A stretch of DNA of 36,198 nucleotides from a virus (IMGVR_UViG_2529292906_000018), one strand, 5' to 3'. Counted from the stretch's first letter, positions 1-36,198 are shown. The notes: generated from the letters alone by a model not told the origin. Numbers and translations are program-made.

Positions 1-56
1 GGTATCCGTTCTGCTGAAGTGTCATGGCGTTGATTTTACGGTGACTCTTCGACAGT

Positions 57-82
57 GAAAAGAAAAAAGGCCGCAGAGCGGC
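57..82 (-). terminator. putative rho-independent terminator downstream of the 190..585 gene
   Basis: GGCCGC-aga-GCGGCC hairpin at 68-82; on the minus strand it is followed by a T-rich tract (plus 57-67 gaaaagaaaaaa). Confidence 0.4.
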
Positions 83-189
83 CATAAACACAAACAAAAA
101 TCAATAAGTTAGATAATTATCAAAGACTTACAGACACACAAAAACACAGCCAACCACAACAAATAACAGGGATGTGGTCACTTTGTGGA

Positions 190-585
190 TCATTCGCTCC
201 CCTCTTTTTCCTTATTTCGTTGAACGCCAATTGCGACACACGTACTAAGCAAATCTTTACATTTCTCTACATCTTCAGACTTACGCAATTTGATGCTTTT
301 TACAGACTGCGGGCTACTGTCCGTAGCACGATACATCGTTATTTCAATATCATTTCGGTCTAAGAGTCCCATAATGGCTTTTGCAACCTCCACACCCTTC
401 TTCGCGAAATCAAAGAACAGAGCAAGTTTATATGGATTTTCGACGGAAAAAACTTCAATTTTGCTAAAACCAACATCGTGTAGAGAAAAATATTGCTCAA
501 CCTCATCTCGAAGTTCTGGATCGCATACAATGTCTATTCTCCAGTACTGACCTAAATGCAAATCGCTATTAACTGTTTTTTCCAC
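190..585 (-). CDS. hypothetical protein (131 aa), cargo gene between prophage end and int
   Basis: ORF 190..606; GTG at 585 preceded by AAGGAGG (592-598) is the best start; no recognisable motif; lower GC than phage core. Confidence 0.5.
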   Translation of the reverse strand: MEKTVNSDLHLGQYWRIDIVCDPELRDEVEQYFSLHDVGFSKIEVFSVENPYKLALFFDFAKKGVEVAKAIMGLLDRNDIEITMYRATDSSPQSVKSIKLRKSEDVEKCKDLLSTCVAIGVQRNKEKEGSE

Positions 586-595
586 AACATCCTCC

Positions 596-1570
596 TTACC
601 CAGCAATAGGATTAAATCTCACCGCATCCTGCAAGTAATCCGGCGCAAGATGGGCATAAATCATCGTTGTCTGAATCTTTGCGTGCCCCAGAATTTTCTG
701 GAGCGTCAGAATATTGCCGCCGTTCATCATGAAATGACTGGCGAAGGTGTGGCGCAGCGCATGAACAGCCTGGCCGTCAGGAACATCAGGTGCGACCGTT
801 TTGATGACATCGCGAACCAATGGATAATCCAGCGTCGGAAACACCAGTTTCCCGCCCCGTTTTTTGATCTTTTCAAACAGGCTTTCAGAAATAGGAACGG
901 TACGGTTTTTGCTGTTCTTCGTTTTTGAAAAAGTGATTCGACAATGAAGAACACGGCGCTGCTCCAGTGCCGCTACCTCGCCCCATCGCGCCCCGGTCGA
1001 CAGAAGGATTTCGACAGCCAGCCGTTCATCGGGATTTTCAGCCAGTGCATCCAGCAACTGAACACATTCAGACTTACTCAGATATCCCATTTCGCGCTCG
1101 TTAACCTTCATTCCTTTAAGGCCTTGAACGGGGTTATCGTTAAGAAAATGGCCGGATGAGATGAGTGCGGTAAACATCGCGCTTAACGCCCCAATCTCTC
1201 GATTAATGGTGCTGGGCTGTATCCCCTGCTCTATCCTGGACACACGTAGCTCGGTGAGCATCGTTGTATTAAGTTTATGCACACACGGGTCATCCATTGC
1301 CTCACTCAAGCGCAGCAATTTAAGGCGCGTGTTATGCCCTGACTTCATTAGCTGGCCGTGGTATTTCCACCACAAGTCAATAAGCACCGACAGCGGACGG
1401 CGATCAATGGAGTTTCCTTTCCACTCATTGTTATGCTGTTGCGCCAGCACCCACCGCTCATATAAAACTGCATCCGATTTCGTTTTAAATTTTTTGCGAA
1501 TGCGTTTGCCTTTACGCCCCTCAGGGCGCATGTCAAGAAGATACCCTCCCGGAATTGATTTTATGCTCAT
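596..1570 (-). CDS. int: tyrosine-type site-specific integrase (P2 Int-like)
   Basis: ORF 596..1720; C-terminus HALRHTFASHFMMNGGNILTLQKILGHAKIQTTMIYAHL is the tyrosine-recombinase catalytic signature; ATG at 1570 (MSIKSIPGGY) chosen as start. Confidence 0.9.
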   Translation of the reverse strand: MSIKSIPGGYLLDMRPEGRKGKRIRKKFKTKSDAVLYERWVLAQQHNNEWKGNSIDRRPLSVLIDLWWKYHGQLMKSGHNTRLKLLRLSEAMDDPCVHKLNTTMLTELRVSRIEQGIQPSTINREIGALSAMFTALISSGHFLNDNPVQGLKGMKVNEREMGYLSKSECVQLLDALAENPDERLAVEILLSTGARWGEVAALEQRRVLHCRITFSKTKNSKNRTVPISESLFEKIKKRGGKLVFPTLDYPLVRDVIKTVAPDVPDGQAVHALRHTFASHFMMNGGNILTLQKILGHAKIQTTMIYAHLAPDYLQDAVRFNPIAG

Positions 1571-1619
1571 TCGTGAAACCCCAGCGTTACAAGACCACCA
1601 TGCCCCCAGCGTTCCATGA

Positions 1620-1928
1620 TTAACCGGGCTGTGTACCAGTCTTGCGGGATTTTTGAGAAGACGATGTGTTTTCTGGCCCATCAGGGGAGAGAGAGGGACT
1701 GATCTGCCCAGCAGCCTCATTTGTTTTTCCCGTCATAAGCCAATTCATGTACTTAAAAAAGCGAGGGTGATTAACAATCTTGATAAGCACTTCGCCCCCT
1801 ATGTTTTCAATCCGCCCCGTTTCATAACGACGCAAAGTGCCGATAGGCACATCAATCAGGCCGCAAAATTCTTCGCGCGTTAAATCCTCTGATTCACGAA
1901 TCACTCTAATTTTTTCACCGATAAGCAT
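1620..1928 (-). CDS. C: immunity repressor (P2 C-like)
   Basis: 102 aa ORF directly upstream of int on the same strand, divergent from the cox-like gene; resembles P2 C as recalled. Confidence 0.75.
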   Translation of the reverse strand: MLIGEKIRVIRESEDLTREEFCGLIDVPIGTLRRYETGRIENIGGEVLIKIVNHPRFFKYMNWLMTGKTNEAAGQISPSLSPDGPENTSSSQKSRKTGTQPG

Positions 1929-1940
1929 TGACAGTGTTCC

Positions 1941-1986
1941 TATAAGTACACTAAGCTTGCGCGCAAGGTGTACTTATAAGTACACC
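1941..1986. promoter_or_regulatory. lysis/lysogeny switch operator repeats in the C/cox intergenic region
   Basis: TATAAGTACAC at 1941-1951 and again at 1974-1984 (direct repeat, 33 bp apart), with inverted copy GTGTACTTATA at 1968-1978, between divergent C and cox-like starts. Confidence 0.5.
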
Positions 1987-2024
1987 AAGTCACAAACAAC
2001 CACAGATAGCGCAGGTTATCACAC

Positions 2025-2303
2025 ATGGCAAAAGTCCTGAACACACACGAACAGGCAGACTTTGAGCGTTTAGCAGCGTTCTATCCCTACCGCGATGAGC
2101 ATGGGTTACCAGTACTTGAAGAAAGCCTGAAAGATTACGCAAAGCGTACCAACCAAGCTGTTAACACAGTGAAAAGACAGGCTGACAGAGGTTCAATTCC
2201 CATCAACCAGGATGAAAAGAACTCAAGACGCACAGTAAATCTCTTCGCTCTTTTCCTGAAAACAATCAGGAGCGCAGAAAAATACGTGCAGATGACAAAA
2301 TAA
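2025..2303 (+). CDS. putative Cox/Apl-type switch regulator/excision directionality protein (assignment by position)
   Basis: 92 aa ORF, first gene of the rightward early operon opposite the repressor; sequence not confidently matched. Confidence 0.45.
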   Translation: MAKVLNTHEQADFERLAAFYPYRDEHGLPVLEESLKDYAKRTNQAVNTVKRQADRGSIPINQDEKNSRRTVNLFALFLKTIRSAEKYVQMTK

Positions 2304-2317
2304 CGAGGTGTCATTTT

Positions 2318-2656
2318 ATGCTGAAGCAACGCCGTAATTTTCGTACCGGAACAGAACGCCACGCTAACCGTTTCACTACCAGTGCATCACGCAGCAACAT
2401 CCGCTACAGCCTGAGTGATACACACGCAACGCCGGATGGCTACCCAGTAAAACAAATCGGCGAGCACGCCTGGCTGATTGAGAAAGCTGGAATCGTGATC
2501 CACAAATGCCCACGCAATCCGTTTACCGGAAACCGCATTTTTGCATTGAGCTGTGGTGACAATCAGTTCGGGCAGGATTTCACATTATACGAAGCACTTC
2601 GCACGGTTGATCGTCTGCTTCGCGGGCAAAGTTTTATTAAACAGGCTGATTTATAA
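2318..2656 (+). CDS. hypothetical early protein (112 aa)
   Basis: ORF with GAGGTG upstream of ATG 2318; early operon position. Confidence 0.4.
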   Translation: MLKQRRNFRTGTERHANRFTTSASRSNIRYSLSDTHATPDGYPVKQIGEHAWLIEKAGIVIHKCPRNPFTGNRIFALSCGDNQFGQDFTLYEALRTVDRLLRGQSFIKQADL

Positions 2657-2666
2657 CAGGTGCTTT

Positions 2667-2954
2667 ATGACCAAAGACCATGCACAAGGTGTATTTATCC
2701 GTTTTATTGATTTTCGCGGTGAACTGTTATTACGTGCATCCGCTATTGACGGAGTGACTCCGGCGGGTAAAAACGGAGCCGACGAAGCCACTTACGTTTA
2801 TCTGAACGGCACGCGACTGCTTGCGGAACTTCCGTACCAGACCGTACGAGAAATCATTAGCGAAGCTGAAAAGGCACGCCAGGTTAATGGCGATGAACCC
2901 TATATCGAAATTATTTGTATGGATTCAGAAGCTGAAATACAGAAAGCAGATTAA
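2667..2954 (+). CDS. hypothetical early protein (95 aa)
   Basis: In-frame ATG at 2667 within ORF 2553..2954, chosen to avoid overlap with the previous gene. Confidence 0.4.
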   Translation: MTKDHAQGVFIRFIDFRGELLLRASAIDGVTPAGKNGADEATYVYLNGTRLLAELPYQTVREIISEAEKARQVNGDEPYIEIICMDSEAEIQKAD

Positions 2955-2965
2955 AGGGCGTTGTG

Positions 2966-3208
2966 ATGGGCAAAGAATATAAAACTCTCATTAACAAAGC
3001 ACTTGAGCGTTTTTATTTTCGCTTAAGTGCATCTGGCGCTCATGCTGAACGTGCGGCCCGTGACTCATTGACCAGAGCAATCCGAAGTCTGTATGACGTG
3101 GCTTTTTACGCTGATGATCTGGATGCACTTAACGAACTTTCCGAGCTGATCTGTGCCGCAGAATGCGGGGAACATATTGAACCGTATAAGCTGGGAAATA
3201 TCGCATGA
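2966..3208 (+). CDS. hypothetical early protein (80 aa)
   Basis: ORF 2963..3208; ATG at 2966 with AAGGG 8 nt upstream. Confidence 0.4.
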   Translation: MGKEYKTLINKALERFYFRLSASGAHAERAARDSLTRAIRSLYDVAFYADDLDALNELSELICAAECGEHIEPYKLGNIA

Positions 3209-3318
3209 GTATATTTATCTCATGGCTTGTTCTGATTATTTCGGTGGTCTGCGCCATTGGGATTATGCGAATTATTAATTCAGTAAAAAAGATTGAACGC
3301 TTTTTCACTGAAGAATAA
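3205..3318 (+). CDS. putative small hydrophobic peptide (37 aa)
   Basis: ATG at 3205 overlaps the stop of the previous gene (ATGA); translation MSIFISWLVLIISVVCAIGIMRIINSVKKIERFFTEE has one predicted TM helix; below the ORF-track cutoff. Confidence 0.3.
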   Translation: MSIFISWLVLIISVVCAIGIMRIINSVKKIERFFTEE

Positions 3319-3404
3319 CCGCGCAAATAAGCCCCCAGGTTAAATAAGAAAATGTGAAAACAATCCGCATTCGCGGAGGTATTCGCACACGCCAAGGAGG
3401 CGTA

Positions 3405-3608
3405 ATGGCAATTAAGCATTTTCCTGTCGTTCGTTTCACCTCCAGAGGACGTGAATACGAAGTTGACGAACGCCTGATTACCACAATCGACAAACACCGT
3501 TCAGAAAAGGATGCACATCACATCTATCTCACTGACGGCACTTACTTCTGCGCCACCAACGTGGTGCAGGTGAATCTTATCAGACAGGTACAGGAGTCAC
3601 GCAGATGA
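3405..3608 (+). CDS. hypothetical early protein (67 aa)
   Basis: ATG at 3405 preceded by AAGGAGG; within ORF 3354..3608. Confidence 0.45.
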   Translation: MAIKHFPVVRFTSRGREYEVDERLITTIDKHRSEKDAHHIYLTDGTYFCATNVVQVNLIRQVQESRR

Positions 3609-3850
3609 CCATTCTGGACTACATCGCTGCCAATCCGGGTTGTAGCGGTGGAGAAATCGCCGCAGCACTGAATACACCAACCACAACCATTAATGCGGAG
3701 CTACGCCGTCTCTGGCGCAGCGGTTCAGTCATAAGAAAAGAGCGCAAAACAGGCGGTCGCTTTTCTTATCAGGTAAACCCGATGCCGTTTGGGTGTAGCA
3801 ACCCACTAACCCAGATGTTCAACCAGCTACTGAGGGAAATCAGAGCATGA
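3605..3850 (+). CDS. putative winged-helix DNA-binding protein (81 aa)
   Basis: Start overlaps previous stop (ATGA coupling); wHTH-like pattern GGEIAAALNTPTTTINAELRRLWRSGSV. Confidence 0.4.
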   Translation: MTILDYIAANPGCSGGEIAAALNTPTTTINAELRRLWRSGSVIRKERKTGGRFSYQVNPMPFGCSNPLTQMFNQLLREIRA

Positions 3851-3991
3851 GCACCTCCAACTGCCGGAAACCACGTCGGGCTTCAGCAGCTCATCCGGCA
3901 GCAAAACAAACTCCATTAATTCCTGTTCCGGGCCTTTCCTGCACCTTGTGGCGGGAGGCCTTCGCACATCTGTAACAAGAGGATTGCCGCA

Positions 3992-4357
3992 ATGATTCTC
4001 GCCAACGACTTTCTTGAATACCTGCTCAACACAGAGCGTGATCTTGCCGTTCGCGTGCGTGAACGTTATGACATGTACCTGAAATCCCTGCCTGTACCGC
4101 AGCTCGCTGACGGAAAGATTGTTATTGATGGTCGCTACATGATTGACAGCCACGAGGGAAATTACAGGCTTTACCGCATTGAAGGTGGCACCCCGTCCGT
4201 TATTGGCATTTACCAGCGCCCATCCTCTGCAATCGTCGATGTGATTGCCGACAGCATCCGCATCACACATCGCCATGCCGACACAGAAGACACCGTGCTG
4301 GAAATTCAGCGGCTGGCTACAGTCTGCCGCGACACCCTGAATGGCATGACGAAGTAA
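3992..4357 (+). CDS. hypothetical early protein (121 aa)
   Basis: ORF with AGAGGA upstream of ATG 3992. Confidence 0.45.
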   Translation: MILANDFLEYLLNTERDLAVRVRERYDMYLKSLPVPQLADGKIVIDGRYMIDSHEGNYRLYRIEGGTPSVIGIYQRPSSAIVDVIADSIRITHRHADTEDTVLEIQRLATVCRDTLNGMTK

Positions 4358-4363
4358 ATCACT

Positions 4364-4825
4364 ATGACGGCAGAGTACATCAGGGACTGGCAACAACCGC
4401 GCCACGCAGTGGGGCGTGAAGGAACGGGGATCCCCGCTCCTGAATCCGCGCTTTCCTCCTGGCTGGATGCCTACCGGGCAGAGAACGAGCACCGCCAGGA
4501 AATGGCTGATGCGGCGTTCTCCGCCACGCCGCTGGGCAACCTGATTAATAAAAGCCTGGACGCACAGGAAAAACAGGACAAAACCATCACACTGGCAGGA
4601 GACGCCAGAAAACAGGCACGCGGCGCGGTGGATGAAGCCATGGCCTCGCTGCGCCTGCTGCCGTCCTATCTGCGCGATCCGCTTATTCGCCACCTCTCCT
4701 TCCTGCGCAAAAAACAGGAAGCCGATCGTCAGAAAGGAAAAACGCCAGGCAGGCAGAACGCTATGCGCGTGGGACCCTGCGCAAAATATTCGAACGTCTG
4801 GAGCGCACCGATCACCGCTGGCTGA
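4364..4825 (+). CDS. A: probable N-terminal segment of replication protein A, separated from the main ORF by a -1 frame change
   Basis: Frame of the 4870 ORF is open and protein-like back to a stop at 4633-4635 with no ATG/GTG/TTG; upstream ORF 4364..4825 lies in the other frame; homopolymers A6 (4709-4714) and A5 (4738-4742) sit in the switch zone. Confidence 0.45.
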   Translation: MTAEYIRDWQQPRHAVGREGTGIPAPESALSSWLDAYRAENEHRQEMADAAFSATPLGNLINKSLDAQEKQDKTITLAGDARKQARGAVDEAMASLRLLPSYLRDPLIRHLSFLRKKQEADRQKGKTPGRQNAMRVGPCAKYSNVWSAPITAG

Positions 4826-4869
4826 CACCGGGTTATCGCTCCCTTGCCGGACGCGAACGCCTGGACGAT

Positions 4870-7185
4870 TTGCTTTACCTGCCGCAGCTCAACAAACACC
4901 AGATAAAGACGCTGGCAACCATGACGGCGGCGATGTTCAGCAGCACCTTCGAAAAACTCTGCGATGGCTTTGGCGCGACCGATGGCGAGCTGACCATGGA
5001 TGTAACCCTGAAGGCGTATCAGATGCTGGCCCGCATGGCGTTACACCTGCACGCCATGCCTCCACATTATGACGCACTGACAACAGACAAAGACCGGAGG
5101 AACGAACCGGACACGGAGCTGCTGCCGGGCGCAATCCTTCGCCTGACCTGTGCGGAATGGTGGAAACGCAAACTGTGGCTGTTACGTTGCGAGTGGAGAG
5201 AAGAACAACTCCGCGCCGCCTGTCTGGTTTCCAGAAAAACATCGCCCTATCTGAGCCAGGACGCGTTAAGCGAGTTTCGCGCACAGCGCGAGAAAACACG
5301 CGATTTCCTGAAAAGTTTCATGCTGGAAAACGAAGACGGGTTCACGATTGATCTCGAGACAGTGTATTACGCGGGAGTAAGTAACCCGGTTCACCGTAAG
5401 GCAGAAATGATGGCCACCATGAAGGGACTGGAACTTCTGGCCGAAGCCCGTGGCGACAGAGCGGTGTTTCTGACTGTCACCTGCCCGTCAAAATACCACG
5501 CAACAACGGAGAACGGTCATCCGAACCCCAAATGGAACGGGGCCACCATGCGCGACTCCAGCGATTACCTGGTTAACACGTTTTTTGCGGCGGTCCGCAA
5601 AAAACTGAACCGCGACGGCCTGCGCTGGTATGGCATCCGCACGGTGGAGCCTCACCATGACGGCACCGTGCACTGGCATATGATGGTCTTTGCTCATCCG
5701 GAAGAAATCGACAGCATCGTGACCATCACCCGCGATATTGCCATTCAGGAAGACCGCCACGAGCTGGGCAATGATATTACTCCGCGCTTTAAGGTGGAGT
5801 ACGTTGACGGCACCAAAGGCACGCCAACCAGCTACATCGCCACCTACATCGGAAAAAACCTGGACAGCCGCGCCGTGGATGGCATCGACCCGAAAACGGG
5901 CAAACCACGCGTTGACCACGAAACCGGAAAATCAATGGCCGAGAGCGTGGAGCGCGCCATCGGTTGGGCACGCCTTCACCGGGTCCGCCAGTTCCAGTTC
6001 TTTGGCATCCCCTCCCGTCAGGTGTGGCGTGAACTCCGCCGCCTTGCCAGCCAGATGGCACGCAACCCGGAAGGCCCGCAACGGCTGAAGGATGACGCAA
6101 TGGATGCGGTACTCGCTGCCGCTGATGCCGGATGTTTTGCCACCTACATAGAGAAACAGGGCGGCGTACTTGTTCCACGCAAAGACTACCTGATTCGCAC
6201 CGCCTACGACCTCGCCGATGAGCTGAACGATTACGGCGAACAGAGTGTACAGATTTACGGGATCTGGTCACCACTCATCGGGGAATCCTCCCGTGTGTGC
6301 ACGCACCCGGATAACTGGAAGCTGGTAAGACGTAAACCGGAACAGGAAGGCAGCGCCCACGAAAATGGTTTTGACCTTCAGGGCGGCCCTGCCGCCCCTT
6401 GGACTCGTGGCAATAACTGTCCCCGTGTACAGGAAACGGACAACAACGGGACAGAACAGCCGGAAGAACGGCCAGCACCGTGGCCGCAGCTCCCTGACAG
6501 CGTTGAAGTGAACGAATGGATGCGCTCACTAAAACGGCACGAACGCCGGGCGCTGATGCGTTCGCTTCGTGACAAACAGGCAAAAAACAGCAGTGATGAA
6601 ATGCAGAGCTGGACACAGAGCCGCAAACAGCAGCGGCCTTTGCCTGATAACCACGAATTACTCGCTAAAGAATGGCGGGAGTCTGCTGAATCTCTCGGCC
6701 TGCATATCGGTGAACAGCAGATGCAGCACCTGTTACGGGGCGGCAGTCTGTACGTTGACGGCAGCATCATTGCACCGCAGGGATTTGAAATTGTACGCAA
6801 ACCGGATACCCGCCCGGACAGCCGAATCACGCAGCTCTGGCAGCGCCTGAGCCGTAACCACGGCGTAAGCAGTACGGAGATCCGCCATAACCCGGTCGCC
6901 AGCTATCTGGAACAGCTGGGGACATTAGACCCCGAAGCCGCCGCACGCCTGGCATCCACACTTCAGCAAGACCAGAACACCATGAAAACACCCGTTACCG
7001 TGCTTTCTGACATGCTGCGCGCCATCCGCGACGCAGAGCACGCACAGAGAATCAGTGAAACCACTGAACGCGCCCGCCGCAAAGCAGACCTGCTGCGGGG
7101 TGGCCTGACCAGTGGAAACAAAAAACAGACAGAAACGGGATTCACAAATCCCGTAAATGAGCAAAAAACGCGCCGCGATATATGA
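4870..7185 (+). CDS. A: replication initiation endonuclease (P2 gpA family, rolling-circle initiator), main ORF
   Basis: 771 aa ORF with VEPHHDGTVHWHMMVF and YIATYIGKNLD motifs typical of gpA; listed TTG start at 4870 is probably not the true start (see N-terminal segment). Confidence 0.85.
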   Translation: MLYLPQLNKHQIKTLATMTAAMFSSTFEKLCDGFGATDGELTMDVTLKAYQMLARMALHLHAMPPHYDALTTDKDRRNEPDTELLPGAILRLTCAEWWKRKLWLLRCEWREEQLRAACLVSRKTSPYLSQDALSEFRAQREKTRDFLKSFMLENEDGFTIDLETVYYAGVSNPVHRKAEMMATMKGLELLAEARGDRAVFLTVTCPSKYHATTENGHPNPKWNGATMRDSSDYLVNTFFAAVRKKLNRDGLRWYGIRTVEPHHDGTVHWHMMVFAHPEEIDSIVTITRDIAIQEDRHELGNDITPRFKVEYVDGTKGTPTSYIATYIGKNLDSRAVDGIDPKTGKPRVDHETGKSMAESVERAIGWARLHRVRQFQFFGIPSRQVWRELRRLASQMARNPEGPQRLKDDAMDAVLAAADAGCFATYIEKQGGVLVPRKDYLIRTAYDLADELNDYGEQSVQIYGIWSPLIGESSRVCTHPDNWKLVRRKPEQEGSAHENGFDLQGGPAAPWTRGNNCPRVQETDNNGTEQPEERPAPWPQLPDSVEVNEWMRSLKRHERRALMRSLRDKQAKNSSDEMQSWTQSRKQQRPLPDNHELLAKEWRESAESLGLHIGEQQMQHLLRGGSLYVDGSIIAPQGFEIVRKPDTRPDSRITQLWQRLSRNHGVSSTEIRHNPVASYLEQLGTLDPEAAARLASTLQQDQNTMKTPVTVLSDMLRAIRDAEHAQRISETTERARRKADLLRGGLTSGNKKQTETGFTNPVNEQKTRRDI

Positions 7186-7230
7186 AGCGCGCATAAAACA
7201 GGCAAAAACGGGATTTCAGAATCCCGTAAA
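7134..7230. promoter_or_regulatory. pair of 20-bp palindromes at the A/parM junction (candidate parC-like centromere/operator)
   Basis: ACGGGATT-CACA-AATCCCGT at 7137-7156 and ACGGGATT-TCAG-AATCCCGT at 7209-7228, 72 bp apart, directly upstream of parM. Confidence 0.4.
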
Positions 7231-7261
7231 CGATTAATTAATCAACATAAGGAAAAGCGAC

Positions 7262-8221
7262 ATGAAAATTTGTATCGACGACGGCTCCACCAACATCAAG
7301 CTGGCATGGACTGAGAACGGCGAACGCCGCAACGCCATCAGCCCGAACAGCTTCAAGTCGGAATGGTCTGCGCCGTTCGGTGGCACGCAGCCCGCGAACT
7401 ACATGCTTGATGGCGTGCGCTATGGTTTTGATCCGGTCAGCGATCGCTTTGTCCAGACGACCGACACGCAATACCAGTACAGCGATGTGAATGTCATTGC
7501 CATTCATCACGCGCTGGTCAAATCAGGCATCACACCACAGGAGGTGGATGTGGTTGTCACCCTGCCACTGAGCGAGTATTTCGACACAAACGCACAGCCG
7601 GACATGGCCAACATCAACCGCAAAAAAGCGAACGTTATGCGCCCGGTGGAGTACCAGAACGGCGAGGCATTCACTATCCGTAACGTGCGGGTTATGCCTG
7701 AATCCATTCCGGCTGGCTTTAAGGCACTGGCTGACATGAGTCCGTTTGAATCCCTGCTGATTGTGGATTTGGGCGGAACCACGCTGGATGTGGCAAAGGT
7801 TCAGGGGCAACTGGCAGGTATCAGCCAGGTGTTTTGCGATCCACACGTAGGCGTTTCTCTGATGGCCGATGCCGTACTGTCAGTGATGGCCACTAACGGT
7901 ATGCGCACCAGTCACCACATCGCCAATACCATTATCGAACATCGCCATGATGAAGCCTGGCTGCGCCAGCACATCCACAATGACGCGCATTACGCCAGCC
8001 TGATGGCGGTTATTCGTGAAAAGGAAGAAACACTGAAACAACGCGTGATCCGCGCGCTGGCGGTTTTTTCGGGTTACGGGCGGGTGATGGTTGTCGGTGG
8101 AGGGGCGGAGATTGTGGCACCCGCTATCCGCGAAGCCTGCGGAGTTAATGCGACTTTCATCGCGGACGGGGTGCCACAGTTTGCTCTGGTTAATGGGCTG
8201 TACGCAATGGACAAGGAGTAA
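7262..8221 (+). CDS. parM: actin-like plasmid segregation ATPase ParM/StbA
   Basis: N-terminus MKICIDDGSTNIKLAW and YSDVNVIAIHHAL closely resemble R1 ParM (MLVFIDDGSTNIKLQW...YSDVNVVAVHHAL) as recalled; RBS AAGGA upstream. Confidence 0.85.
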   Translation: MKICIDDGSTNIKLAWTENGERRNAISPNSFKSEWSAPFGGTQPANYMLDGVRYGFDPVSDRFVQTTDTQYQYSDVNVIAIHHALVKSGITPQEVDVVVTLPLSEYFDTNAQPDMANINRKKANVMRPVEYQNGEAFTIRNVRVMPESIPAGFKALADMSPFESLLIVDLGGTTLDVAKVQGQLAGISQVFCDPHVGVSLMADAVLSVMATNGMRTSHHIANTIIEHRHDEAWLRQHIHNDAHYASLMAVIREKEETLKQRVIRALAVFSGYGRVMVVGGGAEIVAPAIREACGVNATFIADGVPQFALVNGLYAMDKE

Positions 8222-8225
8222 ACCA

Positions 8226-8537
8226 ATGACGACACCAACCAGACGGATAAGTTTCTATCTGAAGCCTGCGGCCGTCAAGAACGAAAGCGAAGCATGCGCC
8301 TGGCTGGACAGCCTTACACCAGAAGCCCGCAAAAGCGGCCAACGCGTGGCTTTTCTGGCCGGGCTGGCACTTCTGAAAATGAATCCAGCAGAGGCTTACC
8401 GACTGGCTGCATGGGCTGACGATGAGGCGTTATCAGTGACACAAACCAGGACAGAATGCCCCGCGTCACAGCCAGTATCAACCGCACAGATAACCAGTCA
8501 GATGGCCGGAAATATCCGGGCGTTATTTCCCGAATAA
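8226..8537 (+). CDS. parR: ParR-like centromere-binding adaptor protein
   Basis: ATG 8226 with AAGGAG 7 nt upstream; RRISFYLKPAAV...AFLAGLALLKMNP resembles R1 ParR (RRTIAFKLNPDV...ALTAGLALYRQDP) as recalled; immediately downstream of parM. Confidence 0.7.
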   Translation: MTTPTRRISFYLKPAAVKNESEACAWLDSLTPEARKSGQRVAFLAGLALLKMNPAEAYRLAAWADDEALSVTQTRTECPASQPVSTAQITSQMAGNIRALFPE

Positions 8538-8543
8538 CACAAC

Positions 8544-8576
8544 ATCAGGGCGCATCCGCCCTGATGACTTTAATCC
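8544..8576 (+). terminator. weak putative terminator after parR
   Basis: Hairpin ATCAGGGCG-catc-CGCCCTGAT at 8544-8565 followed by gacTTTaaTcc. Confidence 0.3.
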
Positions 8577-8635
8577 GGGAACATAAACAAGGGGGACACA
8601 ATGCAACACATTGACAGAGAAAAAGGAAAAAAAGC

Positions 8636-9043
8636 ATGAACAGAAAACAGAAACAAGAGTTGAAATACTTCTTACGTAAAGAAATTGCCAGGCTTGAAGA
8701 TGCAGAGTCACAATCATCAGAAATTCCGTTCGGAATGGATATCAACGACGCCCGTATGCTTCAGGCATACCGTATAGCTCAGGCTGCACTACAGACAAAA
8801 CCGTTAAATAACATACATGAAAAGTATGATTATTTTACGGATACCGCTTGCTTGCTGACATCTGAAGAACAAAAGATAGCCCAACTTTTAGGCGACGCAT
8901 GGAACCTGTATTTAACATTGCCAGTTGAGCATCCAATGGGTAGAGATGAATTTTGCCGGGCAATTCATCATTGCCAAAATATGGTGTTGGCACGCCCGGC
9001 CATCAGGGCGTTGGCCAGGAAGGGGCAAGGCTATAAAAGATAA
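8636..9043 (+). CDS. hypothetical protein (135 aa), accessory gene in the slot where P2 carries tin/old
   Basis: ATG 8636 with AAAGGA upstream; AT-richer than phage core; followed by a strong terminator; no recognisable motif. Confidence 0.5.
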   Translation: MNRKQKQELKYFLRKEIARLEDAESQSSEIPFGMDINDARMLQAYRIAQAALQTKPLNNIHEKYDYFTDTACLLTSEEQKIAQLLGDAWNLYLTLPVEHPMGRDEFCRAIHHCQNMVLARPAIRALARKGQGYKR

Positions 9044-9046
9044 GTA

Positions 9047-9075
9047 AAACGCCCTCCTCCAGGGCGTTTATTTCA
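9047..9075 (+). terminator. rho-independent terminator
   Basis: AAACGCCCT-cctcc-AGGGCGTTT hairpin followed by ATTTC. Confidence 0.6.
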
Positions 9076-9076
9076 A

Positions 9077-9104
9077 TGCACAATAGTGCACAAATTTGCA
9101 CAAT
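9077..9104. repeat. three direct TGCACAA repeats at about 10-bp phasing (putative protein-binding site in cos-proximal region)
   Basis: tgcacaat (9077-9084), tgcacaaat (9087-9095), tgcacaat (9097-9104). Confidence 0.4.
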
Positions 9105-9173
9105 TTTTTTGAACGACTTTTTACCCTTCCGGCCCGCATGGCGGCTGGATCCGTCAAGGATCCGTGCGTGCAC

Positions 9174-9190
9174 AAAAAAACGCGTTTTTT
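9174..9190. repeat. near-perfect palindrome A7-CGCG-T6
   Basis: aaaaaaacgcgtttttt at 9174-9190. Confidence 0.4.
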
Positions 9191-9476
9191 CTGCGCGCAG
9201 GTGACGGGGGAACAGCCCGCGTTTCAGGGGGTAAATAGCATCCCCTGAACGATGTCGCAGCAACACAACAGAATGGCTGTATTTCTCACGCTGAGCGTGA
9301 AAAAAACGTGAGGGCTTTTGATTTGATGGGGTGAAAGGTAAGGCCGTCAAAATCGCACTGAGGCGGCGAGAACATGCAGTTAACGCGGTGGGATTGCGTA
9401 AGAATCTGACCGTCGATGATGGCAATAAGCAGGAAAGCGTCGTGAAATTATCTGACTGATACAGGAGCTGGAGAGT

Positions 9477-9502
9477 CGGGGCATAAATTTTTTATGCCCC
9501 GG
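9477..9502. other. strong palindrome/hairpin just 3' of portal gene (possible terminator or cos-associated element)
   Basis: CGGGGCATAAA-tttt-TTATGCCCCGG, stem of about 10 bp. Confidence 0.35.
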
Positions 9503-9527
9503 CGAAGCAGCAGACAAGCGAAGCGCG

Positions 9528-10574
9528 TCAGGATGTGGGCTGGGTGTCCAGCAGTGCATAAGGGTTAAAGCGGATCACCTCTTCGCCAAGCCAGTCATTG
9601 ATGTGCTTCATGGCCTCCATGACGGGCATCAGCTCGTTAATTGCGTAAACCCGCGCGGCCTTCTCCACATCACCAAACGCACTTTTTTCACCCGGCATCG
9701 CCCCCATCAGTTGCGGCGGGACACGGTGCGCAGCCAGCACATCATCACGGGATGCCGCCTTAACATTCATGAACTCATCCTTTGCGGTGATCTGCTGGAA
9801 CGGCAAAATTTGCCCCCCCTCTTTGCCCCCGTTGGGCGCATGAATGAGCACGTTTTTAAACGCACCACCACCACGTGCACCCTGTAACGTTTCTTTCAGG
9901 GAGTCCATGCTTTCGCGGTTTACCTGCGCTGCACCGATGTAGATGATGCACCCGGCGTGGGATCCGTTGTCGTAATACAGTTTTCTGAACATGTCCGCCG
10001 AATGAGACAGGCTGGCCGAGAGTAATGCGCCGAGATATTCCGGCATGCCGTAGATTTCCTGGTTAATATCCGGATTCATCAGGTGACACACTTTGCCGGG
10101 GCGAAACTGGAACGCGTCCTTGCCATCCTGCACATACCACCATGATTCAAGATCGCTTCCGCGTCGCATGTATTTCGCCAGGGCGTGCCGTAATTTAAGC
10201 GGTTCGCCGAGCATATTGCTCCGAAGCTCAAGGAATGCGTTACCGAACACAAACCAGTCCAGCGCCAGCGCCGAGAAATCCTGCCGGGAAAGCAGCGGGT
10301 GCGGGATGTAGCAACCGAGTAATACATTGCGCTTAAAGTAAAGCGCAGACTGATGCCAGGACGTTTGCCGGGCAGCTCTTGCCAGACCGTACCAGTCCAC
10401 CGGGGTTTCATACCACCGCCCGTTATCAGCACAGTACATATTATCCAGCAGGTCATGCCCGGTCAGGCGATAAGGCCCATCAAATGTGAATGCACTGAGC
10501 GACGATTCATTCCTGAGCGCATCAGCGAGATCAATGCGTGAACTCATGCGCACTTTTTTATTTTTTCTGCTCAT
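9528..10574 (-). CDS. Q: portal protein (P2 gpQ-like)
   Basis: 348 aa ORF at the P2 Q position beside P, leftward; GGAG SD; start overlaps P stop. Confidence 0.85.
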   Translation of the reverse strand: MSRKNKKVRMSSRIDLADALRNESSLSAFTFDGPYRLTGHDLLDNMYCADNGRWYETPVDWYGLARAARQTSWHQSALYFKRNVLLGCYIPHPLLSRQDFSALALDWFVFGNAFLELRSNMLGEPLKLRHALAKYMRRGSDLESWWYVQDGKDAFQFRPGKVCHLMNPDINQEIYGMPEYLGALLSASLSHSADMFRKLYYDNGSHAGCIIYIGAAQVNRESMDSLKETLQGARGGGAFKNVLIHAPNGGKEGGQILPFQQITAKDEFMNVKAASRDDVLAAHRVPPQLMGAMPGEKSAFGDVEKAARVYAINELMPVMEAMKHINDWLGEEVIRFNPYALLDTQPTS

Positions 10575-11767
10575 CAGAACTCCATAACCGTGAAACGCTC
10601 GTTTTCTCCTTCGCCGCCAATTGGTTCGTTAATGACAGCAAGCATGGTTGCCCACGCAAGGTCGCCGTGGCTGATCCCCCTCGCGCGGTCCGTTTCGTAA
10701 GTGATAAAGCCGCCCGGTGTTTTCACCTTACGCACGGCGTTAAAGGCTGCGACCAGTTCGCGTTCGGCGCGATCGTATTCCCACCGCCCGGCGCGCATTA
10801 TTTGCAGCATTTTCAGTACCAGCGACCGTTTTGATGACAGCGTGAAGGTGTACGGAATAGCAGCAGGGAAAAACCGTTTCACTATCTGATAAACAGCCTC
10901 CCCGTTCCCACCTGTCACATCAATGCCGATGTGTTCCACGTTGTAGCGACACGTGAACTCTTCAATGACTCTGGCCTGTTCTTCAAACTCCAGCCCCTGA
11001 ACGCGTCGCGTCTCCACTGTTCGAAAACGGCCACCAGGAACAGCCGGAGGGACCACCACGGACACCGCGCCGCTGTCGCCGTTGCCACTGCTGCCGTTTG
11101 CGTCATACCCAATCCATACCGGGCGATTCCCCATCGGGCGGGGAGCAAAAGGTTTCCAGTCTTTCCAGTCGTCGTATCCGTCAACACCGCAGCCAATCAG
11201 GATATTCAGGTTAAATGCCGATTCCCCTTCGCGGACAAACTCACACATATAGAGATTGAGGAACTCGTCTTCGGTGTTTTCATCACGAATTTCGTCGATA
11301 TCGGTGTGTTTCCAGCCGTGATTAACCACATCTTCCAGCGTGACAATTTGCCGCCACGTCCGGTCAGGGCAGATAAGCCCGTTATGCAGCGTTTTCCAGT
11401 CCACAGAAAAACGCTGGCGTTTATGCGTGGCCTTTTTCTCGTTCCAGCGGTCGCCGTTCCAGTAGGCGTATGCCTCGTGCGTTTCGGTGGATGGCGTGGA
11501 GAAGTAGGTGCGCCGCAGTCCGCTGAGGGTTGCCATAGCGCCAGCCACCTTGCGCAGTTCAGCAAAGCGGCTGACCCAGAAAAATTCATCAAAATAAAAA
11601 TTGCCAGTATAGGACTGTGCCGACGCAGCAGAAGTGCCGAGGAAATGCAGCTCTGCGCCGTTGGAGAGGATGATTTTATCACCCCCTTTCAGCTCCACAT
11701 CAACTTCAGCCGCGGCCTTCTGAATAATGCTTTTAAACTGGAACGCCTGACGACGCGACGCAGACAA
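10574..11767 (-). CDS. P: terminase ATPase (large) subunit, P2 gpP-like, C-terminal ORF
   Basis: 397 aa ORF; continues the 11689..12324 ORF after a -1 shift at T6 (plus A6 at 11766-11771); reading T7 would give ...RNQIFLSASRRQAFQF... Confidence 0.8.
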   Translation of the reverse strand: MSASRRQAFQFKSIIQKAAAEVDVELKGGDKIILSNGAELHFLGTSAASAQSYTGNFYFDEFFWVSRFAELRKVAGAMATLSGLRRTYFSTPSTETHEAYAYWNGDRWNEKKATHKRQRFSVDWKTLHNGLICPDRTWRQIVTLEDVVNHGWKHTDIDEIRDENTEDEFLNLYMCEFVREGESAFNLNILIGCGVDGYDDWKDWKPFAPRPMGNRPVWIGYDANGSSGNGDSGAVSVVVPPAVPGGRFRTVETRRVQGLEFEEQARVIEEFTCRYNVEHIGIDVTGGNGEAVYQIVKRFFPAAIPYTFTLSSKRSLVLKMLQIMRAGRWEYDRAERELVAAFNAVRKVKTPGGFITYETDRARGISHGDLAWATMLAVINEPIGGEGENERFTVMEF

Positions 11768-12324
11768 AAAATCTGGTTACGCTGGTAAGGTTGCGCCACA
11801 TCGTCACGCAGCGCCATCAACAGTGCTTCCTGTGCAAAATACCAGGTCGCCCCAATCTGTCGGGATTTCAGGATCATCCTGTTACGTATCCCGGCTTCCC
11901 TGCAAAGGGTCAGGGCGTCAAACCAGCCCCGCTGATGCCACTCCAGCCTGCTGATGATTTTTTCCCGCAGTGCGGCAATCTGTTCCGGCGTGAAATGATT
12001 TTTAAGTTTTTTCGCCCGGCTTTTCTTTCCTGTGGCCGTCGCATCCGGCTGGTCATTATGCAGTTTTTTAAGCTGCCGGGTCAGCAGGTCTATTTCCTTG
12101 AAGTCACCACCTGTTTTATTCTGTTTTTCAGTAAGCTGGATGAGGCGCGCATCGATGGACTGCGTGACACGCTGCACGGGTGGCGTTTCATCCCACTGAT
12201 CGCGTTTTTTCCACGCATAAATCGTGTTCGGGTTTATTCCCATCAGACGTGATATTTCTGCGGGCGGATAACCCTGCCAGTAAAGTTGTCGCGCACGCTG
12301 GCGCACAAAAGCGTCCTGAATCAT
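11689..12324 (-). CDS. P: terminase ATPase (large) subunit, P2 gpP-like, N-terminal ORF
   Basis: 211 aa ORF starting MIQDAFVRQRARQLYWQGYPPAEISRLMGINPNTIYAW (N-terminal HTH typical of P2-type terminase); GGGGGAG SD. Confidence 0.8.
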   Translation of the reverse strand: MIQDAFVRQRARQLYWQGYPPAEISRLMGINPNTIYAWKKRDQWDETPPVQRVTQSIDARLIQLTEKQNKTGGDFKEIDLLTRQLKKLHNDQPDATATGKKSRAKKLKNHFTPEQIAALREKIISRLEWHQRGWFDALTLCREAGIRNRMILKSRQIGATWYFAQEALLMALRDDVAQPYQRNQIFCLRRVVRRSSLKALFRRPRLKLMWS

Positions 12325-12478
12325 TGCTCCCCCTGAGTAATTACAGGAAGATTACCCGCGCGCGAAACCGTTCTCCTTACCCCCCTGTTCTGGCTGTTTT
12401 CTTACAACAAAAGCCCTTTGTATCAGCCTGTTACGCTTTGCCATCATGACTGAAGAACCAGTCAGAGGGGCAAAAACT
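12325..12478. promoter_or_regulatory. divergent late promoter region between P and O
   Basis: 154-bp gap between divergent starts of P (12324, minus) and O (12479, plus); no canonical TGT-N12-ACA Ogr box found by eye. Confidence 0.35.
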
Positions 12479-13315
12479 ATGGCTAATGAAAAAAAGACAT
12501 CCCGCAAAAAGTTTCGCGTGGCTGTCTCCGGATCAACTGTTGATGGACGCGAAATCAGCCCGGTACATCTGCGTGAAGCCGCCGAGAACTTCAACCCGGA
12601 TGTTTACGCTGCCCGCGTGAACGTTGAGCACTATCTCTCGCCATGCCCGTCAAGCGAATTTTCCGCAATGGGCGATGTCACCGCACTGAGTACGGAAGAT
12701 ATTACGGAAGGCCCGCTGGCCGGACGTACTGCGTTGTATGCAGAAATCGAACCGACCGAGCGCATGAAGCAGCTTGTCGCTGACGGCAAGAAAATCTATT
12801 CCAGTATCGAACTGCACCCGCAGTTCTCCGTTAACGGGCGCGCCTATCTGGTCGGGCTGGCGATGACTGACACCCCGGCAAGCCTGGGCACTGAGCGCCT
12901 GAAATTCACGGCACAGCAACGTCAGGCAGTAATGACGTTCAACAGTGTCCAGGGTGAGGCACCGCTCATTTCCGAAGCCATCGAGTCTGAAATCATCGAA
13001 ATGGCAGAACAACGCCAGGAAGAAGGCACCCAGTGGTTTAACCGCGTAATGGGGATTATTGGTCGTGGCCGCAAAGCGGATGACGCCAGTTTCTCCCGTA
13101 TTCAGGAAGCGGTGGAAGGCGTCGCAACGTCACAGGCCGACATTATCGACCGTTTTAATGTGCTGGAAACCCGCCATCAGCAGGACCGCCAGAAAATCAC
13201 GTCACTGACCACAGAGCTGGCAGCACTGAAGGAAAAACTGCGCACGCAGGACGGCGATCCGCAGAACCGCTTCACCGCAACGGGCGCAGCCTCCGACCAG
13301 CTGGCTGACTTCTGA
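12479..13315 (+). CDS. O: capsid scaffolding protein (P2 gpO-like)
   Basis: MANEKKTSRKKFRVAVSGSTVDGREISPVHLREAAENFNP matches the gpO N-terminus pattern as recalled; ATG 12479 in frame within ORF 12446..13315. Confidence 0.8.
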   Translation: MANEKKTSRKKFRVAVSGSTVDGREISPVHLREAAENFNPDVYAARVNVEHYLSPCPSSEFSAMGDVTALSTEDITEGPLAGRTALYAEIEPTERMKQLVADGKKIYSSIELHPQFSVNGRAYLVGLAMTDTPASLGTERLKFTAQQRQAVMTFNSVQGEAPLISEAIESEIIEMAEQRQEEGTQWFNRVMGIIGRGRKADDASFSRIQEAVEGVATSQADIIDRFNVLETRHQQDRQKITSLTTELAALKEKLRTQDGDPQNRFTATGAASDQLADF

Positions 13316-13338
13316 TAAGACAAAGGAGCAAATTTTTT

Positions 13339-14391
13339 ATGAATCTGGTGATGTCAGATATTACCCGCAACAAGCTGGGTTGCTATATGGCGCAGCAGGC
13401 GTCGCTTAACAACATCCCGGTATCTGCACTGGTATCGCGATTTACCGTGGAACCCTCGGTGCAACAGCGTTTTGAAAACGCAGTAAAGGAGAGCACTGAA
13501 TTTACAAAAAAAATTAACGTGTTCGGTGTGACCGACCAGAAAGGCGAAAAAATCCTCCTGGACACCACCGGGCCGATTGCGCGCACGAATACCAGTTATG
13601 ACGGCACAAAACGCCGTAACCCGAATAACGTGGTTGATCTGAAAAACCGCAAATACCAGTGCGAACAGGTGAACTACGACACGTTTATTTCGTATCCGCA
13701 GCTTGATGCCTGGGCGGCACACCCTGATTTTCAGTCCCGCGTCAGCACACAGATTGCCCGGCAGGTGGCGCTTGACCGCATCATGATCGGTTTCAACGGC
13801 ACGTCTCACGCAGATGAGTCCAACTTCAGCACCAACAAGCTGCTTCAGGACGTTAACGTGGGATGGCTGGAGCACATCAGAACCGACGCCAGCGAGCGCG
13901 TAATGAATGACGTGACGCTGACCTCCCGCAACATGGACAACACCGTGGCGCACGCGGGTAAGTATGCGAACGCTGATGCACTGGTACAGGACGCGCGCTC
14001 ATCCCTGCTGGATGAATGGCACAAGGAAGCTGACGACCTCGTGGTGATTATGGGGCGCAACCTGTTTAACTCGCTGCGTCTGCCCGTGCTGAACAGCATC
14101 AGCGGCCAGAATCCCAATGCGGAATTACTTGCCGGACAGCTCATCCTGTCATCGCGCGCCATTGGCGGACTGGATGTATTCCTTGCGCCGTTCTTCCCGG
14201 ATTCAACGATGCTGATCACCTCGTTCAACAACCTGTCGATTTACTGGCAGAAAGGAACAATGCGTCGCCTGATGAAAGACGAGCCGGAATACAACCGCAT
14301 CGCCACCTACCAGTCCATCAATGACGCTTATGTCGTTGAAGACTATGGCAAGTGCGCGATGGTCACTGGCCTGAAGTTCGCCGACAGCTAA
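13339..14391 (+). CDS. N: major capsid protein (P2 gpN-like)
   Basis: 350 aa ORF with AAGGAG SD; FTVEPSV...GEKI...YVVEDYG pattern conserved with P2 N as recalled. Confidence 0.9.
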   Translation: MNLVMSDITRNKLGCYMAQQASLNNIPVSALVSRFTVEPSVQQRFENAVKESTEFTKKINVFGVTDQKGEKILLDTTGPIARTNTSYDGTKRRNPNNVVDLKNRKYQCEQVNYDTFISYPQLDAWAAHPDFQSRVSTQIARQVALDRIMIGFNGTSHADESNFSTNKLLQDVNVGWLEHIRTDASERVMNDVTLTSRNMDNTVAHAGKYANADALVQDARSSLLDEWHKEADDLVVIMGRNLFNSLRLPVLNSISGQNPNAELLAGQLILSSRAIGGLDVFLAPFFPDSTMLITSFNNLSIYWQKGTMRRLMKDEPEYNRIATYQSINDAYVVEDYGKCAMVTGLKFADS

Positions 14392-14436
14392 TCAACTCAC
14401 GGCGGGCATCATGCCCGCCTGTAACGGAGAGAAAAA

Positions 14437-15237
14437 ATGATTACTCCTGCACAGCAACACTGGCAGAACGTGATGGCACAGCGCGCAGGCCGGGCGAATG
14501 AAGGCGTGGACCACGCCGCGCGTACCGCGCATGAAGAGGTGCTGTATCGTCTGCGTCTGGCACAGGCCCGGCTTAAGGGCGTACAGGCCAGAAGCGCGAA
14601 AGCTGCCATCAAAAAAGAGTTGTTGCCGGACTTTTCCGGCTGGATTGAGGGAACGCTGGAGGCTGACGGCGGGCAGCAGGATGAAGTGATTGCCACGCTG
14701 ATGGTGTGGGCGATTGACTGCGGCGATCTTCCGCTGGCGCTGCGTATTGGTGCATATGTGGTCCGTCACAACCTCATCATGCCGGATAACTTTGGCCGTA
14801 CTGCTGCCACGGTACTGACCGAAGAAATCTGCAACCCGGTACTGACGCAGGCCGGGACGGATGCCGACGCGGATTTGTCCGCCTTTATCGAACCACTGGA
14901 TACCCTCTGGGAGATTGTCACCGACCAGGACATGCCGGACGAAGTGCGCGCCAAATTATGCAAGGCGTGCGCCTTTGCCCGTCGTGGTCTGAGTGATGCG
15001 GACAGCATGGCCCTGTCACTGAAGCTGCTGCGCGAAGCAATGCACCTGAACCCGAACGCAGGTGTGAAACGCGAGATTGCAACCCTTTCCCGCGCCCTGA
15101 AAAAAGCCGATTCCGCAGCCGCACCAGAAGATGCCAGCACACCGCAGGCGCAGGACGAAAGCAGCAAAAGTAAAAAGACAACGCGGAAGCCTGCAACACG
15201 AAAAACCACCGCGACGCAGAAGGCGAAGCGCGGTTAA
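14437..15237 (+). CDS. M: terminase endonuclease (small) subunit (P2 gpM-like)
   Basis: 266 aa ORF; ...MPDEVRAKL... and basic C-tail match gpM as recalled; GGAGAG SD. Confidence 0.8.
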   Translation: MITPAQQHWQNVMAQRAGRANEGVDHAARTAHEEVLYRLRLAQARLKGVQARSAKAAIKKELLPDFSGWIEGTLEADGGQQDEVIATLMVWAIDCGDLPLALRIGAYVVRHNLIMPDNFGRTAATVLTEEICNPVLTQAGTDADADLSAFIEPLDTLWEIVTDQDMPDEVRAKLCKACAFARRGLSDADSMALSLKLLREAMHLNPNAGVKREIATLSRALKKADSAAAPEDASTPQAQDESSKSKKTTRKPATRKTTATQKAKRG

Positions 15238-15339
15238 CGACTGACCCCGTCAGCGGGCGGCGTGCGCGGTGTTCCGGTTTGACTCCGTGACCGTTTACAC
15301 CGCGCACCCACCGCCCGATTTTTTTCAGGAGTGAACCCC

Positions 15340-15834
15340 ATGAGTATGGTTGCCAGAACCAACCCCGGACCCGCAGAGGACGACATCACCGATACCGATG
15401 ATGGTGATACCCGTATTTCAGCGGGTGCATTCTGGCCGGATATTGTGCTGCGTGAGCTGCGTCTGGCGATACGACTGCCGGGCCGTGTGACCACCTCCCG
15501 CCTGCTGCATACCGCCACCGGGGCCGTGGCACACGTTACCCGCGAGCTGGAAGCGTGGCAGCAGGAACAGCAGGCGGCTGGCCATCAGACGCTGGCCGAT
15601 GTTCCGGCACCCGTAATTAACGGAGAAAGCGTCAATCTCTGGCACTGGCGCAATGCCGTTTATACCGCCACACGCGCCCTGATTCTGGAGCGTTACCGCG
15701 ATGCGGACACAACGGATAAGGGCGACCGCCGCGCGGACGCACTGGATATACAGACATCGGATTTGTGGCGCGATGTGAGCTGGGCCATCTCTGACATTCT
15801 GCGCCGCCCGCGAATCTTTGCGGAGTTGTGCTGA
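15340..15834 (+). CDS. L: head completion/stabilisation protein (P2 gpL-like)
   Basis: ATG 15340 with AGGAG 9 nt upstream, within ORF 15331..15834. Confidence 0.75.
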   Translation: MSMVARTNPGPAEDDITDTDDGDTRISAGAFWPDIVLRELRLAIRLPGRVTTSRLLHTATGAVAHVTRELEAWQQEQQAAGHQTLADVPAPVINGESVNLWHWRNAVYTATRALILERYRDADTTDKGDRRADALDIQTSDLWRDVSWAISDILRRPRIFAELC

Positions 15835-16034
15835 TGAAAGTGAAGGCACTGGAAAGCGACACCGTGGATTCGCTCTGTTTCCGGTACTACGGCACGACGC
15901 AGGGCGTCACCGAAAAGGTGCTGGATGCAAACCCCGGACTCTGTCAGCAGGTATTTCTGGACGCCGGGCAGGAAGTGGAGATGCCGGAGCCGGAGAAGAA
16001 GAAACGAGAAATGATTCAGTTGTGGGGGGAGTAG
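15834..16034 (+). CDS. X: tail protein X (P2 gpX-like, LysM-type)
   Basis: MKVKALESDTVDSLCFRYYGTTQGVTEKVLDANPGL resembles P2 gpX (MKTFALQGDTLDAICVRYYGRTEG...) as recalled; ATG overlaps L stop. Confidence 0.75.
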   Translation: MKVKALESDTVDSLCFRYYGTTQGVTEKVLDANPGLCQQVFLDAGQEVEMPEPEKKKREMIQLWGE

Positions 16035-16036
16035 CA

Positions 16037-16360
16037 GTGAGCACCATTCAAACAGGGATCACAGAGCAGGTTATTGCATGGCTCTTTGACCACCTGCCAA
16101 CGGTGTATGCAGTAGGCGCGGCGGTCAGCATTTCCGCGCTGATGAGTCTTTATGACGGACGAACACTGGTTCAGACCGTAACGGGATCGCTGGCGTGCGG
16201 CGTTCTTGCCATGGCCGTGGCCGGGTCGTTGCGCTTCTTCGGTTTTCCTGAAGATGCCGTGACGTTTATCGGCGCATCAATCGGTTTTATGGGGGCAGAG
16301 AAAGCACGCGACAAGGTTATTGCTGCCTTTAATCGCAGGGTGAAGGAGAAGGACGAATGA
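16037..16360 (+). CDS. putative holin
   Basis: GTG 16037 after GGGGGAG; 107 aa with hydrophobic segments and a charged C-tail; immediately upstream of the endolysin. Confidence 0.5.
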   Translation: MSTIQTGITEQVIAWLFDHLPTVYAVGAAVSISALMSLYDGRTLVQTVTGSLACGVLAMAVAGSLRFFGFPEDAVTFIGASIGFMGAEKARDKVIAAFNRRVKEKDE

Positions 16361-16749
16361 GCAACACATTTAAATTCAGCAGCCGGAGCGAAAAGAATTT
16401 GCAGGGCGTAAATCCTGATCTGGTGAAAGTGACCAGACGGGCACTGGAAATTTCGGAAGTGGATTTTGGTATCACCGAAGGGTTGCGCAGCCGTTACCGC
16501 CAGAAGCAACTTGTGGCCACAGGTAAGAGCCAGACCATGAACAGCCGCCACCTTACGGGACATGCCGTGGATGTTGTGGCTTATATCGGCAGCCAGGTGT
16601 CATGGGAATGGCCGCTGTACGAAAAAATCGCAGCAGCATTCAGACAGGCCAGCCGGGAACTGAATATTCCGGTGGAATGGGGCGGCGACTGGAAGACCCT
16701 GAAAGACGGACCGCATTTTCAGTTACCACACGGAGCCTATCCGGCATGA
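16357..16749 (+). CDS. endolysin, peptidase M15-type (zinc D-Ala-D-Ala carboxypeptidase/L-Ala-D-Glu peptidase fold)
   Basis: SRHLTGHAVDVV and GPHFQL motifs typical of the M15 family; AAGGAG SD; lysis cassette position. Confidence 0.7.
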   Translation: MSNTFKFSSRSEKNLQGVNPDLVKVTRRALEISEVDFGITEGLRSRYRQKQLVATGKSQTMNSRHLTGHAVDVVAYIGSQVSWEWPLYEKIAAAFRQASRELNIPVEWGGDWKTLKDGPHFQLPHGAYPA

Positions 16750-17153
16750 AGCTCTGGCCCACGCTGGGCGTCGCTTTCCTTCTGATTGCCGCATGGGGAA
16801 CATCCATGCGTCTGTCGTGGTCGCTGGGCCGGGAGAACGCCAGAAACGAAGCGCAGGCCAGCGCCCTGAAAAGCACCGCCGACCCCCTGAATATCATCAG
16901 CGCCGGGGTACAGGATATGCAGCAGGTGCTGGCGCAACTCCGCGTGGAAAATCAACAGAGAAATCAGGACGGAGAGGCCAGACGTGAACAGCTACGCAAC
17001 GATATTGCAAAAGATGAATGCGCCCACGCTTTGCCTGACGCTCGTTTTACTGACAGTTTGCGCAGGCACGCAGAACGCGCCACGGCCAGCGCCGTCAGTC
17101 CGGCTTATACCGCAGACGCTGACCATACCAGTAATGCCTCCCCCCTTCCCTGA
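16746..17153 (+). CDS. i-spanin (Rz/LysB-like)
   Basis: ATG 16746 overlaps endolysin stop; N-terminal TM (LWPTLGVAFLLIAAWG) then charged, coiled-coil-like region. Confidence 0.55.
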   Translation: MKLWPTLGVAFLLIAAWGTSMRLSWSLGRENARNEAQASALKSTADPLNIISAGVQDMQQVLAQLRVENQQRNQDGEARREQLRNDIAKDECAHALPDARFTDSLRRHAERATASAVSPAYTADADHTSNASPLP

Positions 17154-17304
17154 TACTCCCACATGGGGAAATCTCGGTATATGGGGCGACCGCCTTCTGG
17201 ATGCACTGGAAACCTGTAACGCGGATAAACGGGCCATTGAATTACTGGAACAGCGCAGGCTGCAACGACTGAACAACGAGGACAACAACCATGCTGAAAA
17301 CTGA
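17014..17304 (+). CDS. putative o-spanin (Rz1/LysC-like), embedded in +1 frame of the i-spanin gene and extending beyond it
   Basis: MNAPTLCLTLVLLTVCAG signal-like N-terminus then proline-rich PRPAPSVRLIPQTLTIPVMPPPFPDTP; canonical lipobox not clear. Confidence 0.4.
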   Translation: MNAPTLCLTLVLLTVCAGTQNAPRPAPSVRLIPQTLTIPVMPPPFPDTPTWGNLGIWGDRLLDALETCNADKRAIELLEQRRLQRLNNEDNNHAEN

Positions 17305-17758
17305 TTCCCTGCGTGAAGCCATGACCCGTTCATGCCGATGGTGTCAGGCCAACCCGGAAAAATTCACCATTTTCGTGGAGAGCGGCAACATTGAAACGAC
17401 CGGAGAAACGCCCTCGTTTGTTTACCGCTATCAGATGGTGATGTTTGTCATGGATTACGCCGGGGAGCTGGACGACCTCACGCTGCCGCTGCTGGCGTGG
17501 TTATCCGAAAATCAGCCACAGTTGTTGCTCAATCCGGAGCGTAATCAGGACATCAAATTTTCTGCCGTTATCAATGACGATGACAGCGCCGATCTCCTGT
17601 TTACGCTCCCCCTGCGGGAACGCGTTCGCATCACGCGCAGCAGTCAGGGCACGCCGCAGGCAGAACACCTGCCGGAGCCAAAACCCCGCCTGCCATCTTC
17701 CGAAGGCGACTGGTCGCATGTATTCCAGGATGTGACGTGGGGTGAAAGCGATGGATAA
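17291..17758 (+). CDS. R: tail completion protein (P2 gpR-like)
   Basis: MLKTDSLREAMTRS... resembles P2 gpR (MLKPDSLRRAL...) as recalled; 155 aa. Confidence 0.8.
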   Translation: MLKTDSLREAMTRSCRWCQANPEKFTIFVESGNIETTGETPSFVYRYQMVMFVMDYAGELDDLTLPLLAWLSENQPQLLLNPERNQDIKFSAVINDDDSADLLFTLPLRERVRITRSSQGTPQAEHLPEPKPRLPSSEGDWSHVFQDVTWGESDG

Positions 17759-18386
17759 GGCATTCACCCGCGCGGATGAAACCTTTGAGGCCATCCGCGA
17801 CAGCCTGAATCAGCAGGCCATCAATAACATCACCAGAAAGCTGGCACAGGATTTACGCCGCGCCCAGCAGGCGCGTATCCGGTCACAGAAAGCGCCGGAC
17901 GGGACCGCGTGGACATCACGCAGACGCCGCGTAACCCGGATACAGGAACGCATTCGCTTTATCTGGAATAACGAAGCACGCACGCTGAAAAACTGGCATC
18001 ACGACACGGGGAAATACGGGCGAACCATTACCGGGTGGGATGAGGATAAAAACAGCATCCGTACGTTTTACCGGGATGACATCGACCGTTTTCTGGAAAT
18101 ACGCACCCGGCGCATCAACCAGGACAGCACAAAGCGCGTCCCCATGTTCGTAAAACTGCGCACCGCCCGCTACCTGAAAGCCCGTGCAGATGCTTCCGGT
18201 GTGACGGTGGGTTACAGCGGCGTGGCCGCACGTATTGCCCGCGTTCATCAGTTCGGTGAGCGCGATCAGGTTGCGCCGGGCATTTTCACCGATTACCCGG
18301 TACGTGAGCTGTTGGGCATCAGTCAGGCAGATGAACGCCTGATTTATAACACGGTGCTGGGCCGGATTGCGGAGGCTGTACGGTGA
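17751..18386 (+). CDS. S: tail completion/virion morphogenesis protein (P2 gpS-like)
   Basis: ATG 17751 overlaps R stop; position between R and V. Confidence 0.7.
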   Translation: MDKAFTRADETFEAIRDSLNQQAINNITRKLAQDLRRAQQARIRSQKAPDGTAWTSRRRRVTRIQERIRFIWNNEARTLKNWHHDTGKYGRTITGWDEDKNSIRTFYRDDIDRFLEIRTRRINQDSTKRVPMFVKLRTARYLKARADASGVTVGYSGVAARIARVHQFGERDQVAPGIFTDYPVRELLGISQADERLIYNTVLGRIAEAVR

Positions 18387-18964
18387 GCGCAGAACTCATG
18401 CGACTGCTGAGCAATATCATCCGCACCGGGATCATCTCTGAAGTTGATGAGAAGTCCTGGCGCGTGCGCGTTCGCAGCGGCGAACTGGAAACAGGCTGGC
18501 TGCGCTGGAACACCACGCGCGCGGGAGCCTTCAATGTGTGGCTGCCGCCATCACCAGGCGAACAGGTGGTAATTGCCTGCATTGGCGGCAACCCGGAAAC
18601 CGCCATGATAATTGGCAGCCTGTGGAGTGATGCCAGTCCGGCCCCCGGCAAAAGCCTGAAAGAAATCGTGATCAGCGCGCCGGACGGCGCGGTGTTCCGC
18701 TACGACGCGGACGCAGGCGCACTGAGCGCCAGCGGCATGAAAACAGCCACCCTGCAGGCATCCGTCAGCGTGACACTGAATACGCCCGTCGTGGAATGCA
18801 CAGACCTTCTGAGAACGGCGACGCTTGACGTCACAAAAGGGGGAAAGATGAGCGGCAATATCACGCACAGCGGCGGCAATTTCACCTCAAACGGCATCAC
18901 AGTGCATACGCATAAACACGGTGGCGTTAAAGGTGGCAGCGATTCGACAGGAGGCCCGCAGTGA
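18383..18964 (+). CDS. V: baseplate spike/assembly protein V (P2 gpV-like)
   Basis: ...NIIRTGIISEVD... and C-terminal ...HTHKHGGVKGG... match the gpV pattern as recalled. Confidence 0.85.
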   Translation: MSAELMRLLSNIIRTGIISEVDEKSWRVRVRSGELETGWLRWNTTRAGAFNVWLPPSPGEQVVIACIGGNPETAMIIGSLWSDASPAPGKSLKEIVISAPDGAVFRYDADAGALSASGMKTATLQASVSVTLNTPVVECTDLLRTATLDVTKGGKMSGNITHSGGNFTSNGITVHTHKHGGVKGGSDSTGGPQ

Positions 18965-19311
18965 CAACCCGCTACACAGGAATGAACCCGGACGGAACGG
19001 GAAACCTGAACGATATGGAGCACCTGAAACAGTCAGTCAGGGACATCCTGATCACCCCGCTGGCAAGCCGGGTTATGCGACGGGAATATGGCAGCCTTGT
19101 GCCTGATTTGATTGACGAACCCATGAATAACACAACTCGTCTGCAATGCATGAGTGCTGCCGTGATTGCGCTGACACGATGGGAACCCCGCATTGCCCTG
19201 GACGCCATCGACGTTGTCTGGAAGGCAGGAGGCCGCGCCGGGGTGACGCTGTCGGGCACTGTCATGCAGACCATGCAGAATGTTGAATTAACCATCACGC
19301 TGAGAGAGTAA
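18961..19311 (+). CDS. W: baseplate wedge protein W (GP25-like)
   Basis: VTTRYTGMNPDG...RVMRREYGSL... resembles P2 gpW (MTARYLGMNRSDG...RVMRRDYGSL) as recalled. Confidence 0.85.
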   Translation: MTTRYTGMNPDGTGNLNDMEHLKQSVRDILITPLASRVMRREYGSLVPDLIDEPMNNTTRLQCMSAAVIALTRWEPRIALDAIDVVWKAGGRAGVTLSGTVMQTMQNVELTITLRE

Positions 19312-19314
19312 ATC

Positions 19315-20211
19315 ATGCCTGCTGTTGACCTTTCCCAGTTACCGGAACCCGCCATCATCGCGGAGCCTGATTTTGAGGCAATTCTGGCTGACACAAAGGC
19401 CATGATGATTGCGTCCTATCCTGCCGAACAGCGTGAAGCCGTCTCCGCCGCGCTGGAGCTGGAATCAGAACCCCTGAACGTTATCGCTCAAACCATGTCT
19501 TTTCGTGAAATGCTGTTACGCCAGCGGGTTAACGAGGGCGCACGCGCCTGCATGTTAAGCCACGGTTCAGGGACAAACCTGGACAACCTCGCGGGCAATA
19601 TGAACACAAAGCGCCTGGTTATCACTCCGGCAACGGATACCACCGACGCGGTGATGGAGAGCGACACCTCGCTGAGATTGCGGGCGCAACGGGCGTATGA
19701 CGGCCTGAGTGTTGCTGGCCCGTCAGGTGCATACGAGTATTTTGCACGCAGCGCCAGCGGTCTGGTGCGTGATGCGCGGGCCATCAGCCCGTCTCCGGCC
19801 TGTGTGACGGTTTCCATCCTGTCCACTGAAGGCGACGGCACAGCAACGGAGGCGTTGCTTAATACCGTTCGCGCCGTTCTGAATGCAGAGGATACCCGCC
19901 CGGTGGCCGACCGCCTGACCGTACAGAGCGCCAGAATCGTGACATGGCGGCTGAATGCAAAACTGTACTTTTACCCCGGCCCGGAATCCGAACCTATTCT
20001 GGCCGCGGCTGAATCGTCGTTCAGGAAGTGGCTGGCTGAGCAGGGGCTTATCGGTCAGGACGTGGCGTTGTCCGCCATTGCTGCCGCACTGCATGTGCAC
20101 GGTGTGCAACGCGTGGAGATAATCGAACCCACACAGAATATGGCCATCAGCGACATACAGGCGGCGCGCTGTGAGTCATTCACCATCAGCGAAGGTGGAC
20201 GCAATGAGTAA
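19315..20211 (+). CDS. J: baseplate protein J (P2 gpJ-like)
   Basis: MPAVDLSQLPEPAIIAEPDFEAILAD... and ...PVADRLTVQSA... match gpJ as recalled. Confidence 0.85.
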   Translation: MPAVDLSQLPEPAIIAEPDFEAILADTKAMMIASYPAEQREAVSAALELESEPLNVIAQTMSFREMLLRQRVNEGARACMLSHGSGTNLDNLAGNMNTKRLVITPATDTTDAVMESDTSLRLRAQRAYDGLSVAGPSGAYEYFARSASGLVRDARAISPSPACVTVSILSTEGDGTATEALLNTVRAVLNAEDTRPVADRLTVQSARIVTWRLNAKLYFYPGPESEPILAAAESSFRKWLAEQGLIGQDVALSAIAAALHVHGVQRVEIIEPTQNMAISDIQAARCESFTISEGGRNE

Positions 20212-20812
20212 TTCGTTGTTACCACCATCAGCCAGCAATTTCATGCGTTGTGCCGAAGCCGTCGGAACACGCATTACAGACATTCCGGTAGACCTCAACA
20301 CGCTGTGGTCGCCGGACACCTGCCCGGTGCATCTGCTGCCTTATCTCGCCTGGGCGTTTTCCGTTGACCGCTGGGATCGCAACTGGCCGGAAGAGACAAA
20401 GCGACAGGTGATTCGTGATGCATGGCTGATACACCGACACAAAGGGACCATCAGCGCACTGCGAAGAGCCGTGGAGCCTCTCGGCTACCTGATTGAAGTA
20501 AAGGAGTGGTGGCAACTCAACGAGGAGCCGGGAACATTTCGCATTGTTGTCGGAGTACTTGATCAGGGCATCACCGATGAAATGTATCAGGAACTTGAGC
20601 GCCTTATTGCGGATGCAAAACCAGTAAGTCGCCATCTGACGGGGCTGGCGATCAGCCTGAGTGTGAACGGAAAGATTTTCGTTGGTACGGGATGCTATCA
20701 CGGCGATGCCCTGACGGTTTATCCCTACACCCCGGAGTCCATTATTGTCGAAGGGGATTATTTCCCTGCCCCAGCCATTCATTTAATTGATAATCTGAGA
20801 GTAAACGCATGA
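20204..20812 (+). CDS. I: baseplate protein I (P2 gpI-like)
   Basis: ATG 20204 with AAGGTGGA SD, overlapping J stop; within ORF 20171..20812. Confidence 0.75.
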   Translation: MSNSLLPPSASNFMRCAEAVGTRITDIPVDLNTLWSPDTCPVHLLPYLAWAFSVDRWDRNWPEETKRQVIRDAWLIHRHKGTISALRRAVEPLGYLIEVKEWWQLNEEPGTFRIVVGVLDQGITDEMYQELERLIADAKPVSRHLTGLAISLSVNGKIFVGTGCYHGDALTVYPYTPESIIVEGDYFPAPAIHLIDNLRVNA

Positions 20813-22404
20813 CAGTGAAATACTACGCCATTCTGACTAATCAGGGCGCGGCACGACTGGCTAACGCGACGATGCTCGGCAGTAAGCTGAATCTGACGCA
20901 AATGGCCGTTGGTGATGCAAATGGTGTGTTACCAACACCAGACCCTGCACAAACAAAACTGATTAACCAGAAACGCATTGCACCGCTGAATCTTCTGAGT
21001 GTTGACCCTAACAATCAGAGCCAGATTATTGCGGAGCAAATCATCCCTGAAAACGAGGGAGGATTCTGGATCCGTGAGATTGGTCTTTATGATGATGAAG
21101 GTGTACTCATTGCGGTGGCAAACTGCCCGGAAACGTACAAACCGCAGTTGCAGGAAGGCAGTGGACGCACCCAGACTATCCGCATGATTCTGGTTGTCAC
21201 GAACACCGAAGCCATCACGCTGAAAATCGACCCGTCTGTGGTTCTGGCAACCCGCAAATATGTGGATGATAAAATATCAGAGCACGAACAGTCACGACGT
21301 CACCCGGACGCCTCGCTGACCGTAAAAGGTTTTACTCAGTTAAGCAGTGCAATTAACAGTGAATCAGAAACACTGGCCGCAACACCGAAAGCGGTTAAGG
21401 CTGCATATGACCTGGCTAACGAGAAATATACCGCCCAGAACGCCACCACTACACAAAAAGGGATTGTTCAGCTCAGTAGCGCCACGAACAGCACGTCTGA
21501 AACACTGGCAGCGACACCAAAAGCTGTTAAGGCGGTAATGGATGAAACGAACAAGAAAGCACCATTAAACAGCCCGGCACTGACCGGAACGCCAACAACA
21601 CCAACAGCGCCACAGGGGACTAATAGTACCCAGATCGCAAGCACGGCTTTCGTTATGGCCGCGATTGCCGCACTTGTAGATTCGTCACCTGATGCACTGA
21701 ACACGCTGAACGAACTGGCTGCGGCGCTGGGCAATGACCCGAATTTTGCGACCACCATGACTAACGCGCTTGCGGGTAAGCAACCGAAGGATGCCACCCT
21801 GACGGCGCTGGCGGAGCTTGCTACATCAGCAGATAAACTCCCATATTTTACAGGGGCAGATCGTGCCGCGTTAACCGCGTTGACAAGTGTTGGACGTGCC
21901 ATTCTTGGTAAAACCAGCACTCAGGGCGTTCTTGATTACCTTGGTTTAGGGGAAGGCTCTGCACTGCCCGTTGGTGTACCTGTTCCATGGCCCTCAGCCA
22001 CGCCGCCAACGGGGTGGCTGAAATGTAACGGCGCAGCATTTTCTTCTGAAATGTATCCCAGACTGGCAATGGCTTACCCCACCAATAAATTACCAGACTT
22101 ACGCGGTGAATTTATCCGTGGCTGGGATGATGGGCGCGGGGTGGATGCCGGAAGGGGCATCTTAAGCATGCAGGGGTGGTTAACAGGAAGTCATTATCAT
22201 AATATTCGGTCATGGGACGCGTGGGATAACACGGTACTGGTGCCAAATGACAAAGGAGGGGATAGTTTGTTGTCGACAGATAACGCCGTCCGGCAAGGTG
22301 CAATTAACGGTAGATTTACCAGTCAATACAGAACGGAATCCTCAGGGGGGAATGAAACCCGCCCACGCAATATTGCCTTCAATTATATTGTGAGAACCGC
22401 ATAA
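20809..22404 (+). CDS. H: tail fibre protein H (constant N-terminal part plus currently expressed variable C-terminal cassette)
   Basis: 531 aa; internal repeats (TQLSSAINSESETLAATPKAVKA / VQLSSATNSTSETLAATPKAVKA); C-terminal third shares a junction motif (GLGEGSALPVGVPVPWPSATPPTGWLKCNGAAF) and a terminal motif (ETRPRNIAFNYIVR) with the downstream inverted cassettes. Confidence 0.85.
   Translation: MTVKYYAILTNQGAARLANATMLGSKLNLTQMAVGDANGVLPTPDPAQTKLINQKRIAPLNLLSVDPNNQSQIIAEQIIPENEGGFWIREIGLYDDEGVLIAVANCPETYKPQLQEGSGRTQTIRMILVVTNTEAITLKIDPSVVLATRKYVDDKISEHEQSRRHPDASLTVKGFTQLSSAINSESETLAATPKAVKAAYDLANEKYTAQNATTTQKGIVQLSSATNSTSETLAATPKAVKAVMDETNKKAPLNSPALTGTPTTPTAPQGTNSTQIASTAFVMAAIAALVDSSPDALNTLNELAAALGNDPNFATTMTNALAGKQPKDATLTALAELATSADKLPYFTGADRAALTALTSVGRAILGKTSTQGVLDYLGLGEGSALPVGVPVPWPSATPPTGWLKCNGAAFSSEMYPRLAMAYPTNKLPDLRGEFIRGWDDGRGVDAGRGILSMQGWLTGSHYHNIRSWDAWDNTVLVPNDKGGDSLLSTDNAVRQGAINGRFTSQYRTESSGGNETRPRNIAFNYIVRTA
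21929..21954 (+). other. invertase crossover site inside H (hix/gix-like)
   Basis: TTCTTGATTACCTTGGTTTAGGGGAA resembles the Hin-family 26-bp site (hixL TTCTTGAAAACCAAGGTTTTTGATAA as recalled); lies at the constant/variable junction. Confidence 0.55.
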
Positions 22405-23015
22405 TGAATAACGCGATATTAAATGATGACCTTATTGCCGTACAGGCAGGAAACATCGTCGTTTATAACTATGATGGTGAGACACGGGAATATATTTCCG
22501 AATCAACTGAATATCTTGCTGTGGGTGTCGGTATTCCGGCAAATTCCTGTTTAGATGCCCCGGGCGCACATAAAGCGGGCTATGCTATCCGCCGTTCGGA
22601 GAATTTAAGTTCATGGGAGTATGCGCCAGACCATCGTGGTGAAACCGTCTATAGCACTGACACGGGAAACACCGAAGAAATCACGGCGCTGGGTGACTAC
22701 CCGAAAAATACAACCACTATCGCCCCGTTAACACCATACGATAAATGGGATGGTGAAAAATGGGTGACAGATACTGAGGCACAACATCGTGCCGCAGTAG
22801 AAGCGGCAGAAACCAAGCGCCAGTCACTGGCTGATGCGGCAATGGCTTCCATAAGTCTGATTCAGTTGAAGTTGCAGGCCGGGCGGAAGTTGACGCAGGC
22901 AGAAACCACCCGGCTTAATGCCGTGCTGGATTATATAGACGCGCTGAACGCAATGGATATAAACATGACACCAGATATCAACTTGCCGGAAATACCACTG
23001 GCAGCAGCCAGTTGA
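22404..23015 (+). CDS. G: tail fibre assembly chaperone (P2 gpG-like)
   Basis: 203 aa ORF immediately after H with ATG overlapping the H stop. Confidence 0.75.
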   Translation: MNNAILNDDLIAVQAGNIVVYNYDGETREYISESTEYLAVGVGIPANSCLDAPGAHKAGYAIRRSENLSSWEYAPDHRGETVYSTDTGNTEEITALGDYPKNTTTIAPLTPYDKWDGEKWVTDTEAQHRAAVEAAETKRQSLADAAMASISLIQLKLQAGRKLTQAETTRLNAVLDYIDALNAMDINMTPDINLPEIPLAAAS

Positions 23016-23021
23016 ATATAA

Positions 23022-23468
23022 CTAAGCCGCCCTCACGATATAGTTAAATGCAATATTGCGGGGGCGGGTTTCACTACCACCTGTGTTACCAATACTTCCT
23101 CGTGAATGAAGCGTTGGTGATGGAATCAAACTCCCTCCTGTATTTGTGGCATCAAGCCCCCTGCCTTGTGTATATGTTTTTTTGAAAATCGTAGCCAACT
23201 CCCATTCATCTTTTGTGTCATATCCATCGTTAGCTACAACAATATGGCGGTGTTTTTCCAACATCCCGTTTTGAATGCTCAATAAAGCGCGTGCCGCATC
23301 AATTCCTCGCCCATCATCCCAGCCACGGATAAATTCGCCCCGTAAATCCGGTAATTTATTGGTGGGGTAGGCCTTTGCCAGATTGGGGTACATTTCAGAA
23401 GAAAATGCTGCGCCGTTACATTTCAGCCACCCCGTTGGCAGCGTGGCTGAGGGCCATGGAACGGGCAC
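23022..23468 (-). CDS. silent alternative tail-fibre C-terminal cassette 2 (promoterless, invertible)
   Basis: Begins with the H junction motif (V)PVPWPSATLPTGWLKCNGAAF and ends ETRPRNIAFNYIVRAA; listed start is an in-frame GTG, the frame continues into the crossover site. Confidence 0.6.
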   Translation of the reverse strand: MPVPWPSATLPTGWLKCNGAAFSSEMYPNLAKAYPTNKLPDLRGEFIRGWDDGRGIDAARALLSIQNGMLEKHRHIVVANDGYDTKDEWELATIFKKTYTQGRGLDATNTGGSLIPSPTLHSRGSIGNTGGSETRPRNIAFNYIVRAA

Positions 23469-23489
23469 ACCAACGGGCAGTGCAGAACC

Positions 23490-23515
23490 TTCTCCTAAAC
23501 CAACGTTTTCATGCG
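23490..23515 (-). other. invertase crossover site 2 (inverted relative to the H site)
   Basis: TTCTCCTAAACCAACGTTTTCATGCG; reverse complement shares GTTGGTTTAGGAGAA with the H-site half. Confidence 0.5.
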
Positions 23516-23982
23516 GCTCTTACGATGTAATTAAATGCAACGTTGCGAGGGCGAGTTTCTGTACCTACATTTCCACTAATTTCACCAAACCGTTTTACAT
23601 TACGAGAGCTAATGGCTCGTAGTGAGGAAGGCACCTTTAAACCGGGTTCGTCTGTTTTAACTATTCCCCCGTCCCCGTATGTAGCCAGTATTCCAGGGTT
23701 TACTCCTTCCCGTGTACTTCCCGCGGCAAGTCCATCCCCGGTCCATAATTCCATATAGTGTGCATGATCCAAAATTGTGTGTGGCTGCCAATTAAGCAAA
23801 GCGCGGCCAGCATCCACCCCGCGCCCATCATCCCAGCCACGAATAAATTCACCCCGTAAATCCGGTAATTTATTGGTGGGGTAGGCCTTTGCCAGATTGG
23901 GGTACATTTCAGAAGAAAATGCTGCGCCGTTACATTTCAGCCACCCCGTTGGCAGCGTGGCTGAGGACCATGGAACGGGCAC
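23509..23982 (-). CDS. silent alternative tail-fibre C-terminal cassette 3
   Basis: Same conserved N-terminal junction and C-terminal ETRPRNVAFNYIVRAA motif, different central segment. Confidence 0.6.
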   Translation of the reverse strand: MPVPWSSATLPTGWLKCNGAAFSSEMYPNLAKAYPTNKLPDLRGEFIRGWDDGRGVDAGRALLNWQPHTILDHAHYMELWTGDGLAAGSTREGVNPGILATYGDGGIVKTDEPGLKVPSSLRAISSRNVKRFGEISGNVGTETRPRNVAFNYIVRAA

Positions 23983-24003
23983 ACCAACGGGCAGCGCCGA
24001 GCC

Positions 24004-24029
24004 TTCTCCTAAACCAACGTTTTCATGCG
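24004..24029 (-). other. invertase crossover site 3
   Basis: Identical 26-mer TTCTCCTAAACCAACGTTTTCATGCG. Confidence 0.5.
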
Positions 24030-24232
24030 GCTCTTACGATGTAATTGAATGCAACGTTGCGGGGGCGTGTTTCTGCTGTGCCGACAATACTGGTACTCAG
24101 TCCTGTCGCTGTTCGTTTGTTATTTTTATTCCCTTCGATAAGACAGTTGTAATCGTCATTACCAATTAACGAGTTGGTGGCATCAATACTGTCCGGGGAC
24201 AAGGCATTAGTTGTGGAACTTAAAGTCAGCAT
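24023..24232 (-). CDS. alternative tail-fibre cassette 4, distal segment (after -1 frame change)
   Basis: Ends AETRPRNVAFNYIVRAA; frame is open upstream to 24298; joins the 24256..24612 ORF if the A6 run at plus 24289-24294 is read one base longer. Confidence 0.5.
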   Translation of the reverse strand: MLTLSSTTNALSPDSIDATNSLIGNDDYNCLIEGNKNNKRTATGLSTSIVGTAETRPRNVAFNYIVRAA

Positions 24233-24255
24233 CTCGTCTGAACTTGGAAGATTTT

Positions 24256-24612
24256 TTAATGGGGTTTCATTACGTGAAATACCCGCATAAAAAAGGACTC
24301 ATGCCTGTGCGCTTCAAAGGAGTCATCCTGAAGACTTAGCAAGGCACGCCCAGCATCCAAGCCACGTCCATCATCCCAGCCACGGATAAATTCACCCCGT
24401 AGATCCGGTAATTTATTCGCGGGGTAAGCCTGTGCCAGTTTGGGGTAATCTTCAGAAGAAAATGCTGCGCCGTTACATTTCAGCCAGCCCGTTGGCGGTG
24501 TAGCTGAGGGCCACGGAACGGGTACACCAACGGGCAACGCAGAGCCTTCCCCCAAACCAACGTTTTCGTCTTTATCCCTACCTATACCAACTATGTATTT
24601 TTCACGAAACAA
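24256..24612 (-). CDS. alternative tail-fibre cassette 4, proximal segment
   Basis: Contains GLGEGSALPVGVPVPWPSATPPTGWLKCNGAAFSSEDYPKLAQAYPANKLPDLRGEFIRGWDDGRG, then runs out of frame. Confidence 0.5.
   Translation of the reverse strand: MFREKYIVGIGRDKDENVGLGEGSALPVGVPVPWPSATPPTGWLKCNGAAFSSEDYPKLAQAYPANKLPDLRGEFIRGWDDGRGLDAGRALLSLQDDSFEAHRHESFFMRVFHVMKPH
24547..24572 (-). other. invertase crossover site 4, adjacent to the invertase gene
   Basis: TTCCCCCAAACCAACGTTTTCGTCTT, a variant of sites 2 and 3. Confidence 0.45.
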
Positions 24613-24626
24613 AGAGGATGTTTTTT

Positions 24627-25226
24627 ATGCAAATTGGCTATATTCGTGTGTCAACAAATGACCAGAACACGGATTTACAACGCAATGCACTGAACTGCGC
24701 AGGATGTGAACTGATTTTTGAAGATAAAATCAGCGGAACGAAATCAGCCAGACCGGGATTGAAAAAACTGCTCAGAACGCTATCAGAAGGAGATACGCTG
24801 GTTGTCTGGAAGCTGGACAGACTGGGCAGAAGTATGAAACACCTGATCACGCTTATTGAGGAATTGCGGGAAAAAGGTGTTAATTTCCGTAGTCTGACGG
24901 ACAGCATTGACACATCAACACCCATGGGGCGTTTCTTTTTTCACGTCATGGGGGCTTTAGCCGAAATGGAACGTGAATTAATTGTAGAACGTACACTGGC
25001 CGGGCTGGCAGCAGCACGCGCACAAGGACGCATTGGCGGACGTCGCCCGAAGTTGACAAAAGAACAACACGAGCAAATAGCGAGGCTGATTAAAAACGGT
25101 CATGACAGGAAACAACTGGCGATCATTTACGACATCGGCATATCGACGATTTATCGTTATCACCCTGTAGGCGATATACAGGCTGAAGAAACAACCAGGC
25201 AGACTCAGGAAAATGAAAACCGCTAA
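24627..25226 (+). CDS. serine DNA invertase (Hin/Gin/Cin/Pin family)
   Basis: MQIGYIRVSTNDQNTDLQRNAL...GDTLVVWKLDRLGRSMKHL...FRSLTDSIDTSTPMGRFFFHVMGALAEMERELI is near-identical in pattern to Gin/Hin as recalled; ATG 24627 within ORF 24618..25226. Confidence 0.9.
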   Translation: MQIGYIRVSTNDQNTDLQRNALNCAGCELIFEDKISGTKSARPGLKKLLRTLSEGDTLVVWKLDRLGRSMKHLITLIEELREKGVNFRSLTDSIDTSTPMGRFFFHVMGALAEMERELIVERTLAGLAAARAQGRIGGRRPKLTKEQHEQIARLIKNGHDRKQLAIIYDIGISTIYRYHPVGDIQAEETTRQTQENENR

Positions 25227-25245
25227 TCTGACCATTAGCGGTTTT
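25216..25245. terminator. bidirectional rho-independent terminator between invertase and U
   Basis: AAAACCGCTAAT-ctgacc-ATTAGCGGTTTT hairpin with T tracts on both strands. Confidence 0.6.
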
Positions 25246-25252
25246 GCGTTAA

Positions 25253-25747
25253 TCAAAACAGCCCTTTAACGGAGCTGGCCGCGCTGTTAAGGGATGATGT
25301 GACCTTATCTTTGAAGCCGGACAGCATATCACTGAACGATGAGGATTGCAGGCGCTCCCGCAAATCCTCATCACAGCGTTCAAGAGTCAGTGAAAATTCT
25401 ATCTTTTTCGCCTTACCGTAGCGATCAAACTCGGAGCGGGTCGTATTCGTTCCGGTCAGGACATACATGCCGTAAATCTGCCCGACACCATCAATCAGAG
25501 GCCAGGGGCGTCCTGTATATGCCTGCGTGGTCAGCAACGAAAGCGACACTTCGCCACCTGTAATTTCAGGATAAAGCACACCAGAAAGAACGATGCGATC
25601 ATCGCCTGCCCCGATATACTGCCAGCTTGCTGAACGGTTAACGCGTTCATTTTTCACATGCCGCCAGCTTTTGTTTTGCTGTAACTGCTGATGCGGCAAC
25701 GTGCGCAGCTCAAAAACAAACATGCCGTAGATCATCATCATGGCCAT
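25253..25747 (-). CDS. U: tail protein U (P2 gpU-like)
   Basis: 164 aa ORF downstream of the tape measure gene; N-terminus MAMMMIYGMFVFELRTLP resembles gpU as recalled. Confidence 0.75.
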   Translation of the reverse strand: MAMMMIYGMFVFELRTLPHQQLQQNKSWRHVKNERVNRSASWQYIGAGDDRIVLSGVLYPEITGGEVSLSLLTTQAYTGRPWPLIDGVGQIYGMYVLTGTNTTRSEFDRYGKAKKIEFSLTLERCDEDLRERLQSSSFSDMLSGFKDKVTSSLNSAASSVKGLF

Positions 25748-25753
25748 GACTCC

Positions 25754-28570
25754 TCAATCTTTATCGTAAAAACTGCCACGCCCGGCACGGGCGCGCCGTT
25801 CCATTTCTGCCCTGACCATTTCACCGACCAGTTTCGCCAGTTCGCGGGGATTCTGCGTAACAACGTTATGCAGATGAACATGAATTTCACCACCAAATCC
25901 GGAGGCAACAGGCTCCCGGTTACGGGAAGTTACAGGAACTGATGCCACTGGAGATCGTATGGCCTCCGCCACCGGGTGGGAGCTGGCCGCAACAACAGGG
26001 ACCAGCGCCGGAGGCAGCGGAGCCGGGACCACGGGGGTGATATTAATTGCGGGGGCAGGCTTACTGACCTGTGCAATCTTCCGCTCCTGCCACTCCCCAC
26101 GAACAGCAAGTGCGCGGGGCAAGTTCTTAAAGACAATATCGCCGGGGCCAATGCGTTTTTTCGTCTCATCAACCAGCTTACCTGTGTTATCAGCAATTTT
26201 GCTGAGTCTGCGTAGCGTCCCAGTATTGCTGTCTGTGAGCGGTTTGTTGTCTTTGGGTTTATCACCTCCGGTGCCATTGCCATTTTCCACAGGCTTCGGC
26301 GGATTGATTTTCGCCAGGTCCCCCTGAAGTAAGGCAACCTTGTCCTGAAGAATGGCCGCACGCTGTGCGTCTTCGATTTTCTTGCGCGCCCTTTCCGCTT
26401 CATCCGGAAGGACGCCAAGTTTTTCAAGTATCCACGCCAGCGTATCCAGTAGCATTTTTGCAGGTGTCAGAACAAGTTGTAACGCACCGCCAAGAACGTT
26501 ACCGAATACCTCGCCAGCACTGGTACATTTATCCAGCGTTTCCTTGCTGGACTCCATCGGTGACAACAGCGATTTAAACCAGTTAAACACCTGGCTGATC
26601 CCGCTTCCGATTGCGTCAAAAACAGGACCAAACCGTTCAAAGGTTTCGCGCAACGGGGTCAGCCTTTCCATAATCCCGCTGAACACCCCGGCAAAAAATG
26701 CCCTGATGGGATCCCAGTATTTCCAGATGAGAACGGCAGCTCCGGCAAGCGCAGCCACGATAAGACCGACCGGACTGAACAACGCCCCGATAGCGCCCCC
26801 CAGTAACGAAACGGAACCCGTCACCATTCCCCATAGTGCTGGCAGAACCCTGACAGCATTCATTGATCCGGTCAGGAGGGAAAAACCAAGACGCAGTTTT
26901 GCCAGCGGACCAGCAAGCACACCAATAGCCAGCGACAACGAGCCAACCGTTGCAGTCATTGCCAGCAGTGCACCGCCTGCAATCAGTAGCTGGCGCGTCA
27001 GTGCGGGATGGGCCTGCGCCAGCGCCGTCACCTTTGATACCACACGCGTGAGCCACTGCGTGACAGAACGCAGCGGACCGTCAATCAGATCTGCAATGCG
27101 GATGCGCAACCCTTCCCATGCACTGCTGAGTGATTTCAGATCGCCGTCAAGGTTGTTGGCCATAACCTTTGCCGTGCGTTCAGCCTCACCGCGCGCGCCT
27201 TCAAGTTCTTTTCTCAGTTTGGGTAAGGAGCCGTCACCTGCCGCATCAACGAGGGCCATAAATGATGTGAAAGCCTCTTCTCCGGCAATGTCCTTAAAGA
27301 ACGATACCCGGTCAACTTCCCCGTATTTGCGGGTAGCTTTATAAAGGTCAGCCAGCACATCCTCCATCGGGCGCATTTTGCCCCCGGCATCCGAGACAGA
27401 CACGCCAAGCTCTTTCAGCGCCTCTGCTGCCGCCTTTGGCGGTGATGCCAGACGAGCCAGGCTGGCACGCATTGCCGTACCAGCATCACTCCCCCTGATA
27501 CCCATATTCGCCAGCACGCCCGCCATCGCTGCGGCCTGCTCCAGCGATATTCCCAGCTTACCCGCCACCGGACCTGCATATTTCATGGTTTCACCCAGTG
27601 CGCGAAGGTCAGTGTTGGTACGGGTAAACGCTGCGGTGAGTGTGTCGCCGACCCGGTCCATCTGGTCAGCAGAAAGACCGAACTGCGTCAGAATATTTGA
27701 GCCAATATCCGCCGTCTCACCGAGGTCCATACCGCCAGCCGTTGCCATGCTCAGTACGCCAGGGAGCGCAGCCTGAATGGCCTGTGGTGTGAAGCCAGCC
27801 ATTGCAAGAAATGCCTGCCCACTGGCGGCATCGCCTGCGGTGAACTGCGTTTCAGAGCCAAGTTTTAACGCCTGCTCACGCAGCGCCTTAAACTGCGGGC
27901 TGTTTTTGTCGATTCGCGTCAGTGCCTGAACGCGGGACATCTCTTTCCCGAACCCGATCGCAGGCTGCAAAAAACGCCCGGCAGCATAGCCGCCCGCCGC
28001 TGCCGCACCAATTGCCAGCGCACCACCTGTTTTCAGTTTTCCCGCTGTTTCCTGCGCGCGCGAATACCGCTCACGCGCCCGCGTTACACGCGCAAGCGCC
28101 TGCCGTTCGCGTTCAAGCTGGTTGTTGTACTGTTCGGTGCGTCTGATGGCCTGCTGGATGGTGTTATCGCTGCCTGTCAGGGAAATGCCGTGGCGTTTCA
28201 GCTCTCCGCCAAGCTCCCGCATTTTCTGAATTTCCCGTGTGCGCGATTCATTCAGGCGTTCAAGCCGGGTGCTTAACTGCTGCATCAGCTTTTGTTGTTT
28301 TTCGCTGAGCACTGTACCCGTGCGTTGTAACTGATTAAGGGCGTTAAGCTGGCGTCGTGCTTTCACGATACCCGCATCCGCTTTACTGACAGCGTCGCGG
28401 GCGCGCTCAAATGAACGCGCCTGACGCTCGAGATTTTTGATCGCCCCCTGCGTTCGCTGGATGGAGTCACCAAACTGCCCCATCAGGCGGCGGGCGTTTT
28501 CGGCAGGCCGGGTCAGCCTGTCAACGGCGCTGAAAGCGACCCGGATGTCAAGAGTCTTCATTATCTGCAT
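25754..28570 (-). CDS. T: tail tape measure protein (P2 gpT-like)
   Basis: About 940 aa, Ala/Gly-rich coiled-coil protein with hydrophobic central region; start ambiguous (ATG 28570, ATG 28561 or GTG 28597). Confidence 0.85.
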   Translation of the reverse strand: MQIMKTLDIRVAFSAVDRLTRPAENARRLMGQFGDSIQRTQGAIKNLERQARSFERARDAVSKADAGIVKARRQLNALNQLQRTGTVLSEKQQKLMQQLSTRLERLNESRTREIQKMRELGGELKRHGISLTGSDNTIQQAIRRTEQYNNQLERERQALARVTRARERYSRAQETAGKLKTGGALAIGAAAAGGYAAGRFLQPAIGFGKEMSRVQALTRIDKNSPQFKALREQALKLGSETQFTAGDAASGQAFLAMAGFTPQAIQAALPGVLSMATAGGMDLGETADIGSNILTQFGLSADQMDRVGDTLTAAFTRTNTDLRALGETMKYAGPVAGKLGISLEQAAAMAGVLANMGIRGSDAGTAMRASLARLASPPKAAAEALKELGVSVSDAGGKMRPMEDVLADLYKATRKYGEVDRVSFFKDIAGEEAFTSFMALVDAAGDGSLPKLRKELEGARGEAERTAKVMANNLDGDLKSLSSAWEGLRIRIADLIDGPLRSVTQWLTRVVSKVTALAQAHPALTRQLLIAGGALLAMTATVGSLSLAIGVLAGPLAKLRLGFSLLTGSMNAVRVLPALWGMVTGSVSLLGGAIGALFSPVGLIVAALAGAAVLIWKYWDPIRAFFAGVFSGIMERLTPLRETFERFGPVFDAIGSGISQVFNWFKSLLSPMESSKETLDKCTSAGEVFGNVLGGALQLVLTPAKMLLDTLAWILEKLGVLPDEAERARKKIEDAQRAAILQDKVALLQGDLAKINPPKPVENGNGTGGDKPKDNKPLTDSNTGTLRRLSKIADNTGKLVDETKKRIGPGDIVFKNLPRALAVRGEWQERKIAQVSKPAPAINITPVVPAPLPPALVPVVAASSHPVAEAIRSPVASVPVTSRNREPVASGFGGEIHVHLHNVVTQNPRELAKLVGEMVRAEMERRARAGRGSFYDKD

Positions 28571-29086
28571 TCCCGCTGCGAAGTGCCGCCCGCTCACGCC
28601 AGCTAACCACTTCGCCGGGCGTCATCATGAAGATTTCGGCGGGCGACCAGTTAAAAATGGCGGCAATATCCGCCACCAGATCTTCGATGTGCTCAAAGCA
28701 CACCAGGGTGATTACGCTGCCGTCTCCTGCACGCTCTTCGCGCCAGAGTCTGGCTCGCTCATAAAATTTACAGCCACAGCGCACAACTGAATAAAATCGC
28801 GTGACGACATTTTTTTAATCATCACTTCATCCAGTCGTGGCGAGGTCACGCGAGGCAACAGCGTGAACATGGTATCCGCTTTCAGATTCAGCACATCAGA
28901 CAGCGACAGACCACGCAGGGATCCCGCCTGCTCAATAGCCCCGGTGATTTCCACATATGTGATTTTTTCGGCACCACGCTCAATTGGCCGGGAAAGTTTT
29001 ACACCACGTTCGACAGCCATATCCTCACCTGCCGTCACATCATCCGCTACGGTGTTATTCCGGGTTTCAGTATCGATGTCTTTCAT
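28548..29086 (-). CDS. E+E': E+E' fusion chaperone produced by programmed -1 translational frameshift
   Basis: The -1 frame opens immediately after a TAA embedded in an A7 run (plus 28810-28816) inside E and runs to 28548; second candidate slippery heptamer A_AAT_TTT at plus 28763-28769; this architecture is conserved in P2-type and lambda-type tails. Confidence 0.65.
28712..29086 (-). CDS. E: tail assembly chaperone E (P2 gpE-like)
   Basis: 124 aa ORF with AAGGAGA SD between the tube gene and the tape measure gene. Confidence 0.75.
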   Translation of the reverse strand: MKDIDTETRNNTVADDVTAGEDMAVERGVKLSRPIERGAEKITYVEITGAIEQAGSLRGLSLSDVLNLKADTMFTLLPRVTSPRLDEVMIKKMSSRDFIQLCAVAVNFMSEPDSGAKSVQETAA

Positions 29087-29141
29087 CAGTTGTCTCCTTT
29101 TCAGTCAGAGGCGACGCACTGCGTCGCCTGCATATTACTTA

Positions 29142-29654
29142 TCAGCCAAGCCCAAGCGCGGAGCGAATGCGGTCAGGCACAATGTCCTTGCCGTCCTTCC
29201 GGTAGATGTGGTTCAACAGGTCGATTTCCCACAGCGGGCGATCGTTAACACTCAGCTTGTAGTAGGTGTTTTTGACAGCGTATGTGTGTGATGTGGCCTC
29301 GCCCTGTTTGGCCTCCCCCATATCAATTTCCGTCACACGCCCACGCATCTCGATTTCATACAGATCGCTTTCTGCATCGGTGTAATATTCACCCGCAAAA
29401 CGCAGCAGCGTGCCGTCAATCGTGCCGCCATACTTAAGGAACAGTGCACGAACAGCTCCACCCATGACAAAGCTCGCATCAAGCGCGGAGTCGTCCAGAC
29501 CGAGATCAATACTTACCGCCCCCATCATGCCACCACCACGATAACTGTCGGTTTTGCGCGTCAGTTTGGGCGGCGTGACGGATGTCACTTTACCCACTTC
29601 GTTTTCACCATCCACAAACAACGTAAAAAAGCGAAGATGTTTTGGTACAGCCAT
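29142..29654 (-). CDS. FII: tail tube protein (P2 gpFII-like)
   Basis: 170 aa ORF immediately downstream of the sheath gene. Confidence 0.85.
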   Translation of the reverse strand: MAVPKHLRFFTLFVDGENEVGKVTSVTPPKLTRKTDSYRGGGMMGAVSIDLGLDDSALDASFVMGGAVRALFLKYGGTIDGTLLRFAGEYYTDAESDLYEIEMRGRVTEIDMGEAKQGEATSHTYAVKNTYYKLSVNDRPLWEIDLLNHIYRKDGKDIVPDRIRSALGLG

Positions 29655-30838
29655 CAGGCACCTCCCAGCACCGCAAATGCGGGACCAAAGAATTCATCAG
29701 TAAACGTCTGGTAAAGCTCCATGTCTTCCAGCGGGGGAACGGGCGTATATTTGTAGCGAATACGCACACGCCCCTGACGTAAATCCGTGGTGCCGTTATC
29801 CACCACGTCATACCAGCACTCCGCGCCAATCAGTTTCCCGGCAGTAACCAGCGAATCCAGTTTTGCCCTGATGGCGCTGATAACATCCTTCACGTTCGCA
29901 GGCGTCAGTGGACTGTCGATGGTTTCAAACTGCGCTTCCGCAATTGAATCAGCCAGCACCTGTGCGGTTCGGGTATACACCTCAAAGATGTAGGCGTTCG
30001 TTTCCGGTGTGCGGTTGCCCCAGAAGCGGAACCCGTTGCGACGAATAATGGTCGTGATTTCTTTGTTATTGAGGCTGTTGGCATCACTGTCTTCGGCCTG
30101 CAACGACCAGAACACATGCCTCGACATCCCCAGCACATTTTTAACCGGGACGTTGGACAGCGATTTGTGCCAGCCCTGCTCATGGTCAATGTACGCACGA
30201 AGGCCGCACGCATAAGCAGGCGCGGGGAACGTTTCGTTTTTGCCACCTTTCGGGTTGTAGGCGATGAAGTCAGGCCATAAGAGCATCACCTCACGTTCGT
30301 TGAATTTCTGGCGGTAGGTAATCGCCTCAGCCATCGTGTTACAACCATGACATGTGGCATACACAAACGCGCGCAGTTTACCCGCAATCACGCACAGGGA
30401 TTTTGTTACCGCCTCCGTGTCCAGCTCCGGCGCGGCCAGAATACGCGGACGGTATCCGATGCTTTCATCCTGCTCTGCAACAAGCAGCGCATACATCCCC
30501 GTATAGCTGCCATCATCCTCAGAACCACCGATAACCAGTTGATCCTGCGTCTTTCCGTCTTCTTCTTTGTGTTCAGCCACGCGAACGACGATCACCTTTG
30601 TGCTCACCTGGTCTGCGATGGCCTTAAGCGCACGATAAAGCGTCCCCGTTGACCCGCATTTTCCCAGCACGTCATTGACGCGGGTCAGCATTGTGGGCTT
30701 GTTCAGCGGGAACAGCTTCGCGTCCGCATCATCCGCCGTTGCCACGATACCGATAACGCTGGAATCAACATCGTTAATCGCTGTTACCAGGTCGGTATTT
30801 TCCGTAACACGGGCACCATGAAAACGAGTTTCACTCAT
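29654..30838 (-). CDS. FI: contractile tail sheath protein (P2 gpFI-like)
   Basis: 394 aa ORF (MSETRFHGARVTENTDLV...); AAGGGG SD. Confidence 0.9.
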   Translation of the reverse strand: MSETRFHGARVTENTDLVTAINDVDSSVIGIVATADDADAKLFPLNKPTMLTRVNDVLGKCGSTGTLYRALKAIADQVSTKVIVVRVAEHKEEDGKTQDQLVIGGSEDDGSYTGMYALLVAEQDESIGYRPRILAAPELDTEAVTKSLCVIAGKLRAFVYATCHGCNTMAEAITYRQKFNEREVMLLWPDFIAYNPKGGKNETFPAPAYACGLRAYIDHEQGWHKSLSNVPVKNVLGMSRHVFWSLQAEDSDANSLNNKEITTIIRRNGFRFWGNRTPETNAYIFEVYTRTAQVLADSIAEAQFETIDSPLTPANVKDVISAIRAKLDSLVTAGKLIGAECWYDVVDNGTTDLRQGRVRIRYKYTPVPPLEDMELYQTFTDEFFGPAFAVLGGA

Positions 30839-30995
30839 AGCTTCAGCCCCTTGTATCCGTTAAATGATTCGGCAACAATCATCACCCACCACGCGCGTAA
30901 TCTCACCCCTGCGCCATTCTCCCGCCACGGCGACAACAAAAAGCAGTAACCCCCTCCGCACGCACATGCGACCATGCCATACAGGGAGGGAACAG
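30839..30995. promoter_or_regulatory. divergent promoter region between FI (minus) and D (plus)
   Basis: 157-bp gap between divergent starts; promoter elements not resolved by eye. Confidence 0.3.
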
Positions 30996-31736
30996 ATGAC
31001 CGACACCACCATGCAATTGCTCAGTCAGGGCACAGACCCCGTGAAAATGCCGGATTTTGATATTCTCGCGGAGGGTAAAACGCTGTCAGGCATGGCAGAG
31101 CGCCTGATGAGCCTGTCACTGACCGACAACCGGGGATTTGAGGCGGACCAGCTCACCATCACGCTGGATGATGCGGATGGTCAGTTGCAGCTACCGCCAC
31201 GGGGCGCGCGCCTGACGGTTCTCATTGGCTGGAAAGGAGAACCGCTGACAGAAAAAGGCACTTACATTGTTGATGAAATTGCTCATGAAGGACCGCCCGA
31301 CAGACTGACCATTTCAGCCAGAAGCGCAGATTTTCGGGATGAATTTAACGTCAAGCGCGAAGTATCTTGGCATGATGTGACCGTTGAACGCGTGGTGTCT
31401 GCAATTGCTCACCGATACGGCCTGAAACCGCAAATCAGCGAAATGCTGATGGATATTGAAATCGACCACGCTGACCAGACCGAAGAAAGCGACATGTCCT
31501 TCCTTACGCGCATGGCGGAAATGCTGGGCGCAATCACCACGGTAAAAAGCGGCAATCTGTTATTCATCATGCCAGGTGGTGGCGTGAACGCACAGGGGCA
31601 GCCGTTGCCCTCGTTCGCCATTACACGCAGCAGCGGCGATCGCCATCAGTTCCGCATTGCTGACCGCGAGGCGTATACGGGGGTACGCGCCTACTGGCTT
31701 GATCTTAATTACGGGAAAAAGAAAAAGTCAGCGTGA
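30996..31736 (+). CDS. D: tail protein D (late control gene D family), N-terminal ORF
   Basis: ATG 30996 after GGGAGGG; gpD-family pattern (...SLTDNRGFEADQL...FLTRMAEMLGA...FRIADREAYTGVRAYW); ends inside a Lys-rich AAAAAGAAAAAG tract. Confidence 0.8.
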   Translation: MTDTTMQLLSQGTDPVKMPDFDILAEGKTLSGMAERLMSLSLTDNRGFEADQLTITLDDADGQLQLPPRGARLTVLIGWKGEPLTEKGTYIVDEIAHEGPPDRLTISARSADFRDEFNVKREVSWHDVTVERVVSAIAHRYGLKPQISEMLMDIEIDHADQTEESDMSFLTRMAEMLGAITTVKSGNLLFIMPGGGVNAQGQPLPSFAITRSSGDRHQFRIADREAYTGVRAYWLDLNYGKKKKSA

Positions 31737-32104
31737 AACGCCGCAAACCGCCAAAACCCAAAAAGGAGAAAAGCAGCAGTCGGGAAGGCGACTATATGGA
31801 AGGTGCGGAAGGCAACGTGTTTGTGTTACGCAAGACTTATCAGAACGAGCAGGCAGCAAGACGCGCAGCGGCGGCAAAGTGGCAGCAGCTACAACGCGGA
31901 GCCGCATCATTCTCCATCACGCTGGCGCGTGGTCGTGCAGAACTCTATCCCGAAATGCATGGCACAGTGACAGGCTTTAAAAGCGAGATTGATTATCAGG
32001 ACTGGATTATTGCAAAAGCCGAGCACACCATTGATAACAGCGGCTTTACCACGCAGCTTGAACTTGAAGCAAAAATCCCGGAATGGATAGCAGAAACAGA
32101 ATAA
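31733..32104 (+). CDS. D: tail protein D, C-terminal segment in -1 frame
   Basis: EGDYMEGAEGNV...AAAKWQQLQRGAASFSITLARGRAELYPE...GFKSEIDYQDW...SGFTTQLELE matches the gpD C-terminal domain as recalled; frame is open back to 31709; joins the N-terminal ORF if the A5 run at 31716-31720 or 31722-31726 is A6. Confidence 0.7.
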   Translation: MKRRKPPKPKKEKSSSREGDYMEGAEGNVFVLRKTYQNEQAARRAAAAKWQQLQRGAASFSITLARGRAELYPEMHGTVTGFKSEIDYQDWIIAKAEHTIDNSGFTTQLELEAKIPEWIAETE

Positions 32105-32256
32105 ATCTCTTAAAAATATTATTTTTGAGATGTGCTTCTACACTGACAGTAAGAACAAAAGATAATGTATCAGCCCACTAGATGTCAGAGGTTGGGGCAT
32201 CAACCAGATGCTAACAATAATACGGATGTTTTTCCCACATGACAGAGGAAGTCAAG

Positions 32257-32262
32257 TATAAT
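32257..32262 (+). promoter_or_regulatory. candidate -10 element (TATAAT) for the island operon
   Basis: tataat at 32257-32262, about 90 bp upstream of ATG 32353; no good -35 found. Confidence 0.25.
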
Positions 32263-32352
32263 CTTCACAGTCCATCCCGTCCAAGGGAATATGACTCAAT
32301 AGTAAAAGTTCCAGTTTAGTTAGTAGACCCACACTTTATAGAAGAGTAATTC

Positions 32353-33300
32353 ATGATTGGACAATTTTTAAGTGCAACAGAGATTTTAGCAAAGAACTAT
32401 GTTCGTAATAAAATGGTTAAAAATCCATTTTATTCGAATTTAAAATGGAATTTTATTGAAAAAAACATCATAAGATTAACATCCTCACCGGTTAAATCAG
32501 TACTTTGCATATCAGCTTTTTCATTTGTACTACTTTATGTTGGATATTTAAACGAATTATTTATAAAAAATAATCTTTTACATTATTTCCCGTTTAGGCA
32601 TTCATTAACCGAATGGCAAACAACCATTTTAAGTGGCCAATTGACAATTATTGGTATTGTATACCCCCTTGTTATAGGTTTAGTAAGTGTCTTATTCCAA
32701 AAAAAGGCAGATAGAAAAATAGCCCAAACTGCTTATCAGCGTTACTCAGGATTCATGCTTGCTGGACTCAGCGGGCTTTTCTTATCAGGATTTATACTTC
32801 TCAGTGTACTAATTAAAACTGTCTTTGGAAGTTATCTTTATGGTATAGCTTGTCTAATCAGCATATTATGGCTTTTGATAAACATAGTTCTTTCTATTTG
32901 GTTCTTTATCGTGAGTCTTGAAATTCTTGATGATGTAAAACGGCAAATAATTATAAAGCGATACATTGCCTTCGAAATAGTAATGCCCCATATTTGTAAC
33001 AAAATCTCAGCCAAGCTTAGGTTATACCCTATCTATCAAAAACATAACTATTCAAATTTAGAAATCAAGCAAGCCGATTACAAAGGAGAATACATATCTG
33101 TGGCTAGCGGTTATTCTAAGGAAGATGAGTTAAGTTTATATCACCGTCCTTTTCAACTTACTCTTAATCTTATTAATTGCCAACTAAAAAGAAGAATCAT
33201 TTTGCGTCATTTGTCATTGGTGATAATCGTGCAAAAGAAACAGAATCCACGGGTAAGATACTTTTTAGCGTTAAAAATATCAAACCAGACAGCTTATTAA
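32353..33300 (+). CDS. hypothetical polytopic membrane protein (about 4 TM helices), AT-rich island gene 1
   Basis: 315 aa ORF; hydrophobic stretches VLCISAFSFVLLYVGYL, LTIIGIVYPLVIGLVSVLF, FMLAGLSGLFLSGFILLSVLI, LYGIACLISILWLLINIVLSIWFFIVSL; very AT-rich codon usage. Confidence 0.55.
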   Translation: MIGQFLSATEILAKNYVRNKMVKNPFYSNLKWNFIEKNIIRLTSSPVKSVLCISAFSFVLLYVGYLNELFIKNNLLHYFPFRHSLTEWQTTILSGQLTIIGIVYPLVIGLVSVLFQKKADRKIAQTAYQRYSGFMLAGLSGLFLSGFILLSVLIKTVFGSYLYGIACLISILWLLINIVLSIWFFIVSLEILDDVKRQIIIKRYIAFEIVMPHICNKISAKLRLYPIYQKHNYSNLEIKQADYKGEYISVASGYSKEDELSLYHRPFQLTLNLINCQLKRRIILRHLSLVIIVQKKQNPRVRYFLALKISNQTAY

Positions 33301-35471
33301 TAAAAATACTTAAGCAATGTTTTTATAGGGCTCCGATTAAAGGAGGAGATTTTTCCGTAAGTCTTACAATGCAGGCTATAACAGCAGATACGTATATGTA
33401 TCTGCGGGATTCTGATCTCATTAGTTTTGACGATGCTATCTCTGCATTAATTAATAACTTTAATAATCTCTGCGATTTGTATTTTTTTCAAGATGATAAT
33501 ACCAACAATAACTTCTTACTGATCACTACAGAATTATTTGAACGGAGTTTTCAATATGAGTTTTCAGATGAAGTTTATAAAATATCAAATAATTCCATGG
33601 ATAAAATTAATCTTTCTGAAAGATTTTTTGAATTATGTCTTTGGAGCGGAGTGCGTATTATCAATAATAGAAAACATCTTATCAGCAATGAACTTTGTAT
33701 CTATATGGGAATTACTCGTTCACAATGGTCAATATTAACAGAATGGTTCCGAAACAACCAATCACTCTTAAATGCCTCGCTTCGTTCACGTTATAATCGT
33801 ATATTAAGAACCTATACCACTGTTTGGGAGCAATATCAAGAAAGCATAAACTTTCGTTTCTGCAATACAGAGAATTCAGATTTATTTGAATTATTTTGCA
33901 AAACGCAACTACAAGAACTTCCATCGATGATTATTGATGCAACACAGACTCGCGATCCTTCTACTATTGATACAGCCGTCGATCTTATTAACCGATGGCA
34001 GCACTCAATGAATATTGACAGCCATTCGGTAGAAAAATACAGTTACAAAGGCCAGCTTTTTAACCCGGGTTTTTTCATATCCAAAAAACTAAACTTCAAT
34101 TCAGACAGAGAGTGGTTCAATATTGCCATCATAAATGCGTTGACTGACATGCGTATATGCACATGTCTTTATCTGACATCAAGAATCAATACTTCTGACA
34201 AACTAATGACACATTACATTAAACTTATTTTAGAGGGTAAACTTATTGACCAAACCGGTGGATATGAAACTCCCACTGAAGAAATTGATAATGCAAGCCA
34301 ACTAATCAAGATATTAATTAGAATCTGCCTGTGGACATGGTCTGAAAATATGGAGCATAATGGGTGGATGAATAGTTTAGCAAGGCGTTTACGTGACTAT
34401 GATAAAACAGACATGGTGATGGGCAGAGTTTACAGTAATGTTTTTGACTGTGGATTTATTGATATGGAACAATCATGGGTTCAGCTATTATTAATTTTTT
34501 CTAACAAGAACGATAGCGTATCAAAAGAAATAAAAGAAGCAATAGAAAACAACTATATAACATATCGTGAGAAGCAACGACTCATTGGAGTATTATCAAA
34601 AATTTGTAACTCCATCGAATACACTAAAATCAAGCTGACTTTAACATTGGACGATCTCCAAACAAAAAAAGAAAACTTAAGAAAGTTGCTTCAAGAGCAT
34701 ATTAACATGCTAAAGAAAGATCTTGATATGAGACTTCAGGATGCTGCCATAGATGTACATCGACTAGATAGCACTGCACGTAAAACATCAGAACATCTTC
34801 GTAAACGCATCAAGAAAACGCTCCCTCTTTCACTTTTCAAATCTATTGATTTTAAGCAGGCTAGCGATTGTTTCACAAAACATAAGATATCTATTAAGAT
34901 AGATAAAGAACCGTATGCCGAAGGAATAGAATCCATCCCTTATATCAATGAAGGTGATATTCAAGCAGACTTAATTCTCAAGGACATCCAGAGAATAATA
35001 CTTTCAAATTTATTTAGCACTGGCTGTTCGCAACATACCGTAATAGAAGATTTCAATATGTTGATTGATCACATAAAATCATCTGCTGACTTGGCTGGCA
35101 AACTGGTTCTTGTGATGAGTAAAGAGATCTTTCAGCAATATAATCGTATGCTTTTCGATAATCCCAACCTCAGAGAACTAATGAGAAAAAATGATGATGG
35201 CTCTATGAACATAACTACTGAATCCGGTACCTGTAAGGTTTACTTCTTACCATTTGTTAATCAACCATTTTCTCTTGTGGTAAAGGATAACTACTTCACT
35301 AAATTAATTATTAGAGAATATGATAATAATAAGTTAGTAAATGTCACTTCAGAGAATATCAAAAGTGACTCAGATAAATTCAAGCTAACTCTTAACTATG
35401 AGTTGAATATAGTATTTGAAGGAAACGCTGATTTAAAAATAGCTCACTCGCAAAGAGTGACATCAGAATAA
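33177..35471 (+). CDS. hypothetical large protein (about 760 aa), AT-rich island gene 2; probably continuous with gene 1
   Basis: Long ORF overlapping gene 1 by 124 nt in the -1 frame; listed start is TTG with no SD; reading the A5 run at 33186-33190 as A6 fuses the two into about 1040 aa; no recognisable catalytic motif. Confidence 0.55.
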   Translation: MPTKKKNHFASFVIGDNRAKETESTGKILFSVKNIKPDSLLIKILKQCFYRAPIKGGDFSVSLTMQAITADTYMYLRDSDLISFDDAISALINNFNNLCDLYFFQDDNTNNNFLLITTELFERSFQYEFSDEVYKISNNSMDKINLSERFFELCLWSGVRIINNRKHLISNELCIYMGITRSQWSILTEWFRNNQSLLNASLRSRYNRILRTYTTVWEQYQESINFRFCNTENSDLFELFCKTQLQELPSMIIDATQTRDPSTIDTAVDLINRWQHSMNIDSHSVEKYSYKGQLFNPGFFISKKLNFNSDREWFNIAIINALTDMRICTCLYLTSRINTSDKLMTHYIKLILEGKLIDQTGGYETPTEEIDNASQLIKILIRICLWTWSENMEHNGWMNSLARRLRDYDKTDMVMGRVYSNVFDCGFIDMEQSWVQLLLIFSNKNDSVSKEIKEAIENNYITYREKQRLIGVLSKICNSIEYTKIKLTLTLDDLQTKKENLRKLLQEHINMLKKDLDMRLQDAAIDVHRLDSTARKTSEHLRKRIKKTLPLSLFKSIDFKQASDCFTKHKISIKIDKEPYAEGIESIPYINEGDIQADLILKDIQRIILSNLFSTGCSQHTVIEDFNMLIDHIKSSADLAGKLVLVMSKEIFQQYNRMLFDNPNLRELMRKNDDGSMNITTESGTCKVYFLPFVNQPFSLVVKDNYFTKLIIREYDNNKLVNVTSENIKSDSDKFKLTLNYELNIVFEGNADLKIAHSQRVTSE

Positions 35472-35479
35472 TATCTTTG

Positions 35480-35510
35480 ACGGCGCTCCTTAGAGTGCCG
35501 TTCGTTTATT
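35480..35510 (+). terminator. putative terminator after the island ORF
   Basis: ACGGCGCTC-ctta-GAGTGCCGT hairpin (one mismatch) followed by tcgTTTaTT. Confidence 0.45.
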
Positions 35511-35606
35511 AACTAATGCTAAAAATCATTATATAGAGAAAGTCATGTTTAAATCTTAGAGAATACAACCTAGAATAGTGCAAGCACTACAATAAGAGAG
35601 GTCGCT

Positions 35607-35867
35607 ATGTTCCGTTGTCCGCTTTGTGGCGCATCTGCCCGTATCCGCACCAGTCGTCCGGAAAATGATTCAAACACCGTGAGACAAAAGTATTATCAGT
35701 GTAACAATCTAGAATGCGGCGTATGTTTCTCAACACTGGAAGCCTTCCACAAATTCACTTCAAAGCACGCCTCCCCCATTCACTCATCAGAGGGCATCCC
35801 GTGGCATGAACTGCCAACTTCACACAGAGGAAACAATCAGATGAGTTTGCCCTTACCTCAGAATTAA
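35607..35867 (+). CDS. ogr: late gene transcriptional activator Ogr (zinc-finger)
   Basis: MFRCPLCGASARIRTSR...YYQCNNLECGVCF matches P2 Ogr (MFHCPLCQHAAHARTSR...YHQCQNVNCSATF) as recalled, C-x2-C...C-x4-C; AGAGAGG SD. Confidence 0.85.
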   Translation: MFRCPLCGASARIRTSRPENDSNTVRQKYYQCNNLECGVCFSTLEAFHKFTSKHASPIHSSEGIPWHELPTSHRGNNQMSLPLPQN

Positions 35868-36057
35868 CGAGCAGAATTGCCGGAGTAACAAAAAAGCGAT
35901 AGATTACGCGCGGGTGCCTTTCGGCTGATGGTCGGAGGGAATACCTGAAGGCCAGATGTGGAAAGGCCCCGGAAAACATTTTTGTTTAACCGAGGCCCTA
36001 ACCGTCTACCCTAAGCAAGTGATAGGTTAGCGCCTCCCCGAAAAAGGAGCAAGCGCT

Positions 36058-36198
36058 ATGTCGCAAAAATCGCTTACGGCCATCACGTTCTGCGTGACGG
36101 CAATCCTCATCATCTGGATGCTGCACGGTTCGCTGTGCGAAATACGGATGAGCTTCTGGGGAGCGGAGTTTGCGGCGTTCTTACAGTGTAAGCAGTAA
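36058..36198 (+). CDS. Hok/Gef-family type I toxin-like small membrane peptide (46 aa)
   Basis: MSQKSLTAITFCVTAILIIWMLHGSLCEIR...AAFLQCKQ has the Hok-family hydrophobic helix plus SLCEIR and AAFL motifs; AAGGAG SD; complete with TAA at window end. Confidence 0.65.
   Translation: MSQKSLTAITFCVTAILIIWMLHGSLCEIRMSFWGAEFAAFLQCKQ

What the first reader, a model, noticed from the sequence alone, without database searches (positions are those of the whole stretch)
35880..36198. Hok/Gef-family toxin-like gene at the right edge, just beyond ogr
The 46-aa peptide has the Hok hydrophobic helix and the SLCEIR and AAFL motifs. Hok loci normally include an overlapping mok frame and an antisense Sok RNA in the 5' leader; the roughly 180-bp leader (35880-36057) is structured and GC-rich but I could not identify mok or sok confidently. 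It may mark the chromosomal flank beyond attR or be phage cargo contributing to lysogen stabilisation or defence.
Basis: partly seen in the sequence, partly recalled or inferred. Interest (0 to 1): 0.45.

Follow-up and report, generated by a model that had tools for sequence, protein, structure and literature searches.

The report
Phage-borne hok/sok-type toxin module
The last 320 bases of the window hold a real but already catalogued Hok-family membrane toxin gene with its regulatory RNA leader, carried as cargo by a common P2-like E. coli prophage; it is ordinary except that it has no conserved "mok" helper reading frame.

Summary
Window 36058-36198 (+) encodes a 46-aa peptide that passes Pfam HOK_GEF. 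The same peptide is RefSeq WP_000078916.1 and construct "72_1621" in a 2025-26 Hok survey, which by elimination reports it as toxic.

The gene is phage cargo, not chromosomal flank. The window is a P88-like (Xuanwuvirus) prophage between btuC and ihfA. Its attL core lies at 59-83. The attR core lies 262 nt past the window end. The ogr-hok unit occurs in 1158 of 5426 complete E. coli genomes.

The leader has hok-type anatomy: a promoter at 35877-35905, an inferred +1 at 35912, a 5' tac element and a sequestered ribosome-binding site. On the minus strand there is a Sok-like antisense unit (about 36016 to 35962), with conserved promoter hexamers and a hairpin. The window stops at the hok stop codon, so the fbi element and terminator are missing; I recovered them from an identical genome. 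The 5'-3' closing helix shows covariation across 38 alleles.

No conserved mok exists. This allele has only a non-conserved 24-codon upstream ORF. Sok expression and the biological role (defence, addiction or lysis aid) remain inferred. Novelty is low.

The parts
35877..35882 (+). hok promoter -35 hexamer TTGCCG, 10 nt after the ogr stop codon
   Evidence: Sequence. There is a 17-nt spacer to the -10. TTGCC is kept in P2-like and Stx-phage copies, and TTGAAA in another lineage. Only 8 of 12 positions match consensus, so the simple scan did not list it.
35900..35905 (+). hok promoter -10 hexamer TAGATT (TANNNT)
   Evidence: TAGATT or TAGAAT is conserved, and TAAATT occurs in the VT2-Sakai copy, in 17 of 18 diverse homologues 6 nt upstream of the invariant GGGTGCC. 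The register relative to the conserved 5' end is about the same as the -10 box TATGAT of the R1-type locus (PMC9841398).
35912..35920 (+). Inferred mRNA 5' end and tac element GGGTGCCTT
   Evidence: Invariant in 38 alleles. It is the start of the Rfam RF01794 match. It pairs with the fbi element AAGGCACCC, which lies 57-65 nt beyond the window end (L001 6388-6396), in the MFE and consensus folds. All fbi variants are wobble-compatible and the extended helix has 4 pairs with double changes.
35956..36030 (+). 24-codon upstream ORF (ATG at mRNA nt 45) in the hok frame, ending in TAG 27 nt before the hok ATG; a possible but unproven stand-in for mok
   Evidence: It is not conserved. Among 38 alleles it ends at -27, -42, -57 or -78, or runs into hok in the mok frame. 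It is absent from Salmonella and Klebsiella copies.
35961..35970 (+). GAAAGGCCCC, local pairing partner of tac (metastable / ucb-like element)
   Evidence: In folds of the nascent 70-nt and 150-nt RNAs, and of the RNA lacking fbi, tac pairs here and the lower stem of the Sok-target hairpin opens. This is prediction only.
35965..35997 (+). Sok-target hairpin (GGCCCCGG...CCGAGGCC); its complement is the body and terminator hairpin of the Sok-like RNA
   Evidence: Base of the stem is invariant. Two upper-stem alleles (AAAACATTTTTGTTT and AGTCAACTTTAACGTTAAC) both fold as extended hairpins (helix 4, 74). It corresponds to the hairpin in the Rfam model.
35998..36016 (+). Target of the single-stranded 5' tail of the Sok-like RNA; the most variable stretch of the leader
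   Evidence: Mean column entropy is 0.81 at mRNA nt 91-100, against 0.07-0.2 for neighbouring elements. In the full-length fold it pairs with the 3' UTR (L001 6364-6379, outside the window), with 5 pairs changed on both sides (helix 5).
35962..36016 (-). Predicted Sok-like antisense RNA, about 55 nt (19-nt tail, hairpin, then UUU); ends are approximate
   Evidence: Positional homology to Sok in an R1-type locus. The antisense hexamers are conserved, followed by a conserved 'cttG'. It folds at -20.6 kcal/mol. No transcript data exist. The U-tract is weak and was not listed by the terminator scan.
36024..36029 (-). sok promoter -10, TAACCT on the minus strand
   Evidence: TAACCT in 36 of 38 alleles and TATCCT in 2. 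TATCCT is the hexamer at the same place in the R1-type locus.
36047..36052 (-). sok promoter -35, TTGCTC on the minus strand, overlapping the hok Shine-Dalgarno
   Evidence: TTGCTC in 35 of 38 alleles, with a 17-nt spacer. The consensus scan misses it, but the same scan also misses the established Sok promoter of the R1-type locus, so that negative carries no weight.
36030..36057 (+). Anti-SD arm GCGCCTCC (36030-36037) and hok Shine-Dalgarno GGAG (36046-36049) in one hairpin
   Evidence: Predicted probability that the SD is unpaired is 0.02-0.03 in the full-length and truncated RNAs. Helices 6 and 7 are 97-100% paired across alleles.
36058..36198 (+). hok-family toxin gene, 46 codons plus TAA
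   Evidence: Median dN/dS is 0.17. The peptide is identical to WP_000078916.1 and to construct 72_1621 of bioRxiv 10.1101/2025.08.07.668861.
36166..36178 (+). GAGTTTGCGGCGT inside the hok coding region; pairs with the hok start region (AUGUCGCAAA)
   Evidence: In a 30-nt stretch (mRNA nt 251-280) mean column entropy is 0.00-0.09, including synonymous sites. Helix 8 is 98.8% paired.
59..83 (.). attL core AAAGAAAAAAGGCCGCAGAGCGGCC (the ihfA terminator); shown because it fixes the prophage boundary
   Evidence: It is the 25-nt longest shared stretch between window 1-200 and the DNA downstream of hok in the identical genome (L001 6593-6617, equivalent to window 36460-36484). K-12 has one copy and no prophage.
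35607..35867 (+). ogr (late-gene activator), the conserved upstream neighbour
   Evidence: Pfam Ogr_Delta, 52.3 bits. The ogr-hok unit is covered at 80% or more in 1158 of 5426 complete E. coli genomes.

Best explanation
The region is a hok/sok-type type I toxin-antitoxin module carried as cargo (a moron) between ogr and the attachment site of a P88-like (Xuanwuvirus) P2-family prophage of E. coli.

Shown:
- A 46-aa Hok-family peptide gene.
- A conserved sigma-70-like promoter just upstream of an invariant 5' end.
- A highly structured mRNA of about 400 nt. Its 5' end (tac) pairs with a 3' element (fbi) that lies outside the window. Its ribosome-binding site is buried in a hairpin.
- A location inside the prophage att boundaries.

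Inferred by homology with the R1 hok/sok paradigm:
- The full-length mRNA is an inert, stable pool.
- Slow 3' trimming removes fbi. tac then re-pairs locally with GAAAGGCCCC, which opens the Sok-target hairpin.
- A short unstable antisense RNA of about 55 nt is made from a conserved promoter on the minus strand (-35 at 36052-36047, -10 at 36029-36024). It binds the opened target and leads to RNase III decay.
- When transcription of the locus stops, the antisense RNA decays first. Hok is then made and collapses the inner membrane. Transcription could stop through loss of the prophage or through host shut-off by an infecting lytic phage.

Unlike R1, this locus has no conserved mok frame. Hok translation must therefore be opened in some other way. 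In this allele that could be the 24-codon upstream ORF, which terminates next to the anti-SD arm.

The role I think most likely is killing of cells whose transcription is shut off, that is abortive infection and/or prophage addiction. This role is inferred, not shown.
For: Toxin identity:
- Pfam HOK_GEF is above the gathering score and PHROG 251 is strong.
- The peptide is 43% identical to K-12 HokA by BLASTP (41% in the alignment), and the family-conserved residues align.
- The identical peptide was cloned for toxicity assays, and the only 3 non-toxic constructs of 45 were others.
- dN/dS is 0.17.

mRNA architecture:
- Rfam hok-leader match with E 5e-9.
- MFE -160.7 kcal/mol, z = -7.
- On 38 distinct alleles, 93.6% of cells are paired against about 40% when partners are slid. 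22 pairs changed on both sides, and no shuffle of 500 reached that.
- The 15-bp 5'-3' closing helix is 95.9% paired, with 4 doubly changed pairs.
- Refolding on 3' truncation is predicted.

Antisense unit:
- Invariant minus-strand hexamers at R1-equivalent positions flank the most variable stretch of the leader.

Cargo status:
- The att cores and the K-12 empty site.
- ogr-hok in 1158 of 5426 genomes at different loci.
- Presence in the phage genomes P88, P884B11, 500465-2, Chuche and PhiR44_2.

Precedents for function:
- R1 hok/sok reduces T4 plating, and hokW-sokW acts in a prophage (PMC8621323).
- hok is enriched fourfold in prophages (bioRxiv 10.1101/2025.08.07.668861).
Against: - No transcript data exist for the Sok-like RNA. 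Its hexamers match consensus poorly (6 of 12) and its U-tract is short.
- The Rfam score is below gathering. The NCBIfam HokA and Hok-subfamily cut-offs are not reached.
- There is no mok. In R1, loss of mok translation abolishes Hok synthesis (PMC9841398), so the way Hok is translated here is unknown.
- The predicted truncated RNA still buries the hok SD.
- The Hok survey found no enrichment of hok near defence systems (section title only; discussion).
- No PADLOC model matches the peptide.
- Chromosomal hok loci of K-12 were reported inactive for post-segregational killing (cited in the same preprint).
- The fbi element, 3' UTR and terminator were read from an identical genome, not from the window.
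Confidence: 0.8

Rival explanations
1. The locus is a translationally silent or decaying hok copy. With no mok start codon, Hok cannot be made, as in the inactive chromosomal hok loci of E. coli K-12. The locus would then be only a hitch-hiking remnant.
For: No ATG, GTG or TTG occurs in the mok frame upstream of hok in this allele, and none is conserved in the clade. Mutations of the mok start codon in R1 abolish Hok toxicity (PMC9841398). The hok SD stays paired in all predicted conformers. Rare variants have frameshifted or extended C-termini.
Against: The 46-codon ORF is intact and nearly identical in about 1740 complete E. coli genomes. dN/dS is 0.17 across E. coli, Salmonella and Klebsiella copies. 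The promoter, tac/fbi and SD hairpin are conserved with compensatory changes. The peptide itself is reported toxic. Conservation of an elaborate repression apparatus makes little sense if nothing can be translated.
Confidence: 0.1
2. The module mainly serves the phage's own lytic cycle. As with hokW-sokW of the Stx2 phage Sp5, prophage induction depletes the antisense RNA, and Hok damages the membrane and aids or accelerates release of progeny. On this view it is not a defence or addiction module.
For: hokW-sokW in Sp5 doubled phage release after mitomycin C and required RecA (PMC8621323). The homologue of the present locus sits in the same Stx phages next to lom. The locus lies directly downstream of the late activator ogr.
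Against: The characterised hokW is a different paralogue: 30% identical, and at a different place in Sp5. The locus has its own promoter and terminator and shows no sign of late-promoter control. Nothing here tests induction.
Confidence: 0.15
3. The hok gene belongs to the bacterial chromosome flanking attR rather than to the phage.
For: The gene lies at the extreme edge of the window, beyond the last recognisable phage gene.
Against: The attR core lies 262 nt downstream of the hok stop, after the hok terminator. The K-12 ihfA-btuC spacer has neither hok nor prophage. ogr-hok occurs at many different chromosomal positions and in sequenced phage genomes.
Confidence: 0.01

Closest known systems
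hok/sok (parB) of plasmid R1, the type I toxin-antitoxin paradigm
   Same: Both have a small Hok-family membrane toxin and a promoter -10 box in about the same register to a G-rich 5' end. Both have 5' tac / 3' fbi closure of the mRNA, a buried ribosome-binding site, and a local alternative partner for tac. The antisense promoter hexamers (TTGC.. - 17 nt - TA.CCT), tail, hairpin and U-rich end lie at equivalent positions.
   Different: The toxin is only 30% identical. The leader is about 22 nt shorter here than in the R1-type locus compared (146 against 168 nt). There is no mok ORF starting in the Sok target: CCCTAACC stands where the R1-type locus has CCATATG. The sok -35 overlaps the hok SD. 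The Sok terminator U-tract is weaker. The carrier is a prophage, not a plasmid.
hokA-sokA of the E. coli chromosome
   Same: It is the closest named Hok: 43% identity by BLASTP, and the best NCBIfam match is the HokA equivalog. It shares the W-M...SLCE...AAFL.CK pattern and both cysteines are hard-coded.
   Different: The score is far below the HokA equivalog cut-off (34 against 89 bits). The peptide is 46 aa, not 50. K-12 hokA is annotated with a mokA frame, is disrupted by IS150 and sits at a fixed chromosomal site.
hokW-sokW of Stx2 prophage Sp5 (Takada et al. 2021, PMC8621323)
   Same: It is a prophage-borne hok/sok module. PHROG 251, which the present peptide matches, is labelled 'MokW-like host killing', and RefSeq phage records name the gene that way.
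   Different: It is a different paralogue: HokW is 51 aa (MKQQKAM...) and 30% identical. It lies at 57778-57827 of VT2-Sakai, whereas the homologue of the present locus lies next to lom at 44532-44906 and is, as far as I found, uncharacterised.
Hok cluster 72 of Escalera-Maurer et al. (bioRxiv 10.1101/2025.08.07.668861); RefSeq WP_000078916.1; gp52 of phage P88
   Same: The peptide is identical to 72_1621 and to WP_000078916.1. The P88 copy differs by one residue, and its locus DNA is 95% identical. That study reports toxicity of representative Hok peptides and enrichment of hok in prophages.
   Different: That study deliberately analysed only the coding sequence. Sok, mok and mRNA structure were not analysed, and the link to ogr and attR in P2-like phages is not mentioned.

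Membership tests
Hok/Gef toxin family (Pfam PF01848) | Score at or above the Pfam gathering threshold | tested here: met
   29.9 bits against 22, E 4.1e-7, covering residues 7-44 and profile positions 5-42 of 42.
Hok/Gef toxin family (Pfam PF01848) | Peptide of about 50 aa with an N-terminal hydrophobic helix and the residues conserved in more than 80% of Hok peptides (M1, C16, T18, L30, C31, E32, E41 of the logo in bioRxiv 10.1101/2025.08.07.668861) | tested here: met
   M1, C12, T14, L26, C27, E28 and E37 align with those residues of Hok R1, HokA and HokW. A second cysteine (C44) is present, as in HokA.
Hok/Gef toxin family (Pfam PF01848) | Toxic to E. coli when expressed | not testable with these tools
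   Literature only. The identical peptide (72_1621) is in the set of 45 tested, and the three non-toxic ones are named and are others.
HokA equivalog (NCBIfam NF007290) and Hok subfamily (NF007279) | Score at or above the curated cut-off | tested here: not met
   34 bits against 89, and 21.6 bits against 73. It is therefore a separate clade of the family, not HokA.
[quoted passage not shown] | Long-range 5' tac / 3' fbi pairing that closes the full-length mRNA | tested here: met
   GGGTGCCTT (35912-35920) pairs with AAGGCACCC (L001 6388-6396, outside the window). The pairing appears in the MFE and consensus folds. The helix has 15 bp, is 95.9% paired, shows wobble-only variants of fbi and has 4 doubly changed pairs.
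[quoted passage not shown] | cis-encoded antisense RNA (Sok) with its own promoter inside the leader | tested here: inconclusive
   Conserved TTGCTC - 17 nt - TAACCT lies on the minus strand at the R1-equivalent place, followed by a variable tail and a conserved hairpin. No expression data exist. The consensus scan is negative, but it is also negative for the real R1-type Sok promoter.
[quoted passage not shown] | mok reading frame that starts in the Sok-target region and overlaps hok | tested here: not met
   The mok frame is open from -43 to +131 but has no ATG, GTG or TTG. No upstream ORF is conserved across 38 alleles, and Salmonella and Klebsiella copies have none.
[quoted passage not shown] | Sequestered translation-initiation region, with refolding after 3' processing | tested here: inconclusive
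   The SD is predicted 2-3% unpaired. Removing fbi makes tac pair locally and opens the Sok-target hairpin, but the hok SD stays paired. All of this is in silico.
[quoted passage not shown] | Rfam RF01794 gathering score | tested here: not met
   46 bits against 59, although E is 5e-9 and the full model length is matched.
hokW-sokW of Sp5 | Orthology to the characterised locus | tested here: not met
   The characterised locus maps elsewhere in VT2-Sakai and 933W, and its toxin is 30% identical.
Cargo (moron) of a P2-family prophage | Located inside the att boundaries, and linked to phage genes independently of the integration site | tested here: met
   The attL core is at 59-83 and the attR core lies after the hok terminator. 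K-12 is the empty site. ogr-hok is linked in 1158 genomes and in phage genomes.

The most novel reading that the evidence does not exclude
This Hok clade (46 aa; cluster 72) may be a mok-independent variant of hok/sok. On this reading the antisense RNA controls the toxin without a coupled leader ORF. Control could work through RNase III decay and structural masking, or through short allele-specific upstream ORFs. The antisense recognition tail and its 3' UTR masking partner would co-diversify so that up to nine co-resident copies do not cross-talk. The module would be the fixed anti-phage or addiction device at the attR end of a P2-like phage lineage found in about a fifth of complete E. coli genomes.
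Probability: 0.3. Interest if true: 0.4.

Novelty: already known. Interest (0 to 1): 0.2.

Why it matters
It matters little for discovery. The gene is routinely annotated, the identical peptide has been catalogued and assayed, and hok enrichment in prophages has been reported. Three smaller points have value. First, the annotation can be sharpened: the locus is phage cargo, the window cuts it at the stop codon, and the label 'MokW-like' is a family label, not orthology to the studied hokW. Second, this widespread clade offers a natural test of whether mok is dispensable for hok/sok regulation. Third, a module present in about 21% of complete E. coli genomes at a fixed place in P2-like prophages is a convenient system for asking what prophage-borne type I toxins do.

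Tried and rejected
- I tested the chromosomal-flank reading against the K-12 empty site and the att repeats, and rejected it.
- I tested orthology to the published hokW-sokW and rejected it. The primer-derived sequence maps to another place in Sp5.
- I searched all three frames upstream of hok in 12 and then 38 homologues for a conserved mok, and found none.
- The consensus promoter scan found neither the hok nor the sok promoter in this locus. A control on an R1-type locus also missed the established Sok promoter and terminators, so I gave that negative no weight.
With an alignment, genome contigs gave only 7 loci, and viral contigs gave 80 loci with identical peptides. Diversity came from the look-up of encoding contigs instead.
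- PADLOC and Pfam gave nothing for the neighbouring AT-rich cargo gene.
- Literature searches for hok together with P2-like phages found nothing specific.
- I did not attempt structure prediction of a 46-aa membrane peptide, because it would not discriminate between the explanations.

Full report
**What is at the coordinates**

The + strand of the window carries an ATG-to-TAA ORF at 36058-36198. It encodes MSQKSLTAITFCVTAILIIWMLHGSLCEIRMSFWGAEFAAFLQCKQ, 46 aa.
- It passes the Pfam HOK_GEF gathering score: 29.9 against 22 bits, E 4.1e-7.
- It matches PHROG 251 strongly, at 80.6 bits.
- Its best NCBIfam match is the HokA equivalog, but far below that cut-off (34 against 89 bits). It is also below the Hok-subfamily cut-off.
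- It is 43% identical to K-12 HokA by BLASTP (41% in the multiple alignment), and 30% identical to both Hok of an R1-type plasmid and the published HokW.
- The seven positions reported as conserved in more than 80% of Hok peptides are all present, as M1, C12, T14, L26, C27, E28 and E37.

The upstream ORF at 35607-35867 is ogr.

**Where the window comes from, and whether hok is flank or cargo**

The last 331 bases are 100% identical to five complete E. coli chromosomes. Related copies exist in 1750 of 5426 complete genomes.

In strain VG38-53E1 the gene order is tail sheath, a partial gpD-like gene, a large orphan gene, ogr, hok, then ihfA-pheT-pheS. The other end of the element abuts btuC. In K-12 MG1655, ihfA and btuC are adjacent, with a 100-bp spacer.

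A 25-nt core, AAAGAAAAAAGGCCGCAGAGCGGCC, is the ihfA terminator. It occurs at window 59-83 and again 262 nt beyond the window end (L001 6593-6617). K-12 has it once. The hok gene and its terminator lie between ogr and this attR core, so hok is inside the prophage.

Three independent results agree.
- The ogr-hok unit is covered at 80% or more in 1158 of 5426 genomes, at many chromosomal positions.
- The locus is present at 95-99% identity in sequenced phages: P88, P884B11 and 500465-2 (genus Xuanwuvirus, family Peduoviridae), plus Chuche and PhiR44_2.
- A 61%-identical Hok sits in the same gpU-gpD-ogr-hok-ihfA arrangement in Salmonella.

Many IMG/VR prophage records end at exactly the hok stop codon. 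This explains why the window stops there: the cut is a gene-boundary artefact, and it removes the 3' UTR of the locus.

**Anatomy of the locus**

I read the missing 3' part from L001, which is identical over the last 331 bases of the window. Window coordinate equals L001 coordinate plus 29867.

Elements inside the window:

| Element | Sequence | Window position |
|---|---|---|
| hok -35 | TTGCCG | 35877-35882 |
| hok -10 | TAGATT | 35900-35905 |
| Inferred +1 and tac | GGGTGCCTT | 35912-35920 |
| Local tac partner | GAAAGGCCCC | 35961-35970 |
| Sok-target hairpin | GGCCCCGG...CCGAGGCC | 35965-35997 |
| Target of the Sok 5' tail | CTAACCGTCTACCCTAAGC | 35998-36016 |
| Anti-SD arm | GCGCCTCC | 36030-36037 |
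| hok SD | GGAG | 36046-36049 |
| hok | 46 codons plus TAA | 36058-36198 |

Elements beyond the window end, in equivalent coordinates:

| Element | Position |
|---|---|
| 3' UTR hairpin | 36207-36229 |
| Partner of the Sok-target region | 36231-36246 |
| fbi, AAGGCACCC | 36255-36263 |
| Intrinsic terminator | 36288-36319 |

The terminator was detected. A -10 box of the form TA.A.T (TAGATT, TAGAAT or TAAATT) lies 6 nt upstream of the invariant GGGTGCC in 17 of 18 diverse homologues. This is about the same register to the 5' end as the -10 box TATGAT of the R1-type locus (PMC9841398).

The Rfam family named 'sok' (RF01794) ends in the hok AUG, so it models the sense-strand leader. It aligns over its whole length to 35912-36071 at 46 bits and E 5e-9, below the gathering score of 59.

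**RNA structure evidence**

I collected 38 distinct alleles from E. coli prophages, Stx phages, E. albertii, Salmonella (including tandem triplets) and Klebsiella oxytoca.
- The full-length RNA of this allele folds at -160.7 kcal/mol, with z = -7.0 against shuffles. The 5' end is paired to fbi.
- The consensus fold recovers the same closure.
- Counting the single-sequence MFE structure on the alignment gives 93.6% of cells paired, against 37-46% when partners are slid. It gives 22 pairs with changes on both sides, against 13.2 +/- 2.1 in shuffles, and 0 of 500 shuffles reached that.
- The closing helix (15 bp) is 95.9% paired. All fbi variants are wobble-compatible and four pairs are doubly changed.

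One caveat applies: the structure was derived from one member of the alignment, which inflates the paired percentage. The double changes are less affected.

A 30-nt stretch of the coding region (mRNA nt 251-280) is nearly invariant, including its synonymous sites, with column entropy 0.00-0.09. It pairs with the hok start region.

When fbi is removed in silico, tac pairs with GAAAGGCCCC and the lower stem of the Sok-target hairpin opens. The same local hairpin forms in the nascent 70-nt RNA. This mirrors the metastable and tac/ucb logic described for R1 (PMC9841398), but here it is prediction only.

**The antisense unit**

On the minus strand, TTGCTC (36052-36047) is followed by 17 nt and then TAACCT (36029-36024).
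- TTGCTC is present in 35 of 38 alleles.
- TAACCT is present in 36 of 38. The other two carry TATCCT, which is the hexamer at the same position in the R1-type locus.
- About 7 nt downstream, a conserved 'cttG' is followed by a 19-nt stretch that is the most variable part of the leader (entropy 0.81). The conserved hairpin and a short U-run follow.

The predicted RNA of about 55 nt (36016 to 35962) folds into a free tail plus a hairpin, at -20.6 kcal/mol.

The variable tail target pairs in the full-length mRNA with an equally variable 3' UTR segment (entropy 0.83). Five pairs there changed on both sides (helix 5). The variability is therefore compensated, not simply neutral.

All of this fits a functional Sok, but no transcript was observed. 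The simple promoter and terminator scan did not list these sites. The same scan misses the established Sok promoter and terminators of an R1-type locus, so that negative is uninformative.

**mok**

In R1, mok starts inside the Sok target, and its translation up to the hok SD is required for Hok synthesis (PMC9841398). Here the frame equivalent to mok is open from -43 to +131 but contains no ATG, GTG or TTG.

This allele has a 24-codon ORF at 35956-36030. It is in the hok frame and stops 27 nt before the hok ATG. Its start would lie at the 3' edge of the Sok duplex, and its stop abuts the anti-SD arm. It could in principle substitute for mok.

That ORF is not conserved, however. Among the 38 alleles it ends at -27, -42, -57 or -78, or runs over hok in the mok frame. 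The seven Salmonella and Klebsiella alleles have no such ATG-initiated upstream ORF at all.

A conserved mok is therefore absent from this clade. The peptide is nevertheless under purifying selection: median dN/dS is 0.17 over 481 pairs. This argues that it is translated in nature.

**What is already known**
- RefSeq names the product 'Hok/Gef family protein' (WP_000078916.1). The P88 record notes 'hok/gef family protein'.
- A 2025-26 preprint surveyed Hok diversity (bioRxiv 10.1101/2025.08.07.668861). Its construct table lists this exact peptide as 72_1621 and the Stx-phage variant as 72_1589. It reports that 42 of 45 tested homologues were toxic and names the three that were not; none of the three is from cluster 72.
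- The same study reports fourfold enrichment of hok in prophages, and Hok in 9.3% of Escherichia phages in IMG/VR. It found no enrichment near defence systems. It states that Sok, mok and mRNA structure were not analysed.
- The experimentally studied prophage system hokW-sokW (PMC8621323) is a different paralogue. Its sequence maps to 57778-57827 of VT2-Sakai. The homologue of the present locus lies next to lom at 44532-44906.

**Mechanism and role**

The best-supported reading is a hok/sok-type type I toxin-antitoxin module, expressed from its own promoter in the lysogen.
- Shown: the toxin gene, the promoter conservation, the closed mRNA architecture and the cargo status.
- Inferred by homology: the antisense RNA, 3' processing, RNase III decay, and activation when transcription ceases.

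For the biological role I favour killing on transcription shut-off, meaning abortive infection against lytic phages and/or prophage addiction. The alternative is a lysis-aid role like that of hokW-sokW. None of these roles was tested here.

**Verdict**

The feature is real, correctly identified, and ordinary. The only mildly unusual aspects are the lack of a conserved mok and the co-varying hypervariable recognition region.

Noticed in passing
window 32353-35471: An AT-rich (33-35% GC) cargo gene lies between the gpD-like gene and ogr. In the otherwise near-identical genome it is one 1039-aa CDS, named 'MFS transporter' by PGAP, yet it has no Pfam or PADLOC match. In the window it is split into 315-aa and 764-aa ORFs by a 1-nt shorter A-run (AAAAAAG becomes AAAAAG), just upstream of 33186-33195 where the reading frame switches.
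   Followed up: partly
window 30996-32101: The gpD (tail) homologue aligns to P88 gpD in two different frames with an overlap (residues 1-293 in frame 3, residues 242-366 in frame 2). PGAP calls only a 266-aa partial product in the sister genome. The prophage may be defective.
   Followed up: partly
window 1-83: The first 58 bases are host DNA upstream of btuC, followed by the attL core (59-83). The window therefore contains attL but not attR.
   Followed up: yes
L007 (VT2-Sakai AP000363.1) 1501-1875, and AP000363.1 57778-57827: Stx2 phages such as Sp5/VT2-Sakai and 933W carry two hok-type loci. One is the published hokW-sokW. The other is a 46-aa one next to lom, unannotated in the original record, which is 81-82% identical in DNA to the present locus.
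   Followed up: partly
L101 3001-4487; L102 3001-4143; L103 3001-5585: Salmonella enterica contigs carry three tandem copies of this hok locus, with different variable tails. In L103 the array is interrupted by an IS transposase gene that truncates the leader of the last copy.
   Followed up: no
window 35998-36016 and L001 6364-6379: The two most variable 10-nt blocks of the whole mRNA (entropy 0.81 and 0.83) pair with each other in the full-length fold and show compensatory changes. This suggests allele-specific recognition codes for the antisense RNA.
   Followed up: partly
L019, L021, L025 and about 45 other IMG/VR loci: More than half of the 80 retrieved IMG/VR records end exactly at the hok stop codon, as this window does. 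Prophage boundary calling by gene ends therefore systematically removes the 3' UTR (fbi, terminator) of this locus and the attR site.
   Followed up: yes
window 190-606 (-) and neighbouring ORFs left of the integrase gene (596-1720): Small hypothetical ORFs lie between the integrase gene and attL; two are annotated as hypothetical proteins in the sister genome. They form a second possible cargo slot at the other prophage end.
   Followed up: no
L095 3001-3141: In Klebsiella oxytoca the homologous hok lies next to a PhdYeFM antitoxin / Fic pair, just before ppiD-hupB-lon. A GGCCGC...GCGGCC terminator-like core follows, as at the ihfA site.
   Followed up: no
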